Source: Minisyncoccota bacterium
GTDB lineage: Bacteria; Patescibacteriota; Minisyncoccia; Phycocordibacterales; UBA9973
DNA: 64,000 bases
NCBI GenBank assembly: GCA_041657885.1
Contig: JBBABB010000001.1
Coordinates: forward strand, 129,094-193,093
Direction of reading: 5' to 3'
Shown: positions 1 through 64,000 of the stretch, in pieces
Layout: the number at the start of each line of letters is the position of its first letter
Numbering within the stretch: position 1 is the stretch's first letter
Notes under the pieces: model-generated
What the model was told of the DNA's origin: nothing
What the model saw: the letters and a program-made list of their open reading frames with translations, nothing else
Databases searched by the model: none
Program-made: the position numbers and the translations under genes

Positions 1-1
1 T

Positions 2-640
2 TTGGTTGACCGAAAAGTTATTCATTTGCCTGAGTTTAAAACAATCGTGCTTGATGAGGCAGATAGAATGCTCGATATGGGCTTCGTAAATGATATGCGA
101 TTTATTATGGCCAACATGGCGCCGAATCGTCAGACATTGTTATTTTCAGCAACCATCACAAGTGAGATTGATAAATTGATTAAAGAATTTTTGACTAACC
201 CTGAAAAGATTTCGGTTAAAACCGGAGACACCGCGCGAAATGTTGAGCAAGATATTGTGCGTGTAAGAAGTGGTCAAGATAAAATTGGTTCACTTGAATG
301 TTTGCTTTCTAAAAAAGAATTTTCAAAAGTTCTGATTTTTGGGCGTACCAAACACGGTGTTGAAAAACTTTGTCAGATATTAGTTAAAAGTGGTTTTAAA
401 GCAGAATCTATTCATGGTGATAAAAATCAAGGAAGACGTCAAAGCGCGCTGAAAGCTTTTCGTGAAAACCATAGTCAAATACTTGTTGCGACTGATGTCG
501 CAGCACGAGGTCTCGATATTCCAAATGTAACTCATGTTATCAATTTTGATATTCCGGCTACTTATGAGGATTATGTTCATCGAATCGGTCGAACCGGCCG
601 TGCCAATCAAGTTGGAGTAGCACTTACGTTTGTCAGTTAA
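2..640 (+). CDS. DEAD-box ATP-dependent RNA helicase, C-terminal part (5' end outside window)
   Basis: Translation shows motif II VLDEADRMLDMGF, SAT (LFSAT) and motif VI HRIGRTGR. Confidence 0.85.
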   Translation: MVDRKVIHLPEFKTIVLDEADRMLDMGFVNDMRFIMANMAPNRQTLLFSATITSEIDKLIKEFLTNPEKISVKTGDTARNVEQDIVRVRSGQDKIGSLECLLSKKEFSKVLIFGRTKHGVEKLCQILVKSGFKAESIHGDKNQGRRQSALKAFRENHSQILVATDVAARGLDIPNVTHVINFDIPATYEDYVHRIGRTGRANQVGVALTFVS

Positions 641-744
641 AACTAAATTTAAAAATGGCTCAAAAGCCCCTTCAATAAGACTATTCAGAGATACGCCATG
701 ATAAGACTATTTGGAATTTTTTTCCTGTGGTATAATAAAAAGAC

Positions 745-1311
745 ATGGAAAATTTTAAATTTATACTGTCTTCGATTTTAATTGTAGTTTTATTAGGGTT
801 TGCTGGTTATTGGGCGTTTTCTACTATTGAATCAGGGAGTACTCATGTTGATAGTCAGAAACAAAAAGAACTGGAACAAGAAAATAAAAACCTGACAAAA
901 GAAGTGACTGACCTCAAAAAAGAAATTGGTCTTTTACAAGCCGACAAAGAGCAAGCTCTGGCTGATCAAGTACAGGCAAACCTTGAAGCTGAAGCAATTA
1001 AAATACCAGTTGCTACCACTCTTACTCCAGCAAAACCTACGGTTTCAAAAAATCAAAGTTTAATAAATGAATTACAAAAACTTGTTGATGGTAAAATTTA
1101 CCTTAAATTGAAATCTCAAGGCCCTGCTGTTGGAACAGTTCAAAAGTTTTTAAATATTTATAACAAAACTTCCAACAAAATAGATAATGATTATGGGGCA
1201 AGTACAAAAACTACTGTCTTAAATTTTCAAAAAGCTCAGGGTTTAACAGCAGATGGAGAAACGGGACCTAGTACATATAGTAAAATGATCAGCTGGCTCA
1301 AGAGTCATTAA
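745..1311 (+). CDS. Membrane-anchored coiled-coil protein with C-terminal peptidoglycan-binding (PG_binding_1-like) domain
   Basis: N-terminal TM segment, KE-rich coiled coil, and C-terminal GPAVGTVQKFLN...GLTADGETGPSTY resembling the PG-binding domain. TGGTATAAT lies 8 nt upstream of the ATG. Confidence 0.5.
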   Translation: MENFKFILSSILIVVLLGFAGYWAFSTIESGSTHVDSQKQKELEQENKNLTKEVTDLKKEIGLLQADKEQALADQVQANLEAEAIKIPVATTLTPAKPTVSKNQSLINELQKLVDGKIYLKLKSQGPAVGTVQKFLNIYNKTSNKIDNDYGASTKTTVLNFQKAQGLTADGETGPSTYSKMISWLKSH

Positions 1312-1414
1312 AATTTGACTCAACTTGAATATAGAGATACAATTATAAGAAAGATTTTTTGTCTTTATAGCACTCTTGTTTGTTATAAATTATAAAAAAC
1401 AAGAGGAAAGACAA

Positions 1415-1441
1415 AAAAGGGGTGCGCCCGCACCTTTTAAT
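1415..1441 (+). terminator. Rho-independent terminator hairpin (ggggtgcgcccgcacc), A/T flanked
   Basis: GC-rich stem-loop with A-run before and T-run after, downstream of the 745..1311 gene. Confidence 0.5.
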
Positions 1442-1460
1442 TAGTACAGGGATGATTCTC

Positions 1461-1495
1461 ATAGAGCTTGGCTCCCAACCAAGCTCTATTTTTTG
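1461..1495 (+). terminator. Second tandem terminator hairpin (atagagcttgg-ctcccaa-ccaagctctat + T6)
   Basis: 11-bp perfect stem followed by tttttt. Confidence 0.55.
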
Positions 1496-1525
1496 GTTAT
1501 TTTTTATGATATTATATTTAGTGTA

Positions 1526-3031
1526 ATGAATATAGATAATTTACCCATTTTATTATCATTGTTTCCTTTTCTAGTTTTTCTTTTTTTGTTGTTTGTAAAG
1601 AAAGTACCACTGCTTTGGACTTCTATTATAACGCTCGCTATATACACAATCCTTGCTATTTTCTACTGGCAAATTTTTCCATCATTTTTATACACATCTT
1701 ATGGAAAAGGGTTTTTTGTGGCGCTTGATATATTTATAATTATTTTCGGTGCAGTTTTTTTTCTAGAAATATTAAAAGATTTAAAAATTATAAAACACAT
1801 ATCTTATTATTTGGGAGGACTCTCAAAAGATTACAGAATACAAATAATTATTATTGCGTGGTTTCTTGAATGTTTTATTGAGGGAACAGCAGGTTTTGGC
1901 ACTCCAGCTGCAATCGCTGTGCCTATTTTGATCGGGCTTGGGCTCACCCCGATAAAAGCTTTAGTTGTGGGTCTTTTAGGGAATAGTGTTCCCGGTGTTT
2001 TCGGAGCAGCAGGAACACCGATAAAAATGGGATTTGTTGGATTAAATACGGCGCTAGTTCCTCTATATTCAGCACTTCTCAATCTTGTTGGTTTTATTAT
2101 TCCTATTTTTATGCTTTGGATTATTACAGCTGGTAGGCCAAATAGAAAAAAGGAGTTTTTAAGCGCACTACCGTTTGCTATATTTTCTGGTTTAATCTTT
2201 GTGGTGCCATCACTTGTATTTGTTTCTTTGGGGCAAGAATTCCCATCAATTTTAGGTTCTTTATTTGGTTTGATTGTAATTGTAATTTCAGTAAAGTTTG
2301 GATTCTTAGTTCCAAAAGAACAATTATCTCTTGTGGAAAATAAAGAAGAAGAGAAATCTTTTATGTCACCATTTAAATCTTTCTTGCCTTACATTATTCT
2401 TATCATATTATTGATTTTGGGTAAAATTGTTTTAGGAAAATTGGGACTACCATTATCTTTGGGTTTCAATCATACTTTTAGTTTATTTAATCCCGGTTTT
2501 ATTTTTATAATTACTGGCTTGTTGGTTGTTCTAATTTGGAGAGAAAAGTGGAGATTTATTTATAGCTCAATAAAGAGAGCGTCTAAGGGGGCAGTTCGTC
2601 CGTTTTTTGTTGTTTTTTCAATGCTTGCAATGGTTCAAATAATGATAAATTCTGGAAATAATTATTCAGGATTACTTTCTGCAATTAGTCTCATGACCAA
2701 GAGTTTTGAGACGACACTACTTCCTTTCTTTGCTCCGTTCATTGGAGCTTTTGGTGCCTTTATGACTGGGAGTGTGACTGTTTCAAATATTATGTTTGGT
2801 CACTTATTTAGTATGGCTTCTACAAATCTTTCTATGAATACTAGTCTAATATTATCTCTTGGAGTAGTTGGAGCTGCTGCGGGTAATATGATAGCGTTAG
2901 CGGATATATTGACAGCTGAGGCAGTGACAGGAGTGAAAAACGGAGAAATACACGTGCTAAAGGGAGTTATCGTTCCTTGTATTACTTATCTTTTCCTTCT
3001 TGGGGTTATAGGATTTATAATTTTAGGATGA
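1526..3031 (+). CDS. L-lactate permease family (LctP-like) membrane transporter
   Basis: Polytopic membrane protein. GTAGFGTPAAIAVPILIGLG and GNSVPGVFGAAGTPIKMG motifs are typical of the LctP family. ATG at 1526 chosen over the upstream TTG. Confidence 0.55.
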   Translation: MNIDNLPILLSLFPFLVFLFLLFVKKVPLLWTSIITLAIYTILAIFYWQIFPSFLYTSYGKGFFVALDIFIIIFGAVFFLEILKDLKIIKHISYYLGGLSKDYRIQIIIIAWFLECFIEGTAGFGTPAAIAVPILIGLGLTPIKALVVGLLGNSVPGVFGAAGTPIKMGFVGLNTALVPLYSALLNLVGFIIPIFMLWIITAGRPNRKKEFLSALPFAIFSGLIFVVPSLVFVSLGQEFPSILGSLFGLIVIVISVKFGFLVPKEQLSLVENKEEEKSFMSPFKSFLPYIILIILLILGKIVLGKLGLPLSLGFNHTFSLFNPGFIFIITGLLVVLIWREKWRFIYSSIKRASKGAVRPFFVVFSMLAMVQIMINSGNNYSGLLSAISLMTKSFETTLLPFFAPFIGAFGAFMTGSVTVSNIMFGHLFSMASTNLSMNTSLILSLGVVGAAAGNMIALADILTAEAVTGVKNGEIHVLKGVIVPCITYLFLLGVIGFIILG

Positions 3032-3037
3032 TATAAT
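3029..3037 (+). promoter_or_regulatory. Extended -10 box TGATATAAT 8 nt upstream of ATG 3046 (leaderless-type promoter)
   Basis: Sequence motif; one of at least 15 such instances in the window. Confidence 0.45.
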
Positions 3038-3045
3038 AGAATTAT

Positions 3046-3432
3046 ATGAGAAAAATACTTAAGGCAATTCATAAAGTACTTGATGAGATAGAAGACAAAA
3101 CTAGAATTAAATTGGTTCATCATCCAATAATTTATGCTTTTATTGGTAGCGTTGGAATTGTTTCAATCTGGCGAGGAATTTGGCATATTTCAGATGATTG
3201 GGGAGTTTCTAGCTGGGGGTCTTTGATTTTTGGTTTAATAGTTACTGTTTTAACGGGACTTTTTGTCTCATTTTTTATTGGAGAAAATATTATTATTTCT
3301 GGACTTAATAAAGAAAAAAGACTTGATGAGAAAACAGAAGAAGAAATACATAAGGAAAGGACTACATTGACTGATATACAAAAAGATATAAAAGAAATTA
3401 AGGAAATTCTTTCAGAAAATAAAAAACAATAA
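3046..3432 (+). CDS. Hypothetical small membrane protein with C-terminal coiled coil
   Basis: ORF with two hydrophobic helices and a charged KE-rich tail. Confidence 0.35.
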   Translation: MRKILKAIHKVLDEIEDKTRIKLVHHPIIYAFIGSVGIVSIWRGIWHISDDWGVSSWGSLIFGLIVTVLTGLFVSFFIGENIIISGLNKEKRLDEKTEEEIHKERTTLTDIQKDIKEIKEILSENKKQ

Positions 3433-3436
3433 TATA

Positions 3437-4306
3437 TTATTTACGAAAGGGTAATTCAATAAAGAAGGTTGTGCCTTCATTTAAGCCATTTGATTTGGCA
3501 TATATTTTACCGTGATGTCTTTTTATGATTTGTTTAGATAGATATAATCTCAATCCCATTCCATCTGTATTCATAAGCTTGGCTTTTTTATTGCGATAGA
3601 ATTTGGAGAAAATCATCATTTTGTCTATTCTATCTAATCCTATTCCCGTGTCACTTATAAACAATATAAGTTTTTGGGGGTTGGAAATACAATCAATTAA
3701 GATTTTACCATCTTTTTTTGTATAGGAGATCGCATTTTCTATTATTGTATCAATTACAAAAGAAATTTTATTCAAATCTAAGGTTAAAAGAGGGATATCG
3801 GCAAATGTAGAAACTTGAAAAATAATATTTTTTTTATTTATTTTATCCCGATATTTTTTTATAGATTTTTCTATAATTTCTCTTATTGAAATTGCCTTAA
3901 AAAAATACCCTGAAGTATTTTTAATATTCTTTATACCAGTAAGGACTTCTACAATATTTAATATTCTGTTAGCCCCGTTATTTATATTTTGTAAGTACAA
4001 AAATTTTTCGTTTTGGGGAAGATTTTTTTCTAATTCTTTTGCATGCCACAGTATACTTGTAAGTGGAGTGCGGAATGTATGATTTATGATAGAAATAATT
4101 TCCTCCTCAAGTTTATCTTCTTTTATTATAAAAGTTATATATTTATAACAAATATAAAGAATACTTACAAAAAACACTGCTGGGATAATCCACTTAGGTA
4201 AGTTGTAAGATAGTATCATCTGCTCATTTTTCAACATTAAGAGAAAGATTACAATTATATATAGTACAGAAAATAAAATTTTAATTAATCTTTGTATTTT
4301 TTCCAT
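3437..4306 (-). CDS. Sensor histidine kinase (HisKA + HATPase_c), membrane anchored
   Basis: H-box HTFRTPLTSILWHAKEL, N/G boxes DTGIGLD and GMGLRLYLSKQII, N-terminal TM helices. TATAAT 6 nt upstream of the ATG on the minus strand. Confidence 0.8.
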   Translation of the reverse strand: MEKIQRLIKILFSVLYIIVIFLLMLKNEQMILSYNLPKWIIPAVFFVSILYICYKYITFIIKEDKLEEEIISIINHTFRTPLTSILWHAKELEKNLPQNEKFLYLQNINNGANRILNIVEVLTGIKNIKNTSGYFFKAISIREIIEKSIKKYRDKINKKNIIFQVSTFADIPLLTLDLNKISFVIDTIIENAISYTKKDGKILIDCISNPQKLILFISDTGIGLDRIDKMMIFSKFYRNKKAKLMNTDGMGLRLYLSKQIIKRHHGKIYAKSNGLNEGTTFFIELPFRK

Positions 4307-4329
4307 AGTTATATTATAACTCTTTTTCT

Positions 4330-4338
4330 TGCTATAAT
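4330..4338 (+). promoter_or_regulatory. Extended -10 box TGCTATAAT 6 nt upstream of ATG 4345; divergent partner -10 (4313..4318, minus strand) 6 nt upstream of the histidine kinase ATG
   Basis: Two back-to-back -10 boxes in a 38-bp divergent intergenic region. Confidence 0.45.
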
Positions 4339-4344
4339 CTAGGT

Positions 4345-4572
4345 ATGTATATTAAGGTAAAAGTACAAGCTAATGCAAAAAAAGAAAATATAGAGAAAAA
4401 AAGTTCAGATTCTTATTTTATTTCAGTTAAAGAGAAAGCCGAAAGAAATTTGGCCAATAAGAGAATTTGTCAGATTGTGGCATCTTTGTTTGGTGTATCG
4501 ATAAAAAGTGTTAGAATTGTAAATGGACACCAAAGTCCAAATAAAATATTATCAATTAATTTAGTCTTTTGA
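4345..4572 (+). CDS. DUF167/YggU-family small protein
   Basis: 75-aa protein with the YggU-like pattern (..VKV.A.AKKNEI.......I.V.A.A..G.AN..L...LA..L.V....V.I..G..S..K...I). Confidence 0.5.
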   Translation: MYIKVKVQANAKKENIEKKSSDSYFISVKEKAERNLANKRICQIVASLFGVSIKSVRIVNGHQSPNKILSINLVF

Positions 4573-4576
4573 GATT

Positions 4577-4963
4577 ATGAAAACAAATATTAAAGCAACG
4601 AATATGGAGTTGACGGGTGCTATTACTGATTATGTGAACAAGCGATTAGCGGGGATAGAGAAGTTTGTAAAAGGAGGAGAAGAAATGATTGCTTATATAG
4701 AAGTGGGGAAAACAACAAATCATCATAAGCGAGGAGATATTTTTAGAGCTGAATTTAATATAGAGATATCAGGGGCTAAATTTTACACTTTTTCTGAAAA
4801 GGAAGATTTATATACAGCGATAGATGATGCAAAGGAAGAAATAGTCCGCCAGATAAAAACCAATAAAGATCGTAGACAAACTCTTTTCAAAAGAGGAGCT
4901 TCAAGTATAAAAAAAATGCTAAAAGGAGTATCAGACCGTAATCCTTTTACTTCTAAATATTAA
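4577..4963 (+). CDS. hpf: Ribosome hibernation promoting factor / ribosome-associated inhibitor (HPF/RaiA family)
   Basis: MKTNIKATNMELTGAITDYVNKRL...IEKF is a typical sigma54-modulation/HPF N-terminus. Confidence 0.8.
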   Translation: MKTNIKATNMELTGAITDYVNKRLAGIEKFVKGGEEMIAYIEVGKTTNHHKRGDIFRAEFNIEISGAKFYTFSEKEDLYTAIDDAKEEIVRQIKTNKDRRQTLFKRGASSIKKMLKGVSDRNPFTSKY

Positions 4964-5829
4964 TTTTGTCTCAAAAAATCTTCGTAATTAATTTCTTTTT
5001 TACCTTCAGGAGTGACCCTTTTAATGATAAATAGATTATTCTCATATACAGCTTCCTTTATTTTTACTCGTATTTTTTTGTTGTGCTTTGTTACAAAGAA
5101 ATATGTTCCTGGCCAACCGTAAAATGCACGATATTTGTTGTAAATTTTTTTCGGATTACCATCTATATCTATTTCCCCATCTTCTTTATTTATCTTGGAA
5201 CAGTAGGTTGCCTCTTTTTCATCTTGCACTTTAGGAGTGATACTTTTATTTATAATTTTAGGCATAATCTCACAAAGTAAATTTCCCCCCAGATTTATTA
5301 ATTTATTTTTTAAATCTTCTTTTTTTTCATTTATATCTATGGATATTTCTTTCGTGGCTAGTATTGGGCCACTATCTAATTTATATGCCATTTGCTGAAT
5401 ACTTACTCCTGTTCTGCTATCTCCATTTAAAAGTGATGCCTCAAGAGGGGAAGCGCCTCTCCATTTAGGCAGTAAAGAATAGTGAATATTTATTGTTCCT
5501 AGTGTTGGTATATAGATGAGGGCTTCTGGTAAAATTTTTCCATATGCGACAACCACGTAAAGATCTACATTAGTGGATCCACGTGGCAGGTCATCACAGG
5601 ATAGATCAGCAATGAATTCAGGGGTAATTTTTTCTGGTTTAAGGCACTCAATGTTATGTTTTTTTGCCCAGAGAGAAACAGGGCTAGGAGTTAAGTGTAA
5701 ACCTCGCCCAGCTGGTTTATCAGGAGAAGTGATAATAAGCGACGGCATATAGCCATTATTTTTTAATATATCGAGAGTATTACTCGCTATATCCGGAGTT
5801 CCAAAAAATGTAAATTTTAATTTTTCCAT
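4960..5829 (-). CDS. fmt: Methionyl-tRNA formyltransferase
   Basis: MEKLKFTFFGTPDIA...ITSPDKPAGRG...HYSLLPKWRGASP. ATG at 5829 chosen over the upstream TTG. Confidence 0.85.
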   Translation of the reverse strand: MEKLKFTFFGTPDIASNTLDILKNNGYMPSLIITSPDKPAGRGLHLTPSPVSLWAKKHNIECLKPEKITPEFIADLSCDDLPRGSTNVDLYVVVAYGKILPEALIYIPTLGTINIHYSLLPKWRGASPLEASLLNGDSRTGVSIQQMAYKLDSGPILATKEISIDINEKKEDLKNKLINLGGNLLCEIMPKIINKSITPKVQDEKEATYCSKINKEDGEIDIDGNPKKIYNKYRAFYGWPGTYFFVTKHNKKIRVKIKEAVYENNLFIIKRVTPEGKKEINYEDFLRQN

Positions 5830-5836
5830 ATTTTTT

Positions 5837-6373
5837 TTATTCAGCAAGAATTTCTTGTAAATCTTTTGCTTTGTCTATAAAAAGTATTCCATCTAAATGG
5901 TCTATTTCATGTTGGAATATATGGGCAAGTAACCCAGAACCCTCTTTTGTGAATTTCTTGCCATATTCATTATATGCTTCAATAATTACACGTGTTGCTC
6001 GTCGAACTTTCCCATATAATGGTCTTACCGAAAGACATCCCTCAGTCATAAGTTTTTTATCTTTTGATATTTTCTTGATGATTGGATTTATAAATATTAA
6101 ATTTGGTCCTTGTTTTTTATTTAGGTTTTTTTGTTTACTTAGTTTTTCTCCTTTTATAAAATTCTCATCAAAAATTTTACTAGATATTATAAATAATCGT
6201 AAAGATACTCCTATCTGAGGTGCTGCAATAGCCACTCCGTCATATTGTCCATCAAGTGCTTCGTTCATATCGGCAATAATTTTCTGTATCTTTGTTTTTG
6301 TAATACTTTTAATAGGTATTTCTTTTGATATCTTGCGTAATATCTTATCCCCATTTTGAAGAATTATAGCCAT
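5837..6373 (-). CDS. def: Peptide deformylase
   Basis: GVAIAAPQIG, EGCLSV, HEIDHLDG motifs. Confidence 0.9.
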   Translation of the reverse strand: MAIILQNGDKILRKISKEIPIKSITKTKIQKIIADMNEALDGQYDGVAIAAPQIGVSLRLFIISSKIFDENFIKGEKLSKQKNLNKKQGPNLIFINPIIKKISKDKKLMTEGCLSVRPLYGKVRRATRVIIEAYNEYGKKFTKEGSGLLAHIFQHEIDHLDGILFIDKAKDLQEILAE

Positions 6374-6483
6374 CCCAGTACTAAAATTTTAATATTAATT
6401 TATTATTCATTCGACTTTTATTCCTTGTATTATCCCCCTATTTAATTTTTTATAATCAAAAATTTAGTACGGGACAAGTATTT

Positions 6484-7779
6484 TTATTTTAAATTTTTTA
6501 TATATTCTAGCAACTTAGGAAGTTTTATCGTTTCTTGGCATCTATTACTCATATCTCGGAATATAACAGAATCTTCCAGTGCTTCTTTCTGTCCAAATAT
6601 AATAGCGTATTCCATGCCGAGCTTTTCTGCTATGGCTAACTGTGCTCCTAGATTATCTTTTGAGATGGATTGAGCAATAGAAACCTTACCCTTTCTTAGT
6701 ATTTCAATAACATTTAAGGATTTTAATTTAGCGTCAAAACCAAGTTGAATGAAATAAATTTTAGGTTTTTTGATTATTCTTGGTGTTAGTTTTGCAAACC
6801 AAGGAGCTTCTACTATTCTATCTACTCCGATAGATATACCAACAGCAGAAATATCTTTTTTACTACCAAGTTGTTTTCCTAGATAATCATAACGTCCTCC
6901 ACCTGTGATAGTGACTTTCTTACCCGTCTCTTTGTCTTCTTGCATTATTTCAATAACTGTCCTTGTATAATAAGAAAGTCCTCTTACAAGACATTTGTTG
7001 ATAGTATAAGGTATATCCATTTGTTCCAAATATTCTAGAACTTCTTTGAAGTGTTTTTTGCAATTAGGGCAAAGATGCGAAATACTTTCAGGGGCACTTT
7101 GATTTAACTCAATTGTTTTTTCTTCTTTTGAATCAAGAATTCGAAGGGGATTTGTTTTTAACTTTTCTCGGTCTATTGCTGGAAGAATACTGATATTCTT
7201 TTTATAGAAAGAAACTAATTCCTTTATGTATCCGTTACGACACTCCTTATCCCCAATGGAATTAATGTCAATAGAAAGATCTATTGCTCCAGCTTCAGTA
7301 AGTATTGTCCAGGCTGTTTTAATTACAAGAGCATCTAAAATACTTTTTTCACTTCCAATTACATCCATATCAAATTGCCAAAATTGACGATATCGTCCTT
7401 TCTGGGGATTATCATGGCGGAAAACTGGTCCATAGCTGTAAAACATTACAGGCTGTGGAAGGGCTTGCATTCCATGTTCAATGTAACTACGCATTATGCC
7501 TGCTGTGTGTTCAGGACGGAGCGCTAAATGGTCTCCACCTTTTGTTTTTAGAGTGTACATTTCCTTATCTATAATGTCAGTTCCTATTCCAATAGAAGAA
7601 GTGAAGACATCCTCATATTCTACTATTGGTGTTTCTATTGGTTTAAATCCATAATATACAGCAATTTCTTGAGCCTTCTCAAAGAAGCCCTGGAATTGAT
7701 AATATTGAGTGTCAATTATATCTCTCATTCCTTTCACTGAAGATAATGGTCCTCTGTTTGTTTTTTTCTTTTCTGTCAT
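6484..7779 (-). CDS. hisS: Histidyl-tRNA synthetase
   Basis: GMRDI, LRPEHTAGIMR and GGGRYD class II motifs. Confidence 0.9.
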   Translation of the reverse strand: MTEKKKTNRGPLSSVKGMRDIIDTQYYQFQGFFEKAQEIAVYYGFKPIETPIVEYEDVFTSSIGIGTDIIDKEMYTLKTKGGDHLALRPEHTAGIMRSYIEHGMQALPQPVMFYSYGPVFRHDNPQKGRYRQFWQFDMDVIGSEKSILDALVIKTAWTILTEAGAIDLSIDINSIGDKECRNGYIKELVSFYKKNISILPAIDREKLKTNPLRILDSKEEKTIELNQSAPESISHLCPNCKKHFKEVLEYLEQMDIPYTINKCLVRGLSYYTRTVIEIMQEDKETGKKVTITGGGRYDYLGKQLGSKKDISAVGISIGVDRIVEAPWFAKLTPRIIKKPKIYFIQLGFDAKLKSLNVIEILRKGKVSIAQSISKDNLGAQLAIAEKLGMEYAIIFGQKEALEDSVIFRDMSNRCQETIKLPKLLEYIKNLK

Positions 7780-7780
7780 A

Positions 7781-8395
7781 TTATTTTAATTCTTTGTAAT
7801 ATCCTGGTAAGTAAGAAATTTCTTTGAGAGGAAGGAGTCGTAAGTATGCTCTGCCTGTCATTAATTTACGAGGTAATATTCCCCAGACACGAGAATCAGA
7901 GCTTTTATTCCTGTTATCTCCCATTACAAAGAATTCACCTTCTCCTGTTTTATAAGAAGTGGTTGTATTAAATTGCTCATCTATATATGGTTCTTTTAAT
8001 GTAAAGCCATTTGGATTTTCCTTGTTTATGATAATTACTGTGCCATTATTTATTGATATTTCTTCATTTGGCATGCCGATAATTCTTTTTATAAAGAATC
8101 TTTTTGGGTTATTTGGGTAACGGAAAACGATAACATCACCACGATGGGGATTACCAATTATATAAGATAGTTCATCAATTATTAAATATTCTCCATCATG
8201 GAAAGTAGGGAACATTGATTCTCCACTCACTACAAACGGCTGAGCGATAAACATTCTTATTGGAATAACTATAATAAGTGCAATGATTGCAAACTTAAAA
8301 AGATCCCAAGCACTCTCAAGTCCTTTTTTGAGTTTTGTTTTTACTGGAGTGTCAACGTTACTAATTTGGTTATTATCTTTTTCCATATAACTCAT
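7781..8395 (-). CDS. lepB: Signal peptidase I
   Basis: GESMFPTF and GDNRNKSSDSR motifs, N-terminal TM. Confidence 0.85.
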   Translation of the reverse strand: MSYMEKDNNQISNVDTPVKTKLKKGLESAWDLFKFAIIALIIVIPIRMFIAQPFVVSGESMFPTFHDGEYLIIDELSYIIGNPHRGDVIVFRYPNNPKRFFIKRIIGMPNEEISINNGTVIIINKENPNGFTLKEPYIDEQFNTTTSYKTGEGEFFVMGDNRNKSSDSRVWGILPRKLMTGRAYLRLLPLKEISYLPGYYKELK

Positions 8396-8469
8396 ATTTT
8401 ATCACATAAATAGTATTGACAGGATAGGAAAATATGTGTTGTGTTGAGGTGAATTAAATATATTGTATG

Positions 8470-8587
8470 AGCCAGAGTCTGGAATAGTCCTCTCAGAGGG
8501 TACGAAAATTTTTTGCTAAAAATTTTCTCGGTTCTCGCGCCGTCGCGCTCCAAAGCCCCTCTGATAGGACTATTCCAGACTCTGGCT
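8470..8587. repeat. MITE-like structured repeat (family A, copy 1) with about 30-bp terminal inverted repeats
   Basis: agccagagtctggaatagtcctctcagaggg ... cccctctgataggactattccagactctggct. Internal hairpins (aaaattttttgctaaaaatttt; gcgccgtcgcgc). Shares its core with 25990..26084, 27088..27184 and 61021..61115. Confidence 0.7.
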
Positions 8588-8595
8588 TTCTGTGG

Positions 8596-8601
8596 TATTA
8601 T
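8596..8601 (+). promoter_or_regulatory. -10 box (TGTGGTATTAT) 6 nt upstream of pth ATG
   Basis: Motif TGnGGTATTAT-gaaaat-ATG. Confidence 0.4.
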
Positions 8602-8607
8602 GAAAAT

Positions 8608-9195
8608 ATGATGTTAATTGTTGGATTAGGAAATCCAGGAGAAGAATATAAAATTTCGCGACATAATACGGGACAAATAATTGTTGAAAATATTGCAAGT
8701 AGTAATGATTTTTCTGAATGGAAAAATAATATGAAATTAAAATCTCTTTGTGCGAAAGGTGAGATTGGAAAAGAAAAATTTGATTTTATACTTCCTGAAA
8801 CTTTTATGAATAATTCAGGAAATGCAGTGGTTCAGCTTATTGATAATCCTAAAAAGCTCAGAAATTTGATTGTGATTTATGATGATATAGATTTACCCTT
8901 TGGTAATTTGAAGATTTCTTTTAATCGTAGTTCGGGTGGACACAATGGACTTGAATCAGTAATAAAGAAAATTAAGTCAAAGAAATTTATTAGAATTCGT
9001 ATTGGAATTTCGCCACTAACTCCCTCGGGAAAATTACGAAAGCCAAAAGGAGAGAAGGCAGTGTTGAAGTTCTTGCTCGGAAAGTATAAGGAAGATGAAT
9101 TAAAAGAATTAAAAAAGATTTCAAAAACGGTGGCAGAAATCATTATGGTGATTTCTGCCGAAGGAAAAGAAAAAGCGATGAGCGTCTATAATTAA
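8608..9195 (+). CDS. pth: Peptidyl-tRNA hydrolase
   Basis: MMLIVGLGNPGEEY...RHNTG N-terminus. Confidence 0.85.
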   Translation: MMLIVGLGNPGEEYKISRHNTGQIIVENIASSNDFSEWKNNMKLKSLCAKGEIGKEKFDFILPETFMNNSGNAVVQLIDNPKKLRNLIVIYDDIDLPFGNLKISFNRSSGGHNGLESVIKKIKSKKFIRIRIGISPLTPSGKLRKPKGEKAVLKFLLGKYKEDELKELKKISKTVAEIIMVISAEGKEKAMSVYN

Positions 9196-10325
9196 ATACT
9201 AGAACCTGCTTTTGCGTCTTCCAAATACACAAGAGTCATTCTTTGATCTTTAGCTTCGAATAATGTTATTTGGAAATTATATGTTTTACCTAATTCAAGT
9301 ATCTTTTTTAATTTTTCTTCTGAACCAAACCCTGAATTATGTACTAACCCTGCAACACCTTGCTTGATAGAAACAAGCGCGCCGTGTTTATTGAATTTAA
9401 TGACAACCCCGGAGACAATATCTCCTTTCTTGAGAGTGTTTTCAAATTCATTCCATGGATTTTCTTTTAGAGCTTTAATTGAAAGAGATATTTTGCCATC
9501 TTTTATTTCAATTATTTTTGCCTTAACTTTATCTCCAATCTTAAACATTGTTCGTGGGTCTTCTACTAACCCCCAATCAATTTCAGAAATATGGACTAGT
9601 CCCTCAAGGCCCTCTTCTAATTTTAAGAATATACCAAAGTCTACGATTCCCGCAACGACACATTCTAATTCATTACCGACGGTGTATTTACCAACAATTT
9701 CTTTTCTTTCTTCTGGATTATTGTCTTTCTCTGAGAAGATAAGTTTACCTTCTTTTGGTAGAGCTGAAATCATTACGACATTTATACGTTTACCGATAAG
9801 TAATTTTAGCGCTTTTAATATTTTATCTTTATCAGAATCTTCTACGCGTGGATAGTGGTCACTCTTTAGCTGACTTGCAGGAAGAAATCCGGCAATACCT
9901 TGCCATTCCAAAATAAGTCCACCCTTGTTTGCTTCTTTGATTGTAAGTTCAAGAGCTTCCTTTGATTTAATGATTTTCTCTGCTTCGTTCCAGATGAGAG
10001 CTTGTTTTGCTTCTTTGAGTGATAATTCAACATAACCTTCTTCATTGTCAGTTGAAACAACCTTTGCTTTAACAACATCACCAATATTTACTTTCTTGAT
10101 AATATCTTTCGCATTTATAAACTCTCGTCCGTAAATAATACCGGTACCGAATGGTGCTAGGTCAATATAAACAGATGATTTTTGAATTAAGATCACAGGA
10201 CCTTCGACGAGTGCATCTACTTGAGGTGGAAGCTCTGCTCTATCCAACATTTTACCGATACTAGAAAGCTCTTTTTTTGCATGTTCTGCAATGTTTTCTA
10301 TTATATCTTTGTCTTCTTTTTTCAT
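9192..10325 (-). CDS. rpsA: 30S ribosomal protein S1 (reduced, about 4 S1 domains)
   Basis: Repeated S1-domain motifs (G.V.G.V....FG.FV.L..G..GL.H.SE). Confidence 0.8.
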   Translation of the reverse strand: MKKEDKDIIENIAEHAKKELSSIGKMLDRAELPPQVDALVEGPVILIQKSSVYIDLAPFGTGIIYGREFINAKDIIKKVNIGDVVKAKVVSTDNEEGYVELSLKEAKQALIWNEAEKIIKSKEALELTIKEANKGGLILEWQGIAGFLPASQLKSDHYPRVEDSDKDKILKALKLLIGKRINVVMISALPKEGKLIFSEKDNNPEERKEIVGKYTVGNELECVVAGIVDFGIFLKLEEGLEGLVHISEIDWGLVEDPRTMFKIGDKVKAKIIEIKDGKISLSIKALKENPWNEFENTLKKGDIVSGVVIKFNKHGALVSIKQGVAGLVHNSGFGSEEKLKKILELGKTYNFQITLFEAKDQRMTLVYLEDAKAGSSI

Positions 10326-10490
10326 AATAATTTGTTGCTAGGTCTTGCCTAGCAAATAAAAAAACCGCATCTTGCGGCGCAGTTGAAGATCTTTTTGTTT
10401 CTATAAACTAAACACAAAAAGGGTTAACCTTCAAACCGAGCTTATAACAGGTTTAATATATCACAAAAGGGAATATCTTGCAAGCCAGTT

Positions 10491-10515
10491 CAGATAGGGG
10501 CTTAGCCCCTATCTG
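10491..10515. repeat. REP-like 25-bp perfect palindrome cagataggggcttagcccctatctg (copy 1, upstream of RAYT)
   Basis: Perfect inverted repeat. Copies at 10731..10755 and 11236..11260. Confidence 0.8.
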
Positions 10516-10544
10516 GGGAATTTAACTTGTAGTATAATAAAAAT

Positions 10545-11249
10545 ATGAGCATAAGAAAACAACCTTTAGTAACAGGGGAAATGTATCATATTTACAATCG
10601 CGGGGTAGACAAGCGAGATATTTTTTCAGATAAAAATGACATTTATCGTTTTATTGAAAGTATTAAAGAATTTAATAGAATAGAAAAAATAGACAGTCTT
10701 GCAAATCTAAGAAAAATAAAATCAAATTCTCAGATAGGGGCTAAGCCCCTATCTGAAGGACCGTTAGTAGAGATTATAGGATATTGCCTTAATCCTAACC
10801 ACTTTCATTTTATATTAAGACAGTCAAATGATAATGGAATCACTAAATTTATGCATAAACTTCTAGGGGGATATACATCTTATTTTAATATTAAAAATTC
10901 TAGATCAGGGTCTCTATTTCAAGGAACTTTTAAATCACAAACTATAACTAATGAAGATTATTTTAATAAGTTAATAGGTTATGTTAACAAAAACTATCAA
11001 ATTCACAGTATTCCAGAAAATAAAAATGATTTAGTTTTTTCGGGGGATTATGAATATGAAAATAATAAATTCAATATTATTTCTAAAAAAGAAGGGGAAA
11101 ATATTTTAGAGGTTTTTGGAGGTGTAAAAAAATTTAAAAAACATTGTGATGAAATAGTTTCTATTGTTAGAGAGGAAAGAGGTAAAAAATCTTTACTTGA
11201 AGATGAAGATTTGAATGTAATTATAGAAAGTCTCCCAGATAGGGGCTAA
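10545..11249 (+). CDS. REP-associated tyrosine transposase (RAYT; IS200-like HuH-Y1 transposase, COG1943 family)
   Basis: MYHIYNRGVDKRDIF...NPNHFHFIL (HuH) ...GGYTSYFN...SGSLFQGTFKS...YVNKNYQ matches the Y1_Tnp/RayT pattern. Flanked by REP palindromes. TATAAT 6 nt upstream of the ATG. Confidence 0.8.
   Translation: MSIRKQPLVTGEMYHIYNRGVDKRDIFSDKNDIYRFIESIKEFNRIEKIDSLANLRKIKSNSQIGAKPLSEGPLVEIIGYCLNPNHFHFILRQSNDNGITKFMHKLLGGYTSYFNIKNSRSGSLFQGTFKSQTITNEDYFNKLIGYVNKNYQIHSIPENKNDLVFSGDYEYENNKFNIISKKEGENILEVFGGVKKFKKHCDEIVSIVREERGKKSLLEDEDLNVIIESLPDRG
10731..10755. repeat. REP palindrome copy 2, in frame inside the RAYT ORF (encodes QIGAKPLSE)
   Basis: Same 25-mer (one central base differs), codon-aligned. 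Confidence 0.8.
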
Positions 11250-11260
11250 GCCCCTATCTG
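11236..11260. repeat. REP palindrome copy 3, overlapping the RAYT stop codon (TAA in the palindrome loop)
   Basis: Same 25-mer; the stop codon 11247..11249 lies in its centre. Confidence 0.8.
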
Positions 11261-11310
11261 AGAGATTGGGCGTTTTTGAGAGTTTTACGCTTTGATGTTT
11301 ATAAATTATT

Positions 11311-11319
11311 TGATATAAT
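11311..11319 (+). promoter_or_regulatory. Extended -10 TGATATAAT 6 nt upstream of ATG 11326
   Basis: Motif. Confidence 0.45.
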
Positions 11320-11325
11320 AGTAGT

Positions 11326-11952
11326 ATGATTATCACATATTTAGGCAAGCAATTCTTCAAAATCGGACAGGGAAGTTTGACGGTGGCTTTTAATCCTATA
11401 AGTAAGGATTCTAAATTCTCTTCTTTGGCTTCTCATTTTGGCTCTGATATTGCCCTTTCAACTGTAAATCACCCTGATTATAATGGCTTTGACAATGTGT
11501 CTCATGGAGATACTATTCCTTTTGAAATTAATGGCCCTGGGGATTATGAAATTAAAGATATTTTTATAAAAGGAGTCATGACTGAAACAACGCTCTCTGG
11601 CAAAAAATATATCAATACCATTTATTCTCTTTCAATTGAAAATATTTCTTTGTGTTTTCTGGGGGCGATAATGGATGAAAAATTAAGCTCAGCTGTTCTT
11701 GGCCAAATAGGAACTCCTGATATATTATTTATACCAATTGGTAATAATGAATTACTTAGCCCAATAGAAGCATACAAACTCGCTGTGACTCTTGAACCAA
11801 AGATTATTATTCCAATGGATTATGACGAAAAGACATTGAAAGCATTTCTTAAAGAAGCCGGACAAGAAAAAGTAGTACCAATTGAGAAGCTTACAATAAA
11901 AGCAAAAGAATTAGCAAGTCGTGAAGGTGAGATTGTCGTATTATCATCATAA
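11326..11952 (+). CDS. MBL-fold (UPF0173-like) metal-dependent hydrolase homolog with degenerate His motif
   Basis: MIITYLGKQFFKI... and ...IIPMDYDE resemble the UPF0173 family, but the HxHxDH motif is replaced (STVNHPDYNG). Confidence 0.35.
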   Translation: MIITYLGKQFFKIGQGSLTVAFNPISKDSKFSSLASHFGSDIALSTVNHPDYNGFDNVSHGDTIPFEINGPGDYEIKDIFIKGVMTETTLSGKKYINTIYSLSIENISLCFLGAIMDEKLSSAVLGQIGTPDILFIPIGNNELLSPIEAYKLAVTLEPKIIIPMDYDEKTLKAFLKEAGQEKVVPIEKLTIKAKELASREGEIVVLSS

Positions 11953-11970
11953 TTTTTTTTATTTTAATTT

Positions 11971-12303
11971 ATGCGTAAATATATAAAAAAATTACAATCT
12001 AAATCGGAAAATACTCGCAAGCAAATACTTGTCGGGTCTCTTATCATTTGTATGTCTTTTGTTTTTCTAATCTGGATAGGAAGTTTAGGATACAGGTTTA
12101 GCAATAAAGAAACTTCTGCACAAGCAAAAGAAGCCATAAAACCATTTGCACTTTTTGGGAAAACAATTTCTGATACATATAATAATGTAAGTGCAAGTGT
12201 TGGGAATATATCATTACAATTAAAAAAAGAAGAATCAAAAACAGAGATGAAGACAGAAACAAAACAGCAGATAGACCTTATTCCAGTAGAATATCAACAA
12301 TAA
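11971..12303 (+). CDS. Hypothetical small membrane-anchored protein
   Basis: ORF with N-terminal TM. Confidence 0.3.
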   Translation: MRKYIKKLQSKSENTRKQILVGSLIICMSFVFLIWIGSLGYRFSNKETSAQAKEAIKPFALFGKTISDTYNNVSASVGNISLQLKKEESKTEMKTETKQQIDLIPVEYQQ

Positions 12304-12306
12304 TTT

Positions 12307-14760
12307 ATGGCTAAAGAAAAAGAAGAAGAAATAAAAGATAAACATATTAACGTTGTTTCTGTGGACATAAGCACAGAGATGAAAGAATCGTTCATAGATT
12401 ATGCTATGTCAGTTATTACTGACCGTGCGCTTCCTGATGTTCGTGATGGATTAAAGCCAGTTCATAGACGTATTTTATATGCTATGTATGAAATGGGGTT
12501 AACACACCAAGGACGCTTTCGCAAAAGTGCGGCCGTAGTCGGAGATGTGCTCGGGAAATATCATCCACATGGAGATGTCGCAGTTTATGACTCTATGGTG
12601 AACATGGCCCAAGATTTTTCTTATCGTTATCCTTTAATTCATGGTCAAGGAAACTTTGGTTCTATAGATGGCGATGGAGCTGCTGCGATGCGTTATACAG
12701 AAGCTAAAATGTCCAAGGTTTCATCTCTATTACTTTTAAATCTAGAAAAGGAAACTGTAGATTTCCGACCAAATTACGACCAGACCCGCAAAGAGCCAAT
12801 CGTTTTGCCAACTGCCGTGCCAAGTTTGATTTTAAATGGCACTCTCGGTATTGCCGTTGGAATGGCAACTAATATACCACCACATAATTTATCTGAAGTT
12901 ATAGATGCGACTGTTCACTTGATAGACAACAAAGATGCTACAACTGAAGACCTGATGGAATTTATTAAAGGACCGGATTTTCCAGTCGGTGGTGTCGTTT
13001 ATGGTCAGGCAGATTTACTTCATGCTTATTCTACTGGACGCGGAGGAGTAGTTACTCGTGGTGAAGCGGAGATAGTTGAGCAAAAGAGTGAAACTTTTCA
13101 AATAATAATTACCTCAATCCCATATCGTGTAAACAAATCCGCGCTTATTGAATCAATCGCTCTTCTTATTCAAGAGAAAAAACTTGAAGGGATAAAAGGA
13201 CTTCGCGATGAATCAACCAAAGATATTCGCGTAGTTATTGACCTCAAGAGTGGAGTTTTCCCACAAAAAGTTTTAAATTATATTTACAAGCATACTCAAC
13301 TAGAGCAGTCATTTAATTTCAATATTGTGGCATTAGTTGATGGAGTTCCCCAGACCTTATCGCTCAAAAGTTTGCTTAGTGAATTTATTTCCCACCGCGA
13401 GATTGTGGTTCGTCGTCGAACTGAATATGATTTAAGAAAAGCCACAGAAAGAGAACATATACTTTTGGGACTCAAGAAAGCACTTGACCATATAGATAGG
13501 GTTATTTCTGTTATTCGAGCATCAAAAGATACAATAGTGGCTAAATTAAATTTGATGAAAGAGTTTAAGTTTTCTGAAATACAAGCAATTGCAATTCTTG
13601 AAATGAAACTTCAGAAGTTGGCAGGGCTTGAGCGTAAAAATGTAGAACTTGAATTAAAAGAAAAACAAGAATTAATCAAAGAATTAGAAGCTTTACTTGC
13701 AAGCCCCAAAAAAATGATGACTGTTATTTCAGATGAACTCAAAGATATAAAAGAAAAATACAGTGATGTTAGACGTACTCGTATTATAAAAGGAGGGGTA
13801 AAAGCAATTAACGAAGAAGATCTTATTCCAGAAAAAGAATCGGTTCTAGTATTTACCAAGGGTGGCTATGTCAAGCGAACAGACCCATCTGAATATCATA
13901 CACAGAAACGTGGTGGTGTAGGGGTCATAGACATAGAACCAAAAGAAGAAGATTTTGTCACAATGCTAATATCGGCAAATACTCATAGTGATTTATTATT
14001 CTTCACTAATTTGGGCAAAGCATATCAGATAAAGATGTATGATATTCCAGAAGGAAAACGTGCGACAAAAGGTAAGTCCATAATGAATTTCATTTCTTTA
14101 AGTGCTGATGAAAAAGTGACTTCTATCTTACCGATAGATAAAGAAACAAAAAAGATAATAGAAAATTTAATGATGGTCACTAAAATGGGCATAGCTAAAA
14201 AAGTCGGAGCGGAAAGCTTTAAAGATGTTCGTAGAAGCGGTTTAATTGCGATTAAACTTGATAAGGAAGATGAGTTACAAGCAGTTCTTGCCGTAGCAAA
14301 AGGGGATGATGTTGCGCTCGCGACAACTTTAGGGCAATCTATCAGATTTAAAGAAACAGACGTGAGAGAAATGGGACGTGGAGCAGGAGGTGTCAGAGCT
14401 ATTAAGTTAGGCAAAGGTGATTTTGTTATAGGAGTGGATAGGGTGCCTCGCGGAGAAATCAAACTTTCTATTCTTACTTTGAGCTCAAATGGTTTTGGTA
14501 AAAAAACTAATATAAAGGAATATAAGACCCAAAAACGGGGAGGTTCTGGTATCAAAACGGCGAAAGTCACCCCAAAAACAGGCAAGCTAATAGTGGCAAA
14601 AATAGTTGGGGAGGAAAATGAAATTATTGCAGTGTCTCAAAAAGGGCAAGTAATTCGAGTAAGTTTGAGTTCTATTCCTACTTCTGGCCGTCAGACTCAA
14701 GGAGTAACTGTGATGAAGTTAAGAGGTGGGGACAATATTGCATCAATTACGTGTTTGTAA
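12307..14760 (+). CDS. gyrA: DNA gyrase subunit A
   Basis: [30 protein letters not shown]; the GyrA C-terminal repeat motif (Q.RGG.G) occurs several times. Confidence 0.95.
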
Positions 14761-14776
14761 AAAAATAAAATATTTT

Positions 14777-15208
14777 ATGATAAAAATTCCATACTACGAA
14801 AACTCATATTTTGCTTTACATAATTTTTCTGCTCATTCCATTAAATACAATGGCGTTATTTATACAACAGTCGAACATGCATTTCACTCAGTAAAATTTG
14901 ATGATGAAAATATAAAGGAGGAAATTAGAAAGGCTAGAAGTCCATTTGAAGCTTATGAATTAGGGAAGAAATATAAATCATTTAGAAAAACAAATTGGGA
15001 TGAGATAAAAGTGAGTGTTTTGTATGAGATAATTACAGAAAAAGTTAAGCAACATGAAGAAGTTAAGAAAGTACTATTATCTACAAATAAAGAGGAAATA
15101 GTTGAAGATAATCCAAACGATGATTTTTGGGGTAATGGAAAAGATGGTAATGGTCAAAACCAAACTGGCAAAATTTTAATGAAAATTAGGTCAGAGTTAA
15201 AATCTTGA
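14777..15208 (+). CDS. NADAR/YbiA-family (DUF1768) protein
   Basis: YFALHNFSAHSIKYNGVIYTTVEHAFHSVKF...W......M matches the YbiA/NADAR pattern. ATG at 14777 avoids overlap with gyrA. Confidence 0.65.
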   Translation: MIKIPYYENSYFALHNFSAHSIKYNGVIYTTVEHAFHSVKFDDENIKEEIRKARSPFEAYELGKKYKSFRKTNWDEIKVSVLYEIITEKVKQHEEVKKVLLSTNKEEIVEDNPNDDFWGNGKDGNGQNQTGKILMKIRSELKS

Positions 15209-15241
15209 TCAACCATGGTTATTTAAAGTAAAACTAATTTG

Positions 15242-15269
15242 CAATAAATATACAGGGGTGGATTTATTG
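15242..15269. repeat. Palindrome caataaatatacaggggtggatttattg upstream of PaaX-like gene (imperfect copy of 15910..15943)
   Basis: Inverted repeat around a CAGGGG core. Confidence 0.6.
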
Positions 15270-15301
15270 CAAAATAAATTTGTTTATAATAGTATGTAGA
15301 T

Positions 15302-15880
15302 ATGTCTGAAATAGAGAAAGAATTAAGAAAAGAAAGAAAAAAGACAAATATACAAAAAATTATTTTAAGCTCTATTGCTACTGCTGGAATATTAAGTGTT
15401 GCACTTCTGGCACCCAATGCACTTCAAGTATTAAAATCTCTTGGTTTAGATAAAAAATTGAAAAATTTTAGAAATGATACAAATCGTTCACTTTCAAGAC
15501 TCCTATCCTCTGGTTTAGTCGTCTTTATTGAAGAGAATGGGAAAAAATATTTAAAACTTACCGAAAAAGGTAAATTAAAATTAATACGTCTTGAAAAATA
15601 TAATTTTAAATTTAAAAAACCAAGAAAATGGGATAAAAAATGGCGAATAGTGATTTTTGATATTCCTCAAAAAAGAAGATTACAAAGGGATAATTTAAGA
15701 TTCACTTTAAAACAAATTGGATTTATAAAATTACAACATAGTGTTTGGGTTTATCCATATGATTGTGAAGACCTAATTACTTTATTGAAATTAGATTTTA
15801 AAATAGGTAGGGAGATTCTATATATTATTGCTGATAAAATTGAAAATGATAAGATTTTGAAAGAGTGTTTTAAATTATAA
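15302..15880 (+). CDS. PaaX-like winged-helix regulator (paralog of 54462..55007)
   Basis: C-terminal WDKKWRIVIFDIPQKRRLQRDNLRFTLKQIGFIKLQHSVWVYP matches the PaaX_C pattern (WDG.W.LV.F.IPE..R..R..LR..L...GF..L..SVW..P); N-terminal winged-helix-like region. Confidence 0.5.
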   Translation: MSEIEKELRKERKKTNIQKIILSSIATAGILSVALLAPNALQVLKSLGLDKKLKNFRNDTNRSLSRLLSSGLVVFIEENGKKYLKLTEKGKLKLIRLEKYNFKFKKPRKWDKKWRIVIFDIPQKRRLQRDNLRFTLKQIGFIKLQHSVWVYPYDCEDLITLLKLDFKIGREILYIIADKIENDKILKECFKL

Positions 15881-15909
15881 GAATAGGGGATATTAGATTA
15901 TAAAATTTG

Positions 15910-15943
15910 TTACAATAAATCCACAGGGGTGGATTTATTGTAA
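15910..15943. repeat. Perfect 14-bp-arm palindrome ttacaataaatcca-cagggg-tggatttattgtaa downstream of PaaX-like gene
   Basis: Inverted repeat seen in the sequence. Confidence 0.7.
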
Positions 15944-16012
15944 CAGGGAAATAAAAAAAGGGAGGTTTGTTGATAAAAGTTTATACACATTGCTTCTTTT
16001 TTTAATTGCATA

Positions 16013-16021
16013 TGATATAAT
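16013..16021 (+). promoter_or_regulatory. Extended -10 TGATATAAT 6 nt upstream of ATG 16028
   Basis: Motif. Confidence 0.45.
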
Positions 16022-16027
16022 ATATAT

Positions 16028-16555
16028 ATGTTTACTAATCCAGAACAAAATATTTTACATTTAGGACTTACAGAAGGAATGCGTGTAGCAGACTTTGGCG
16101 CAGGGACGGGTTTTTATTCTAAGGCGGCAAGCGCAAAAGTAGGATATACAGGTAAAGTTTATGCCATAGAAGTACAAAAAGATTTAGTGAAAAGGCTTGA
16201 GAGTGAAATAAAAAGTTGGGGTATCTTAAATATAGATTGTATCTGGGGTGATATAGAAAAGAGAAATGGTACAAAAATTTCTGACCAAAGTGTGGATGTA
16301 GTTATTGTGTCCAATGTCTTATTTCAAGCTGAAGACAAGCTTGGGCTTATAGATGAAGCTAAACGTGTTTTAAAGAAAGGCGGTAAGGTTCTTTTGATAG
16401 ATTGGAGTGATTCGTTTGGAGGTATGGGGCCTACAACGGAGAGTGTTGTGACGGAAAGTATGGCAAAAGAATTATTTGAGAAAAGAGGATTTAAATTAGA
16501 AGAAAGTATTTCCACAAGTGCCCATCATTATGGTATAATTTTCAAGTATGAGTAA
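16028..16555 (+). CDS. Class I SAM-dependent methyltransferase
   Basis: VADFGAGTGFYS (motif I), DVVIVSNVL, GGKVLLIDW. Confidence 0.75.
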   Translation: MFTNPEQNILHLGLTEGMRVADFGAGTGFYSKAASAKVGYTGKVYAIEVQKDLVKRLESEIKSWGILNIDCIWGDIEKRNGTKISDQSVDVVIVSNVLFQAEDKLGLIDEAKRVLKKGGKVLLIDWSDSFGGMGPTTESVVTESMAKELFEKRGFKLEESISTSAHHYGIIFKYE

Positions 16556-17855
16556 TTTCCAGACAATTTTAATCGCAATCTTTTTGTCTTTTTTTGTTTT
16601 TGCTGTTTTGATATTCTCGGGAGTTATTAAAATGGGCAGGTCACCTAGTAACAATAGCCCTCAAGGCAAGATTGTTATCTGGGGGATTTTTCCGAATTCC
16701 GCATTAGCAGGTGTGCTTGAGTCTATAAATTCAAATAACGATGGTTTAAGTTCAAGTTATGTAAAAAAAGATGCATCTACTTACCAGCAAGATTTAATAG
16801 AAGCATTTGCAAATGGAAAAGCTCCAGATTTATTCATCATAACTCCGGATATGCTTCTAAATAATGATAATTTTATATATAAAATACCATATGCCAGTTA
16901 TCCCCAAAAGACATTTACTGATTCATTTATTGAAGGAGCAATTATTTATTTAGATGGACAAAATGTTTTAGGTTTTCCAATCGTTGTTGACCCTATGGTT
17001 TTATATTACAACAAAGATATTCTTACAAATGAGGGTATTGTTTATCCCCCAAAAAGTTGGGATGAATTATTTAATCTTAATCCTTCTTTAACAAAAAGAG
17101 ATAACAGTGGGAAAATTTTTCAAAGCATGATTGCTCTTGGTCAATATAGTAATTTGAACAATGCCAAAGATATACTCGCGACATTACTTATTCAAAATAA
17201 TAATAATATAATAGAAAGGGAAAGTGATTCTAGCTATATTTCTACTTTGAATAATAACCCATCAAAAACGTCTGTTTCCCCTATAGAAGCGGTTCTTAAA
17301 TTCTTTGTAGAATTTTCCAATCCATCAAATACAGCTTACTCTTGGAATCGGTCGCTCCCTAATTCTTTAGACATGTTTACAAGTGGTAAGCTTGCTTTTT
17401 ATCTAGGTAGAGCTAGCGAATTGTTTAATATCCAATCAATCAATCCAAATTTAAGTTTTGATGTAACTCAAATTCCACAAATAAAAAATTCTACAAACAA
17501 ACGTACATATGGTGAAATATATACAGTCGTTGTTAATAAAAATTCTAGTAATATAACATCAGCATTTGGGGTGGCAGGAATGCTAAGTCAAGGGGAGAAT
17601 GCCAAGAATTTAAGCATATCTCTATCACTCCCACCCACCTCTCGAGCTCTTCTTGCTGATAAACCAGTTGACAATCCATATTTGTTCACGTTTTTTGATT
17701 CTGCTCTTATCTCAAGGTCTTGGCTTGACCCAGATAAGGGTAAAAGTGATCTAATTTTTAAAGATTTAGTAGAAAACATATTATCAAACAATCTGTCGGT
17801 CAGCGAAGCTATTAGGAAAGCCCAAGGGCAACTTGAGCTTTTACTTAAGAAATAA
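16548..17855 (+). CDS. Extracellular solute-binding protein family 1-like (membrane anchored)
   Basis: N-terminal TM/signal. GKIVIWGIF...GKAPDLFIITPDML resembles SBP_bac_1. Confidence 0.45.
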   Translation: MSNFQTILIAIFLSFFVFAVLIFSGVIKMGRSPSNNSPQGKIVIWGIFPNSALAGVLESINSNNDGLSSSYVKKDASTYQQDLIEAFANGKAPDLFIITPDMLLNNDNFIYKIPYASYPQKTFTDSFIEGAIIYLDGQNVLGFPIVVDPMVLYYNKDILTNEGIVYPPKSWDELFNLNPSLTKRDNSGKIFQSMIALGQYSNLNNAKDILATLLIQNNNNIIERESDSSYISTLNNNPSKTSVSPIEAVLKFFVEFSNPSNTAYSWNRSLPNSLDMFTSGKLAFYLGRASELFNIQSINPNLSFDVTQIPQIKNSTNKRTYGEIYTVVVNKNSSNITSAFGVAGMLSQGENAKNLSISLSLPPTSRALLADKPVDNPYLFTFFDSALISRSWLDPDKGKSDLIFKDLVENILSNNLSVSEAIRKAQGQLELLLKK

Positions 17856-17857
17856 TT

Positions 17858-18307
17858 ATGTTTAAAAAAACACTACCATTTATTTTAGGATTTATAATAA
17901 TTTTTACCCCCCCTCTTTTAGTTTTAGGGGCAGGTTTAGTTCCTGATTGTAATATGGGGGAGATGATAACTGTACCTAGCCATACAGAAGTGATAGACGG
18001 TAAAACTGTAACTATTCCAGAAAATTATCAATACAAAAATCCATGTAATTTTAATGCACTAATGGAATTAGTTAATACAGTTATTAATTTTATACTTGTC
18101 AAACTCGCGACTCCATTATTTGCTCTTATCCTTGTCTATGTTGGCTGGCTATATCTTAGCGATATGGGCAGTGCAACAAATGTTACAAAATCCAAAACAA
18201 TTTTAAAAAATGCTTTCATTGGTTTTGTTATTGCTCTCGCAGCTTGGCTTATTGTAAAAACCATTCTTCTTAGTTTGGGTTTTACCGGCCCGATGTTTTT
18301 GAGCTAG
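17858..18307 (+). CDS. Small secreted two-TM protein, member 1 of pilin-like (VirB2/TrbC-like) paralog array
   Basis: Signal peptide; two C-terminal hydrophobic helices separated by a short polar loop; shared architecture with the five following ORFs. Confidence 0.4.
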   Translation: MFKKTLPFILGFIIIFTPPLLVLGAGLVPDCNMGEMITVPSHTEVIDGKTVTIPENYQYKNPCNFNALMELVNTVINFILVKLATPLFALILVYVGWLYLSDMGSATNVTKSKTILKNAFIGFVIALAAWLIVKTILLSLGFTGPMFLS

Positions 18308-18438
18308 TTATTATTAATTAATCCCGTACGAAGCGTTTATGGCTAATAACGGGAAGTAAAAAATAAAGTTATATTTATGTCGAGTTTATTAAGTTAATGT
18401 AAGTAACGGAAATGTAAACATTTCCTGCTTCGTACGGG

Positions 18439-18915
18439 ATGAAAATTTTCAAAACAAAAAAATATAGTATCCTCTCAAATATTTTAAAATATAGTTTTGT
18501 TGTTATGTTTATGTTTATGTTGATTATCCCCGTTCTATTTGTAAATGCAGAAGTGTGTGCTGATGGAAGTGTTAAAACTGTTTGTCCAGACGGAGGTGGT
18601 GCAAATACTCCTGATGGAGGGGGCACAAATATCACAACCAAAATAGATAACCCCCTAGGACCCAAAATAACAGATATTCCTTCTTTTATACAAGAAGTTA
18701 TAGTCATAGTTCTTACTGTTGGAATTCCAATTATTGCTCTTGCTATTATTTATACAGGATTTCTTTTTGTGGAAGCTCAAGGTAATCCTGAAAAGCTTAC
18801 TAAGGCCAAAAAAGCGCTTCTGTACACTCTGATAGGTGGAGCATTATTGCTTGGAGCGTTCGTTATAGCGAATGCTATTGGTAAAACGGTCGATGAGATT
18901 AAAAGTACAACATAA
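18439..18915 (+). CDS. Pilin-like two-TM paralog 2 (Cys/Gly-rich extracellular segment CADGSVKTVCPDGGGANTPDGGG)
   Basis: Same architecture as the other array members. Confidence 0.4.
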   Translation: MKIFKTKKYSILSNILKYSFVVMFMFMLIIPVLFVNAEVCADGSVKTVCPDGGGANTPDGGGTNITTKIDNPLGPKITDIPSFIQEVIVIVLTVGIPIIALAIIYTGFLFVEAQGNPEKLTKAKKALLYTLIGGALLLGAFVIANAIGKTVDEIKSTT

Positions 18916-18923
18916 TATATTAT

Positions 18924-19277
18924 ATGAATACAATGATTGCTTATGCAGTAGAAAATACAACTGTTGGAGGTGTCGCTTGTGATGTTGCAATAACAAATTT
19001 AACTACTCTTATTAATTTCTTTACTTGCACAATAATGAAAGCAATAGTTCCTTTGCTCGTTTCTTTGGCTATGGCTGGGTTTGTTTATGGGGTCATAAAA
19101 TTTTTTATGAATCCCGATAATGAAGAAAAACGCAAGAATGGGAAAAGTTTTATGCTTTGGGGGGTAGTTTCTTTATTTGTAATAGTAAGTATTTGGGGAT
19201 TGGTCGGGATACTCTCTAATACGTTTTTAAAGGGGGATATTCCAGTTATGCCTTCGCTTCCAGAACCAATAAGGTAG
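18924..19277 (+). CDS. Pilin-like two-TM paralog 3
   Basis: GFVYGVIKFFMNPDNEEKRKNGKSFMLWGVV motif shared with paralog 5. Confidence 0.4.
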   Translation: MNTMIAYAVENTTVGGVACDVAITNLTTLINFFTCTIMKAIVPLLVSLAMAGFVYGVIKFFMNPDNEEKRKNGKSFMLWGVVSLFVIVSIWGLVGILSNTFLKGDIPVMPSLPEPIR

Positions 19278-19408
19278 CGTATTGTATTTTTTATTGATAT
19301 AATGTAATAAGTACGTTTGTGTTTAGTTTTATTTCCTACGGTCGGTGGGATTTAAAAAAATTATTATTAGGTCGTTAATTTATAAAGTTTATATTTAATT
19401 TTTAATTT

Positions 19409-19753
19409 ATGAAAAAAATTATTTCGTTAGGTTTAGTTTTAGGTGCCTTTCCGTTTTTTGTTTTTGCGACAGGAGATGTTGGCAGTATTATATTTCAGAT
19501 AACTGGTTACATTAATTTGATTGTTCCAGTATTAATCACAGTAGCTATTGGTTATTTTATTTGGGGAGTGATTCAATTTATCTCTTCTTCTGAGGAGGAA
19601 GCAAAAAAGAATGGCCGTACAAAGATTATCAATGGACTTATTGGACTCTTTGTTATTGTTGCTTTCTGGGGAATAATTGCTGTTGTTAGAAATACTTTTG
19701 GAATAACTGATAGTAGTGGTACGGCAGGTTCTGACGTAATAATACTTCCATAA
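19409..19753 (+). CDS. Pilin-like two-TM paralog 4
   Basis: GYFIWGVIQFISSSEEEAKKNGRTKIINGLIG. Confidence 0.4.
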   Translation: MKKIISLGLVLGAFPFFVFATGDVGSIIFQITGYINLIVPVLITVAIGYFIWGVIQFISSSEEEAKKNGRTKIINGLIGLFVIVAFWGIIAVVRNTFGITDSSGTAGSDVIILP

Positions 19754-19785
19754 TAATACGTTAGAATTTCTCAATATTAAAATAT

Positions 19786-20109
19786 ATGATTTTCCAAATT
19801 ATACCAGTTGCAGAGGCAAGTATAACAACATTAATGAGAAGTATTGATAAAGTAATTATTAACCCTCTTATTGTTTTGTTGTTTGCTCTTGCTGTGGCGT
19901 TTTTCATTTATGGACTTGCAGAATATTTACTATCTCCAGATAATGAAGAAATACGTAAAACAAGCAAGTCCCGTATGCTTTGGGGAATAATAGGAATGTT
20001 CATAATGATTGCAGTTTTTGGAATTATGGGTTTGATTCTTAACACTTTGGGTGAGAAAAATATACAAGTTTATCCTAGTGGGGATTATGAAATTGGGAAT
20101 CTTAAGTAG
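19786..20109 (+). CDS. Pilin-like two-TM paralog 5
   Basis: FFIYGLAEYLLSPDNEEIRKTSKSRMLWGIIG. Confidence 0.4.
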   Translation: MIFQIIPVAEASITTLMRSIDKVIINPLIVLLFALAVAFFIYGLAEYLLSPDNEEIRKTSKSRMLWGIIGMFIMIAVFGIMGLILNTLGEKNIQVYPSGDYEIGNLK

Positions 20110-20130
20110 TATTAAGAATTTGGTAAAAAA

Positions 20131-20156
20131 AAGCGTCTCACTTCTGTGAGGCGCTT
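20131..20156. terminator. Bidirectional terminator hairpin (aagcgtctcac-ttct-gtgaggcgctt) between convergent genes
   Basis: 11-bp stem (one GU) flanked by A8 and T-rich tracts. Confidence 0.6.
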
Positions 20157-20169
20157 TCTATTTATGAAA

Positions 20170-20595
20170 TTACAATTTTTTGAATTCACATACGACGGTA
20201 ATTTCCTCGTCGTAGAAATAAAGATCAAAATAGGCAACATGTTTACCTGCATCATGGTATTGTCCGTCACCCCAAATTTCTTTTGGACCATTTTGGGCTT
20301 GATGATAGTATTTTTTGCCACCACCAGAACATGTGTAACTGTACCCAGAAGGAACATCAACTTGCTTCACCTCACCTTTTTTTAAAAAGTAATGTTTAGT
20401 GAATCTACTCGGGAGAGTATCTACACTTTTACTTTGTATTTGAGCTTTTGTAGATGATTCGGCTTCAATTTTTGCCTTTTCTTTTTTCTCAGCCCTTTTA
20501 TTTTTACAGGATTTAAATCCAGAAAGAACAAAGAAAAGGAGAACAATTGCTATAAAGCCGGTCCAAAGCCAGCTTTTCAATTTTTGGTCATTCAT
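20170..20595 (-). CDS. Membrane-anchored protein co-transcribed with SPFH protein (possible NfeD-like partner)
   Basis: N-terminal TM; 4-bp overlap with the upstream gene. Confidence 0.25.
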   Translation of the reverse strand: MNDQKLKSWLWTGFIAIVLLFFVLSGFKSCKNKRAEKKEKAKIEAESSTKAQIQSKSVDTLPSRFTKHYFLKKGEVKQVDVPSGYSYTCSGGGKKYYHQAQNGPKEIWGDGQYHDAGKHVAYFDLYFYDEEITVVCEFKKL

Positions 20596-21821
20596 GATTT
20601 ACCTCCTTTCATTATTGATGAAATCAAATCTCCTAATCCGGCAAAATTGCCGAGTGAGCCATCATAAATGAATCCTTTACCATCCTTAATCATTTTCCAC
20701 TTCATGATAAAGTTCAAACATTCTCCTATTGAGATATCAGGTTTGGATACTTCAAGAGCTTCCTTTAGTTTTATAGCCTTTTTAATATCTGTTTCTACCT
20801 CATAGGTTTCAGATTTCCGCTCATTTTCTTCTCTCTGGAAAGCAATGTCTGCTTTGTAAATTTCATTATTTGGGTCTGGGCTAACATCCCCAATCGTTAA
20901 TCTTTGGAGATAAGCTCCGGTTTTAATGATCTTGATTTTGACATTTCCTCGCTGGAGATTTTCAAGAAGAGAAATTCTTACCCTGATTTTTTCTTTCAGA
21001 ACATTGACATTGATATCTAACTCCTTAATTTTCTCTGAAAGTCTTTTCCACTTCGAGTCCATTTCTTTATCCCATTCTTTATCCCATTCTTCACCATCTC
21101 CCCATTGCTTTCTAACAATGGCATTAGGTGGATCTTTTTTCCGATACCAATCTAATAAAATAGGAGTAGGAATATCTTCGTTAATCAATTTTAGATAATC
21201 AAAACCCTCATCAATATTTTTACCTTCTGGATTATTAGGATCTTGACATAAGGCTTTGACTAGAAAATCAATTGTCTGCAACTTAGCTGTTATCATCTCT
21301 TGCCAAGTTGTCGGACCTTCCTCTTTGTGTCTTGAGTATTCACGCAATCTTCCTTCTAAAATGTTTGCGATATGTGCATCAACACCTTTATCTTCTCCGA
21401 TGTTGATATACTCTTCACATGTTTCATCATCAATATTCCAAGCCAGAGAAATGGGAATTTTTATGTCCACATTGTCAGGCGTTAAAATTTGTTGAGGATT
21501 AAGCTCTCTCTGTCTCCGTTCTTTGGAGATAAGAAGAATATCGTAGACTATTCCTTTTAGAAAGACCCAATTAAGTCCCTCTCCTAAAATTACTGCCTTC
21601 TTATCTGTTGTCCAGATTTTTTTACCCAATCTAGTCATAAGACCAATATGGGGAGGCTTGTTAGTGATAGTTACAATTCCCTGAATAATTAATCCACCTG
21701 ATAAACAGGTAGTTAATAAAAGCATAATACTTATATGCGGAATTCCCGCAAATAAGACTATAGTACTGAGAGCAAAGATAGCTATCGATACTATTAATGG
21801 AGTTTTGTCGTCTTTTTTCAT
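20592..21821 (-). CDS. SPFH/band-7 (flotillin/HflK-like) domain membrane protein with coiled-coil tail
   Basis: Two N-terminal TM helices; ILGEGLNWVF...QQILTPDNVDIKIPISLAWNI fits the SPFH core (..G...V...G......PG......P.......R.Q....TKDNV.V.V.AVV.Y.V); long charged coiled coil. Confidence 0.45.
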   Translation of the reverse strand: MKKDDKTPLIVSIAIFALSTIVLFAGIPHISIMLLLTTCLSGGLIIQGIVTITNKPPHIGLMTRLGKKIWTTDKKAVILGEGLNWVFLKGIVYDILLISKERRQRELNPQQILTPDNVDIKIPISLAWNIDDETCEEYINIGEDKGVDAHIANILEGRLREYSRHKEEGPTTWQEMITAKLQTIDFLVKALCQDPNNPEGKNIDEGFDYLKLINEDIPTPILLDWYRKKDPPNAIVRKQWGDGEEWDKEWDKEMDSKWKRLSEKIKELDINVNVLKEKIRVRISLLENLQRGNVKIKIIKTGAYLQRLTIGDVSPDPNNEIYKADIAFQREENERKSETYEVETDIKKAIKLKEALEVSKPDISIGECLNFIMKWKMIKDGKGFIYDGSLGNFAGLGDLISSIMKGGKS

Positions 21822-21942
21822 GATATTTAGTTTTTAATGAATATTTTATTTTGCTTAGATTATATCATTATTATATATAAAAGTCAAGGGGGCTAAAAAT
21901 TAGTTCAACAAGTAAGTGCAACACTTTCACTAAACAATAAAA

Positions 21943-21965
21943 ACGACCCTATAAGGGTCGTTTTT
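21943..21965. terminator. Bidirectional terminator hairpin acgaccct-ataa-gggtcgt flanked by A5/T5
   Basis: Lies immediately 3' of the minus-strand small ORF 21978..22052. Confidence 0.55.
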
Positions 21966-21977
21966 ATTGTTTTTTCT

Positions 21978-22052
21978 TTATTGAGTGGGAGTTTCAGGAG
22001 TTGGACAAGTACAAGGTTGATTGCCACAAACAGGGCATTTTTCTTCGTTCAT
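21978..22052 (-). CDS. Small Cys/Pro/Thr-rich peptide (24 aa: MNEEKCPVCGNQPCTCPTPETPTQ)
   Basis: ATG to TAA ORF (below the ORF-track size cutoff) followed by an intrinsic terminator; CPVC/CTC motifs. Confidence 0.3.
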   Translation of the reverse strand: MNEEKCPVCGNQPCTCPTPETPTQ

Positions 22053-22402
22053 ATTATTAATTAATTTAATAGTAATTAAATGGAGAGATAAAAAGACTAA
22101 TTAGTATCTACCATATCTTTTGAGTATAAACTAAATAAGTAAAAAAAGACAGCAAATAAATCTGAGGAAATATATTTTTGTGACCCTAGGGGGTTGGAAT
22201 TGAAATCAGATTGTGGAGAATATAAGGGGATTTAAGAAATTGAGTATAAATTCAGACTATTGACTTATATTATTAGTAGTTGTATAAATATGATATAAAA
22301 CTAGCTCTTTAACAATAGGTTTCCTTTTCGTCGCCAGACACAAGGTTTCAATACTTTGTGCCTGGCGATGATGAACATTTCTAGGTCTATACTAATGTTG
22401 GT

Positions 22403-23017
22403 ATGGATATTCGGCGGAGAACGTCGAAAAGGAGAAATATTATGGAAGCAATTAAAATTATTATTTTGATGATTTTTTTATTTTTATTTCTTTTTATCTT
22501 TTTTTTAATTCTAGTTTTTAATTGGATAAAAGTAACTAATTTTTTATTTCCTTCATTAAAAAGGTGGAGAGAGAAAAAGTGGAACAAAGAAATACAAGAG
22601 ATAAAAGATTACCAGAAAAAATCAGACGAGGAACATAAATTTATCCAGCTTAGAACTAGTTGTAAAGATACATTTGGTTTTGAATTGGAAACAGTCAACG
22701 AAAGTGGCAATCAAAATGAAGTTATTCGAATTGTTAATCTATTAGCTTATGAAACTTCTGAAGCATGTGTCAAGCAAAATATGGAAAACAGAGGAAAAAA
22801 AGTTAAGAAATATGTTCACCCTAAAGATCAAAATAATCTATTCCCCGATTTTATATCATGGGATACAGTAGTACAAAGAAGAAAAATTTCTTGGGCAGAA
22901 ACGAGAGAATTAGCTTTAAAAATTGTTCCAGAACTGAAAGACCAAATGCCTCACTTTAGTGAGTTTGATCCTTTAAAGAGTTATAGTGCAAAACATCTTC
23001 TCAAAAAGAAAATGTAA
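22403..23017 (+). CDS. Hypothetical membrane-anchored protein
   Basis: ORF with N-terminal TM; followed by a terminator. Confidence 0.35.
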   Translation: MDIRRRTSKRRNIMEAIKIIILMIFLFLFLFIFFLILVFNWIKVTNFLFPSLKRWREKKWNKEIQEIKDYQKKSDEEHKFIQLRTSCKDTFGFELETVNESGNQNEVIRIVNLLAYETSEACVKQNMENRGKKVKKYVHPKDQNNLFPDFISWDTVVQRRKISWAETRELALKIVPELKDQMPHFSEFDPLKSYSAKHLLKKKM

Positions 23018-23035
23018 AATTAAGTAATTAAATTA

Positions 23036-23068
23036 TTAGCATATACTTCGGTGTATGCTAATTTTTTT
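23036..23068 (+). terminator. Rho-independent terminator (ttagcatatac-ttcg-gtgtatgctaa + T7)
   Basis: 11-bp perfect stem, T-run. Confidence 0.65.
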
Positions 23069-23305
23069 ATTTCTACCGGGATTGTGAGTACACTTATTGA
23101 ACCTTATCTTAGGATCACTTAGATATGCTTCGCATTCTAGAATAGTGTAGTCACAAGTTACTAAATCTTTTACTTCTTAAAATCGTAAAAGATGTAAGTA
23201 CTCGCGACTCCAGCTCGGCAATTTTTCTACTGAAAAATTATGCTTGCGCTTTCACAAAAGCGAAAAAGACTGGAGCAGTCCAGTCTTTTTGAATTCACGC
23301 TTTTG

Positions 23306-23377
23306 TGACCCTACTGGGAATTGAACCCAGATTACCGGCTTGAAAAGCCGATGTCCTAACCGTTAGACGATAAGGCC
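23306..23377 (-). tRNA. tRNA-Glu (anticodon UUC)
   Basis: Cloverleaf: acceptor GGCCTTA/TAGGGTC (two G-U), D-arm TCGTC...GAC, anticodon stem TCGGC/GCCGG with loop TTTTCAA, T-arm CTGGG-TTCAATT-CCCAG. No encoded CCA. The overlapping 60-aa ORF is spurious. Confidence 0.8.
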
Positions 23378-23447
23378 CTAAAAAATTTAACAAAAGCATT
23401 GTAGCATTTTTTAATTCAAAAACAAAATTTATAACCATATTATTTTG

Positions 23448-23456
23448 TGATATAAT
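23448..23456 (+). promoter_or_regulatory. Extended -10 TGTGATATAAT 6 nt upstream of gpmI ATG
   Basis: Motif. Confidence 0.5.
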
Positions 23457-23462
23457 ATCTAA

Positions 23463-24974
23463 ATGATCAAAAAACAAATTGCTTTAATTGTGCTTGATGG
23501 CTGGGGATACAGAGAGGATAAAAAAGATAATGCCATAGCGCAGGCGCACAAGCCTATATTTGATAATATTTGGAATACATGCCCGCACACTACACTTAAA
23601 GCTTCTGGATTAGCCGTTGGACTACCTGATAGACAAATGGGTAATAGTGAAGTTGGACATATGACAATAGGTGCCGGTAGAATTTTGGACCAAGATTTAG
23701 TAAGAATAAATAAAGCTATCTTATCTGGTGAATTTAAAAATAGTCCTGCTCTTCACACTTTGTTTGAGCATGTTGTGAAAAATAATTCTACTCTTCATGT
23801 GGCAGGGCTCGTGTCTCCGGGTGGAGTACATAGCCACATGTCGCATCTATTTGCATTTTTGGAAAATGCGAAAGATTATGGGATTAAAAAAATTGCGATT
23901 CATATTTTTACCGATGGGCGTGACACACCATCTCAAGCAGGAGCCGGATATATTAAACAGCTTGAAGATGTTATTGAGAGACTAGGTGTAGGCGAGATTG
24001 CTTCCGTCTCTGGGCGATTATATGCGATGGATAGGGATAAACGTTGGGAGCGTCTTTCTAAAGCAGAACAAGTAATATTTGAAGGAAAAGGAAATATTTG
24101 TGATATAAAACCATCTGTTTATTTAGAAAATTTATATAACACGTCCATTAAGTCGGATGAATACCTAGAGCCGTTTGTTTGTCAAAATAAAGAAGGTGGC
24201 ACCTATACTTTAAATAAAAATGATGGATTCTTTTTATTTAATTTTCGAGCCGACCGTATGAGAATGCTTACAGAAAAAATAGTAAAAAAATCAAAAGAGG
24301 ATAATATTTGTTTAGTGACAATGACAAATTATGGTAAAGAATATAAAAGTTTAATTGTTTTTCCTCCGGTAAAAATAGAAATAACTCTTGGAAAAATAAT
24401 TAGTGAAAATGGTATGACTCAAGTTCATATTGCCGAGACAGAGAAATTTGCTCATGCGACTTATTTCCTAAATTGTGGAGAAGAAACTCCATATAAAGGG
24501 GAAGAACAAATTCTTATTCAAAGTCCAAAAGGGGTATTTACTTATGATTTAGCTCCAAAGATGTCAGCCGAATTAGTTGCGGATGAAGCAATAAAACAAA
24601 TAAAAAAAGGGACAGATTTTGTATTTATAAATTTTGCGAATGCAGATATGGTTGGACATACTGCCAATGTTCCTGCGATAATAACTGCAATAGAAGAAGT
24701 AGACAAACAACTTGGACGAGTACTTGAAGAGCTTCACTCTAATAATGGTATTGCCTGTGTTACGGCTGATCATGGAAATGCTGAAATTAATATTGACCCT
24801 ATTACAGGATTAAAACATACTTCTCATACTACTGATCCCGTACCATTTATAATGACAGATAGTAGTAAGGAGTTAAAAGAAAAAGGGGGTTTAATAGATG
24901 TAGCCCCTACCGTTTTAGACTTATTTGACATAAAAAAACCAGAAGAAATGACCGGAGAAAGTTTAATTATGTAA
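23463..24974 (+). CDS. gpmI: 2,3-bisphosphoglycerate-independent phosphoglycerate mutase
   Basis: LIVLDGWGYRE...GLPDRQMGNSEVGHMTIGAGRI... Confidence 0.95.
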   Translation: MIKKQIALIVLDGWGYREDKKDNAIAQAHKPIFDNIWNTCPHTTLKASGLAVGLPDRQMGNSEVGHMTIGAGRILDQDLVRINKAILSGEFKNSPALHTLFEHVVKNNSTLHVAGLVSPGGVHSHMSHLFAFLENAKDYGIKKIAIHIFTDGRDTPSQAGAGYIKQLEDVIERLGVGEIASVSGRLYAMDRDKRWERLSKAEQVIFEGKGNICDIKPSVYLENLYNTSIKSDEYLEPFVCQNKEGGTYTLNKNDGFFLFNFRADRMRMLTEKIVKKSKEDNICLVTMTNYGKEYKSLIVFPPVKIEITLGKIISENGMTQVHIAETEKFAHATYFLNCGEETPYKGEEQILIQSPKGVFTYDLAPKMSAELVADEAIKQIKKGTDFVFINFANADMVGHTANVPAIITAIEEVDKQLGRVLEELHSNNGIACVTADHGNAEINIDPITGLKHTSHTTDPVPFIMTDSSKELKEKGGLIDVAPTVLDLFDIKKPEEMTGESLIM

Positions 24975-25028
24975 TTTTAATTAGCTTGATAATCATAGTT
25001 TAATTCTGTATAATCAAAAAGTTTATTG

Positions 25029-25118
25029 GGAGGGTTGGCAGAGAGGTTGATTGCACCGCTTTCGAAAAGCGGAATTCTCGAAAGAGGATCACAAGTTCAA
25101 ATCTTGTACCCTCCGCCA
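25029..25118 (+). tRNA. tRNA-Ser (anticodon CGA), type II with long variable arm, CCA encoded
   Basis: GGAGGGT acceptor, anticodon stem CCGCT/AGCGG with loop TTCGAAA, long variable arm, T-arm ACAAG-TTCAAAT-CTTGT, ...ACCCTCC-G-CCA. Confidence 0.9.
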
Positions 25119-25130
25119 TCGTAGTAGCAT

Positions 25131-25203
25131 GCGCGGTTAGCTCAGTTGGTAGAGCGTTCCCTTGACGTGGGAAAGGTCATAGGTTCAAATCCTATACCGC
25201 GTA
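25131..25203 (+). tRNA. tRNA-Val (anticodon GAC)
   Basis: GCGCGGT acceptor, D-arm GCTCAGTTGGTAGAGC, anticodon loop TTGACGT, T-arm ATAGG-TTCAAAT-CCTAT. Confidence 0.9.
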
Positions 25204-25205
25204 CT

Positions 25206-25967
25206 ATGCAAAATACACAAATAATTATTTTAGCAGCGGGGAAAAGTAAAAGAATGGAATCAGATGAGCCCAAGGCACTTGCCATGCTTCGTGGTAAACC
25301 ATTTTTGCAACATATTTTAGACACGCTGTCGCATTTAAATTTACCCATTAAACCGGTTATAGTTGTTGGTCATAAAAAGGAACGTATTTTTGAGGTAATA
25401 GGGCGTGATTATAATTATGCTCACCAAGAAGAACAACTTGGAACAGGTCATGCAGTTATGTCTGCTAAAAGTTCTACTCACCCAGACCACAAAATAGTTG
25501 TTGTCCTTTCTAACGACCAGCCATTGATTTCAAAAGAAACAATTCTAAAAATAATTGAAACTCATAAAAATAATAATGCTGTTATTACATTGGGGACTGT
25601 AGTATTACCTGATTTTAAAGATTGGAGAGCAGGGGCATATTACTTAGGCAGAATTGTTAGAAATGAAAATAATAAGGTTGTTGGTATTATTGAGTATAAA
25701 GATGCAAGTGAAAAAGAAAGAGAAATAAAAGAAATAAACTGTGCTATGTATGCTTTTGATTCAGAGTGGCTTTGGGAAAATATAGATAAAATAAAAAATC
25801 AAAATGTAGCTAATGAATATTACTTAACGGATTTAGTTAAATTAGCAAGTGAGGAAGGGAAGATAATAGAAGCTGTTCAATTAAAAAATATAATGGAACT
25901 TTTCCAACCAAATTCAAAACAAGAATTAGAAATCCTTGAAGGAATACTAGCTAATCAAAATCTGTAA
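25206..25967 (+). CDS. Sugar-phosphate nucleotidyltransferase (GlmU N-terminal domain-like)
   Basis: [39 protein letters not shown] matches the GlmU/NTP_transferase N-terminus. Start moved to 25206 to clear tRNA-Val. Confidence 0.6.
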
Positions 25968-25989
25968 ATAATAAAATCAAAACGAAAAC

Positions 25990-26084
25990 AAATAGTCTTA
26001 TCAAAGGGGCTTTGGAGCGCGTCGGCGCGAGAACTGAGCAAATTTTTAGCAAAAAATTTGAGTACCCTTTGAGAAGAGCTATTT
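25990..26084. repeat. MITE-like repeat family A, copy 2 (inverted orientation)
   Basis: Reverse complement matches the core of 8470..8587; sits between convergent genes. Confidence 0.7.
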
Positions 26085-26102
26085 GTTGTAGTTTTGTGTA
26101 AT

Positions 26103-27029
26103 TTATTTATTTTTATGTATCCAAATGTAGACGTCTTCGAGGGCTTTGACTGCGTCGCCAGCGGCAATATTATTTTGGTGGTATCTACCATTCGTACAAT
26201 CACCCGCGGCCCATATACCAGGGACTGATGTCATTTGCGTCATTGGGTCTACTACAATTTTACCAATTTTATCCATCTCAACGACATTTTTTACAAAATC
26301 AACATTTGGTGTTTGCCCGATTTCTACGAAGATACCCGTTGTTGGAATTGTACTTTCAACTCCTGTAATTTTATCTTTATAAGTTAGAGAACTCACAAAC
26401 TTATCACCATCTACTCTTATTATTTCTGCATTTGTTATTGCTTTAAATTTAGGATTTTCAAAAATTTTCTTAATGGTTATTTCATCGGCTCTGAATTCCG
26501 CACTTCGGTGTATTAATGTTACGCTTTTACAATAGGCGAGGAGTTGAGCCGATGTTTCAAACGCAGCATTGCCCCCTCCTATAACAAGTACATCTTGGTC
26601 TGCAAATAAAGGGCCATCACATGACGCACAATAAGTAATGCCTTTATTTTCAAACTTGTCAGCATTTATAGCAACGAGCTTTCGTCTACCACTACCTGTC
26701 GCAATAAGAACAGCTCGTGAAGTAAATTCTTTCCCTGACTCAGATTTTATTGTAAATATTTTATTGCTTTGAATAATAGAAATAATTTTTTCACTTTCAA
26801 TAATATCTAAATATGATCCCTTATAATAAAGAACATGTTTTTTTAAATTTAAAGCAAGATCTATCCCCGAAATTTCAGGTGTCCCAATCCAGTTATATAT
26901 AAGCTCTGAGACTATAGACTGTCCCCCAAATTCATTGGTGATAATAGCAGTTTTTAGTTGTTTGCGAGCAGAATATACTGTAGCTGCAGTGCCTGCTGGC
27001 CCTCCACCTAATATAATTAAATCGTACAT
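26103..27029 (-). CDS. trxB: Thioredoxin reductase
   Basis: YDLIILGGGPAGTAA (FAD), CASCDG redox-active disulfide, GGGNAAFE (NADPH). Confidence 0.9.
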   Translation of the reverse strand: MYDLIILGGGPAGTAATVYSARKQLKTAIITNEFGGQSIVSELIYNWIGTPEISGIDLALNLKKHVLYYKGSYLDIIESEKIISIIQSNKIFTIKSESGKEFTSRAVLIATGSGRRKLVAINADKFENKGITYCASCDGPLFADQDVLVIGGGNAAFETSAQLLAYCKSVTLIHRSAEFRADEITIKKIFENPKFKAITNAEIIRVDGDKFVSSLTYKDKITGVESTIPTTGIFVEIGQTPNVDFVKNVVEMDKIGKIVVDPMTQMTSVPGIWAAGDCTNGRYHQNNIAAGDAVKALEDVYIWIHKNK

Positions 27030-27087
27030 AGTAGTTATTTTATACTAAAAAATCAAAAATTCATAATAAAAAAATAGGGTCGTCCAT

Positions 27088-27184
27088 AAAATAGCTCTTC
27101 TCAAAGGGTACGCAAATTTTTTACTAAAAATTTGCTCGGTTCTCGCTCCGTCGAGCTCCAAAGCCCCTTTGATAAGACTATTTT
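27088..27184. repeat. MITE-like repeat family A, copy 3
   Basis: aaaatagctcttctcaaagggtac...ctcgctccgtcgagctccaaagcccctttgataagactatttt. Confidence 0.7.
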
Positions 27185-27196
27185 ATTTCCTCCCTC

Positions 27197-28378
27197 TTAT
27201 TTCTTATTTCTCCTTAGAAATGCTGGAACGGTACTCCAGTCATCAGTATCATCGATAAATAAATCATCTTCTACTTTTTCTCCCTTTTTTATATAATCTG
27301 AAGATCCGTTTTTTGTTTCATCTTTTTTAACAGCCTGCAATATTTCCTCTTTTGTAGAGTTTACTATAGTTTGCTCCGTGCCTCTTGCTTGCCCCATTTG
27401 GAAGAGTGATCGCTTTGGCATATCTGTAGGAAAACCAGTGGCGATAACAGTAACTTTCATTTCTCCTTTTTTAAGTTTCTCATCTCGGATTGTTCCAAAA
27501 ATAACCTTAGCATCTTTATCAATGGATTCGGTAATAACTTTTGCGGCTTCTTGAATTTCGTGGATAGTTAGATCATCTCCACCTGAAATAGCAAACAATA
27601 CTCCTCTTGCTCCAGAAATAGATAGGTCAAGAAGAGGGGAATTAATTGCTATAAGTGCGGCTTTCTCGGCACGTCCTTCTCCTGCGGCAATTCCAACTCC
27701 CATCAATGCGCTTCCTGCATCAAACATAACCGCCTTGATATCAGCGAAGTCAACATTTATTATACCGGGAGTTGTTATTAATTCGGAGATACCTTCAACG
27801 GCCTGCTTGAGGACTTCGTCACACATAGCAAAAGCTTGTCTGAATCCGACATCTTTTCCTGAAATGACGATAAGTCTATCATTAGGAATAACTAAAATAG
27901 CATCAACTTCTTTTTCAAGTTCAGCAAGTCCAATATCTGCAATTTTCATTCTTTGATTTCCTTCAAAAGAAAATGGTTTAGTAACAACTGCGACTGTTAG
28001 AATTCCTTGTTCCTTTGCGGCTTGAGCAATAATAGGGGCAGCTCCGGTACCAGTCCCTCCTCCCATCCCGCAAGCGATGAATACCATGTCAGCTCCTTTT
28101 ATGACATCTTGTATCTCGGCTTTAGTCTCTTCTGCAGCACGACGACCCACTTCTGGGTTCATTCCTGCTCCCAATCCATGAGTGAGATTTTTCCCCAAGT
28201 GAACTTTTTTTTCTGCAAGTGCGTTATGTAAGTCTTGAGTATCTGTGTTCATTGCTATGAACTCAACTCCTTTAACTTTAGAATTAATCATATGATTCAA
28301 GGCATTTTTTCCTGAACCACCAAGTCCGATGACTTTAATTCTGGCGAATGATTCAATCTCTGGGTTTATTTTAGGCAT
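27197..28378 (-). CDS. ftsZ: Cell division protein FtsZ
   Basis: [15 protein letters not shown]..., [13 protein letters not shown] tubulin signature. Start at MPKINPE. Confidence 0.95.
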
Positions 28379-28494
28379 ATATTTATTTATAGACAAAAGT
28401 CTTCCATTAATAATAAGTTTATGTAAGTACATAATAGCAGAAATCAAGAAAAAGGGAACATATTGACATATATCTTTTTTATTGTCTTATATTG

Positions 28495-29670
28495 TTAAGG
28501 AAGAAGCTGAGAAAAGATAGATTTGAAAAAACTTTTTACTTCTTTTATATTTCCTCCAACAGAATTATTGGATTGGTCGTTTGAAAATTCATCACTTGAT
28601 GATAGTGCAAGTCCGAGTGCTGTGTACCAAGAGTTGTCACGAATTTTAAATTTATTATTCAGAGAATAATCTGCGGGACCAACTCTAGCTGGAAGTTTTA
28701 ATTGCATACGAGCAATTCCCTCTATGTTATTTATGGCGGAACCTCCACCAGTTATTATAATTCCAGCAGGGAGAAGTTCATTGCGTTTGAGACGTTTTAG
28801 ATTGTTGCCTACAAGTTCAAACATATCATTAAGTCGTGCTTCAACAATTTCATCTACTTTTTTCTTTGAATAATCTCCTCCTGTAACACTACCAAGTTTG
28901 ATACTCTCTGCTTCTTCAAGAGATATCCTAAGCCCTAAAGCAATATCTTTTGTAATATCCATACTGCCAATAGGGAATACCAGGACTGATATAGGCAAAT
29001 TATTTTCAAATACAGCGGTTGATACTGTCTCTGCTCCAATGTCCACAAGGACACACCCAGCTATCTTTTGTTTGTTGCTGAGAAGTATATTTCCAGTTAC
29101 TAGTGGAGATGCTATTATTTCTTCTATGTTTATTTTAGCGAGCGAAAATGCTGTAATGAGATCTTCTACGTTTTGTTTTAGGCAAGTTATAAATAGAGTT
29201 TTAACTTCTAATTTAATACCGCGCAAACCCTCGGGTCTGGCATAAATATCTTTCCCGTCTAGTTTGTATCCTATTGGAATAGTGTGAATTATTTTTTTAT
29301 TTAATATATCAAGATTCTCTTCGCTATTAGCTATGACTTTTGCTACATCAAGATTGGTTATTTCTTGGTCTGCCTTTGAGATTATGACTGAACCAGTTGA
29401 GACTGTTGAGCTGAGACTGATTCCACCTATGGAAACATAAGCTCTGCGAATTTTTATTCCTAAAATATTTTCAGCTTGTTTGACGGCCTTTTTAATACTC
29501 TCGGCAACAGCATCTACATTTGTAATATAATCAAAACGCATTCCTTTTGTTTCAGACGTTCCTGTGGTCAGTATGATAGGTTCATTTTTATTTTTATCAA
29601 AACCCATCACTACAACTTTTGTAGATTGTGTACCTATGTCTATGCCGACTGTAGTGTTATTTTTTATCAT
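28495..29670 (-). CDS. ftsA: Cell division protein FtsA
   Basis: VGIDIGTQSTKVVV actin-fold N-terminus, ...IITGGGS... Confidence 0.85.
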   Translation of the reverse strand: MIKNNTTVGIDIGTQSTKVVVMGFDKNKNEPIILTTGTSETKGMRFDYITNVDAVAESIKKAVKQAENILGIKIRRAYVSIGGISLSSTVSTGSVIISKADQEITNLDVAKVIANSEENLDILNKKIIHTIPIGYKLDGKDIYARPEGLRGIKLEVKTLFITCLKQNVEDLITAFSLAKINIEEIIASPLVTGNILLSNKQKIAGCVLVDIGAETVSTAVFENNLPISVLVFPIGSMDITKDIALGLRISLEEAESIKLGSVTGGDYSKKKVDEIVEARLNDMFELVGNNLKRLKRNELLPAGIIITGGGSAINNIEGIARMQLKLPARVGPADYSLNNKFKIRDNSWYTALGLALSSSDEFSNDQSNNSVGGNIKEVKSFFKSIFSQLLP

Positions 29671-29695
29671 GATGAAGAAAAAGAAAGACAATCTC

Positions 29696-30082
29696 TTATG
29701 AAAAAATTTTAAGATATTTTCTCTCCTGCCTCTCCATTATACTACTATGTTCGAAACCTTTCAAATGTAACATTCCGTGGATAACCAAGTATTTTAAAAA
29801 TTGAGGATAAGACATCTCAAAAAGTAAGGCGTCCTTTTTTACCTTGACGGGGTCAATGGTAATTTCCCCTGACATTTTTGAAAGTGGAAAAGAAAGAATG
29901 TTTGTTGTTTCATTTTTTCCTCTGTATTTTTGATTGATTTGTTTTTGTTTTAAAGAAGAGAGAAAACTTATTCCGAGCTCGTATTTTTCTCCTAGGATTT
30001 TATTTTTAATAGATACAAAAGGCAAGCTTGGAAGCTTGCCTTTTGTATAATTTTTAATTGTACAAAAACCAGTGTCTGACAT
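29696..30082 (-). CDS. ybeY: rRNA maturation RNase YbeY
   Basis: HGMLHLKGFEH zinc-binding motif. Confidence 0.85.
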   Translation of the reverse strand: MSDTGFCTIKNYTKGKLPSLPFVSIKNKILGEKYELGISFLSSLKQKQINQKYRGKNETTNILSFPLSKMSGEITIDPVKVKKDALLFEMSYPQFLKYLVIHGMLHLKGFEHSSIMERQERKYLKIFS

Positions 30083-30088
30083 AAATGT

Positions 30089-30340
30089 TTATTTGTGCCC
30101 TCTCTTTTTGAGAATCTTAGTTACTTTACCTAATTTTATAAGTTTTTCTTGATTTTTCTGACGAATTAATCTCTTCAAAGTAGCTCTCTTAATCTTAACT
30201 TTAGATTCAGTTCTTTCATTATATCGCTTACTTTTGACTTTTTGAATAATACCTGACTCTTGTACTTTGCGAGTAAACCGGCGGATAAGATTCATATTGC
30301 TTTCATTTGCATTTTTCTTTACTTCTATAACTGTAATCAT
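30089..30340 (-). CDS. rpsU: 30S ribosomal protein S21
   Basis: MITVIEVKKNANESNMNLIRRFTRKVQESGII... resembles S21 (MPVIKVRENEP..ALRRFKR). TGATAATAT 7 nt upstream of the ATG (minus strand). Confidence 0.65.
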   Translation of the reverse strand: MITVIEVKKNANESNMNLIRRFTRKVQESGIIQKVKSKRYNERTESKVKIKRATLKRLIRQKNQEKLIKLGKVTKILKKRGHK

Positions 30341-30428
30341 GGTTGTTATATTATCATATACTTATAAAAAAGACAAACAAAAAGCCCAGACATACGTCCG
30401 GGCTTGTTCGTTATTCGAAGAGCAATGC

Positions 30429-31556
30429 TTACTTTGGGCTCTCCGGTGTTGTTACCGAGGCTCCAGCTTTTTCCAGGTCGGCTATGTTAGCATTGTGGTA
30501 TTTCACCACGAGCTTAGCAGCCAATTCAGGATACATCTGGTCTTTCACCTTTTCGTCTGTGTAAACGACCGGGTGGTTTTCTCCGGCGAGCTCAAGACTG
30601 GTGAATTTACCGATTTTTTTCACTTTGCCGGGAGCGCTGACGAATGCATTTTGGCAGAAACTAGCGATCCAACCAAGCTCAACCCATTCCTGCGTATCAT
30701 TGTTCCAGTTGAAACCGACAAGGACAGTTGTTTTGTCGAGACCAGTTATGGCAAATCGATCGTAAGATAATGCCATTTTAACAGCACGGGGTTTTGTGGT
30801 TGCGATGGTTTTAATCACAAGGTCGGGCATCACACCTCTTTCTCCCATAGCTGGATGATCAGTTAGCTTTTCAATCAAATTGTCTTCGGTAATAGCCTCG
30901 CCGATTGGATTGTTATTCTCCAACCATTCATCTGTTACTTTTTCCGGAGCGATGATCGGGAGCTGGTTTTTGAGCTTCTCAATTTGAGCGTCTCTGATCG
31001 CTAATCTGTTATCCAATGAGGAAATTCTTTCGAGGTAATGATTAATCAAAGCCTGAATTCTTTTGTTACATGCTCCCTTATCTTCTTTGCGGAATTTTCG
31101 GGAACGGAGCCAGACAAACAAGAAAATTAAAGTAGATAATCCAAATCCAATACAGAAGAAAATCCAAGCCGGAGAAACTTTTTTCTCGGAGTTTGTCTTG
31201 GTAACTACCGGTGGCTGAGCTTCCTTGGGAACATTTGCTTTAGTCCTATTCACACTCGGCAAAGTAGGCCTAAATGCATAGTCGCGATCCCTTTCGTCAA
31301 GGAATTGACCAACTATGCTGGTTTCCGTTTCGCCCGGCAACACTTCGTGCTCAAATATATCTTCAGCATCAAGCTTGAATGCAAGCAGTTGATTGGGGAA
31401 GATTGAATCGGGGTTCGTTACGCCTCTTTCAGCGTTAATTCCTACCGATCTTGCGATAATATTCGCAATTTCAGTTTCGCGTTTAGATACATCCTGGCTG
31501 AATGCCAGAGTCATGCCCACAACGAGCACAAGCGGAAGATAAAAAAACTTTTTCAT
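30429..31556 (-). CDS. Hypothetical secreted/membrane protein encoded by a GC-rich (about 47%) island
   Basis: Signal peptide, central TM (WIFFCIGFGLSTLIFLFVWL), coiled coil. Composition clearly differs from the flanking genes at about 30% GC. Confidence 0.5.
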   Translation of the reverse strand: MKKFFYLPLVLVVGMTLAFSQDVSKRETEIANIIARSVGINAERGVTNPDSIFPNQLLAFKLDAEDIFEHEVLPGETETSIVGQFLDERDRDYAFRPTLPSVNRTKANVPKEAQPPVVTKTNSEKKVSPAWIFFCIGFGLSTLIFLFVWLRSRKFRKEDKGACNKRIQALINHYLERISSLDNRLAIRDAQIEKLKNQLPIIAPEKVTDEWLENNNPIGEAITEDNLIEKLTDHPAMGERGVMPDLVIKTIATTKPRAVKMALSYDRFAITGLDKTTVLVGFNWNNDTQEWVELGWIASFCQNAFVSAPGKVKKIGKFTSLELAGENHPVVYTDEKVKDQMYPELAAKLVVKYHNANIADLEKAGASVTTPESPK

Positions 31557-31697
31557 CGTTCTTAAGTATTAATTTAACAAAAAACACATATATTCAATTA
31601 TTCAGTAGAACTCTATCATATAATTGACAAAATGTCAAGGATGTGTAATCGTAAAATGAGCTAGGCAAGACCTAACTCATTTTGTAATTTAAGAGTT

Positions 31698-33671
31698 TTA
31701 GAGTAAATCCTCCGGGTCAACATTTATAGAAAAAGATAGAGGAAGGTGAGATAATGTCTCGTAGAGAACTTCATCTATTTTTTTCTCCCCATTTTCTATT
31801 AAAGGCCAAAAATCAGGATTAACTTTGATAACTGTGTTTGTAATATACTGACCTTTTATTTTACTGATGAATGCACTAAATATTTGCGGTTCATAATTAC
31901 TTAATAATTTTTCAATAAAATTTCTGGCCTTTTCTGTATCAGGGGCTGTTCCCTCAAAAGTAATTTTTATTAGTCGTTTAAAAGGAGGATAGCCAAAATC
32001 ACATCTCTCTTTCAAGTCCTCTCGACAAAGTGGAAGGACATTGCCACTGATTATATATTGTAGAATTTTATTTTCTGGCATGCGTGTCTGAATTACGAGA
32101 TTATTGGTAGTTACATAATGTAGCTTTTCTATAATGTGTAATATTTTTTGTGTAATGTTGAAACTGGGTATTGAAAAAAGACCATCAAGTGATATCACTG
32201 CGCTTGAGTGAATTTCATCTTGTAGATAAGAGAATACCATTTCAGTTCCGATTAATATACTTCCTGGAGTTTTGCTAAATTGTGTTATGGCGTTTTTTGC
32301 TTCTTTTGGAGTCGGTGTTGCTTCTTTGTCTATTTGGATAACTTTTACCTTGGGATATAAGCTTTTTATCTCCTCATAAACTTTGTCTGTTCCAATTCCA
32401 AGTGGAGTTAAATTCCAACTTGAACATTTTGGGCAACTAATTTCTGTTTTTTCTTTACGACCACATTTATTGCACATAAAAATTCTTGGGGTTGTAGATT
32501 TAGTTGCAGTTATTTGCTTCGTGCCATATAAGACAATGGGAGTAGAGCAAGAAGGGCATAAAAGAGTATTACCACAATCATTACAAACAGTTATAGGAGC
32601 TAATCCTTTACGAACAGAAAATAAAAAAACTGATTTATTTTTTTTAATCGCCACATCAATCATTTTTTTTGTTGTATTAGAAATTGTTGTAAAAACTTTT
32701 TTACCTTTTTCATTCACTTCTTCTTTCATATCCACAACAATTTGACGTTCTGTTTGAGGAAGACGATATAAGGGAGATAATATTTCTCCAAGTTCTCCTT
32801 GTTCGTGTCTATATAATGTCTCTGGACGAAGTAGTGTGTCTCCCAAAATTAGTTTTGTTTTTTGAATTGAAGATAAAACTTCAGCAAAACTTCTTATATC
32901 TATGTAAGGTCTTGCGATTTGTTTGTATGTGTCAGAGCTTTCATGTTCTAAAATAACTGTTTTTATATCAGAGCGAGGTATAGACATAAATATACCAGTA
33001 CCAATAATGAGAATGGGGTGAGTTTCACTTATCGCAGAATTATACATATTTACCAGTTTCTTTTTTGGCATATCAGAGTGAAAAGTAAAAACGTACTGTT
33101 CTATTCCCTTGGCAAGTTCTTTATTGAAATGGTCTATATCATAATGGTTTGGAACACACATAAAGACGGATTCTTTCTTGGCAAATGCTTCTCTGATAAG
33201 AGTGCGATAAAAAGCTAAACGATCAGGTTGAACTGCTTGGAAAATTAATTTTTCATGCTTCGCCTCGCCGGAGCCTTGTGCAGAGGCGGGTTTCGCCTCG
33301 CTTTCATTTTTACCTTCGTTTTTTTTGAGCTTACTTATATTCTCAATAAAAACTGATGGCAAGAGAGATTTAATAACAGAACCAGTATTACTAACTGTAT
33401 ATTTTTTAATTTTTTGACAAGCGATGAAAAAACTTTTATTGAAAGGTGAATCACCTTTTATTTTAATTATTTTTTTTAATTGATAGTCGGCATTTTTGAT
33501 GTCAGATTTTATATCTCTAGCTTCCTCCATATTAATAACAATTGCATCAAAAACTCTAGATCTAACCGGAATAGAAACAATACTTCCAATAGGGATATCA
33601 TTTGCGGAGAAATAAGATAAATATTCCTTTTGAGCTCCTTTTTGTATTGGTATAACAGTAGCGATATACAT
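31698..33671 (-). CDS. priA: Primosomal protein N' (PriA helicase)
   Basis: Cys4 zinc-binding region CNDCGNTLLCPSCS...CNKCGRKE..CPKCSS, helicase motifs. Confidence 0.85.
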   Translation of the reverse strand: MYIATVIPIQKGAQKEYLSYFSANDIPIGSIVSIPVRSRVFDAIVINMEEARDIKSDIKNADYQLKKIIKIKGDSPFNKSFFIACQKIKKYTVSNTGSVIKSLLPSVFIENISKLKKNEGKNESEAKPASAQGSGEAKHEKLIFQAVQPDRLAFYRTLIREAFAKKESVFMCVPNHYDIDHFNKELAKGIEQYVFTFHSDMPKKKLVNMYNSAISETHPILIIGTGIFMSIPRSDIKTVILEHESSDTYKQIARPYIDIRSFAEVLSSIQKTKLILGDTLLRPETLYRHEQGELGEILSPLYRLPQTERQIVVDMKEEVNEKGKKVFTTISNTTKKMIDVAIKKNKSVFLFSVRKGLAPITVCNDCGNTLLCPSCSTPIVLYGTKQITATKSTTPRIFMCNKCGRKEKTEISCPKCSSWNLTPLGIGTDKVYEEIKSLYPKVKVIQIDKEATPTPKEAKNAITQFSKTPGSILIGTEMVFSYLQDEIHSSAVISLDGLFSIPSFNITQKILHIIEKLHYVTTNNLVIQTRMPENKILQYIISGNVLPLCREDLKERCDFGYPPFKRLIKITFEGTAPDTEKARNFIEKLLSNYEPQIFSAFISKIKGQYITNTVIKVNPDFWPLIENGEKKIDEVLYETLSHLPLSFSINVDPEDLL

Positions 33672-33759
33672 ATTTATATCGTACCATATAGATATAAAAT
33701 AAACACAATTTCTGAATTGATAATTTTATGCTATAATCACTTTGTTTCTATACATAATT

Positions 33760-34773
33760 ATGTCTATATTTTTTAAAAAACTAGGGATAGATCTAGGCAC
33801 GGCGAATACGCTGGTATACCTTCCAAACAAAGGGATTGTTTTAAACGAGCCTTCTGTTGTTGCAGTATCAGAGCAAGATAACACTATTCTAGCAATCGGG
33901 ATTGAGGCGAAAGACATGATAGGTAAAACACCTGAGAATATTATTGTGTATCGTCCTATGAAAGATGGTGTTATCGCTGATTACAGAGTGACAGAAGCAA
34001 TGCTTCGATATTTTATTACTAAAACTCTCGGCAAATATAATTTATTTAAACCAGATGTGATGGTTTCTGTTCCAGCCGGAATTACTTCAACAGAACGTCG
34101 GGCAGTTGTTGAGGCAGCAATTAGAGCTGGAGCAAAAAATGCATACGTTGTGAAAGAGCCGATACTAGCAGCTATTGGTGCAGGTATTCCTATTCAAGAA
34201 TCAAAAGGTTATATGATTATGGATATAGGAGGAGGAACGACTGATATAGCGGTTATTGCTCTTGGAGGAATAGTGGCATCAACTTCTGTAAAATGTGCAG
34301 GGGACAAGATAGACCAAGCTATTACTGATTATATTAAGAAAACTTTTAATCTTGCGATTGGAGATAAAACTGCGGAAGCTATTAAAATAAAAATAGGGGC
34401 AGCAGTCCCACTTGAAGAAGAATTAACTATTACGATTAAGGGACGCGATTATATCCAAGGTCTTCCTCGTACAGCACAAATCTCTACCAATGAAATAGTC
34501 AGAGCTATAGATAAAGAGTTACGCACTATGATTGGGGCCGTTAAAGATGTTTTGGCCCTTACTCCACCGGAATTAGCAGCAGATATTATAGATGATGGAA
34601 TAATTATGACTGGTGGGTCAGCACTGCTTCGAAACATGGCTGATTTGGTTTATCGTCGCACGGGGGTAAAAGCTCGTGTTGCCGATGAACCTCTTTTATG
34701 TGTTGCAAAAGGAACAGGAGAAGCACTCAATCATTTAGATACTTACAAGAAAAGTATTTTAAGCAAAAAATAA
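33760..34773 (+). CDS. mreB: Rod shape-determining protein MreB
   Basis: FKKLGIDLGTANTLVY...NEPSVVA. ATG at 33760 chosen over the upstream TTG. Confidence 0.9.
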   Translation: MSIFFKKLGIDLGTANTLVYLPNKGIVLNEPSVVAVSEQDNTILAIGIEAKDMIGKTPENIIVYRPMKDGVIADYRVTEAMLRYFITKTLGKYNLFKPDVMVSVPAGITSTERRAVVEAAIRAGAKNAYVVKEPILAAIGAGIPIQESKGYMIMDIGGGTTDIAVIALGGIVASTSVKCAGDKIDQAITDYIKKTFNLAIGDKTAEAIKIKIGAAVPLEEELTITIKGRDYIQGLPRTAQISTNEIVRAIDKELRTMIGAVKDVLALTPPELAADIIDDGIIMTGGSALLRNMADLVYRRTGVKARVADEPLLCVAKGTGEALNHLDTYKKSILSKK

Positions 34774-34798
34774 CCTAGCCAAAAGCTATCGCATTTAG

Positions 34799-35506
34799 GT
34801 GGGTAAATCTTTCATGTTTGAAGAAAAATTCCCTAAAAATTTATATCATAGTTATGTAATAGAAGGAGAGCCGAACAGAACAGCGACGGAGTTGCTTAAA
34901 TTTTTGGAAGTTCGTGGTGAAGTAGAAAGTCAGAGTCCGGATGTATTATGTCAAGTTTATGAATCGTTTACAATGGACGATAGTGGAGAAATTAAAGATT
35001 GGCATAGCAGACTTGGTATAAGTAAAAGTAAAAAAATTTGTATCTTAGCTACCAAATTTATAAATCGTGAAGCAGAACAGGCACTTTTAAAAATAATAGA
35101 GGAGCCAGCAATTAATACACATTTTTTTATAATTGTTCCAGATGCTTCTCTTTTATTAGATACGATTATATCTAGAACTCATGTAATAAAAATAAAACAA
35201 CCAGCCGATATTGATTTACAAAAATCTGCACTTGCTTTCTTATCATCAACACCCAAGGATAGAATAAATAAAGTCGCCTTAATTATTAAAGAAAATAAGG
35301 ACGAAGAAAATAGTGGTAAATTAAGGTCTTACGCAACTATTTTTATAAATGAGCTGGAGAGTATTGTTTATCAAAAATTCAAAAAAGACAAAAATAATCA
35401 GAAAATTATTTTTGTCTTAAGCGAATTACAAAAAAGCCGAGAATATTTAAGTACCCCAGGAGCTTCAGTTAAAATGATTTTAGAACATTTAGCACTTGTG
35501 ATATAA
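34799..35506 (+). CDS. DNA polymerase III delta'-like subunit (HolB-like)
   Basis: QALLKIIEEPAINTHFFIIVPDASLLLDTIISRTHVIKI matches NALLKTLEEPP..T.FIL.....LLPTI.SRC. Confidence 0.5.
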   Translation: MGKSFMFEEKFPKNLYHSYVIEGEPNRTATELLKFLEVRGEVESQSPDVLCQVYESFTMDDSGEIKDWHSRLGISKSKKICILATKFINREAEQALLKIIEEPAINTHFFIIVPDASLLLDTIISRTHVIKIKQPADIDLQKSALAFLSSTPKDRINKVALIIKENKDEENSGKLRSYATIFINELESIVYQKFKKDKNNQKIIFVLSELQKSREYLSTPGASVKMILEHLALVI

Positions 35507-35547
35507 TAAAGTGGTTAATAATTTGTTCCGCTTTAAATTTAAAAAAT

Positions 35548-36081
35548 ATGGTATACAACACACAAAATTTTAAAATTGAATTAAAAAAGATTGAAGAATG
35601 GTTAGGCAAAGAATATTCACAAGTCCATACTGGGCGAGCAACTCCTATGGTATTAGATAGTATTCTAGTTGAAAGTTATGGAAGTCATATGCCGATAAAA
35701 AATGTCGCAGGGATTACAATAGAAGACCCGAAAACGCTTCGCATTGCTCCGTGGGATAAAAATCAAATTAAAGATATTGAAAATGCAATTAATGCTTCAA
35801 ACCTTGGTTTGTCTGTAGTTTCAGACAGTGATGGAGTTCGAGTAATTTTTCCAATGCTCACCACTGAGAATCGTACAAAGCTCGTAAAAGTTTTAAAAGA
35901 GAAATTGGAAGATGCTCGTATAAGTGTCCGAAAAGAACGCCAGAATGAAATAGATAAATTAGCTGACTTATCAGAAGACGAAAAGAAAAGAGGTAAAGAT
36001 GATATCCAGAAAGTGGTAGACGAGTCCAATAACAACCTAGAAGCGATATTTAATAAAAAAGAAAATGAAATAATGAATTAG
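35548..36081 (+). CDS. frr: Ribosome recycling factor
   Basis: HTGRATPMVLDSILVESYGSHMPIKNVAGI. Confidence 0.9.
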   Translation: MVYNTQNFKIELKKIEEWLGKEYSQVHTGRATPMVLDSILVESYGSHMPIKNVAGITIEDPKTLRIAPWDKNQIKDIENAINASNLGLSVVSDSDGVRVIFPMLTTENRTKLVKVLKEKLEDARISVRKERQNEIDKLADLSEDEKKRGKDDIQKVVDESNNNLEAIFNKKENEIMN

Positions 36082-36084
36082 GAG

Positions 36085-37230
36085 ATGAACATAATTATTT
36101 TCATCATTATTTTACTTGTGCTTGTCGTTTCCCACGAATTTGGGCATTTTATTGTTGCAAAGATGAATAAGATAAGAGTAGACGAATTCTCTTTTGGTTT
36201 CCCCCCAAAACTTTTTGGTAAAAAAATAGGGGAAACAACTTACAATTTTAATCTATTGCCTCTTGGCGGATATGTGAAAATTTTTGGAGAGAGTCTTGAT
36301 GAAGCTGATTTTTTAGAAGTTGGATTTTTAGACAAAGGAGAAACTCCAGAGAAAGTTGAAATGTCAAAAAGAAGTATGGCCTATAAGCCCAAATACATTC
36401 AAGCAATGGTTCTTTTTGCTGGGATTACGATGAACTTACTGGTAGCATGGTTGCTTCTTTCAATTGGCTTTATGTCTGGCCTTCCTACATCAGTGGGTAA
36501 TGCACCCAAAGGAGCAATTATTCAAAATCAAGCTCTTACCATTACAAGTGTACTCGCAGGTTCGCCCGCAGAAATTGGTGGAGTTAAGGTTGGAGATAAA
36601 ATTATATCACTTGATACTCCTACAGATTCAACTCTTCTTTTATCTTCAAATTTGGGAACTGAAAGCGTTCAAACTTTCGTAAAAACTCACGGTGGCGAAA
36701 AAGTAAACCTATCATTAATTCGTGGTAAAGAACCAATGAATGTGATTGTCGTACCAGAGAAAAGCAAAACTGGCGATAGTGTAATGATTGGTATTTCTAT
36801 GGATACGATTGGGACATTGAAATTGCCAATACACAAAGCGATCTGGGAAGGAGCCAAATTAACTTGGGATGTGACAGTTGGAACTGTCATTGGGTTTTAT
36901 AATTTGATAACAAGTGCTGTTGTTGGTAAAGCAGATATAAACTCTCTCACTGGTCCAATAGGGATTGTTGGAGTTGTTGGTGATGCGGCAAAATTTGGAT
37001 TTATTTATCTACTTTCATTCACTGCACTTATTTCAATCAATCTCGCTGTTATAAATCTCGTCCCATTTCCAGCACTTGATGGAGGACGATTGCTATTCTT
37101 ATTGATAGAAAAAATTAAAGGTTCACGCATCAAACCAAAAATCGCAAATACAGTAAATGCAATTGGTTTTGGTTTACTAATGCTTCTAATGGTCATCATA
37201 ACCTATCACGATATTGTGAAATTGCTCTAA
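36085..37230 (+). CDS. rseP: RIP metalloprotease RseP (site-2 protease)
   Basis: HEFGHFIVAK (HExxH), PDZ region, LDGG motif. AGGAG precedes the ATG. Confidence 0.85.
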   Translation: MNIIIFIIILLVLVVSHEFGHFIVAKMNKIRVDEFSFGFPPKLFGKKIGETTYNFNLLPLGGYVKIFGESLDEADFLEVGFLDKGETPEKVEMSKRSMAYKPKYIQAMVLFAGITMNLLVAWLLLSIGFMSGLPTSVGNAPKGAIIQNQALTITSVLAGSPAEIGGVKVGDKIISLDTPTDSTLLLSSNLGTESVQTFVKTHGGEKVNLSLIRGKEPMNVIVVPEKSKTGDSVMIGISMDTIGTLKLPIHKAIWEGAKLTWDVTVGTVIGFYNLITSAVVGKADINSLTGPIGIVGVVGDAAKFGFIYLLSFTALISINLAVINLVPFPALDGGRLLFLLIEKIKGSRIKPKIANTVNAIGFGLLMLLMVIITYHDIVKLL

Positions 37231-37347
37231 AATTACAACACAAATTAAAATTTTAGTAGTCGGACTACTAAAATTTATTATTTTACATTTTAAAAAATAT
37301 ATGATATACTACTAATACATTTGAACGCCTTTTGGCGATTTTATTTT

Positions 37348-39219
37348 ATGGAAATTAGAAATATAGCAATAATCGCCCACGTGGACCATGGAAAAACCAC
37401 TTTGACTGACCAGATGATGAAGCAATGCGGAATGGTGAAAGAAGGGGTTACCATGGATTCAAACGCTCTTGAACTTGAGCGTGGTATTACTATATATTCC
37501 AAAAACACTTCAGTAATTTATAAAGGAAAAAAAATAAATATTGTAGATACTCCAGGCCACGCGGACTTCGGTTCTGAAGTTGAGCGTGTTCTTCGCGCGA
37601 TTGATTCTGTGCTTCTACTTGTAGATGCGCAAGAAGGTCCAATGCCTCAAACTCGCTTTGTTTTGAAAAAGTCCCTTGAGTTAGGACTTAAACCGATTGT
37701 TGTAATAAATAAAATAGATAAGCCAGCCTCAAACCCAGCTCGCGTTCATGATGAGATACTTGAACTTTTCTTGGAGCTTGGAGCTACTCAAGAACAAATT
37801 GATTTCAAATATTTATACGCTATAAGTCGCCAAGGAATAGCAAAATTAAAACTTGAAGATGAATCCAAAGATTTAACTCCTTTATTTGATCTAATACTTT
37901 CTGAAGTTAAAGAAGCATCTGTCGATAAAAACGCTCCTTTTCGGGCGCAAGTTTTTAATCTTGGCTATGATAACTTTTTGGGGCGTTTGGCTATCGTTCG
38001 CGCTTATGCTGGGTCTATTAAAACTAGCTCTCAAATTATAGTAAAAGATACTGTTGGTAATTCTCGTAATGCTCGCATTTCTAAAATATTTACTTTCCAG
38101 GGGATAGATAGAAAAGAAGTAAGCGTATTAAATACTGGAGATATCGCTATTATCGCTGGAATTCCCGATGTCTATATTGGAGAAACAATTTGTGATGATA
38201 TAAATACGCAAGCTCTTCCCTCTATTGATATAGATGAACCAACAATTTCCTTAAATTTTTTAGTAAATGATTCTCCTTTTGCAGGTCGTGAAGGTAAGTA
38301 TGTGACGGGTAGACAAATAAGAGAGCGTCTCGAAAAAGAACTTGAAATGAACGTTGGTCTTCGAATCAACTTTGATGTTCCAGATGAAGAATTAGGAAAA
38401 GAAGCCCGCCCGAACGACGCAGTCGGGCAGGGATTTCTTGTCTACGGACGTGGTGAATTACATATTGCAGTACTACTAGAAAATATGCGTCGTGAAGGAT
38501 ATGAGCTCCAAGTTTCTCAGCCCCACGTAATTATAAAACCTGCCCGCCCTCACGAAAGTTCGGGAGCAGGCGGGGAAGAAAAAGTAACTATGTTGGAGCC
38601 GTATGAAGAAGCAACCATTGATGTCAGGAGTGAATTTTCTGGTTCAGTTATAGAAAAATTAACTGCGCGCCGAGGAATTATAACAAATATGCATGAGAAA
38701 GAAGGAATTGTTCGAATGTTGATAGAGATACCCACTCGAGGATTGCTCGGATATCGTGGACAATTTATTGTAGATACTAAAGGTGAAGGAATACTTGCTT
38801 CAAGATTTATTGGATTTAAAAATTATGCAGGAGAAATAAAAAAGCGAGATGTGGGGTCTATGACTTCAATGATTAATGGTAAAGTTGTTGCATTCTCACT
38901 TTGGACTCTACAAGAAAGAGGAACTCTGTATGTAGAGCATGGAGATGAAGTATATGAAGGAATGGTTATTGGAAATGTTATAAAAGGAGATGAATTGACG
39001 GTTAATCCAACAAAAGGGAAACAACTTTCCAATATGCGTTCTTCAGGCACTGATGAAGCAATCAATGTTAAGCCACCATATAAGTTGTCTATTGAGCGAG
39101 GACTTGAGGTTATGGCTGAAGATGAATATCTTGAAATTACACCCCAAAATACTCGCTTACGCAAGAAGCTTCTAACGGAACAAGACCGATCAAAATCAAA
39201 AACAGCTAAAAATAAGTGA
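37348..39219 (+). CDS. typA: Translational GTPase TypA/BipA, carrying a 12-aa in-frame insertion ([12 protein letters not shown])
   Basis: [35 protein letters not shown]. Insertion at 38539..38576 relative to E. coli/B. subtilis BipA. Confidence 0.9.
38539..38576. repeat. GC-rich palindromic element (family E) inserted in frame in typA
   Basis: cctgcccgccctcacgaaagttcgggagcaggcgggga; identical 38-mer at 43646..43683 in mnmA. Confidence 0.8.
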
Positions 39220-39322
39220 TACATTTATAAGGTGAATAATAAGGATTTAAATTAGTTGACTTTATTTGATAGTAATGATATTATGGCAAATAGATAATTA
39301 GTTAGGTTAAATTTTAATTCAA

Positions 39323-40354
39323 ATGGCTAATACAATCACATTTAAACCAAAACAAGTTACTAAAAGAATGCTTTCAGGTCTATCACCACGCGCTCATGAG
39401 GTGATTATTAATCGTTTCGGTATTACCGATAATGCAGAACGTAAAACACTAGAAGCAATAGGTCAGAAATATGGCATTACTCGTGAGCGTGTTCGTCAGA
39501 TAGAAAATACAGCTCTGGTTTTTATTCGTAAATCAGAATTTTTCAAGAACGAGAAAGAAGTTTTTGAAGAATTAAAGAAATTAGTGCATACCTTAGGAGC
39601 TATTATTTCGGAACAAGATTTACTCAATCATTTATCTAAAGATAAATTAACTCAGAATCATATAAATTTATTTCTAACTCTAGGGAATGATTTTACTAAA
39701 CACAAAGAAGATGAGAATTTTAAAACTCGTTGGAGTGTTGATGCTGACATAGCAGAACAGATTCACAAGTCATTGAAAAATATTTATGAAGGTCTTTCGG
39801 ATGATGAGTTAATTTCTGAAGGAGAACTTATCGCTCGATTTCTTGAAGAAGTCAAAGATTTATCTGAACAATATAAAAATGAAGAAATCGCTCGCCGCTG
39901 GCTTTCAATGTCCAAGAAGATTAGTAAGAATCCATTAGGAGAATGGGGAAAGTCCACATCTTCTAGTATCAAGACCCGTGGAGTAAAAGATTATGCATTT
40001 TTGATGATGCGTAAACATGGTAGCCCAATGCACTTCAGAGAAGTAGCAAAAGCCGTAGCTAGTACTTTTAATAAGAAATGTCACGTAGCGACTTGTCATA
40101 ATGAACTTATAAAAGACCCTAGGTTTGTCCTTGTAGGAAGAGGAATTTATGCTTTATCGGAATGGGGGTATAAGACAGGAGTAGTTCGCGACGTTATCAA
40201 AGAACTCATAAAGAAAAATGGTCCTATGTTAAAAAATGATATTATTGACCAGGTTATGAAAGAAAGATATTTAAAGAAAAATACCATTTTGGTTAATCTA
40301 CAGAATTCAAAATATTTCAAGAAAAATAAGACTGGACAATACACAATAGTTTAA
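39323..40354 (+). CDS. Sigma-70 region-4-like HTH domain protein with large C-terminal domain
   Basis: LSPRAHEVIINRFGITDNAERKTLEAIGQKYGITRERVRQIENTAL resembles sigma-70 region 4. Confidence 0.45.
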   Translation: MANTITFKPKQVTKRMLSGLSPRAHEVIINRFGITDNAERKTLEAIGQKYGITRERVRQIENTALVFIRKSEFFKNEKEVFEELKKLVHTLGAIISEQDLLNHLSKDKLTQNHINLFLTLGNDFTKHKEDENFKTRWSVDADIAEQIHKSLKNIYEGLSDDELISEGELIARFLEEVKDLSEQYKNEEIARRWLSMSKKISKNPLGEWGKSTSSSIKTRGVKDYAFLMMRKHGSPMHFREVAKAVASTFNKKCHVATCHNELIKDPRFVLVGRGIYALSEWGYKTGVVRDVIKELIKKNGPMLKNDIIDQVMKERYLKKNTILVNLQNSKYFKKNKTGQYTIV

Positions 40355-40361
40355 AAGAAGG

Positions 40362-40398
40362 AAAACCTCTCCGATTATGGTCGGAGAGGTTTTCTTTT
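40362..40398 (+). terminator. Rho-independent terminator (13-bp stem aaaacctctccga...tcggagaggtttt + T-run)
   Basis: Perfect 13-bp stem, 6-nt loop. Confidence 0.75.
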
Positions 40399-40517
40399 GT
40401 AGATATGGTATAATATGTCATATGCAGAGAGGTGTAATTGCAAATATTATTATAGTAATAATTGGTATTATTTTTATAGCCATATTAATCGGATTTTTTA
40501 ATAAACCATAATATTAT

Positions 40518-41816
40518 ATGATAGATAATTTTTTTGCTACACATAATTTTAATTTAATACAAATAATAATAGCTGGCATTGGTTATTTAATGCCACTTCC
40601 TTTGGCATTTATTGCATTCAAATTATGGCATCACTACAAGCAAGAGCGTTTTATAATGAATATAAAATGGGTTTTACTTGAAATACAAGTACCACGCGAT
40701 GTCATAAAAACCCCCGCAACCATGGAACTTATTTTTTCTAATGCTTTTTATCACAAAAGTATAAAGGGGTTTTGGGAAGAATATATGATAGGTGCTCCAT
40801 GGTTATGGTTCTCACTTGAAATTGTTTCTATAGACGGAAGAGTCCATTTTTTTGTTCGAACTCCAACTCGTATACGTGACTTAGTAGAAACACAAATATA
40901 TGCACAATATCCACAAGCCAAAGTGGTGGAGACAGAAGATTATGTTTGGAACATACCTCAATATACAAAAAATGGTGGTTGGAATATGTGGGGTTGTGAA
41001 TTTACCAAGAAGAAAGATGATATTATGCCAATAAGAACATATAAACAGATAGAAGAGATGAAAAGTGGAACCAAAGAAGAATTTAAAGTTGACCCTATTA
41101 CTCCGACAATAGAATATCTCGGCTCACTTCCAAAGGGGCAACAAGTTTGGATTCAGATAGTTATAAGGCAAAATATTAAAAAGTACCATAGTAAGATTAC
41201 AGGTAAACATATTAGTTTTGAAGAGCATGCTGAAGAGTATATGAAAAAGCTTCTTGAACCATATACAAAAATTGGTAAAGGGGGTGGAGTTGGAGGAATA
41301 GATTCTATGGAAATACGTCCACCAGGTTTTCTTGACCTTTCTATCAAACAAATGACTTCAAATTTAGGTCAAATTCATTTTGATTGTGGAATACGTCTAG
41401 TAACATTAGCAGATAAAAAATTATTTTCTGATGAACAATTTAATAGTTTGAGACGTTCCTCTCGTCTTGTCTTTCGTCAATTTGCTCAGCCGTACTCCAA
41501 TGAATTAGACCGTATCAGCTCCACCCAGTTTGATGCTCCTTGGTCTGACCCGACAGGACTTGCATTAACTAAACTCAAAAAACGCATGCTTGATTTTTAT
41601 CGTTTGAGAACATTTTTCCATCCGCCTATTCAATATGCTTTTAAATACCCAGCTGTATTTAGTGTGTTTTTTCCTTCAGGTAAACCTCAGATTTTTGTGC
41701 TTTCCAATGAGGAGTTAGCCTCTCTTTATCATTTCCCAGGTATGGTTTCAGAGACTCCAAGCTTCAAGAGAATAGAGTCAAAGATTGCAAAACCACCTTC
41801 AAACTTGCCTGTATAA
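40518..41816 (+). CDS. Hypothetical membrane protein
   Basis: ORF with N-terminal TM helices; no recognised motif. Confidence 0.3.
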   Translation: MIDNFFATHNFNLIQIIIAGIGYLMPLPLAFIAFKLWHHYKQERFIMNIKWVLLEIQVPRDVIKTPATMELIFSNAFYHKSIKGFWEEYMIGAPWLWFSLEIVSIDGRVHFFVRTPTRIRDLVETQIYAQYPQAKVVETEDYVWNIPQYTKNGGWNMWGCEFTKKKDDIMPIRTYKQIEEMKSGTKEEFKVDPITPTIEYLGSLPKGQQVWIQIVIRQNIKKYHSKITGKHISFEEHAEEYMKKLLEPYTKIGKGGGVGGIDSMEIRPPGFLDLSIKQMTSNLGQIHFDCGIRLVTLADKKLFSDEQFNSLRRSSRLVFRQFAQPYSNELDRISSTQFDAPWSDPTGLALTKLKKRMLDFYRLRTFFHPPIQYAFKYPAVFSVFFPSGKPQIFVLSNEELASLYHFPGMVSETPSFKRIESKIAKPPSNLPV

Positions 41817-41817
41817 T

Positions 41818-42684
41818 ATGCGTATATCAAATATATTCTTAATTTTTTGTTTTATTACCTTATTTTCATTTTTCTTTTTATCTACTCCTTCGGGAAATAA
41901 GGATATAATTTTTCATGTAGCATCTCGGCAATCAATAAATTCTATTACTCAAGAATTAGAAAATAAAAATGTTATTCGAAATGATTTTACTCTAAAAGTT
42001 TTTATTCAATTATTGAAGTCAGGAAAGGGTGTCATCGCGGGCGATTATTTGATTAAGAAAAATTCTCCAGTGTGGATTGTTGCTTGGCAGATAGGTAGAG
42101 GACATCATAAAATGAAACCGATTAGGATAACTATTAGAGAAGGTCTGACAAATGAAGAAATCGCTGTTTTACTTGCAGGCAAATTAACTGGTTTTCGACA
42201 AGATTTATTTTTATCTGGTGTAGAAAACAAACAGGGATATCTATTTCCAGATACATATTTCTTTTTTCCATTAGATACAGCTGACGAAATCATAGAACAA
42301 TTATCAAATAATTTTAAAAAAAGAATTGAAAATCTTTCTCCCTCTATAAATTCAAGTGGTAAAAATTTATCTGAGATTATAACTATGGCTTCAATACTTG
42401 AAGGTGAAGCCGGTGGAGAAGAAGATATTGCAATTATTTCTAGTATTTTATGGAAAAGAATTTCTATGGGAATGTCATTGCAAGTAGATACAGATAAATC
42501 TACTTATACCACAAATGGATTGCCCACTAAACCGCTGAATAATCCCGGATTATTATCTATAAATGCAGCGATAAATCCTATAAATTCTTCTTACTTGTAT
42601 TATCTTCATGATAAAAATGGTAAAGTACATTATGCTGTGACTTTTGAAGAACATAAGCGTAATATAGCTAATTATCTTAAATAA
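41818..42684 (+). CDS. mltG: Endolytic murein transglycosylase MltG (YceG-like)
   Basis: LFPDTYFF, ITMASILEGEAGGEEDIAIISSILWKR, GLPTKPLNNPG. Confidence 0.75.
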   Translation: MRISNIFLIFCFITLFSFFFLSTPSGNKDIIFHVASRQSINSITQELENKNVIRNDFTLKVFIQLLKSGKGVIAGDYLIKKNSPVWIVAWQIGRGHHKMKPIRITIREGLTNEEIAVLLAGKLTGFRQDLFLSGVENKQGYLFPDTYFFFPLDTADEIIEQLSNNFKKRIENLSPSINSSGKNLSEIITMASILEGEAGGEEDIAIISSILWKRISMGMSLQVDTDKSTYTTNGLPTKPLNNPGLLSINAAINPINSSYLYYLHDKNGKVHYAVTFEEHKRNIANYLK

Positions 42685-42742
42685 TCCGCCTTCGCATAAA
42701 ACTACGGCAAGACAAGTCCGCCAAAATTTTTACGAAAAAGAT

Positions 42743-44083
42743 ATGGTGATTAAAAATAATAAAACAGTATTTATTGGGGTTTCCCCGAATAGAAGAGTAC
42801 TTCCTACGGGGCAGGCAGGCGGAGTTAAGCCTACTGTTTTTGTTGGTGTTTCAGGAGGTGTTGACAGTTCGGTTTCCGCGGCCCTTTTAAAAGAGGCTAC
42901 ACCAAAAAATTTTAAAAAATTTTTTGGTCGCCCGACCCCGAAGGGGTTTAGAGGATACAATGTAGTTGGGGTTTTTATTCGTACTTGGACACCGGATTTT
43001 ATAGAATGTACTTGGAAAAATGAGCGTCGTGATGCTATGCGAGTATGTGCGCATCTTAATATTCCTTTTTTAGAATGTGATGCTGAAAAAGAATATAAAA
43101 AAAGTGTGGTAGATTATATGATTGAAGAATATAAAAAAGGTAATACTCCAAACCCCGATGTAATGTGTAATCGAGAAGTTAAATTTGGAGTGTTTTGGAA
43201 ATTTGCACAATCTCACGGGGCAGATTTTATTGCCACGGGGCACTATGCACGCAAATCTCCCCTCCTTGTGGAGGAGGGGGTAGGGGGTGGTGATCCAAAA
43301 GAATTACCACCTCGCCCTGCGGGCACTCCTCCTCGAAAAGGAGGAGAGGAAATGCATAAATTACTAAAAGGTATTGACTCATCCAAAGACCAAGTTTATT
43401 TTTTGTGGACTTTAACGCAGGAAGATTTGTCTCATATTTTATTTCCCATTGGACATTTAAAAAAGACAGAAGTTCGTAAACTTGCAAAGAAATATAATCT
43501 TCCAACTGCGACGAAAAAAGACAGTCAGGGTATTTGTTTTCTGGGGCTACTTGATATGAAGGATTTCTTGAGACACTATATTAAATCAGAAAAAGGGAAT
43601 GTTTTGCTTGCCCGTCACGATAGTGAATTAGGGAATGAAAAGGGACCTGCCCGCCCTCACGAAAGTTCGGGAGCAGGCGGGGAAATAATTGGAAATCATA
43701 ATGGCGCGGTATTTTTCACTCTTGGAGAAAGACATGGATTTACTCTTAATAAACATTCCGAAAATGATGAACCTTTATATGTAATATCAAAAGATATAAA
43801 AAATAACACCATTACTGTTTCCCCTAGGCCTTGCCTAGGGGAAGAAGACGAACCACATAGGACCGTCCTATGTAATAATGCAAACTGGATTTCAGGTATA
43901 CCAGAAAAAGATAAGGTGTATATAGCTCAAATTCGTTATCATGGAGAGTTTTTAGATTGTAAAGTGGTCGTCACAGGTCAGACCTGTGAAATAACTTTTG
44001 ATAAAAATGTAATTGTTGATAAAGGACAATCAATAGTTATTTATGATGGGGATATTTGCCTAGGGGGTGGTGTGGTAATTTAA
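42743..44083 (+). CDS. mnmA: tRNA-specific 2-thiouridylase MnmA with at least 5 in-frame GC-rich insertions
   Basis: VGVSGGVDSSVSA (PP-loop), NPDVMCN, TGHYAR, KDQVYFL, QGICFLG. 446 aa versus about 360 aa for orthologs. Confidence 0.8.
   Translation: MVIKNNKTVFIGVSPNRRVLPTGQAGGVKPTVFVGVSGGVDSSVSAALLKEATPKNFKKFFGRPTPKGFRGYNVVGVFIRTWTPDFIECTWKNERRDAMRVCAHLNIPFLECDAEKEYKKSVVDYMIEEYKKGNTPNPDVMCNREVKFGVFWKFAQSHGADFIATGHYARKSPLLVEEGVGGGDPKELPPRPAGTPPRKGGEEMHKLLKGIDSSKDQVYFLWTLTQEDLSHILFPIGHLKKTEVRKLAKKYNLPTATKKDSQGICFLGLLDMKDFLRHYIKSEKGNVLLARHDSELGNEKGPARPHESSGAGGEIIGNHNGAVFFTLGERHGFTLNKHSENDEPLYVISKDIKNNTITVSPRPCLGEEDEPHRTVLCNNANWISGIPEKDKVYIAQIRYHGEFLDCKVVVTGQTCEITFDKNVIVDKGQSIVIYDGDICLGGGVVI
43646..43683. 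repeat. Family E element, identical copy inserted in frame in mnmA
   Basis: The same 38-mer as in typA. Confidence 0.8.
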
Positions 44084-44104
44084 ATTTTTTGGTATAATAT
44101 ACAT

Positions 44105-44587
44105 ATGGAAAATTTTTTAAGCATAACAACAATAGATATTATAATTCGTCTTTTTGTCGCTTTGTTTTTGGGTATGATTATTGGGACTGAACGTGTCTGG
44201 GCACATAAGACAGCAGGAATGCGGACATATGCACTTGTCGCTATGGGCTCAGCTTTGTTTGTAATTATTTCAAACGAAATGGTCAAGTATTATACAGGAT
44301 TTAGTGGACTAAACCCCCTAATGATTGTTTCTCAAATAGTCGTTGGTGTGGGTTTTATTGGAGCCGGTCTTATTTTTTCCAAAGATTCAAAATTAATGGG
44401 TCTCACAACGGCTACTGGTTTGTGGGTTTCGGCAGGGATTGGTATGGCTGCTGGTTTTAGACTTTTTAATATTGCAATAATTGCAACAGTTCTTACTTTA
44501 TTTATCTTTATAATTTTGTGGTTTGTGGAAGAACAACTTAAAAAATCAAAATTTTTTAAAGAGAATAATGTACAGGATGTAAATTAA
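44105..44587 (+). CDS. MgtC/SapB family membrane protein
   Basis: DIIIRLFVALFLGMIIGTERVWAHKTAGMRTYALVAMGSALF. TGGTATAAT 6 nt upstream. Confidence 0.75.
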   Translation: MENFLSITTIDIIIRLFVALFLGMIIGTERVWAHKTAGMRTYALVAMGSALFVIISNEMVKYYTGFSGLNPLMIVSQIVVGVGFIGAGLIFSKDSKLMGLTTATGLWVSAGIGMAAGFRLFNIAIIATVLTLFIFIILWFVEEQLKKSKFFKENNVQDVN

Positions 44588-44593
44588 ATCTAG

Positions 44594-46414
44594 ATGAAAA
44601 TGCAATCAAGTGAGATTCGTAACAAGTTTTTAAAATTTTTTGAGAAAAGGGGACATGCCTTTGTTCCTTCGGCGTCGCTTGTAACCACCACTGAAGCAGG
44701 TGCTATGGATGCAACTCTCTTTAATACAGCTGGTATGCAACCATTTGTGCCTTATCTTTTGGGTGAACCTCATCCTATGGGTGTGCGTTTAGTCAATGTG
44801 CAAAAATGTTTAAGAACTATTGACTTAAGTGAAGTTGGTGATACTACTCACAATACATTTTTTGAAATGATGGGCAATTGGTCACTCGGAGATTATTTTA
44901 AGAAAGATGCGATAACATGGAGTTACGAATTCTTGACTTCAAAAGTTGAAGGTTTAGGTCTCGATGTAGGTCGCTTATATGTGACTGTTTTTGCTGGTAG
45001 TGAAAAAGTTGAGCGCGATAATGAATCAGTAGAAATTTGGAAGTCGCTTGGTATTCCCGAACATCGCATTTATTATAAAAGTTCAAAATCAAATTGGTGG
45101 AGCGCAGGGCTCAATTCTCCAGCTGGTCCTAGCACTGAAATGTTTTATGATATTACGGGGAAACTCGGAGACTTGACCCAAGAAGAATTTGAGAAAAATG
45201 AAGAAGAACAAAAAGTTATAGAAATATGGAATGATGTATTTATGTCATACCGACTTGTAAATGGTAAAATTGTGGGAGAGCTTCCACAGAAAAATATTGA
45301 TACTGGCGCTGGGCTTGAACGTATTACCACGATGGTGCAAGGCAAAAGAAGTGTTTATGAGACAGATTTATTTTTACCTATCATTAAAAAGATTGAAGAA
45401 TTATCGGGATTATCATACGGAGATAAATCTGATGATGAGTATATAAAAAGTGGAGAAAAATGTTTTGTTGATACAAGAAAGAAAATCAGAATTGTGGCTG
45501 ACCATGTCCGTACGGCAGTTTTCATAATCGCTGATGGTGTGTTGCCGTCAAATACTGGACGAGGTTATATTCTTCGCCGGATTATTCGCCGAGCAGTACG
45601 ATATTCTGATTTGATTTCACTTAAACATGGTTCACTTCTTGCACTTTCTGAAATAATAATTGAAGAATATAAAGATGCATACCCAGAGCTTTTAAAAAAT
45701 ATAGATACCATTAAAAAAGAAATTGAAAAAGAAGAAAATAAATTCCGCCTCACTCTCGAGCTTGGAATTCGTGAGTTTGGAAAAGGTGCCGACCCATTTA
45801 TTTTATTTACAACTTATGGTTTTCCCATTGAGCTTACCGAAGAACTAGCCAAAGAAAAAGGAATTAAAATTGATCTAGACGATTTTAAAAAGAAAATGGA
45901 AGAGCATCAAAAACTTTCTCAGACTTCATCTGCGGGGATATTTAAAGGAGGGCTCGCAAATCACAACGAAAAGACAATAAAACTTCATACCGCTCATCAC
46001 TTACTCCTAGCAGGATTACAGGCCATAGTTAGTCCAGATATAAGACAACGTGGCAGTAATATTACCGAAGAACGTCTACGGATGGATTTTGTGTGTGACC
46101 ATAAACTCACAGATGAAGAAAAACAAAAAGTTGAAAATTGGGTAAATGATAAAATACAGAAAAATTTAAACGTTATATGTCGAGAAATGCCACTAGCCGA
46201 AGCAGAAAAAATCGGAGCTCAGATGGAATTCGGAGCAAAGTATCCAGAAACTGTATCAATATATTTTATAGAAGATAAAGATGGCAACCCAATATCAAAA
46301 GAATTCTGTGGCGGGCCTCATGTATCAAATACTTCTGAATTAGGTCATTTCAAAATCCAAAAAGAAGAAGCTGTAGCTTCGGGTATCCGTCGCATTAAAG
46401 CCATACTTGTCTAA
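44594..46414 (+). CDS. alaS: Alanyl-tRNA synthetase (catalytic + editing domains; lacks C-terminal C-Ala domain)
   Basis: FNTAGMQPF, WSLGDYFK, editing HxxxH/CGGPHV motifs. 606 aa versus about 870 aa typical. Confidence 0.8.
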   Translation: MKMQSSEIRNKFLKFFEKRGHAFVPSASLVTTTEAGAMDATLFNTAGMQPFVPYLLGEPHPMGVRLVNVQKCLRTIDLSEVGDTTHNTFFEMMGNWSLGDYFKKDAITWSYEFLTSKVEGLGLDVGRLYVTVFAGSEKVERDNESVEIWKSLGIPEHRIYYKSSKSNWWSAGLNSPAGPSTEMFYDITGKLGDLTQEEFEKNEEEQKVIEIWNDVFMSYRLVNGKIVGELPQKNIDTGAGLERITTMVQGKRSVYETDLFLPIIKKIEELSGLSYGDKSDDEYIKSGEKCFVDTRKKIRIVADHVRTAVFIIADGVLPSNTGRGYILRRIIRRAVRYSDLISLKHGSLLALSEIIIEEYKDAYPELLKNIDTIKKEIEKEENKFRLTLELGIREFGKGADPFILFTTYGFPIELTEELAKEKGIKIDLDDFKKKMEEHQKLSQTSSAGIFKGGLANHNEKTIKLHTAHHLLLAGLQAIVSPDIRQRGSNITEERLRMDFVCDHKLTDEEKQKVENWVNDKIQKNLNVICREMPLAEAEKIGAQMEFGAKYPETVSIYFIEDKDGNPISKEFCGGPHVSNTSELGHFKIQKEEAVASGIRRIKAILV

Positions 46415-46510
46415 TTTTCCACAAATTATTGAGCTTTTTTATTAATCCTGTAGTATAACCCCGTAGCAGAATTTTGTAAAAATTTCACTACAGGGTATAA
46501 TATAAGTACT

Positions 46511-47698
46511 ATGGGATTTTTATTTGGAAAAGAAAAAAAGGAACACATTGTTGCAATTTTTGATATAGGGTCAGGAAGTGTTGGCGGGGCTATTGTACGT
46601 ATACCTACAGATGATAAGGGGGTGCCTGCGATATTAAAATCTGTCCGTAATGACATAAAATTTCATAAAGATAAAGATTTTAATTTTAATTTATTTATGA
46701 AAGATATGATTTTAGCACTTGGTGGAGCAGCTAATGCTTTATATCAAAAAAAAGCTGGCGCGCCAGATGAAATATTTTGTGTACTTGCATCGCCATGGTA
46801 TTTATCTGAAACTAGAATTATAAAAATGAAGAGAAAAAAACCTTTTATTTTTACAAAACATTTGGCAACTGAATTAATTCAAAAAGAAATATCTGGCCTT
46901 ACAGAATCTTATAAGGATAAATATGGTAGCTTAAATACTTCTCCTGAATTGATAGAGCAACACACTATGGCTGTGTCACTCAATGGATATGCAATTGAAG
47001 ACCCACTAGGCAAGAAATGTGATTTTCTTGAAATGAATATGGTGATGTCTTTGGTCCCTAAATTATGTTTAGATGAAATACGCGAAACCCTATCAAAAAC
47101 ATTTCACCACACAAGTGTCAGTTTCTCTTCTTTTACAGTGGCTACTTATTTGGCAGTGAGAGATAGATATGTAATTCCAGATTCATATCTATTGCTTGAT
47201 ATCAGTGGAGAGATAACAGATGTTGGTATTGTTACAAAAGGAGTTTTAAAATCAGTACTATCATTTCCTTTTGGAAAGAAAACTTTTTTCAATTATATGT
47301 GCACTAAACTAGAAATTGAGTTACGCGATGCGCAGGAAATTTTTAAACTTTATAGTGAAGGTAATCTTTCTTCTGAATTTAAGAAAAAAGTAATTCCTCT
47401 TTTTGAATCAATTGAAAATTCTTGGGGTGAAGCTTTCAGACAATGTATAATCACTCTTCCTCGAACACTTATTCTTCCTAGCACCATATTTTTAACTGCA
47501 GATAATGATATAAAAAATTGGTTTGCTGATGTTTTAAAAAACCAAGAATATATTCAATCTATGGTTTCTGGTAACAAGTGCACTGTGGTAACTCTAAATG
47601 GACCTGAGTTTTTAAATATGTGTAATATTGAGGAGGGCGCATGTGATCCATTTTTAATGATAGAAGCCATAGCGATAATGAGAAAAATGGGTAAATAA
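46511..47698 (+). CDS. Hypothetical actin-like ATPase-fold protein (PilM/FtsA-like N-terminus)
   Basis: IVAIFDIGSGSVGGAIVRI resembles ASKHA-fold phosphate-1 motif. GGGTATAAT 9 nt upstream. Confidence 0.3.
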   Translation: MGFLFGKEKKEHIVAIFDIGSGSVGGAIVRIPTDDKGVPAILKSVRNDIKFHKDKDFNFNLFMKDMILALGGAANALYQKKAGAPDEIFCVLASPWYLSETRIIKMKRKKPFIFTKHLATELIQKEISGLTESYKDKYGSLNTSPELIEQHTMAVSLNGYAIEDPLGKKCDFLEMNMVMSLVPKLCLDEIRETLSKTFHHTSVSFSSFTVATYLAVRDRYVIPDSYLLLDISGEITDVGIVTKGVLKSVLSFPFGKKTFFNYMCTKLEIELRDAQEIFKLYSEGNLSSEFKKKVIPLFESIENSWGEAFRQCIITLPRTLILPSTIFLTADNDIKNWFADVLKNQEYIQSMVSGNKCTVVTLNGPEFLNMCNIEEGACDPFLMIEAIAIMRKMGK

Positions 47699-47699
47699 T

Positions 47700-48980
47700 A
47701 TGGCAAGAATTATTTTAGAAGATATAAAACTAAAAAAGGAAAAAAAACAAATCATCATTAAAAAAGAGGTTCTATCTTCTAATAGACAAAGATTACAAAG
47801 AACACCCCAAGTAAAAACCAAATCCAGAGTATTAAATAAATATGTCCTTATAATTTTCATTCTAGTAATTATTATTGGGGGAATTTATTGGGCTGGAAAT
47901 TTCTTTCAAAAAGCGGATATAACTTTAACTTCCAAACATCAACTTATTACTTATAATAATAAGCAATTTACCGCTTCAAAAAATTCAAATGATAATGCAA
48001 TTGATTTTGAAATAATGATTACTTCCGATAAGAAAACAAAAAACATTATATTAACAGAGCCAAAAGATGTATCAATAAAGGCCACGGGGAGTATAACCTT
48101 ATATAATGAATTTAGCATTACCCCCCAAAAATTATTAGCAGGAACATTTCTTTCAGATAGTAGTGGTAAGGCATACAAGACAGATACCACAGTTATTATT
48201 CCGGGATATAAAACAGATAGTAGTAAAAAAATAATTCCTGGACAGATAGTTGTCAACATAAGTTCTTTTCTTGCAGGAGAAACTTACAATGGATCTACGG
48301 CAGATTTTTATATAAATTCTTTTAAAGGAACTACAAAATATAATAAAATTTATGGAAAATTAAAAAGCCCACTTGTAGGGGGTGTTTCAGGGTTGGTCTA
48401 TACATTAAATGATAAAGATAAAATCAATATTGATAAAATTGCGCAATCTTCTTTTAAAGGAGATTTATCTCGACAAGTTCTAGCACAAGTTCCACCTGGG
48501 TATATATTGTATCCAAATGCTATGACCTTTTCTTATAAGATAGGAGATAATAGTGTTTTTTCTAAAACTCCGGAAGCAGAAGTTCTGATTGAAGGAGTTT
48601 TGTCTGTTGTTTTATTGAAAGAGAAAAGTCTGCTAGATAATATAATTAAAGTTTCTCTGCCAGAAATTAAAGGAGAAGAATTGAAAGAAATTAAAATTCC
48701 AGATTTAAGTAAACTTTCTTTTAGTTTTACCAACAAAGACCAACTTATCACAAAAGATATGAATTCGCTCTCTTTCTTTTTTACAGGTGAATTAGATGCT
48801 ATATGGAATCCAAACAAAGAATTGCTCAAGACAAAATTAATAGGAATCTCTAAAAATGACGTTTTGCCAATCTTTCGCCTTGACCCCGGAATTTCATCCG
48901 CACTCGTCAAAATATTTCCACCATGGCAGAAATATATTCCAAATGACTTGTCAAAAATTAATATTATAGTTGACGAATAA
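47700..48980 (+). CDS. Hypothetical bitopic membrane protein
   Basis: Single TM after about 50 aa; overlaps/abuts the upstream gene. Confidence 0.3.
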   Translation: MARIILEDIKLKKEKKQIIIKKEVLSSNRQRLQRTPQVKTKSRVLNKYVLIIFILVIIIGGIYWAGNFFQKADITLTSKHQLITYNNKQFTASKNSNDNAIDFEIMITSDKKTKNIILTEPKDVSIKATGSITLYNEFSITPQKLLAGTFLSDSSGKAYKTDTTVIIPGYKTDSSKKIIPGQIVVNISSFLAGETYNGSTADFYINSFKGTTKYNKIYGKLKSPLVGGVSGLVYTLNDKDKINIDKIAQSSFKGDLSRQVLAQVPPGYILYPNAMTFSYKIGDNSVFSKTPEAEVLIEGVLSVVLLKEKSLLDNIIKVSLPEIKGEELKEIKIPDLSKLSFSFTNKDQLITKDMNSLSFFFTGELDAIWNPNKELLKTKLIGISKNDVLPIFRLDPGISSALVKIFPPWQKYIPNDLSKINIIVDE

Positions 48981-49010
48981 TTCTTTTTTTGTTATACTAA
49001 ACAAGCATTA

Positions 49011-49226
49011 ATGAATCAAAAAGACGACAAAAATATTGTTATAGGAACTGTTACTGAGGCTCTTCCTAATACTCTTTTTAGAGTTGATATAGGGAATGGG
49101 AAAATAATTATTTCTTATCTTGCTGGTAAAATGCGTATACATAGGATAAAAGTATTAGTTGGAGACAAGGTTGAAGTACTCCTTGATCCTTATGGTGGTA
49201 AAGGTAGGATCGTTAAAAGGAATTAG
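49011..49226 (+). CDS. infA: Translation initiation factor IF-1
   Basis: GTVTEALPNTLFRVDIGNGKII...GKMR...VGDKVEV. Confidence 0.9.
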   Translation: MNQKDDKNIVIGTVTEALPNTLFRVDIGNGKIIISYLAGKMRIHRIKVLVGDKVEVLLDPYGGKGRIVKRN

Positions 49227-49229
49227 GCT

Positions 49230-49302
49230 TGCCCCCACACCTATATTTTTATAGTTTTCAACGCAGGTTTTAACCTGCAATAAAAATATAGGTGTGGGGG
49301 CT
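49230..49302. repeat. Long hairpin element (22-bp arms gcccccacacctatatttttat / ataaaaatataggtgtgggggc with nested hairpin) flanked by cttgc direct repeats
   Basis: Perfect inverted repeat immediately 3' of infA. Confidence 0.6.
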
Positions 49303-49400
49303 TGCTTATTTTATTAAAGTAGTGTATTATGAAAGGATATATGCTTACGTAAAAATACAGGGTGATAGCCCTATATTTTTCTTTAGCATTTAGATAAAGC

Positions 49401-49511
49401 ATGAAAATTAGATCTGCAGTTAAGAAAATTTGTACGAAATGTAAATTGATTAAGCGAAGTGGTCATCTTCGTGTTATTTGTTCTAATCCTAAACACAAAC
49501 AAAAACAATAA
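49401..49511 (+). CDS. rpmJ: 50S ribosomal protein L36
   Basis: [36 protein letters not shown] (short, absent from the ORF track). Confidence 0.85.
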
Positions 49512-49517
49512 TTTTAT

Positions 49518-49898
49518 ATGAGAATTTTCGGTATAACTATTCCAAATAATAAACATTTAGATGTAGGTTTAACATGCCTCTATGGTATAGGTATCTCTCG
49601 CGCCAGGAAAATTTTAGCTCAAGCTGACATTGCTCGAAACATTAAAGGTGATGCTCTGACTGTAGAACAAGAAAACGCAATACGAAAAATAATAGAAACA
49701 ATGTCCATAGAAGGTGGACTTAAACGTGAAGTTGCTTCAAATATAAAAAGATTAAAAGATATTAAAGCATATAGAGGGGTAAGACATATGCGCCGATTAC
49801 CTGTTCGTGGACAAAGAACAAAGACCAATTCCCGCACAGTCAGAGGCAATGTTCGTAAGACTATGGGTAGTGGTAGAAGAAAAGCAGAAAAGACTTAA
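49518..49898 (+). CDS. rpsM: 30S ribosomal protein S13
   Basis: MRIFGITIPNNKHLDVGLTCLYGIGISRA. Confidence 0.95.
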   Translation: MRIFGITIPNNKHLDVGLTCLYGIGISRARKILAQADIARNIKGDALTVEQENAIRKIIETMSIEGGLKREVASNIKRLKDIKAYRGVRHMRRLPVRGQRTKTNSRTVRGNVRKTMGSGRRKAEKT

Positions 49899-49970
49899 AA
49901 CCAGGTTACAGGGAATAGGTTATAGGTTATAGAGATTAATTCACTATAACCCATAACCTACCAAAATTAT

Positions 49971-50420
49971 ATGGGAAAGATAAAAATTATAACAAAAAAA
50001 GAAGAAGAAACGGAAATCTCTGAAAAGGTGATAGAGAATACTCCGAAACCAGGCGTGAAAGTTCCAAAGAAAAAAATTGTTTCAGGTACTTTACATGTAG
50101 AGGCCACTTTTAATAATACAAAAGTTGTTTTATCTGACAAAGAAGGAAATACTTTATTCTGGACTTCTGCTGGGGCCTTGGGGTTTAAGGGAGCCAAAAA
50201 GGGCACACCTTTTGCCGCCTCGAAAGCTGGCGCTGTCATAGGAGAAAAAGCTAAAGCACTCGGGGTTAAAGAAGTTGATGTCAAAGTAAAGGGAGTAGGT
50301 AGTGGTCGTGAGCCTACAATTCGTGCTTTTATGGCTTATGACATAGATATTACAGGAGTTAATGATGTCACTCCAGTTCCTCACAACGGACCAAAACCTA
50401 AAAAACCAAGAAGAGTATAA
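49971..50420 (+). CDS. rpsK: 30S ribosomal protein S11
   Basis: HVEATFNNTKVVLSDKEGNTLFWTSAG...GFKGAKKGTPFAA. Confidence 0.9.
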   Translation: MGKIKIITKKEEETEISEKVIENTPKPGVKVPKKKIVSGTLHVEATFNNTKVVLSDKEGNTLFWTSAGALGFKGAKKGTPFAASKAGAVIGEKAKALGVKEVDVKVKGVGSGREPTIRAFMAYDIDITGVNDVTPVPHNGPKPKKPRRV

Positions 50421-50434
50421 ATACTTGAAAAATT

Positions 50435-51043
50435 ATGAAACCTGTTAAAAAATATAAAATTGGGAGAAGATTAGGTTCAGGTGTGTTTGAAAAATGTCAA
50501 ACAACTAAGTTTGCTATGTCAGAAGCGCGTCACGCTAAAAATGCAAAAAATAAACGTCCCAAACCCCTTTCTGGTTATGCTCAGCAATTTATAGAAAAAC
50601 AAAAGGTTCGTTTTATGTATGGCATAAGTGAACGTCAATTCTCAAATTATATTAAAGAAGCTGTTGCACATAAAGGTACAACGGCTACCGAATATCTTTT
50701 TGAATTATTAGAAAACCGATTAGACAATGTTGTTTATAGATTGGGTTTGACTCACTCTCGTCGTCTTTCTCGTCAAATGGTTTCTCATGGTCATATTACT
50801 GTTAATGGAAAGAAAACAACTGTAGCGTCTCAACGTGTGAAAGTTGGAGATATAATAGCAGTCCGAGAAGGAAGCAAAAAGAGCGTACTCTTTTCCGATA
50901 TGGTTAACAAAATGAAAGAATATACTTGTCCAAACTGGTTGACATTTAATGCAGAGAGTCTTTCAGGAAAAATACAAGGTAAGCCTAAAAATATTGAGGG
51001 ATATATAGACCTCAATACAGTGTTAGAGTTTTATAGTCGTTAA
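50435..51043 (+). CDS. rpsD: 30S ribosomal protein S4
   Basis: LENRLDNVVYRLG...SRRLSRQMVSHGHITVNGKK. Confidence 0.9.
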   Translation: MKPVKKYKIGRRLGSGVFEKCQTTKFAMSEARHAKNAKNKRPKPLSGYAQQFIEKQKVRFMYGISERQFSNYIKEAVAHKGTTATEYLFELLENRLDNVVYRLGLTHSRRLSRQMVSHGHITVNGKKTTVASQRVKVGDIIAVREGSKKSVLFSDMVNKMKEYTCPNWLTFNAESLSGKIQGKPKNIEGYIDLNTVLEFYSR

Positions 51044-51111
51044 GAGTAGCGTATGGTTAATTTTTAATAAATAATAATGAAGGCCTACAGTCTTCCAAAT
51101 ATCATATATCT

Positions 51112-52092
51112 ATGTCTGATTTAAATATTATATTACCATCAAAATTATCTATTGTCTCTGAAGCAGACAATAAAGGTGTCTATGAGATAGATGGTCTTTA
51201 TCCTGGGTATGGACACACCTTGGGTAATTCACTTCGCCGTATTATATTGTCATCTTTAACAGGTGCTGCCATTACATCTTTAAAAATAGATGGAGTAGAC
51301 CATGAATTTTCAGTTATTGATGGAGTAAAAGAGGATGTTATTACAATACTTCTTCATCTCAAACAAATTCGTTTTCGTTTAAATACTGATGAACCTCAAA
51401 CGGTTCGTCTTCACGTAAAAGGTCCTAAGCAAATCACAGCAAGTGATATAGAAGTAGGAGGTCAAGTAGAAGTTTTAAATGGTGATTTATACATTGCAGA
51501 AGTTACTGGTAAAAATGCTCTTTCTATAGAAATGACGGTGGAAAAAGGTTTAGGATTTCTTCCAAAGGAAATGCATCAAAAAACAAAAAACGAAGTAGGA
51601 ATTATATCTCTCGATGCAATATTCACTCCTATTCGTCGCGTAGCTTATGAAGTTGAGAATATGCGTGTTGGTGATAAAACAAACCACAATCGTCTACGTA
51701 TGACAATCGAAACTGATGGAACACTCTCTCCACGTGAAGCACTTGAAAAAGCTATCACAATTATGGTAGAACAATTACAATCCATTGTTGGTTTTACTAT
51801 TTCTCATAAAACTATTGAAAAAGAGACCGGGAAAGAAGAATCAAAAAAGGATGAAAAAGAAGAATCAAAAAAAGGAGAAAGTAATGAGTTTACAGATATA
51901 TTAAAAACCAGGATTGATACTCTTGATTTATCAACTCGCACACTTAACGCTTTAACTGATGCAAATATCAGAACAATAGGAGGAGTAGCAAGAAAGAAAA
52001 AAGAAGATTTATTAGAAATTGAGGGAATCGGTGATAAAGGTATCCAAGAGATCAAGAAAGTTCTCGGAGTGTACGGAATAACCCTAAAATAA
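51112..52092 (+). CDS. rpoA: DNA-directed RNA polymerase alpha subunit
   Basis: GYGHTLGNSLRRILLSSLTGAA; C-terminal alpha-CTD HhH region. Confidence 0.9.
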   Translation: MSDLNIILPSKLSIVSEADNKGVYEIDGLYPGYGHTLGNSLRRIILSSLTGAAITSLKIDGVDHEFSVIDGVKEDVITILLHLKQIRFRLNTDEPQTVRLHVKGPKQITASDIEVGGQVEVLNGDLYIAEVTGKNALSIEMTVEKGLGFLPKEMHQKTKNEVGIISLDAIFTPIRRVAYEVENMRVGDKTNHNRLRMTIETDGTLSPREALEKAITIMVEQLQSIVGFTISHKTIEKETGKEESKKDEKEESKKGESNEFTDILKTRIDTLDLSTRTLNALTDANIRTIGGVARKKKEDLLEIEGIGDKGIQEIKKVLGVYGITLK

Positions 52093-52115
52093 TTAAGAAT
52101 TAAGAATTAAGAAAT

Positions 52116-52469
52116 ATGCGACACCATAATAACATTAGAAAATTTGGAAGAACTAGAAGTCAACGCAATGCCTTATTGAAGGGTCTTATGCTTGCGCTTA
52201 TTGCTCATGGAAAAATAGAAACTACAGAAGCTAAGGCTAAAGAACTCCGTCCTGCAATAGAAAAAATGATTACAAAGGCAAATGTTGGAACTCTTGCCTC
52301 ACGTCGTTTAGTTATTTCACGTTTATACAATCTTACTGCCGAAGCAAATAAGTTAATCAATGAGATAGCCCCAAAATACAAAAATCGTACAGGTGGTTAT
52401 ACTCGCATTACCAAGCTCCCACGTCGAGGGGGAGATGCAAGTAAAATGGCAGTAATAGAGTTTGTTTAA
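52116..52469 (+). CDS. rplQ: 50S ribosomal protein L17
   Basis: MRHHNNIRKFGRTRSQRNALLKGL. Confidence 0.9.
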   Translation: MRHHNNIRKFGRTRSQRNALLKGLMLALIAHGKIETTEAKAKELRPAIEKMITKANVGTLASRRLVISRLYNLTAEANKLINEIAPKYKNRTGGYTRITKLPRRGGDASKMAVIEFV

Positions 52470-52491
52470 TTAGTAATAAGTAATTATTAAA

Positions 52492-52842
52492 ATGGCTACT
52501 ACATATACAATTGATGCGAGTGGGAAAGTATTTGGTCGTGTTGCAAGCGAGGTTGCGAAGAATCTTATGGGTAAAAATTTACCAGATTACACAGCAAATA
52601 AAGTCGCTGATGTAAAGGTCATAATCATAAATGCAAGTAAGACAAAAATGACAGAACGACGCATGAATGAAACTTTACACGAAAGATACTCTGGACAACC
52701 CGGAGGTTTTAAACAAGAAACAAATGCTAAGATTTTAGAGAAAAAGGGATGGATAGGTTTGTATGAATTAGCCGTCTATGGAATGTTACCATCAAACAAA
52801 TTAAGACCGCTTATGATGAAGCGTTTAATAATAAAAGATTAA
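52492..52842 (+). CDS. rplM: 50S ribosomal protein L13 (short form)
   Basis: ATTYTIDASGKVFGRVASEVAKNLMGK. Confidence 0.85.
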   Translation: MATTYTIDASGKVFGRVASEVAKNLMGKNLPDYTANKVADVKVIIINASKTKMTERRMNETLHERYSGQPGGFKQETNAKILEKKGWIGLYELAVYGMLPSNKLRPLMMKRLIIKD

Positions 52843-52852
52843 TAAATATATT

Positions 52853-53314
52853 ATGGAAAAAAAAGCAACAAAAACAACAAAACCTGCCCGCAGTGCTTCG
52901 AGCACAGCTCGTGCAGGCGGGGAAAAGAAATATGTTAGAGCTATTGGTCGTCGTAAGACAGCTGTAGCCGTTGTTCGTCTTTATAAAGCAACAAAAAATT
53001 CATATTCTATAAATGGAAAAGATTTAACCGAATATTTTAAAACAGCTGACTTGAAAAAGATTGTAACTTCTGCATTTGAAACAGCCGTACCAGTAGGGAA
53101 ATTTGAAGTTGTTGTCACAACCAAAGGTGGTGGAATTCATTCACAAGCTGAAGCGGTTCGCCATGGTATATCCCGCGCATTAGTATTACATGATGGAGAA
53201 CTTCGTCATGTTCTTAAGAAAGCCAAAATGCTTAAACGTGACCCTCGTCAAGTTGAACGTAAAAAATTCGGGCTCAAGAAAGCAAGAAAGTCACCGCAGT
53301 GGTCTAAACGATAA
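52853..53314 (+). CDS. rpsI: 30S ribosomal protein S9 with N-terminal extension containing a family-E-like element
   Basis: YVRAIGRRKTAVAVVRL...GGGIHSQAEAVRHGISRAL...ERKK.GLKKARK..QWSKR. Extension encodes KPARSASSTARAGGEKK. Confidence 0.9.
   Translation: MEKKATKTTKPARSASSTARAGGEKKYVRAIGRRKTAVAVVRLYKATKNSYSINGKDLTEYFKTADLKKIVTSAFETAVPVGKFEVVVTTKGGGIHSQAEAVRHGISRALVLHDGELRHVLKKAKMLKRDPRQVERKKFGLKKARKSPQWSKR
52883..52923. repeat. Family E variant element (shared termini cctgcccgc ... caggcgggga, different palindromic core) in frame in rpsI 5' end
   Basis: Termini identical to the typA/mnmA element; core gtgcttcgagcac is a palindrome. Confidence 0.65.
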
Positions 53315-53319
53315 TAAGA

Positions 53320-53347
53320 AAAACTCCCCGTTCCGGGGAGTTTTTTG
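53320..53347 (+). terminator. Rho-independent terminator (ctcccc-gttcc-ggggag + T6) ending the ribosomal operon
   Basis: Stem-loop + tttttt after rpsI. Confidence 0.75.
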
Positions 53348-53373
53348 TTAGGTGTTGCTTTAATTACAAAAAG

Positions 53374-53652
53374 TTGTACAATTTTAAGAAACTAAAAATG
53401 GAGGGTATTATGAGTCATGAAATTGGAGTTGATATGAGGTCTGATTCTGAAAAACAAACCTCATTTTACAAGGGGATAAAAACAGTGCAAAAAATAAAGT
53501 GTGGCACAAGCGGATGTGAATATGAAAGTTCTTATCGATTCCGCATTTGTCCCCATTGCAAAAAAATCGATAACTTGTATGAAAAACCTACCGCAAAAGA
53601 AGGAGTGTCTGACCCCGAACTTGAGGGATATAATGGGTTCATACACAAATAA
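53374..53652 (+). CDS. Hypothetical zinc-ribbon protein (CxxxxC...CPHC) upstream of grpE
   Basis: KCGTSGCEYE...RICPHCKK four-Cys arrangement. Confidence 0.3.
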   Translation: MYNFKKLKMEGIMSHEIGVDMRSDSEKQTSFYKGIKTVQKIKCGTSGCEYESSYRFRICPHCKKIDNLYEKPTAKEGVSDPELEGYNGFIHK

Positions 53653-53735
53653 CATTTACAGGAGACAATTTCGATGAAAGTGTCTCCTGTTTTTAATTTT
53701 GCAAAATTGCATATTTTTTGTATACTAGTATCAAT

Positions 53736-54368
53736 ATGGATGAAGAAGAAATATCCGCCTCCGCTAAAAGCTACGGCGAGACAAAGGAAAATAAAATTGC
53801 AAATGAAGAAGATGAAACTGGTGAGAATTTTATTGACCTTGATGTTGTTGAGAGTACTGAAGATGGGGAAGAATTACCAGTGAAGGATGTCACAAAAAAA
53901 CTTCGCCAAGAAATAAAGAAACTCCAAAAAGAAAAAGAGGAATATTTGACTGGTTGGCAGAGAGCAAAAGCTGACTATATCAACCTCCAGAAAGAGCTCG
54001 ACCTCGTTCGGGTTAATGTTTCAATTTTAACGAGAGAAAAAATGACAGAAAAATTATTGCCTACCCTTGATAGTTTTGAGATGGCTTTCGCCAATAAAGA
54101 ACACTGGGAGAAAATAGATAAAGATTGGCAAGATGGAATTACTTCTATTTATCAGCAATTTATATCAGGGCTAGCCAATTCTGGAATTGAAAAAATAGAA
54201 GAGGCAGAAATTCCATTTGACCCAAATATTCACCAGTCAATAAGCGTGACTGAGACTAATGATGAATCAAAAAATCACACCGTAGAAAAAATACTCCAAG
54301 TTGGGTACAAAATAGGCGAGCGTGTTATCCGCCCAGCGAAAGTAACAATTTACGATTATAAGAAATAA
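53736..54368 (+). CDS. grpE: Nucleotide exchange factor GrpE
   Basis: C-terminal ...IEEAEIPFDPNIHQSISV...GYKIGERVIRPAKV matches GrpE. ATG at 53736 (TGTATACT 9 nt upstream); the ORF track starts at a TTG. Confidence 0.8.
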   Translation: MDEEEISASAKSYGETKENKIANEEDETGENFIDLDVVESTEDGEELPVKDVTKKLRQEIKKLQKEKEEYLTGWQRAKADYINLQKELDLVRVNVSILTREKMTEKLLPTLDSFEMAFANKEHWEKIDKDWQDGITSIYQQFISGLANSGIEKIEEAEIPFDPNIHQSISVTETNDESKNHTVEKILQVGYKIGERVIRPAKVTIYDYKK

Positions 54369-54370
54369 TA

Positions 54371-54455
54371 GTCGTTCCGCAGGATTATTAAAATTATTCG
54401 CGTTTTACCCAGAGTACTGGGTCCTACGCGACTCATAATTTAAACAATCCTGCTT
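54371..54455. repeat. About 90-bp multi-stem structured repeat (family D, copy 1) 3' of grpE
   Basis: gtcgttccgcaggattattaaaattattcgcgttttacccagagtactgggtcctacgcgactc...aatcctgc; near-identical copy at 57162..57248. Confidence 0.7.
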
Positions 54456-54461
54456 CACTAA

Positions 54462-55007
54462 TTATTTACACGATGAGAGAAATTCTTTTTTGGTGGCTTC
54501 GTCAATTTTATCCGTTACAATAATCATCATTTCTGATGTGAGGTTTAAATCTTTTTTAATATTTATAAAAAGATGCTCATATGGATATATTGAAACCCAA
54601 ACAGAATTTTTTATACAAATAAATCCAGCTTTTTTAAGAAGATATCGAAGAGCTTCGCGTTCGCTTTTTCTTTCTTCAGGAAGGTCAAGAATGATTATTC
54701 TCCAATAGCCGTCCCAATTATTAGAAACAAGAGCTGTATCATCATCTAAAGCATTATTATTAAGACGCTTTTTACCCTCTTCTGATAGTCGGAAATATGG
54801 TTGGTAGTCCGACTGGAAACACTCTACAAGCCCGTCTGACGCTAGATTCTTTATAGAACGGGATATTGCATATTCTGGCCTATTTTTGCTTGTATAGACG
54901 CCTTTTATTGTATTTTCAACCTCTTTTTTAAGAGAATCGAAAGAAACTGCCTTTTTTCTGGCTAGGGTTTTGAAAATTGCCTTCTGGATTGATGATTTTT
55001 TCTCCAT
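54462..55007 (-). CDS. PaaX-like winged-helix regulator paralog, antisense between grpE and dnaK
   Basis: WDGYWRIIILDLPEERKSEREALRYLLKKAGFICIKNSVWVSIYP (PaaX_C pattern). Start at MEKKS (55007), with TGATATAAT 7 nt upstream on the minus strand. Confidence 0.5.
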   Translation of the reverse strand: MEKKSSIQKAIFKTLARKKAVSFDSLKKEVENTIKGVYTSKNRPEYAISRSIKNLASDGLVECFQSDYQPYFRLSEEGKKRLNNNALDDDTALVSNNWDGYWRIIILDLPEERKSEREALRYLLKKAGFICIKNSVWVSIYPYEHLFINIKKDLNLTSEMMIIVTDKIDEATKKEFLSSCK

Positions 55008-55219
55008 GTTGACAATTATATCACTATAATATATATTACACAATAATTTCGTGGTCACGAAATACTTGTCAAAAATAAAAGATGAGTATATAATTGGTTT
55101 AGATTCTCCTCTTGAGGAGTACCCGTAGGGGGAGGTGGAGTATTCAAATGCATCCACCCCGGCTTTCAGCCACCCCTCAAGAGGGGAATTAATACAAAAT
55201 TATTAATAATTAAAAATAG

Positions 55220-55251
55220 CCGCCTACGCTTGAAGCTATGGCGAGCCAAAG
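55220..55251 (+). promoter_or_regulatory. Conserved 32-nt GC-rich motif ccgcctacgcttgaagctatggcgagccaaag 8 nt upstream of dnaK (copies at 53753..53784 in grpE 5' end and 42686..42716 upstream of mnmA)
   Basis: Three-way alignment conserved at nucleotide level in different reading frames or none. Confidence 0.5.
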
Positions 55252-55259
55252 AAAAATAT

Positions 55260-57161
55260 ATGGCAAAAATCATAGGTATAGATTTGGGTACAACAAATAG
55301 TGCGGTCGCAATAATTGAAGGTGGACAACCAAAAATTATAGAAAATATAGAAGGTGGTCGTACAACACCATCAGTAGTTGCTATTACCAAGAATGGTGAT
55401 CGAATGGTAGGACTTTTAGCAAAACGCCAAGCAGTCACAAATCCAGAAAATACTGTTTATGGGATTAAAAGATTTGTTGGTCATTTATATGATGACCCAG
55501 AAATAAAAAAAGATGAAAAAACTATTCCGTATAAAATTCAAAAAGGTTCAACTGGAGGTGTGGAAGTAAAAATGGGTGATCAATGGTTTCGTCCAGAAGA
55601 AATTTCAGCAAAAATTTTAGGAAAAATAAAAGCCGATGTTGAAGCAAAGCTCGGAGAGAAAATTACAGAAGCAGTTATCACTGTTCCTGCTTATTTTAAT
55701 GATGCTCAAAGAAAAGCAACCAAAGATGCTGGAATTATTGCCGGGCTGAGTGTTATGCGTATTATCAATGAACCTACTGCTGCCGCTCTTGCTTACGGGT
55801 TTAATAATAAAAAAAATGAAAAAATAGCTGTGTACGACTTTGGAGGTGGAACTTTTGATATTTCTGTTCTTGAAGTTGGAGATGATGTTATTGAAGTGAA
55901 ATCTACTGATGGCGACTCGCACATGGGTGGTGAAGATATTGACCAGAAAGTTGTAAAATGGATTGCTGATGAATATAAAAAAGAATCAGGTATTGATGTT
56001 ACAAAAGATATGCTTGCTCTACAGAGATTGAAAGAGGCGGCAGAAAAGACAAAGCATGAACTTTCCACAACCATGGAATCAGAAATAAATATTCCATTTA
56101 TTACTTCAGACGCCTCAGGTCCTAAGCATTTACTTTTGAAAATGACTAGAGCAACTCTTGAATCATTAGCCGAAGAATATATCACTCGCTCAATCGAAAT
56201 AACTAAAAGGGCATTTGAAGCTTCGCCATTTAAGATGAATGAAATTAATGAACTAATTCTTGTTGGCGGACAAACCAGAATGCCAGCTATATACGAAGCT
56301 GTTAAGAAATTGTTTGGACGTGAACCAAATCGTTCAATCAATCCAGATGAAGTTGTCGCACTCGGTGCTGCAGTTCAAGCAGGGGTTCTTCAAGGAGATG
56401 TTCGTGACGTTCTACTTCTTGATGTTATTCCATTATCTCTTGGAATTGAAACGTTAGGTGGAGTTGCTACTAAATTAGTTGACCGCAATACCACTATTCC
56501 AAGCTCAAAATCGCAAACATTTTCTACTGCGGCCGATAATCAAACATCTGTAGAAATTCATATTACTCAAGGTGAACGCCCAATGGCCTCTGATAACAAA
56601 TCTCTTGGAAGATTTATATTAGATGGAATTCCTCCAGCACCACGTGGCATGCCTCAAATTGAAGTTACTTTTGATGTAGATGCCAATGGAATACTTAATG
56701 TTAAGGCGAAAGATAAGGCCTCTGGCAAAGAACAATCTATTCGTATTGAAGCAAGTTCAGGGCTTACTGAAGCAGATATAAAGAAAATGCGTGATGAAGC
56801 GGAAGCACATGCTGGAGAGGACTTAAAGAAAAAAGAATTGGCAGATGAGAAAAATACAGCTGAGATGATAATCTTTACAGCCGAGAAATCATTAAAAGAA
56901 TATGGTGATAAAGTTCCAGCAGAAACAAAAACATTAATTGAAGAAAAGTTAGGAGCTGTTAGAACTGCAAAAGAAGGGTCTGATATAGGAGCAATCAAAA
57001 CTGCTATTGAAAACTTAACGACAGAACTTTCTAAAATTGGTGAAATAATGAATAAAGCAAATCAAGAAGCAAGTGCAAATGCAAATCAAAATCCAACCCC
57101 AGAAGAAAAAGGGGAAGAAATAAAAGATGCGGAAGTAAAAGAAGGGGAACAAAATAAATAG
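55260..57161 (+). CDS. dnaK: Chaperone DnaK (Hsp70)
   Basis: [40 protein letters not shown]-like C-terminus. Confidence 0.95.
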
Positions 57162-57248
57162 AGTCGTTTCGCAGGATTATTAAAATTATTCGCGCTTTAC
57201 CCAGAGTACTGGGGCCTACGCGACTCATAATTTCAACAAATCCTGCTC
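57162..57248. repeat. Family D structured repeat copy 2, between dnaK and dnaJ
   Basis: About 90% identical to 54371..54455. Confidence 0.7.
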
Positions 57249-57277
57249 CACTCTTTTAAATTATATTAATATATTCC

Positions 57278-58366
57278 ATGCCTAAAAATTATTACGAAAC
57301 ACTTGGAGTAAATAAAAATGCTTCGAAAGATGAGATAAAAAAAGCATTTCATAAACAAGCTCATAAATATCATCCTGATAAAAATAAGGGTGATGATAAA
57401 AAGTTCAAGGAAGTAAATGAAGCTTACCAAGTTCTTTCTGATGACCAAAAACGCTCTAGATATGATCAATTCGGCTCTGCTGATGGGCCCTCCTTCGCCG
57501 GAGGCTACGGCGGGGCGCAGCAAGGATTTGGAGGTTTTGACTTCTCAGGGTTCCAAAATGGCCAAAGTTACGATATGGGAGACCTTGGTGATATCTTTGG
57601 AGATTTTTTCGGAGGTGGTATGGGGCGTGGAACTAAAAATTCTCGTCGCGGGAGAGATATTCAAACAGAGATTGATTTAACTTTTGAAGAATCTATTTTT
57701 GGAGTAAATCGCAGAGTTTCAATTACAAAACAAGCAACTTGTGATATTTGTAAAGGAACTGGTGGAAAAGTTGGAACAAAAATGAATACTTGTAGGACTT
57801 GTAATGGACAAGGACAGATTCGTGAGATTCGCCGTTCTATTTTAGGGTCATTTTCTACGACGAAAATTTGTGACATATGTCTTGGAACTGGAAAAATTCC
57901 ATCGGAAAAATGTTCAAATTGTCATGGAGCTGGTGTATATAGGAAACAAAAAGAAATAGAATTAAATATTCCAGCTGGTATTAATAATGGAGAAATGCTT
58001 AAAATGTCTGGTGCTGGGGAGGATATCCAAGGAGGGCAATCTGGCGATTTATATATAAAAGTAAAAGTCAAACCACACCCATTATACAAACGCGACGGAC
58101 TCAATTTAACTATGGATTTACAGATTAAACTCACTGATGCCCTCCTTGGTATGACTTATAATTTAAGAATATTAGAAGGGAATACAATAGAAATTAAAAT
58201 TCCAGAAGGAATAAATCACAATGAATTACTTCGTGTGCGTGGCAAAGGTGTGCCATCTAGTCGTGGACGAGGAGATATAATTCTAAGAATAAAAGTGAAG
58301 ATGCCATTAAAACTTTCTCGTAAATCAAAAGAAATAATTGAAGAACTCAAGAAGGAGGGTGTATAA
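57278..58366 (+). CDS. dnaJ: Chaperone DnaJ
   Basis: J-domain YYETLGV...HPD, G/F-rich region, four CxxCxGxG repeats. Confidence 0.9.
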   Translation: MPKNYYETLGVNKNASKDEIKKAFHKQAHKYHPDKNKGDDKKFKEVNEAYQVLSDDQKRSRYDQFGSADGPSFAGGYGGAQQGFGGFDFSGFQNGQSYDMGDLGDIFGDFFGGGMGRGTKNSRRGRDIQTEIDLTFEESIFGVNRRVSITKQATCDICKGTGGKVGTKMNTCRTCNGQGQIREIRRSILGSFSTTKICDICLGTGKIPSEKCSNCHGAGVYRKQKEIELNIPAGINNGEMLKMSGAGEDIQGGQSGDLYIKVKVKPHPLYKRDGLNLTMDLQIKLTDALLGMTYNLRILEGNTIEIKIPEGINHNELLRVRGKGVPSSRGRGDIILRIKVKMPLKLSRKSKEIIEELKKEGV

Positions 58367-58369
58367 AAT

Positions 58370-58413
58370 CAGACAGTGCCTAAAGCGCTATGTAGCGCTT
58401 TAGGCACTGTCTG
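58370..58413 (+). terminator. Long perfect hairpin (about 19-bp stem cagacagtgcctaaagcgc...gcgctttaggcactgtctg) after dnaJ
   Basis: Perfect inverted repeat; a weak T-tract follows. Confidence 0.55.
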
Positions 58414-58500
58414 GAATTCCTTTACATATTTCACATTTTTGCTATCATTGGTAATATTATTATTTATTGCGGGCAAAACAATTTTGCTTGATATAAAGAG

Positions 58501-59889
58501 ATGAATAAAAGTTCTAAGGCTGCGAAGAAGCTCTGGAAGATTGGTTCTAAAGATTTCAACACTCAATATTTTGATTACAATAAAGAGGGCGATCTAATTA
58601 TTAAAGAAGGACATAATATTTATAACGTTCGTTATTTAGCAGAGAAATTCAGCACATCACTCGAAATTCTTATGCCTTTTGTTATTGAAGAGAGGTTAGA
58701 AGATTTCTTGGATTTAGTAACCGCCTTGTCAAAAAAAGTAGGATATAAGGGAAAATTCTTTTATCATTATCCGATGAAAGTAAACCAAAGTAAGGAAATA
58801 GTAATGGCTGTTGCTGGCGAAGGTGCTCATCTTGAAACATCTTCATACAATGAATTATGGATGGTTAAGAAAATGCTTGAACAAGAAAAATTTAATCCAA
58901 ACATTCGTATTCTTTGCTCTGGACCAAAAACTAATAATTATATAAATTTAATAGATGACCTTCAGCATAAAGGTGTTAAGATTTTCCCACTCATTGAAGG
59001 TCCAAATGAATTAAAATTTTTACAATATTCAAAATATGATGTGGGCATTCGTATAGATATACCGGTAAAAGCAAGTTCTCGTTGGAACAAAGCAGTAGAT
59101 AGGTTTGGTTTTTCCGCTAAAGAAATTTTAAGTATGGGCTCATTTAAAAATTTAAAGATTCTTCACTATCATATTGGTTCACAAATTGAGAAACTTTCAG
59201 ATGTTCTTATCCCTATTAAATACGCCCTCAATGTTTATTTCAAACTCAAAGAGAAAAATCCTTCACTTGATACACTTGACATTGGGGGTGGAATGCCGAT
59301 TCCTTACACCAGAGAAAAAATTTATCGTATAGAGAACTTAATGGAGAAAATTTTTAAACTTGTGAAGTCAGAATCAGAAAAAAAGGGAATGTCACATCCA
59401 AATTTAATATGCGAATGGGGAAGGTATATGGTAGCCCCCGCGCAAATAACAATTTATAAAGTTATTGATACAAAAAGAATAAAAAGTAAAAAAAGTCCTG
59501 CCAAGAAATGGTACGTTATAGATGGAAGTTTTATGAATGACCTTCCGGACACTTGGGCGATTGACCAAAAATGGGCTATTTCCCCAGTAAACGATAAAAG
59601 AGATGGGAATTTGAATGAAGTTTGGCTTGCAGGGTCTTCTTGTGACTCAGATGATATATATAAAGGGCTGAATGGAACAGTAACTCTCCCTGACTTTGAT
59701 ACAAATGGAGATAATGATGGAGGGTCAATGTATATTGCGGTATATGATACAGGAGCGTATCAGACATCACTCGCAGCTCAACACTGCATGCTTTCTTCCC
59801 CTATGAAAATCGTAGTAGAAAATGGTCATATTGTAGTGGCTCGTAAACACGAATCAGCTGATGAAGTTGGAAAAAATTTTGGCTGGTAG
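58501..59889 (+). CDS. PLP-dependent decarboxylase, Orn/DAP/Arg decarboxylase (fold III) family; probable arginine decarboxylase
   Basis: LDIGGGMPIPY and GSSCDSDD motifs (cf. SpeA ..CDSDG); adjacent agmatinase supports the ADC role. Confidence 0.55.
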   Translation: MNKSSKAAKKLWKIGSKDFNTQYFDYNKEGDLIIKEGHNIYNVRYLAEKFSTSLEILMPFVIEERLEDFLDLVTALSKKVGYKGKFFYHYPMKVNQSKEIVMAVAGEGAHLETSSYNELWMVKKMLEQEKFNPNIRILCSGPKTNNYINLIDDLQHKGVKIFPLIEGPNELKFLQYSKYDVGIRIDIPVKASSRWNKAVDRFGFSAKEILSMGSFKNLKILHYHIGSQIEKLSDVLIPIKYALNVYFKLKEKNPSLDTLDIGGGMPIPYTREKIYRIENLMEKIFKLVKSESEKKGMSHPNLICEWGRYMVAPAQITIYKVIDTKRIKSKKSPAKKWYVIDGSFMNDLPDTWAIDQKWAISPVNDKRDGNLNEVWLAGSSCDSDDIYKGLNGTVTLPDFDTNGDNDGGSMYIAVYDTGAYQTSLAAQHCMLSSPMKIVVENGHIVVARKHESADEVGKNFGW

Positions 59890-59895
59890 TAGAAT

Positions 59896-59972
59896 ATAAT
59901 TAATAATTAATAATTAATAATTAATAATTAATAATTAATAATTAATAATTAATAATTAATAATTAATAATTA
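59896..59972. repeat. Heptanucleotide microsatellite (ataatta)x11 in the intergenic region
   Basis: Perfect tandem 7-mer repeats. Confidence 0.9.
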
Positions 59973-59998
59973 AGAATTAAAGCGAAACAAATTATTTT

Positions 59999-61015
59999 AT
60001 GAATACAAATTTAAACACATTAGAATTTATTCTAAAAAATTATAAGAACTTCAATGCTCGCGCAACGAAAGACGCGATGATTTCATATTGGCGTCATATT
60101 GAAAAAGGAGGCAAAATGTTTTGGGCTATGGGAGGAGCCATGTCTTCAGCTCAGCTTGGGATTACTCTTGCTCCAGCAATCAGGAATGGATTAATTTCAG
60201 GAATGTCTGTGACTGGGGCTAACCTTGAGGAGTCATTGTTCCGTCTCGTTGCCCACAAGAGCTACAAAGACTTTCCTGATTATAGATATTTTACAAAAGA
60301 AGATGATACAAAGATTTTAGAAGACCGTATGCGACGTGTGACAGATACAAGTATTCCTGAAGACGAAGCATTTCGTGTTGTTGAAAAACAAATTGTTCCT
60401 ACATGGAAAAAAGCTACAGTAGATGGGACAAGAAAATTTTGGCATGAATACTTTTATGAACTTATCCAATCAATTGATAAGAGTAAACACGAAGGAAGAG
60501 CAGATGAATGTTGGTTGCTTGCTGCAGCAGAGAAAAATATTCCAATAGTGGTACCTGGTTATGAGGACTCAACATTTGGAAATATTTTTGCTTCTTATGT
60601 AAAGACCGGTGAATGTAGTGCAAATATTGCTAAATCGGGTGTTGAATACATGGTGGCATGGTACGATCAGTATCAAGATTTGTCTAAGGATAAAGGAGTT
60701 GGACTTTTTCAAATTGGTGGAGGAATTGCGGGTGATTTTCCAATTTGTGTTGTTCCTTCTATAAAATATGATTTAAAAAAAGAAGTAAAACCATGGGCTT
60801 ATTTCTGCCAGATTTCAGATTCTACAACTTCTTATGGTTCATATTCCGGAGCAACCCCAAATGAAAAAATTACTTGGGATAAGCTTACGAAAGACACTCC
60901 GATGTTCGTCATTGAATCAGATGCTACTATTGTTGCCCCACTTATACTTACGGCACTTCTTGAGTGTAAAGCAAATCCAGGTGGAGCTAATAAATTAATA
61001 GAACAAATGGGTTAG
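59999..61015 (+). CDS. Deoxyhypusine synthase-like protein (possible homospermidine synthase)
   Basis: FWAMGGAMSSAQLG...GMSVTGANLEESLF resembles the DHS family. Confidence 0.55.
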   Translation: MNTNLNTLEFILKNYKNFNARATKDAMISYWRHIEKGGKMFWAMGGAMSSAQLGITLAPAIRNGLISGMSVTGANLEESLFRLVAHKSYKDFPDYRYFTKEDDTKILEDRMRRVTDTSIPEDEAFRVVEKQIVPTWKKATVDGTRKFWHEYFYELIQSIDKSKHEGRADECWLLAAAEKNIPIVVPGYEDSTFGNIFASYVKTGECSANIAKSGVEYMVAWYDQYQDLSKDKGVGLFQIGGGIAGDFPICVVPSIKYDLKKEVKPWAYFCQISDSTTSYGSYSGATPNEKITWDKLTKDTPMFVIESDATIVAPLILTALLECKANPGGANKLIEQMG

Positions 61016-61020
61016 GTTTG

Positions 61021-61115
61021 AAATAGCTTTTCTCAGAGGGTACACCAATTTCTTGGTAGAAATTCGTTCAGTGTTCGCTCCGTCGAGCTCACAAGCCCCT
61101 CTGATAAAACTATTT
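61021..61115. repeat. MITE-like repeat family A, copy 4
   Basis: aaatagcttttctcagagggtac...gctccgtcgagctcacaagcccctctgataaaactattt. Confidence 0.7.
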
Positions 61116-61135
61116 CAGACCTAACCCTCAATACT

Positions 61136-62200
61136 ATGAAAGGTAATAAAGAAAAAAAGAAAATATTAGAAGAAAAAATTTCAAAGTTTAATCCCAGTGA
61201 TAGTGGAGCTCTTCATCATGGAATTTTTGGATTACCATTTAACCCTGAAGAATCAAGGGTTATTTTGGTTCCGGTGCCATGGGAATCCACAGCAACTTAT
61301 GGCGTTGGAACCGCCTTGGGACCAAAAGCAATTTTAGATGCATCGCAGCAAATTGATCTATATGACCCGATAAATCCCGATGGTTGGAAAGAGGGAATTG
61401 CTATGCAAGATATTCCTTCTAGTATTTTCTATAAAAATCAACAAGTTAGAGAAAAAATTTTAAAATATTTTGAAAAATATATTGAAAAAGATATAGATAA
61501 AGGATTACAAGATGAAATAAATGTAAGTTGTCTTGAGCTTAATGATTATGTTAAAGAAACCACCAGAAAATTTTTGGAAGATGATAAAATTGTCGGATTA
61601 GTTGGAGGGGACCACAGTGTAATTCTTGGATATCTGAAGGCGTTATCTAAAAAGTATAAAGATTTTGGAGTACTTCATATTGATGCCCATTGTGACTTAA
61701 GAAATGCTTATCTTGGACTTGAATATTCTCATGCCTCAATATTTTTTAATGCTTTAAAGATAAAAAATATTTCTAAATTAGTCCAAGTGGGAATTCGAGA
61801 TTTTAGTCATGCAGAAAATGATTTTATAAAGAAAGAAAAAAATAGAATATCTCTGTTCACAGATTATGAAATCAAAAAAGCAGTATTTTCAGGAGTAACT
61901 TTGAAAAAAAAGTTTGATGAAATTATTAAAAAACTTCCTAAGAATGTCTATATTTCTTTTGATGTTGATGGGTTAATGCCATATCTAAGCCCAAACACTG
62001 GCACGCCTGTCGTTGGTGGATTTACAATAGAAGAAATGGTTTTCCTATTTGAGGAAATGATAGCTTCAGGTAGAAAAATTATCGGTTTTGATTTGTGTGA
62101 AGTTGCTCCAGGAAAAGATGGCCAGTGGGACGGTAACGTCGGGGCAAGAATCTTGTATAAATTGTGTTTATTGACACTCAAAAGCCAAAAAATAAAATAA
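61136..62200 (+). CDS. speB: Agmatinase (ureohydrolase/arginase family)
   Basis: GGDHSVILGYL, LHIDAHCDL, SFDVDGLMP manganese-binding motifs. Confidence 0.75.
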   Translation: MKGNKEKKKILEEKISKFNPSDSGALHHGIFGLPFNPEESRVILVPVPWESTATYGVGTALGPKAILDASQQIDLYDPINPDGWKEGIAMQDIPSSIFYKNQQVREKILKYFEKYIEKDIDKGLQDEINVSCLELNDYVKETTRKFLEDDKIVGLVGGDHSVILGYLKALSKKYKDFGVLHIDAHCDLRNAYLGLEYSHASIFFNALKIKNISKLVQVGIRDFSHAENDFIKKEKNRISLFTDYEIKKAVFSGVTLKKKFDEIIKKLPKNVYISFDVDGLMPYLSPNTGTPVVGGFTIEEMVFLFEEMIASGRKIIGFDLCEVAPGKDGQWDGNVGARILYKLCLLTLKSQKIK

Positions 62201-62213
62201 AAAATTAATTTTG

Positions 62214-62222
62214 TGATATAAT
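62214..62222 (+). promoter_or_regulatory. Extended -10 TGTGATATAAT 6 nt upstream of ATG 62229
   Basis: Motif. Confidence 0.45.
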
Positions 62223-62228
62223 TATCAT

Positions 62229-62414
62229 ATGTCATGGTTTTTTATTGCACTCGGGGCTCCATTTTTATGGGCAATTGTAAATATTGCTGACCAGTATCTT
62301 GTTAAAAAATATGCTATTGGGCACAAAGGTTCAGGTGGGCTTGTGCTTTTTTCTAGTTTGATTGGGATTGTGAAGAAAATGGTTTGGATTTATCAAAAAC
62401 AAGAACATGTATAA
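62229..62414 (+). pseudogene. Truncated N-terminal fragment of an EamA/DMT-like transporter (61 aa)
   Basis: MSWFFIALGAPFLWAIVNIADQYLVKK resembles the first TM of DMT transporters, then terminates. Confidence 0.3.
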
Positions 62415-62556
62415 AACCAAGCAGGACACACTGTGGAACTTGTCCTTGTTGTTGGGATAGAAGAAGATGTTATTTATTAGCAGGAATTAATGATAAAACT
62501 AAGTATTTGAAACCATACCCCAAAAAGTCTAGTGGATATTATTAAGATACAATAAA

Positions 62557-63087
62557 ATGAATAAAGAAATAGAAATTAAAATTGAAATCGATAAGAAACT
62601 ATTTATATATTTTACAAAAGGTAAGTCTTTTCAGTATGAAAAAACTTATGGTTATTTTACTGACAACTATGAAAATATGGGGAGGGGAGTTTTTCCTAGA
62701 ATTAAAACTATGGGTAATACCTCTTTAGTTTCAGTGAAGGTTAAGATAAAAGAAACTAAAATGTTTGAAAGAGATGAATATGAATTTGAAATAGAAACGC
62801 ACAAAATAGAATCTGTAAGGAGTATGTTTAGAGTTTTAGGATATTCAATAGAGCACATTTTTGAGAAAAAACGTTATAAATTAAAATCCATAAATGAGTG
62901 TGAATTTGTTGTGGATGAATTACCTTTTGGTTATTTTATAGAGCTAGAAGGAGAAGAAAAAAATATCGAAAAATCAATTGAAGAATTAAAACTACAAGAT
63001 AATGAAAAAATAAATGGTGCATATCTTAAATTATGGGAAAAATATAAAAAAGATAATAATTTATCAGGTGAGTGTCTTTTTTCTTAA
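62557..63087 (+). CDS. CYTH domain protein (class IV adenylyl cyclase/triphosphatase-like)
   Basis: N-terminal EIEIKIEI (ExExK signature of CYTH), acidic motifs downstream. Confidence 0.55.
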   Translation: MNKEIEIKIEIDKKLFIYFTKGKSFQYEKTYGYFTDNYENMGRGVFPRIKTMGNTSLVSVKVKIKETKMFERDEYEFEIETHKIESVRSMFRVLGYSIEHIFEKKRYKLKSINECEFVVDELPFGYFIELEGEEKNIEKSIEELKLQDNEKINGAYLKLWEKYKKDNNLSGECLFS

Positions 63088-63094
63088 ATAATTT

Positions 63095-63250
63095 ATGTTA
63101 ATTTATGTAGCAGGAATACCGGGTGTTGGAAAGACTACTATAATCAAAAAACTAGTGGAGAAACTTAATTTAAATAAACAGAAATCCGAGTCTGTAAGTG
63201 GCTTACCAATATTATGTAAGCTTGCTGGAGATAATTCAATCCGTATTTAA
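63095..63250 (+). pseudogene. Truncated P-loop NMP-kinase-like fragment (51 aa, Walker A AGIPGVGKTT)
   Basis: Walker A motif, then a stop after about 50 codons. Confidence 0.35.
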
Positions 63251-63251
63251 A

Positions 63252-63353
63252 GAGCATAAAATAGTTGAAATAGATTGTTCTAAAATAATTTATGGTGGCG
63301 GGGGACTTCATTGTATTACAATGCAACAACCAGATATTAATCTTAATCTTTAG
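63252..63353 (+). pseudogene. C-terminal remnant of agmatine deiminase/PAD-type amidinotransferase (...IYGGGGLHCITMQQP)
   Basis: GGG.HCIT.QQP is the characteristic C-terminus of agmatine deiminase (PF04371); no upstream body. Confidence 0.4.
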
Positions 63354-63446
63354 GTGTTAATAATATTTTCGATTGACATTGCAATAAATGATATTGTGTT
63401 GTATAATTGAAACAAATAACAAAGTTTTAAATAAAAATCTTGTACC

Positions 63447-64000
63447 ATGAAAACTACAAATTCAAATCAGATTGTCCTTACAGGCATTCGTCCAACAAGC
63501 AATCTTACGATTGCAAACTATATTGGAGCTATAATGCCAATCCTTGCTTTCCAAGAAGAAGGACTAAGACCCTATGTTTTTGTCGCTGATATTCACGCAC
63601 TTACGGACAATGAACCGGAAGTGTTAAAATATGGTGATGAAATATTAATTGACCTATTAGCCGCTGGTGTTGATCCGGTAAAGACAATTGTATATAAACA
63701 ATCGTCTATTGCTAATGAAATCGGTGTGTTGACACTACTGCTTGCACGTCATGTTTCTGTTACAGAGTTATTGAGATTACCTACGTTAAAAGAAAAGGTA
63801 AAATCAGATAATGTTGAAAATGCAAATGCGTTACTTTTGATGTATCCCGTGATGATGGCAGCCGATATTCTTGTGCAAAGGGCAACCACTATTCCAGTCG
63901 GAAAAGACCAGACTGCTCATATTGAAATAGCCAGAAAAATTGCAAGGCGTTTCAATAAAGAAGTGGGGGATATTTTCCCTGAACCTGTAACTCACGTTAT
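63447..64000 (+). CDS. trpS: Tryptophanyl-tRNA synthetase (3' end outside window)
   Basis: TGIRPTSNLTIANYIGA (HIGH-region equivalent), class I fold; ORF open to the window end. Confidence 0.85.
   Translation, partial: MKTTNSNQIVLTGIRPTSNLTIANYIGAIMPILAFQEEGLRPYVFVADIHALTDNEPEVLKYGDEILIDLLAAGVDPVKTIVYKQSSIANEIGVLTLLLARHVSVTELLRLPTLKEKVKSDNVENANALLLMYPVMMAADILVQRATTIPVGKDQTAHIEIARKIARRFNKEVGDIFPEPVTHV

Follow-up and report, generated by a model that had tools for sequence, protein, structure and literature searches.

A shortened PaaX-family gene (regulator A) lies next to dnaK, in divergent orientation, in a 64-kb stretch of Candidatus Paceibacterota DNA (34% GC; the whole analysed stretch is referred to as the window), and one conserved palindrome overlaps core elements of both predicted promoters, the arrangement of an autoregulated divergent promoter pair (Table 1). 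Because of the linkage to dnaK and the position of the palindrome on both promoters, regulator A is probably a previously undescribed regulator of a heat-shock chaperone, and it is likely, in our judgement, to act as an autoregulated repressor of dnaK-dnaJ. Its regulon, as seen in 64 kb of this genome and in short flanks of others, appears to comprise dnaK and the regulator itself, and regulator A may not be the main heat-shock regulator. To our knowledge, almost nothing is known of gene regulation in CPR bacteria, whose genomes are tiny and which have few regulators that can be recognised and few members in culture; among open-access papers and preprints, none was found that connects PaaX-like proteins with dnaK or with CPR. 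The regulator, a 30-bp candidate operator and two predicted promoters would make up a concrete circuit that can be tested in vitro without cultivation.

Table 1 Features of the regulator A-dnaK locus and of the paralog B locus (positions in the 64-kb window).
Feature	Position	Strand	Description
Paralog B upstream palindrome	15239..15272	.	TTGCAATAAATATACAGGGGTGGATTTATTGCAA; right arm TTGCAA usable as -35 box
Paralog B	15302..15880	+	192 aa, shortened PaaX-family protein
Paralog B downstream palindrome	15910..15943	.	TTACAATAAATCCACAGGGGTGGATTTATTGTAA; hairpin -24 kcal/mol
grpE	53718..54368	+	Convergent with regulator A; Pfam GrpE E 7e-35
78-nt long-hairpin repeat	54370..54447	.	Directly after grpE stop, between convergent grpE and regulator A
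Regulator A	54462..55007	-	181 aa, shortened PaaX-family protein; ORF and start codon
Regulator A domains			Winged helix, residues ~1-85; Cas2-like PaaX_M domain, residues ~98-180
Possible second dnaK-directed promoter	55009..55037	+	TTGACA-17-TATATT; consensus scan 11/12
Predicted regulator promoter	55015..55043	-	-35 TTGTGT 55043..55038, 17-nt spacer, -10 TATAAT 55020..55015; predicted from sequence
Candidate operator	55040..55069	.	30-bp palindrome ACAATAATTTCGTG-GT-CACGAAATACTTGT; conserved flanks widen it to 55036..55075
Predicted dnaK promoter	55066..55094	+	-35 TTGTCA 55066..55071, 17-nt spacer, -10 TATAAT 55089..55094
GC-rich palindromic repeat	55103..55189	+	5' end of predicted dnaK leader; outside the regulatory module
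dnaK	55260..57161	+	ORF; predicted target gene
78-nt long-hairpin repeat, second copy	57162..57239		Directly after dnaK stop
dnaJ	57278..58366	+	ORF; dnaK-dnaJ order kept in relatives

The preliminary description, made from the sequence before any database search, had placed a PaaX-like ORF on the minus strand between grpE and dnaK; this assignment holds (Pfam PaaX_M, PF20803, E 9e-21, 74.2 bits, cut-off 24), although the gene is shorter than described, starting at ATG 55007 and not extending to 55157 or 55200. The product is 100% identical to database protein P0001 (181 aa). Apart from PaaX_M, regulator A matched three Pfam families at E <= 0.1, all below threshold (BRCA-2_helical, Linker_histone and TrmB), and HrcA was not among them; at the same E value there was no match to PF07848 (N-terminal winged helix), and PF08223 (PaaX C-terminal domain) had no Pfam match in regulator A or in paralog B. 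A sequence-only search of the PDB gave marginal matches (3kfw, E 0.012; 8a39, E 0.08), so a fold search was needed. The AF2 model of regulator A (pLDDT 80.7) consists of an HHH-EE winged helix (pLDDT ~80) followed by a beta-alpha-beta-beta-alpha-beta fold, and its best match in the PDB is E. coli PaaX (8a39, E 1.4e-5, alignment over 177 columns); the three best distinct matches (8a39, 3l09 and 3kfw) are all PaaX-family proteins. Regulator A is a minimal PaaX-family transcription factor in which a winged helix, predicted to bind DNA, is fused to a Cas2-like domain, and these two parts make up the whole protein.

Paralog B, also proposed in the preliminary description and confirmed here as a PaaX-family winged-helix protein (PaaX_M E 2e-21, 76.1 bits, cut-off 24), is 29% identical to regulator A (E 7e-23), and tblastn of the window found no third paralog. 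In its AF2 model the recognition helix, the wing and the Cas2-like fold are confident, while residues 4-59 are not. The motif common to both proteins (W-D-x-x-W-R...D-x-P...L-R...G-F...S-V-W-V) is present as described, but had been taken for a C-terminal PaaX-type motif and belongs to the central Cas2-like domain of PaaX; both proteins terminate directly behind this domain.

The reference protein for the family is the E. coli W repressor of phenylacetate catabolism (8a39; PF07848 / PF20803 / PF08223; TIGR02277), in which the N-terminal winged helix binds DNA, the central Cas2-like domain mediates dimerisation and inducer binding has been assigned to the C-terminal domain (PMC9493321). PaaX and regulator A share the order of winged helix and Cas2-like domain, but PaaX has 316 aa, compared with 181-192 aa for regulators A and B, and its five-helix C-terminal inducer domain is absent from both. 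Neither protein is a true PaaX orthologue: in addition to lacking the C-terminal domain, they score 36.7 (regulator A) and 39.6 bits (paralog B) against TIGR02277 (cut-off 264.55), and no paa genes were found among their neighbours, which are dnaK/grpE or unrelated genes. The Cas2-like domain of regulator A resembles Cas2 itself in its ferredoxin-like fold, in a conserved Asp after the first strand and in weak sequence matches, but the fusion to a winged helix and scores under the Cas2 cut-offs set the protein apart (TIGR01573, 14.4 bits for regulator A, cut-off 24.5). Family members are named ‘Cas2’ in several databases, and many of their genes carry the annotation ‘CRISPR-associated endonuclease Cas2’ or ‘PaaX’, both of which are inappropriate.

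Among relatives of regulator A the Cas2-like domain is more conserved than the winged helix (mean column identity 0.90 vs 0.69), and the Asp that ends its first strand, within the D-x-P motif, is nearly invariant. Such very high conservation could mean a ligand pocket and, together with membership of the PaaX family, would fit a ligand-responsive regulator that ties dnaK to a small metabolite (e.g. an acyl-CoA or a nucleotide) and not to folding stress. We regard this as improbable, given the loss of the domain to which inducer binding is assigned in PaaX, the lack of metabolic genes linked to regulator A and the fact that dnaK is its sole conserved neighbour.

That neighbourhood was found wherever it could be assessed: dnaK (start codon ATG 55260, not TTG 55230) lies divergently upstream of the regulator gene in 75/75 loci of GTDB species whose flanks were long enough, across which the regulators are 51-86% identical, while DnaK is 70-92% identical to its relatives. 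Four further loci (L001-L004) have the same divergent arrangement, as do L102 and L126, two unselected metagenome contigs. The grpE gene is a less constant neighbour, lying within 400 nt of the regulator gene in 38/71 relatives. In a distant relative (L143; 31% identity) the regulator gene is divergent from a grpE-dnaK operon, with a similar operator ahead of -35 and -10 boxes, placing it in a slot just upstream of grpE reminiscent of that of hrcA. The proposed link of the PaaX-like genes to the chaperone locus is accordingly borne out for regulator A and not for paralog B, whose neighbours vary; regulator A has both the DNA-binding fold and the chaperone synteny on which the preliminary description had agreed in advance to be judged. 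No hrcA gene is present at the locus, and no CIRCE element (TTAGCACTC-N9-GAGTGCTAA) was found in the 64-kb window with up to 3 mismatches allowed. The dnaJ gene is probably co-transcribed with dnaK, to judge from the gene order.

An anchored search identified the conserved palindrome between the two genes in 77/85 sources, with the consensus ACAAnnnTTTnGnG-nn-CnCnAAAnnnTTGT and invariant columns ACAA, TTT, G.G / C.C, AAA and TTGT. The site in the window has a PWM score of 46.9, the next-best match in the window being the same site on the opposite strand, and the operator pattern occurs once in 64 kb, vs 0.01 expected. With this single operator in the window, grpE has none upstream; a further 437 kb of Paceibacteria DNA contained the pattern at two more dnaK loci and nowhere else. 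Judged from its sequence, the operator is a DNA site: a reading as an RNA hairpin was rejected because the fold is weak (-7.3 kcal/mol, z -2.3) and compensatory covariation is lacking (variable Y/R pair, p 0.45).

The right arm of the operator contains the predicted -35 box of dnaK, and the left arm overlaps that of the regulator gene. Both promoters are consensus matches, i.e. predicted and not mapped start sites. That of dnaK (TTGTCA-17-TATAAT; 11/12 in the consensus scan) is well conserved among 68 unique relatives: 62 have TTGTCA, 57 keep the 17-nt spacing and 67 match at least 5/6 positions of the -10 box. The predicted -10 box of the regulator gene lies 7 nt from its ATG, as in leaderless transcripts, and among the 68 relatives shows 6/6 matches in 27 and 5/6 in 9, at a spacing of 16-18 nt. 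A possible second promoter directed towards dnaK, with TTGACA...TATAAT-like strings in many relatives, would start transcription inside the operator and complicates this picture. In one relative (L062) the GC-rich repeat element occupies the expected -10 position, so the promoters are not used alike in all relatives.

We propose that a dimer of regulator A binds the palindrome, whose outer arms would serve as -35 boxes of the back-to-back dnaK(-dnaJ) and regulator promoters and whose centre is ~47 bp from each predicted start site, ~55101 on the plus strand and ~55007 on the minus strand. As the arms coincide with both -35 boxes, occupancy should shut both promoters, the bound regulator blocking access of RNA polymerase. 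This is how PaaX, itself autoregulated, represses the promoters that it controls: at long palindromes it competes with RNA polymerase (PMC9493321). Its operators resemble the candidate described here in being long, widely spaced, palindromic and overlapping with promoters, but differ in sequence (TGATTC-N27-GAATCA vs ACAAnnnTTTnGnG-nn-CnCnAAAnnnTTGT) and in target, phenylacetate catabolism in one case and, as predicted, dnaK in the other. In cells lacking regulator A, high expression from both promoters would be the default, since both core promoters are near consensus; regulator A would then be a repressor, and induction of dnaK a derepression.

A site centred ~47 bp upstream of both predicted starts is also in a position used by some activators, and regulator A might instead activate dnaK and itself from there. 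This is unlikely: core promoters so near consensus (11/12) need no activator, the operator arms overlap the -35 hexamers, the characterised relative PaaX is a repressor, and so are the dnaK-linked regulators with palindromic sites, HrcA and HspR.

HspR (Streptomyces, Helicobacter, Campylobacter) offers a model for how a repressor of this kind could be induced. It is a repressor tied to the dnaK operon, autoregulated and with a small regulon, acts at an inverted-repeat operator at the promoter, and exemplifies feedback control with DnaK as the co-repressor. HspR belongs to the MerR family, unlike regulator A, which has a PaaX-family fold according to Pfam and the fold search; hspR is typically found at the end of the dnaK operon, whereas the gene for regulator A is divergent from dnaK, and the HAIR consensus (CTTGAGT-N7-ACTCAAG) does not match the operator found here. 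HrcA similarly has its gene near grpE-dnaK, and its palindromic operator likewise lies on a promoter of sigma-70 type, but it is from an unrelated protein family, and hrcA is the first gene of its operon and not divergent. The sensing mechanism of regulator A we infer throughout. Our preference is for an HspR-like signal, in which free DnaK would keep the repressor active until unfolded proteins titrate DnaK off, because regulator A has no ligand-binding C-terminal domain, a small regulon and an unusually conserved Cas2-like domain; a repressor that is intrinsically heat-labile would be a close second choice.

More tentatively, and with somewhat less confidence than doubt, the shortened PaaX protein may be a dedicated heat-shock repressor of Paceibacteria in the role of HrcA or HspR, constituting a new family in which sensing would fall to the near-invariant Cas2-like domain, acting either as a client of DnaK or as an intrinsic thermometer. 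If so, one more family would stand beside the known chaperone repressors HrcA, HspR, CtsR and RheA, and the use of a Cas2-fold domain in transcription factors would extend beyond phenylacetate catabolism. With its thousands of proteins of ~190 aa, each having a long palindrome of its own, the wider family would on this reading rank as a major, hitherto unrecognised class of transcription factors in these reduced genomes.

The operators had originally been sought in GC-rich inverted repeats between the regulator gene and dnaK (55105..55195). The two sequences singled out, ctcctcttgaggag at 55106..55119 and cccctcaagagggg at 55173..55186, are present but are not separate palindromes: they pair with each other from opposite ends of a single ~87-nt element, which folds strongly (-60.6 kcal/mol, z -6.3). 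Near-identical copies are found at 4 other dnaK-region loci, at differing positions. As the element is real, lies between the two genes and precedes dnaK or grpE in a few relatives, it might be taken for the operator of regulator A, forming a control module for the chaperones with the other repeat families of the window. This reading is extremely unlikely. The element is missing from most of the dnaK leaders of ~80 relatives and varies in position between loci, it comes after the predicted -10 box, inside the transcribed leader, and its core is found in 52 metagenome stretches of diverse, unrelated context; the other repeat families of the window have no sequence in common with the operator. 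The conserved element of the intergenic region is the 30-bp palindrome.

In 16/40 assessable copies the GC-rich element is in frame within a gene (open frames of 271-763 codons), and 14 of these 16 use the same frame, read NSPLEEYPKGEVD...TPQEG. It is a dispersed mobile palindromic repeat and not part of the regulatory module. Rickettsia palindromic elements are likewise short (~87-100 nt) dispersed palindromic repeats that occur intergenically as well as in frame within conserved genes, and the element at 55103..55189 has the same two properties, many dispersed copies and some of them in frame in genes; it differs in sequence, in phylum and in being GC-rich in an AT-rich genome. No description of in-frame palindromic elements in CPR was found in open-access papers and preprints. 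A GC-rich repeat able to enter housekeeping genes in frame may be of interest for genome evolution and for the tolerance of proteins to insertions.

Five copies of the GC-rich element lie before dnaK or grpE, and the conservation of their stems, as against the variable loops, had suggested a leader RNA. A conserved dnaK/grpE leader RNA was ruled out by the diverse metagenome contexts and the in-frame insertions. Rfam at gathering thresholds matched three tRNAs and nothing else in the whole window, and at E <= 10 gave chance-level matches across the locus; neither the GC-rich element nor the operator falls in a described RNA family.

Paralog B is a sister regulator with a palindrome on either side of its gene and probably autoregulates. 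The CAGGGG-centred palindromes noted around it in the preliminary description are present in 2 copies in the window (0 expected from shuffles), and their suggested role as operators has gained support, the upstream copy having an equivalent with co-varying sequence in 6/7 species, and a downstream copy being present in 7/7 species examined. No linkage of paralog B to chaperone genes was seen across the loci examined, and beyond close relatives it has no conserved neighbour. Because paralog B comes close to the Cas2 profiles (TIGR01573, 23.7 bits, just below the cut-off of 24.5; PF09827, 17.3 bits, cut-off 23.8), the Asp of the D-x-P motif is nearly invariant and the bracketing palindromes form hairpins, the Cas2-like domain could be read as a working nuclease or a module of toxin type, or the gene between its palindromes as a small mobile unit, with adjacency to dnaK incidental. 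We consider this very unlikely: no CRISPR array was found in the window and no cas genes, cas1 included, in the neighbourhoods examined, the genes are single-copy with local synteny conserved at 79% identity, in ~70 species the operator of regulator A coincides precisely with the promoter boxes, and adjacency to dnaK survives rearrangement in the 31%-identical relative.

The 78-nt hairpins that directly follow grpE and dnaK look like another inserted repeat. The two copies in the window are 95% identical, and a third is located after dnaK in one relative (L059); fold energies obtained for the repeat are -34.5, -41.1 and -32.2 kcal/mol, with z from -5 to -8.

Between grpE and dnaK, on the minus strand, lies the gene of regulator A, a protein with a PaaX-type winged helix-turn-helix (wHTH) and a dimerisation domain, which is invariably linked to a divergent dnaK and preceded by a conserved palindrome situated on the -35 boxes of two predicted, near-consensus promoters. 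The antisense position assigned in the preliminary description was confirmed, but the gene ends at 55007 rather than at 55200. The mechanical extent of the ORF is 54462..55157, and the biological start is ATG 55007. The resulting 181-aa product matches database protein P0001, from a Candidatus Paceibacterota metagenome-assembled genome, exactly in both length and sequence, and close homologues are all 180-185 aa. dnaK starts at ATG 55260, not at the upstream TTG. The proposal of two PaaX-like winged-helix paralogs holds: regulator A matches Pfam PF20803 ('PaaX central Cas2-like domain'; E 9e-21), as does paralog B (E 2e-21), and the two proteins are 29% identical across 178 residues (E 7e-23). 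No further copy of this family was found by tblastn in the 64 kb.

In the AlphaFold model of A (input alignment of 57 sequences; mean pLDDT 80.7), residues 5-74 form three helices and a wing of two strands, residues 102-180 form a beta-alpha-beta-beta-alpha-beta-alpha ferredoxin-like domain, and between them lie a connecting helix and an ill-defined linker (86-94). The model's best PDB match in Foldseek is E. coli PaaX (8a39; E 1.4e-5, 177 columns), followed by the PaaX-family structures 3l09 and 3kfw and then by many stand-alone winged-helix regulators. In the model of B the recognition helix, wing and Cas2-like domain are confident, while residues 4-59 are not. A review of the pathway (PMC9493321) divides PaaX into a wHTH, a motif for dimerisation and, at the C-terminus, a five-helix domain to which inducer binding is attributed. 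Both A and B end directly after the Cas2-like domain, so that the DNA-binding and dimerisation parts are present and the ligand domain is missing, and A structurally resembles a truncated PaaX. A also scores weakly against the PaaX equivalog model (36.7 bits; cut-off 264.55); failing on C-terminal domain, equivalog score and paa context, it is classed as a member of the PaaX_M superfamily and not as a PaaX orthologue. Identification as Cas2 was rejected, as scores were sub-threshold, the window has no CRISPR array, and no cas1 was found in it or in the neighbourhoods seen. HrcA and HspR, which A is predicted to resemble functionally, were likewise discarded as identities, the Pfam and fold assignments being PaaX-type and CIRCE being absent from the window.

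Features of the window, with coordinates, strand and sequence characteristics
Feature	Coordinates	Strand	Characteristics
grpE	53718..54368		Pfam GrpE, E 7e-35
Regulator A	54462..55007	-	
Paralog B	15302..15880	+	
Candidate operator palindrome of A	55040..55069		ACAATAATTTCGTG-GT-CACGAAATACTTGT
Predicted dnaK promoter	-35 55066..55071; -10 55089..55094	+	TTGTCA, 17 nt, TATAAT; sigma-70 consensus 11/12
Predicted regulator promoter	-35 55043..55038; -10 55020..55015	-	TTGTGT, 17 nt, TATAAT
Third promoter-like string	55009..55037	+	11/12 consensus match
GC-rich element arms	55106..55119; 55173..55186		ctcctcttgaggag; cccctcaagagggg; mutually complementary
78-nt long-hairpin repeat	54370..54447; 57162..57239		Two copies, 95% identical; folding energies -32 to -41 kcal/mol
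40-nt GC-rich palindromes	38538..38577; 43645..43684		ACCTGCCCGCCCTCACGAAAGTTCGGGAGCAGGCGGGGAA; identical; inside long ORFs (37321..39219 and 42743..44083)
~120-nt repeat	8456..8575; 27064..27183; 60996..61115		Intergenic; 73-77% identity; common end GCTCnAAAGCCCCTnTGATAAGACTATT
32-nt unit	10491..10522; 10731..10762; 11236..11267		Three copies within 800 bp; perfect hairpin CAGATAGGGGCTNAGCCCCTATCTG

Scanning one genome per GTDB species gave 197 relatives, the best 80 of which (51-86% identity) were fetched. Because the labels of several species records are wrong or generic, the taxonomic range (class Paceibacteria/Nomurabacteria-type lineages) is approximate. As to whether a PaaX-like gene always adjoins dnaK in this clade, a question raised at the outset, dnaK is positioned upstream in divergent orientation in all 75 loci of this set that have 700 nt or more of upstream flank (median gap 231 nt, range 100-1381). 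In contrast, grpE is convergent within 400 nt of the regulator in only 38/71 loci, farther away in 21 and not in the flank in 12, identifying dnaK, not grpE, as the invariant partner. Three homologues (68-77% identity) keep the window's gene order: rpsI, grpE, the regulator gene on the opposite strand, dnaK and dnaJ. When 1.8 billion cluster representatives were searched with a profile, 3073 clusters at 50% identity passed E <= 1e-3, of which just 17 also passed E <= 1e-30. The dnaK-linked clade is therefore a small and strongly conserved offshoot of a big family whose members have ~190 aa. This search also brought up a much more distant family member, L143, which is 31% identical to A and divergent from a grpE-dnaK operon; the chaperone-operon linkage thus survives changed gene order. 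No published description of a link between a PaaX-like gene and dnaK was found in a literature search of open-access papers and preprints.

When the divergent intergenic regions were aligned, almost all loci showed the palindrome directly upstream of the regulator gene, and an anchored search recovered it from 77/85 sources; ACAA, TTT, G.G, C.C, AAA and TTGT are invariant or near-invariant columns in 64 distinct instances. With a position weight matrix (reporting threshold 12) the window site scored 46.9, the only other match being the same site on the other strand (18.6), and a degenerate pattern occurred once in the window versus 0.01 expected from shuffles. Paceibacteria contigs totalling 437 kb, chosen on other grounds, contain the pattern only in L126 and L102, both further dnaK-regulator loci. 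A structured RNA hairpin was also considered. The palindrome folds weakly as RNA (-7.3 kcal/mol, z -2.3) and its most variable symmetric column pair (Y left, R right) does not tend to remain complementary (28/64 instances; Fisher p 0.45), so a DNA site recognised by a protein, with some positions degenerate, fits better than a structured RNA.

The right arm of the palindrome runs into the predicted dnaK -35 box, which is TTGTCA in 62/68 distinct relatives, with a 17-nt spacer in 57 and a -10 box of at least 5/6 matches in 67. The left arm overlaps the -35 box of the predicted regulator promoter, which is conserved less uniformly than that of dnaK, and the palindrome centre lies ~47 bp from each predicted start site. 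Only 7 nt separate the predicted regulator -10 box from the ATG, suggesting a leaderless or nearly leaderless mRNA. The third promoter-like string, if used, would start transcription inside the palindrome. TATAAT-like boxes 6-7 nt before the ATG, with no visible Shine-Dalgarno sequence, precede both regulators (55015..55007, 15290..15302) and a methyltransferase gene at 16028 (16014..16028), which suggests that leaderless mRNAs may be frequent in this organism.

PaaX binds TGATTC-N27-GAATCA and represses by competition with RNA polymerase (PMC9493321). By our reading, a dimer of regulator A would bind the 55040..55069 palindrome and block RNA polymerase at both divergent promoters, repressing dnaK-dnaJ and its own gene, and stress would relieve the repression of dnaK-dnaJ. 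What induces this release is the least secure part of the scheme. We favour feedback from a conserved partner protein, with DnaK as the simplest candidate, as in the HspR system, because A lacks the ligand domain, no regulon beyond dnaK and the regulator is visible, and column identity is far higher in the Cas2-like domain (0.90) than in the DNA-binding domain (0.69). Intrinsic heat-lability of A would be the second choice. The proposed regulator/operator pair is directly testable in vitro.

The GC-rich inverted repeats, previously taken as regulatory elements, proved to belong to a dispersed repeat. In a window of 34% GC, their arms close a single ~87-nt structure (55103..55189; -60.6 kcal/mol, z -6.3) downstream of the predicted dnaK -10 box, in the 5'-terminal part of the predicted dnaK leader. 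The element is absent from most relatives' loci, and near-identical copies occupy different places (dnaK leader in L084 and L062; between rpsI and grpE in L082 and L064). A metagenome scan found its 26-nt core in 52 stretches of varied context, including in-frame positions inside housekeeping genes (uvrB, a uvrD-like helicase gene, tgt, a ksgA-like methyltransferase gene) and others, where it reads without a stop as ...NSPLEEYPKGEVD...STPSRKRATPQEGN... (NSPLEEYPKGEVD...TPQEG). Among 40 distinct copies that could be assessed, 16 fall within open frames of 271-763 codons, and 14 of these share one frame and orientation. This distribution led us to reject the element as operator of A; occurring both between genes and in frame within them, it behaves like Rickettsia palindromic elements. 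Such ~87-100-nt GC-rich palindromic repeats are dispersed in Paceibacteria (loci L085-L136 and the window); they match no Rfam family, and a literature search found no description of an in-frame palindromic repeat of this kind for CPR. In L062 (3901..3950) the element is inserted right after the operator, at the expected dnaK -10 position, and the main dnaK promoter must differ there. The element-bearing tgt gene of L122 has a second GC-rich stretch (~5520..5570), in frame as VPSPLGRAEGGAG, which could likewise be an insertion.

Homologues of B occur widely in CPR, often labelled 'Cas2' or 'PaaX', and their neighbours change beyond ~79% identity. The palindromes flanking B (15239..15272 and 15910..15943; two copies versus 0 expected) had been described as possible autoregulatory operators or terminators and tied to a chaperone module. 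The bracket is real, being kept in 6/7 species, with the downstream copy alone in the seventh; its sequence varies between species while the two copies within a species match (TTGCAATTATTACGCAGGGGCGTAATTATTGCAA in L137, AGCAATAATAAGGAAGCGGTCGCTTCTTTATTATTGCT in L141, GGAATCAAATCAGCGCGACCGCGTTTATTTGATTCC in L139). A -35/-10 pair, again only 6-7 nt before the ATG, is overlapped or directly adjoined by the upstream copy, which fits autoregulation. The downstream copy, which satisfies a simple terminator pattern on the minus strand, could serve in looping, as a roadblock/terminator or in control of the next gene. The role in a chaperone module was not borne out, as no chaperone link of B was found; nor does the 32-nt unit, probably the '32-nt motif' also assigned to that module, have any sequence in common with the dnaK operator. 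One copy of this unit lies inside ORF 10545..11249. In L102, a B-type palindrome (TTTACTATTTTTATGCTATAGCATTATTATAGTAAA; 9066..9102) directly follows the stop codon of an A-type dnaK-linked regulator, so B-type sites are not confined to the surroundings of B genes and might link both regulators.

The 78-nt hairpin repeat begins right after the grpE and dnaK stop codons, with a third copy after dnaK in L059 (1864..1951), and may be a terminator, an attenuator or another inserted repeat family. The 40-nt palindromes suggest that this genome carries a second repeat family inserted in frame, and a partial fourth copy of the ~120-nt repeat lies near the window start (658..685). Between rpsI and grpE, a 92-aa ORF (53374..53652) with a CxxC...CxxC zinc-ribbon-like motif matches no Pfam family above threshold; L004 has a 103-aa ORF in this slot. 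The heptamer ATAATTA is perfectly repeated in tandem, in 12 copies, at 59896..59980.

Follow-up and report, generated by a model that had tools for sequence, protein, structure and literature searches.

A covarying 32-nt hairpin repeat at mnmA, grpE and dnaK of a Minisyncoccota genome is probably a REP-like interspersed element

The window analyzed here is the whole 64,000-nt stretch of a Minisyncoccota contig, and all coordinates are positions within it. Pfam searches confirmed YceG, MnmA, L13, S9, GrpE, a PaaX_M-domain protein encoded on the minus strand, DnaK and DnaJ among the products of this region. The window has a G+C content of 31-38% and contains 25 GC-rich islands along with several other small repeat families. 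A first-pass annotation had called three GC-rich motifs at mnmA, grpE and dnaK, and these are real, lying at 42686-42716, 53755-53785 and 55220-55250, all on the plus strand. The degenerate consensus CCGCCTnCGCnnnAAnCTAyGGCrAGnCAAr, with up to three mismatches allowed, finds only these three plus-strand sites in the window, and no match was found in any of 100 dinucleotide-preserving shuffles of it. The sites had been located correctly except that the grpE motif was placed 2 nt too low (53753..53784); it does lie within grpE, where it occupies codons 7-17 and not 6-16 as counted from the ATG. The repeat unit also extends one base further at the 5' end than first described, and this extra base pairs with the base that follows GGCGAG. 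The features discussed below are collected in Table 1.

Table 1. Repeat copies, neighboring gene landmarks and related features of the window, with scores from the covariance model (R1)
Feature	Position	Strand	Description	R1 score
RAYT-like Y1_Tnp gene	10545-11249		passes Pfam Y1_Tnp threshold; weak NCBIfam REP_Tyr_transpos match	
PriA-like gene	31698..33671	-	PriA 3'BD domain	
Copy 4 (degenerate)	33257-33291	-	ACCCGCCTCTGCACAAGGCTCCGGCGAGGCGAAGC, in frame and sense inside the PriA-like gene	23.5 bits, E 4e-4
yceG stop codon	42682-42684			
Copy 1	42685-42716	+	T-CCGCCTTCGCATAAAACTACGGCAAG-A-CAAG, 32-nt hairpin repeat, intercistronic yceG/mnmA	46.9 bits, E 1.9e-10
mnmA ATG	42743			
grpE ATG	53736			
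Copy 2	53754-53786	+	T-CCGCCTCCGCTAAAAGCTACGGCGAG-A-CAAAG, 33 nt in frame in the GrpE N-terminus	54.1 bits
PaaX-like gene	54462-55007	-	181 aa by the gene call in contig L119	
Palindrome core	55047-55062		TTTCGTGGTCACGAAA, upstream of dnaK	
Copy 3	55219-55251	+	G-CCGCCTACGCTTGAAGCTATGGCGAG-C-CAAAG, dnaK 5' leader	49.7 bits
dnaK ATG	55260			

The complete unit is 32-33 nt long and reads N-CCGCC, UNC, G-(variable inner stem-loop)-C, UAY and GGCG-(bulged A)-G-N', followed by a CAAAG tail. It comprises an outer stem, a 3x3 internal loop (UNC/UAY), an inner stem closed by a G:C pair, a variable loop and the tail, and the covariance model R1 was built on this structure. Copy 1 starts 1 nt past the yceG stop codon and ends 26 nt before the mnmA start codon. 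It is partly degenerate, with two changes (G16>A and G24>A) that disrupt pairs of the plus strand, and it folds weakly on that strand (-3.5 kcal/mol) compared with the minus strand (-8.3 kcal/mol). Copy 3 ends 8 nt before the dnaK start codon. The fourth copy, a degenerate one within the PriA-like gene, is preceded by a partial tail, AGCGAGGCGAAA, that reaches position 33301.

The repeat is not confined to this genome. When one genome of each GTDB species was scanned with the pattern CCGCCTNCGCNNNRANCTAYGGCRAG, at least 117 loci matched, about 100 of which are family members of the form ...AAGCTAYGGCGAG..., while the remaining matches, in high-GC genomes (...GACCTAYGGCAAG), look like coding coincidences. 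The hosts among the matches listed include many Patescibacteria groups, Verrucomicrobiota, Desulfobacterales, Pirellulales, Nitrospirales and Bacteroidia; those outside the Patescibacteria are mostly metagenome bins, and some of their labels are doubtful. Among the Verrucomicrobiota, the hosts are Opitutaceae, bins from soil and one isolate, Pelagicoccus mobilis KCTC 13126. One bin that carries the label 'Gammaproteobacteria' has the look of a genome of Patescibacteria type. Phage contigs yielded one match (IMG/VR) and plasmids none (PLSDB). Literature searches recovered no paper with 13-mers of the motif or with the peptides it encodes, and none on such repeats in Patescibacteria, and the family appears undescribed in the literature searched.

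The stems of the unit are maintained by compensatory changes. The closing pair N0:N27 and the tail had been left free by the search pattern, and N0:N27 is nevertheless paired in 92 of 96 distinct copies among the matches listed (CG 40, UA 28, GC 19, UG 3, AU 2). The observed covariation score of this pair was reached in none of 500 shuffles, and the signal was lost on sliding the partner column. The tail, C-A-A-(A)-G, is likewise conserved after the stem although the pattern did not constrain it. Further compensatory changes at T1:A26, T10:A16 and T5:A21 were found in variants recovered by R1, among which the inner stem ranges from 2 to 8 bp. In the alignment of copies 98% of cells are paired, and four pairs show changes on both sides. 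Departures to G-U and to C-A are about equally frequent, so neither strand is favored as the folded one; the minus strand carries GTAG inside the internal loop.

These data bear on whether the copies might resemble one another by chance, or by protein- or codon-level convergence of low-complexity sequence. A weak match in dnaJ (57487-57521, 14.7 bits with R1) is exactly such a case and was rejected as a copy, being a natural Gly/Phe-rich region whose same segment is present in relatives with no insertion, and the high-GC matches are probably of that sort as well. For the three main copies this explanation is refuted and retains practically no probability, given the absence of matches in shuffled sequence, R1 E-values of 1e-10 to 1e-12, and the covarying pair and tail that some 100 members among the matches listed share with no constraint from the search. 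The copies also lie in different reading frames or in non-coding DNA, which bears out the earlier suggestion that conservation acts at the level of the nucleic acid.

An Rfam scan of the window at gathering thresholds returned three tRNAs only, with no family for the repeat, and a permissive scan around the dnaK copy gave nothing better than E ~1.7. A resemblance to a preQ1-I riboswitch or a K-turn (UUC..AGCUAC with an A-rich tail) was considered; both identifications were rejected as having no Rfam support, and for the K-turn the tandem G-A pairs are missing at the required positions.

We compared the dnaK leader with that of relatives, namely 80 metagenome loci encoding DnaK proteins 77-93% identical to that of the window, of which 74 had enough upstream sequence to be counted with a tolerant regular expression. 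The motif is present upstream of dnaK in two of the 74 (L138 and L151), as judged by R1 and by reading the 110 nt before each ATG. The same site is also filled in L094 and in the identical contig L119. Other relatives carry unrelated GC-rich hairpins or nothing at this spot. On a neighbor-joining tree of DnaK the carriers (the window, L094, L138 and L151) are scattered, and each of them has sisters that lack the motif. Junction and closing pair are the same in all four dnaK-leader copies, and L138 shows a compensatory T4:A22 change at the orthologous site. At grpE the motif was found in none of the 80 relative loci, GrpE itself being detected in 34 of 82 loci searched.

The first-pass annotation, which had seen neither CIRCE nor HAIR at the chaperone genes of the window, had raised the prospect of a heat-shock cis-element or RNA thermosensor. 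A role of the motif as heat-shock operator of the lineage, or as RNA thermometer for grpE and dnaK, now appears very improbable and largely refuted by the comparison of relatives, even though two of the three strong window copies sit at the 5' ends of these genes and the dnaK copy is kept at the same place in L094, L138 and L151. Of the 74 relatives, 72 lack the motif ahead of dnaK, none of the 80 loci has it at grpE, the third and fourth copies belong to mnmA and priA, and unrelated genes follow the motif in other genomes. The grpE copy, moreover, is itself coding and follows a start of leaderless type. Thermometers hide the Shine-Dalgarno sequence or the AUG behind weak pairs, whereas the dnaK hairpin (55219-55246) is stable at 37 °C (-11.2 kcal/mol, z -2.2), leaves the 13 nt before the AUG unpaired and covers neither the start codon nor a ribosome-binding site. 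The likeness to CIRCE/HrcA, HAIR/HspR, ROSE and fourU elements is limited to the position of one copy upstream of dnaK. The motif has no sequence match to any of these, is not conserved in relatives and is not restricted to chaperone genes, and its hairpin does not occlude the Shine-Dalgarno sequence or the AUG. As a candidate Shine-Dalgarno donor the tail, which meets GGAGG in some lineages, was also rejected; the dnaK leaders examined here have no Shine-Dalgarno sequence regardless of the motif.

The comparative alignment of grpE and dnaK upstream regions that had been proposed as a check was run, and along with the sporadic motif it brought out a different palindrome that is truly conserved in the dnaK promoter. 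Found by alignment with L094 and L119 and by a survey of the relatives, the palindrome TATTTnGyGryCrCnAAATA was recovered from the 400 nt preceding dnaK in 72 of 74 relatives. The window contains a single copy, which sits between two strong predicted sigma-70-like promoters at 55009-55037 and 55066-55094. In 75 of 76 relatives the neighbor of dnaK is a divergently oriented PaaX_M-domain gene, and our literature search found nothing linking PaaX-like proteins to dnaK. On this comparative evidence the palindrome would be a better candidate than the 32-nt motif for the operator of the adjacent PaaX-like regulator. The pairing of palindrome and PaaX-like winged-helix protein is a testable candidate that could represent the missing heat-shock regulator of the lineage.

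The grpE copy provides a direct view of an insertion into a protein. Compared with its closest relative, L132, which has AAAAATAAA at this place, the window gene contains 33 additional nucleotides encoding 11 residues, SASAKSYGETK, in the disordered acidic N-terminus of GrpE. In two further relatives (L139 and L127) this disordered region holds hairpin inserts of other kinds. An M(N/D/K)xEE.. start is conserved in all 15 of the relatives' GrpE N-termini that were read, two of them preceded by longer open frames. Most of the 15 open with this sequence, immediately preceded by a spacer of 7-10 nt and, before that, a promoter-like TTTTTGTATAcT box. The conserved start in relatives indicates that window GrpE begins at its listed ATG, with the repeat inside the protein. 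An alternative start past the motif, ATG 53803, was rejected as out of frame, and the relatives keep the MDEEEI start. The GrpE start variants had no exact protein match on record. The difference between the filled and the empty grpE site falls in an A-rich tract, and since the flanks are A-rich, no target-site duplication or clean junction can be called.

Across genomes the repeat is found in varied surroundings. Copies end 0-35 nt before the starts of genes for glutamate dehydrogenase, DnaX, S15, NifU, a HAD hydrolase, RbfA and S3, and in a release-factor gene the motif precedes an internal start and may lie inside the gene. Other copies are found inside long ORFs, among them an in-frame copy in a further ORF of L026. 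Copies are solitary or arranged head to tail, usually one per 8-kb locus and three to four in the 64 kb of the window; head-to-tail tandem arrays with a 32-nt period occur at four loci (L013, L085, L099 and L105), and no inverted pairs were seen in the 8-kb loci or the window. About 17 copies among the matches listed end no more than 35 nt before a start codon. Copies abut an upstream stop about as often as a downstream start, as is expected for a 32-nt insert in the short spacers of compact genomes. Orientation was counted at loci below 48% G+C, where ORFs are reliable, and among the matches listed 39 orientation-informative copies are sense and 7 antisense to the gene. Where a gene sits on the minority strand of its locus, the orientation of the motif goes with the gene in 10 of 14 cases, which mildly favors a transcription-linked over a replication-linked bias, with the caveat that the majority strand is a crude proxy and the numbers are small.

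The motif also occurs in RNase P RNA. It forms helix P12 in L047 and L091 and, by sequence, in L036, in sense orientation in all three, and in L047 it forms P3 as well as P12, again in sense. For the RNase P RNAs of L047 and L091 the archaeal Rfam model gives the best match. The SecD and SecF proteins of L047 pass the NCBIfam SecD and SecF equivalog models, scoring far above the alternative SecD/SecF models; we take the equivalog and alternative models to represent the bacterial and archaeal types, respectively. These proteins favor the equivalog models, and we make no claim of archaeal hosts for L047 and L091. Helix P3 of the E. coli RNase P RNA was rejected as a copy, R1 giving at most 4.5 bits on rnpB.

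These positions raise the possibility, which we consider to be on the unlikely side, that the hairpin is a selected RNA module that binds a protein or stabilizes structure and acts in cis on transcripts, its dispersal being secondary. Its roles could include a 5'-leader or intercistronic stabilizer, a signal for RNase processing or insulation, or a structural block as in P3 and P12. The sense bias, which follows the gene in most minority-strand cases, the copies close to start codons, and the covarying stems with their conserved unpaired tail would all fit such a module, as would the T4:A22 compensation at the orthologous dnaK site of L138 and the use of the motif as P3 and P12 of one RNase P RNA and as P12 in two or more other bins, with sense orientation throughout. 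The motif is dispensable, however: 72 of 74 relatives have none at dnaK and no other relative has the grpE copy. Stop-abutting copies are as numerous as start-abutting ones, in keeping with compact genomes; some copies are translated in frame within proteins; no Rfam family matches; and the similar frequencies of G-U and C-A departures favor neither strand as the folded one. Exposure of single-stranded DNA coupled to transcription could give the same strand bias.

We consider the motif to be probably a GC-rich hairpin-forming interspersed repeat of the kind of REPs and Rickettsia palindromic elements, selfish or near-neutral, and its position at grpE, dnaK and mnmA would then probably be incidental. 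The REP- or RPE-like reading fits the presence and absence in relatives, the tolerance of in-frame copies, the arrays, the sub-families and the compensated stems. The first-pass annotation had offered the remnant of a small mobile element as a fallback, and this fits the evidence and is judged right in kind. Such a repeat would insert here and there into the AT-rich DNA between genes, into 5' leaders and into coding segments that are disordered and tolerant of it. We infer that it would spread at the DNA level via a single-stranded hairpin intermediate, which may be recognized by an enzyme acting in trans, for example an HUH/Y1 'RAYT-like' transposase. Copies would persist at sites where the transcribed hairpin does no harm or is of slight use, perhaps as a stable mRNA-leader stem or as helices P3 and P12 of RNase P RNA.

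A mobilizing enzyme was sought in six-frame ORFs of the window and the 8-kb loci with E. coli RayT and then with a profile made from the first matches. Besides the gene in the window (Table 1), RAYT-like Y1/HUH genes were found in L026, L154, L170 and L023. The window gene is flanked by its own repeat, CAGATAGGGGCTWAGCCCCTATCTG, one copy of which lies in frame inside the gene; CAGATAGGGGCTTAGCCCCTATCTG is likewise this gene's own repeat. The L026 gene is flanked by another hairpin and the L023 gene by terminal inverted repeats of the GGGGTCAG type. An association of the 32-nt motif with RAYT was rejected, since the genes inspected (window, L026 and L023) have different repeats or terminal inverted repeats on their flanks, and no transposase flanked by the motif was found in about 120 motif-centered loci (8-kb slices) and the window.

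Several observations speak against a selfish repeat. The copy density of three to four per 64 kb is modest compared with classical REPs, no motif-flanked transposase was found in the loci searched, and no target-site duplication is definable in the A-rich flanks. The near-identity across phyla, the sense bias and the use in P3 and P12 could point to a selected RNA function, and the junction shared by the dnaK-leader copies could mean retention or transfer of a useful leader and not repeated insertion.

Rickettsia palindromic elements, reportedly described by Ogata et al. in 2000, are palindromic repeats of an AT-rich reduced genome that insert in frame into protein genes, where surface or disordered segments tolerate them. 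The present unit resembles them in its in-frame insertion in the GrpE N-terminus and in PriA. RPE-1 measures about 100-150 bp and is restricted to Rickettsia, whereas the unit is 32-33 nt long and occurs in several phyla, and we know of no resemblance between its sequence and those of RPEs. MITEs, of which the Correia elements of Neisseria are an example, are usually longer than 100 bp and have terminal inverted repeats and target-site duplications. They are like the unit in being small non-autonomous repeats that alter leaders, can add peptide segments and vary in presence between strains; the only inverted repeat of the unit is the hairpin itself, and no duplication is demonstrable in the A-rich grpE flanks. 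The QMITEs of Coxiella (PMC5896051) are another MITE example.

Among the systems closest to the unit are REPs, which fall into GTAG- and CGTC-tagged superfamilies (Di Nocera et al. 2013, PMC3733652). REPs are imperfect palindromes with an unpaired tag and with sub-families that differ by complementary changes; they occupy transcribed locations, have intragenic copies that include replication and repair genes, and form families that span phyla (PMC3733652). RPE-4 and RPE-6 have been equated with CGTC REPs (PMC3733652). The unit shares with them its form as a 20-40 nt imperfect GC-rich palindrome with a bulge, an internal loop and compensated sub-families, a short conserved unpaired foot motif (CAAAG on the plus strand, CTTTG on the minus), and mostly intergenic copies in transcribed positions, with some intragenic ones, including one in a replication gene, in several phyla. 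In variants with a long inner stem (L002) the minus-strand GTAG lies directly before a 6-bp stem, an arrangement like that of GTAG REPs. The terminal tag of the unit, however, is neither GTAG nor CGTC, and the GTAG is found in the internal loop, with an additional outer stem around it. In the 8-kb loci and the window, no inverted (REPIN- or BIME-like) pairs were seen, the copies being solitary or head to tail, an arrangement called rare for REPs (PMC3733652); copy density was low, and the search found no RAYT flanked by the unit (REPtron). The supplementary text of PMC3733652 does not contain the motif sequence. The family is best filed among REP-like small palindromic repeats, as a new member.

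A more specific interpretation, which we regard as unlikely, is that the hairpin is an undescribed structured sense-strand module conserved between phyla, being either a third REP-like tag class or an RNA motif that a conserved factor recognizes, and domesticated in either case. As a tag class it might be CTTTG-tagged, form head-to-tail arrays and be served by a broad-host-range enzyme acting on single-stranded DNA exposed by transcription. Domestication, with the same low likelihood, would have turned it into a stable structural unit, which genome-reduced Patescibacteria use in their mRNA leaders and as helices P3 and P12 of RNase P RNA.

If the motif is a mobile palindrome, as we consider probable, a near-identical 32-nt hairpin in Patescibacteria, Verrucomicrobiota, Desulfobacterales and Planctomycetes, with its transcribed-strand bias and its reuse in RNase P RNA, would offer a handle on how small palindromes of a selfish kind pass between lineages and are domesticated. 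For annotation, such inserts should not be taken for regulatory sites. They can explain GC-rich peptides such as SASAKSYGETK, enlarged Patescibacteria genes and spurious N-terminal extensions, an example of the last being the TTG-started dnaK ORF of the window, which runs through the motif.

The promoter region of dnaK carries a palindrome, TATTTnGyGryCrCnAAATA, that is present in 72 of 74 relatives (metagenome loci with DnaK 77-93% identical to that of the window). The divergent neighbour of dnaK is a PaaX_M-domain gene in 75 of 76 relatives. In this Paceibacteria-like lineage, the palindrome is a candidate operator of dnaK and the PaaX-like protein its candidate regulator; a literature search returned no paper connecting PaaX-like proteins with dnaK. 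Besides the 32-nt motif, the dnaK leader contains three more GC-rich hairpins, ctcctcttgaggag, ggaggtgga...tccacccc, and ccacccctcaagagggg. Part of this stretch (…ccacccctcaagaggggaattaataca) is common to the window and locus L151, and was not found in the remaining relatives whose leaders were read.

At grpE, a promoter-like box, TTGCAA-16-TATACT, is conserved in the grpE loci of relatives, with a terminator-like hairpin 5' of it. The conserved box ends ~9 nt before the ATG. This arrangement suggests that the grpE mRNA is leaderless or nearly so throughout the lineage. The stop codons of grpE and dnaK are each directly followed by a copy of a 78-nt structured repeat, the two copies being 95% identical and folding at about -21.6 kcal/mol. 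This repeat also lies 3' of dnaK in the relative L142, and fragments occur in loci L139 and L131. It is either another small inserted element or a terminator cassette that is shared.

Feature coordinates in the window and in compared loci
Feature	Locus	Position	Strand	Detail
Palindrome	window	55040-55069		core TTTCGTGGTCACGAAA at 55047-55062
Promoters near palindrome	window	55009-55037, 55066-55094
PaaX-like gene	window	54462-55007	minus
dnaK-leader hairpins	window	55103-55200
grpE promoter-like box and start region	window	53699-53738
78-nt repeat	window	54370-54447, 57162-57239		two copies
mnmA	window	42743-44083		MnmA 446 aa
GC-rich islands in mnmA	window	42799-42831, 42923-42949, 43257-43337, 43642-43665
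Identical 40-mers	window	38538-38577, 43645-43684
~100-120-nt repeat family	window	8456-8575, 25984-26084, 27064-27189, 60996-61115 (+ 658-685)	both
REPtron-like unit	window	10491-11267
Transposase gene	window	10545-11249	plus	234 aa
32-nt unit array	L013	about 4750-5046	minus	at least 5 units, partly masked by N
RNase P RNA with 32-nt motif	L047	150-470	minus
RNase P RNA with 32-nt motif	L091	727-1017	plus
RNase P RNA with 32-nt motif	L036	about 4531-4565

Other repeat families are found elsewhere in the window. The Pfam HUP-domain match of MnmA is broken into two stretches, and one of the GC-rich islands in mnmA is a 40-nt repeat with an identical copy 5 kb upstream; the islands of this gene probably stem from other repeat families that inserted in frame several times. 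Copies of the ~100-120-nt family are 73-92% identical, contain inverted repeats, and are MITE-like. The REPtron-like unit encodes a Y1/HUH RAYT-like transposase. Two copies of a hairpin repeat, CAGATAGGGGCTWAGCCCCTATCTG, flank its gene at 10491 and 11236, and a third copy at 10731 forms an in-frame insertion within the gene itself.

Among the compared loci, the 32-nt unit forms spacerless head-to-tail arrays in L013, L085, L099, L105, and L002, the last with short and long inner-stem variants in alternation. In four Desulfobacterales bins (L003, L016, L065, and L117) the motif lies within identical longer flanks, GGCCCTAAAGGATTCTATATAGCCACAGAC...ACACACCGACAGACCCCAGTTGAATAGGCTGCGC; as these are shared by four different bins, the motif there could belong to a longer repeat or RNA that is itself conserved.

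The 32-nt motif also makes up P12 of the RNase P RNAs of L047, L091, and, by sequence, L036, as well as P3 in L047. For these RNAs the archaeal Rfam model scores best (92-96 bits). Even so, the neighbouring SecD and SecF of L047 satisfy the NCBIfam equivalog models for these two proteins, taken here to be of bacterial type, and the bins carry the label Gammaproteobacteria.
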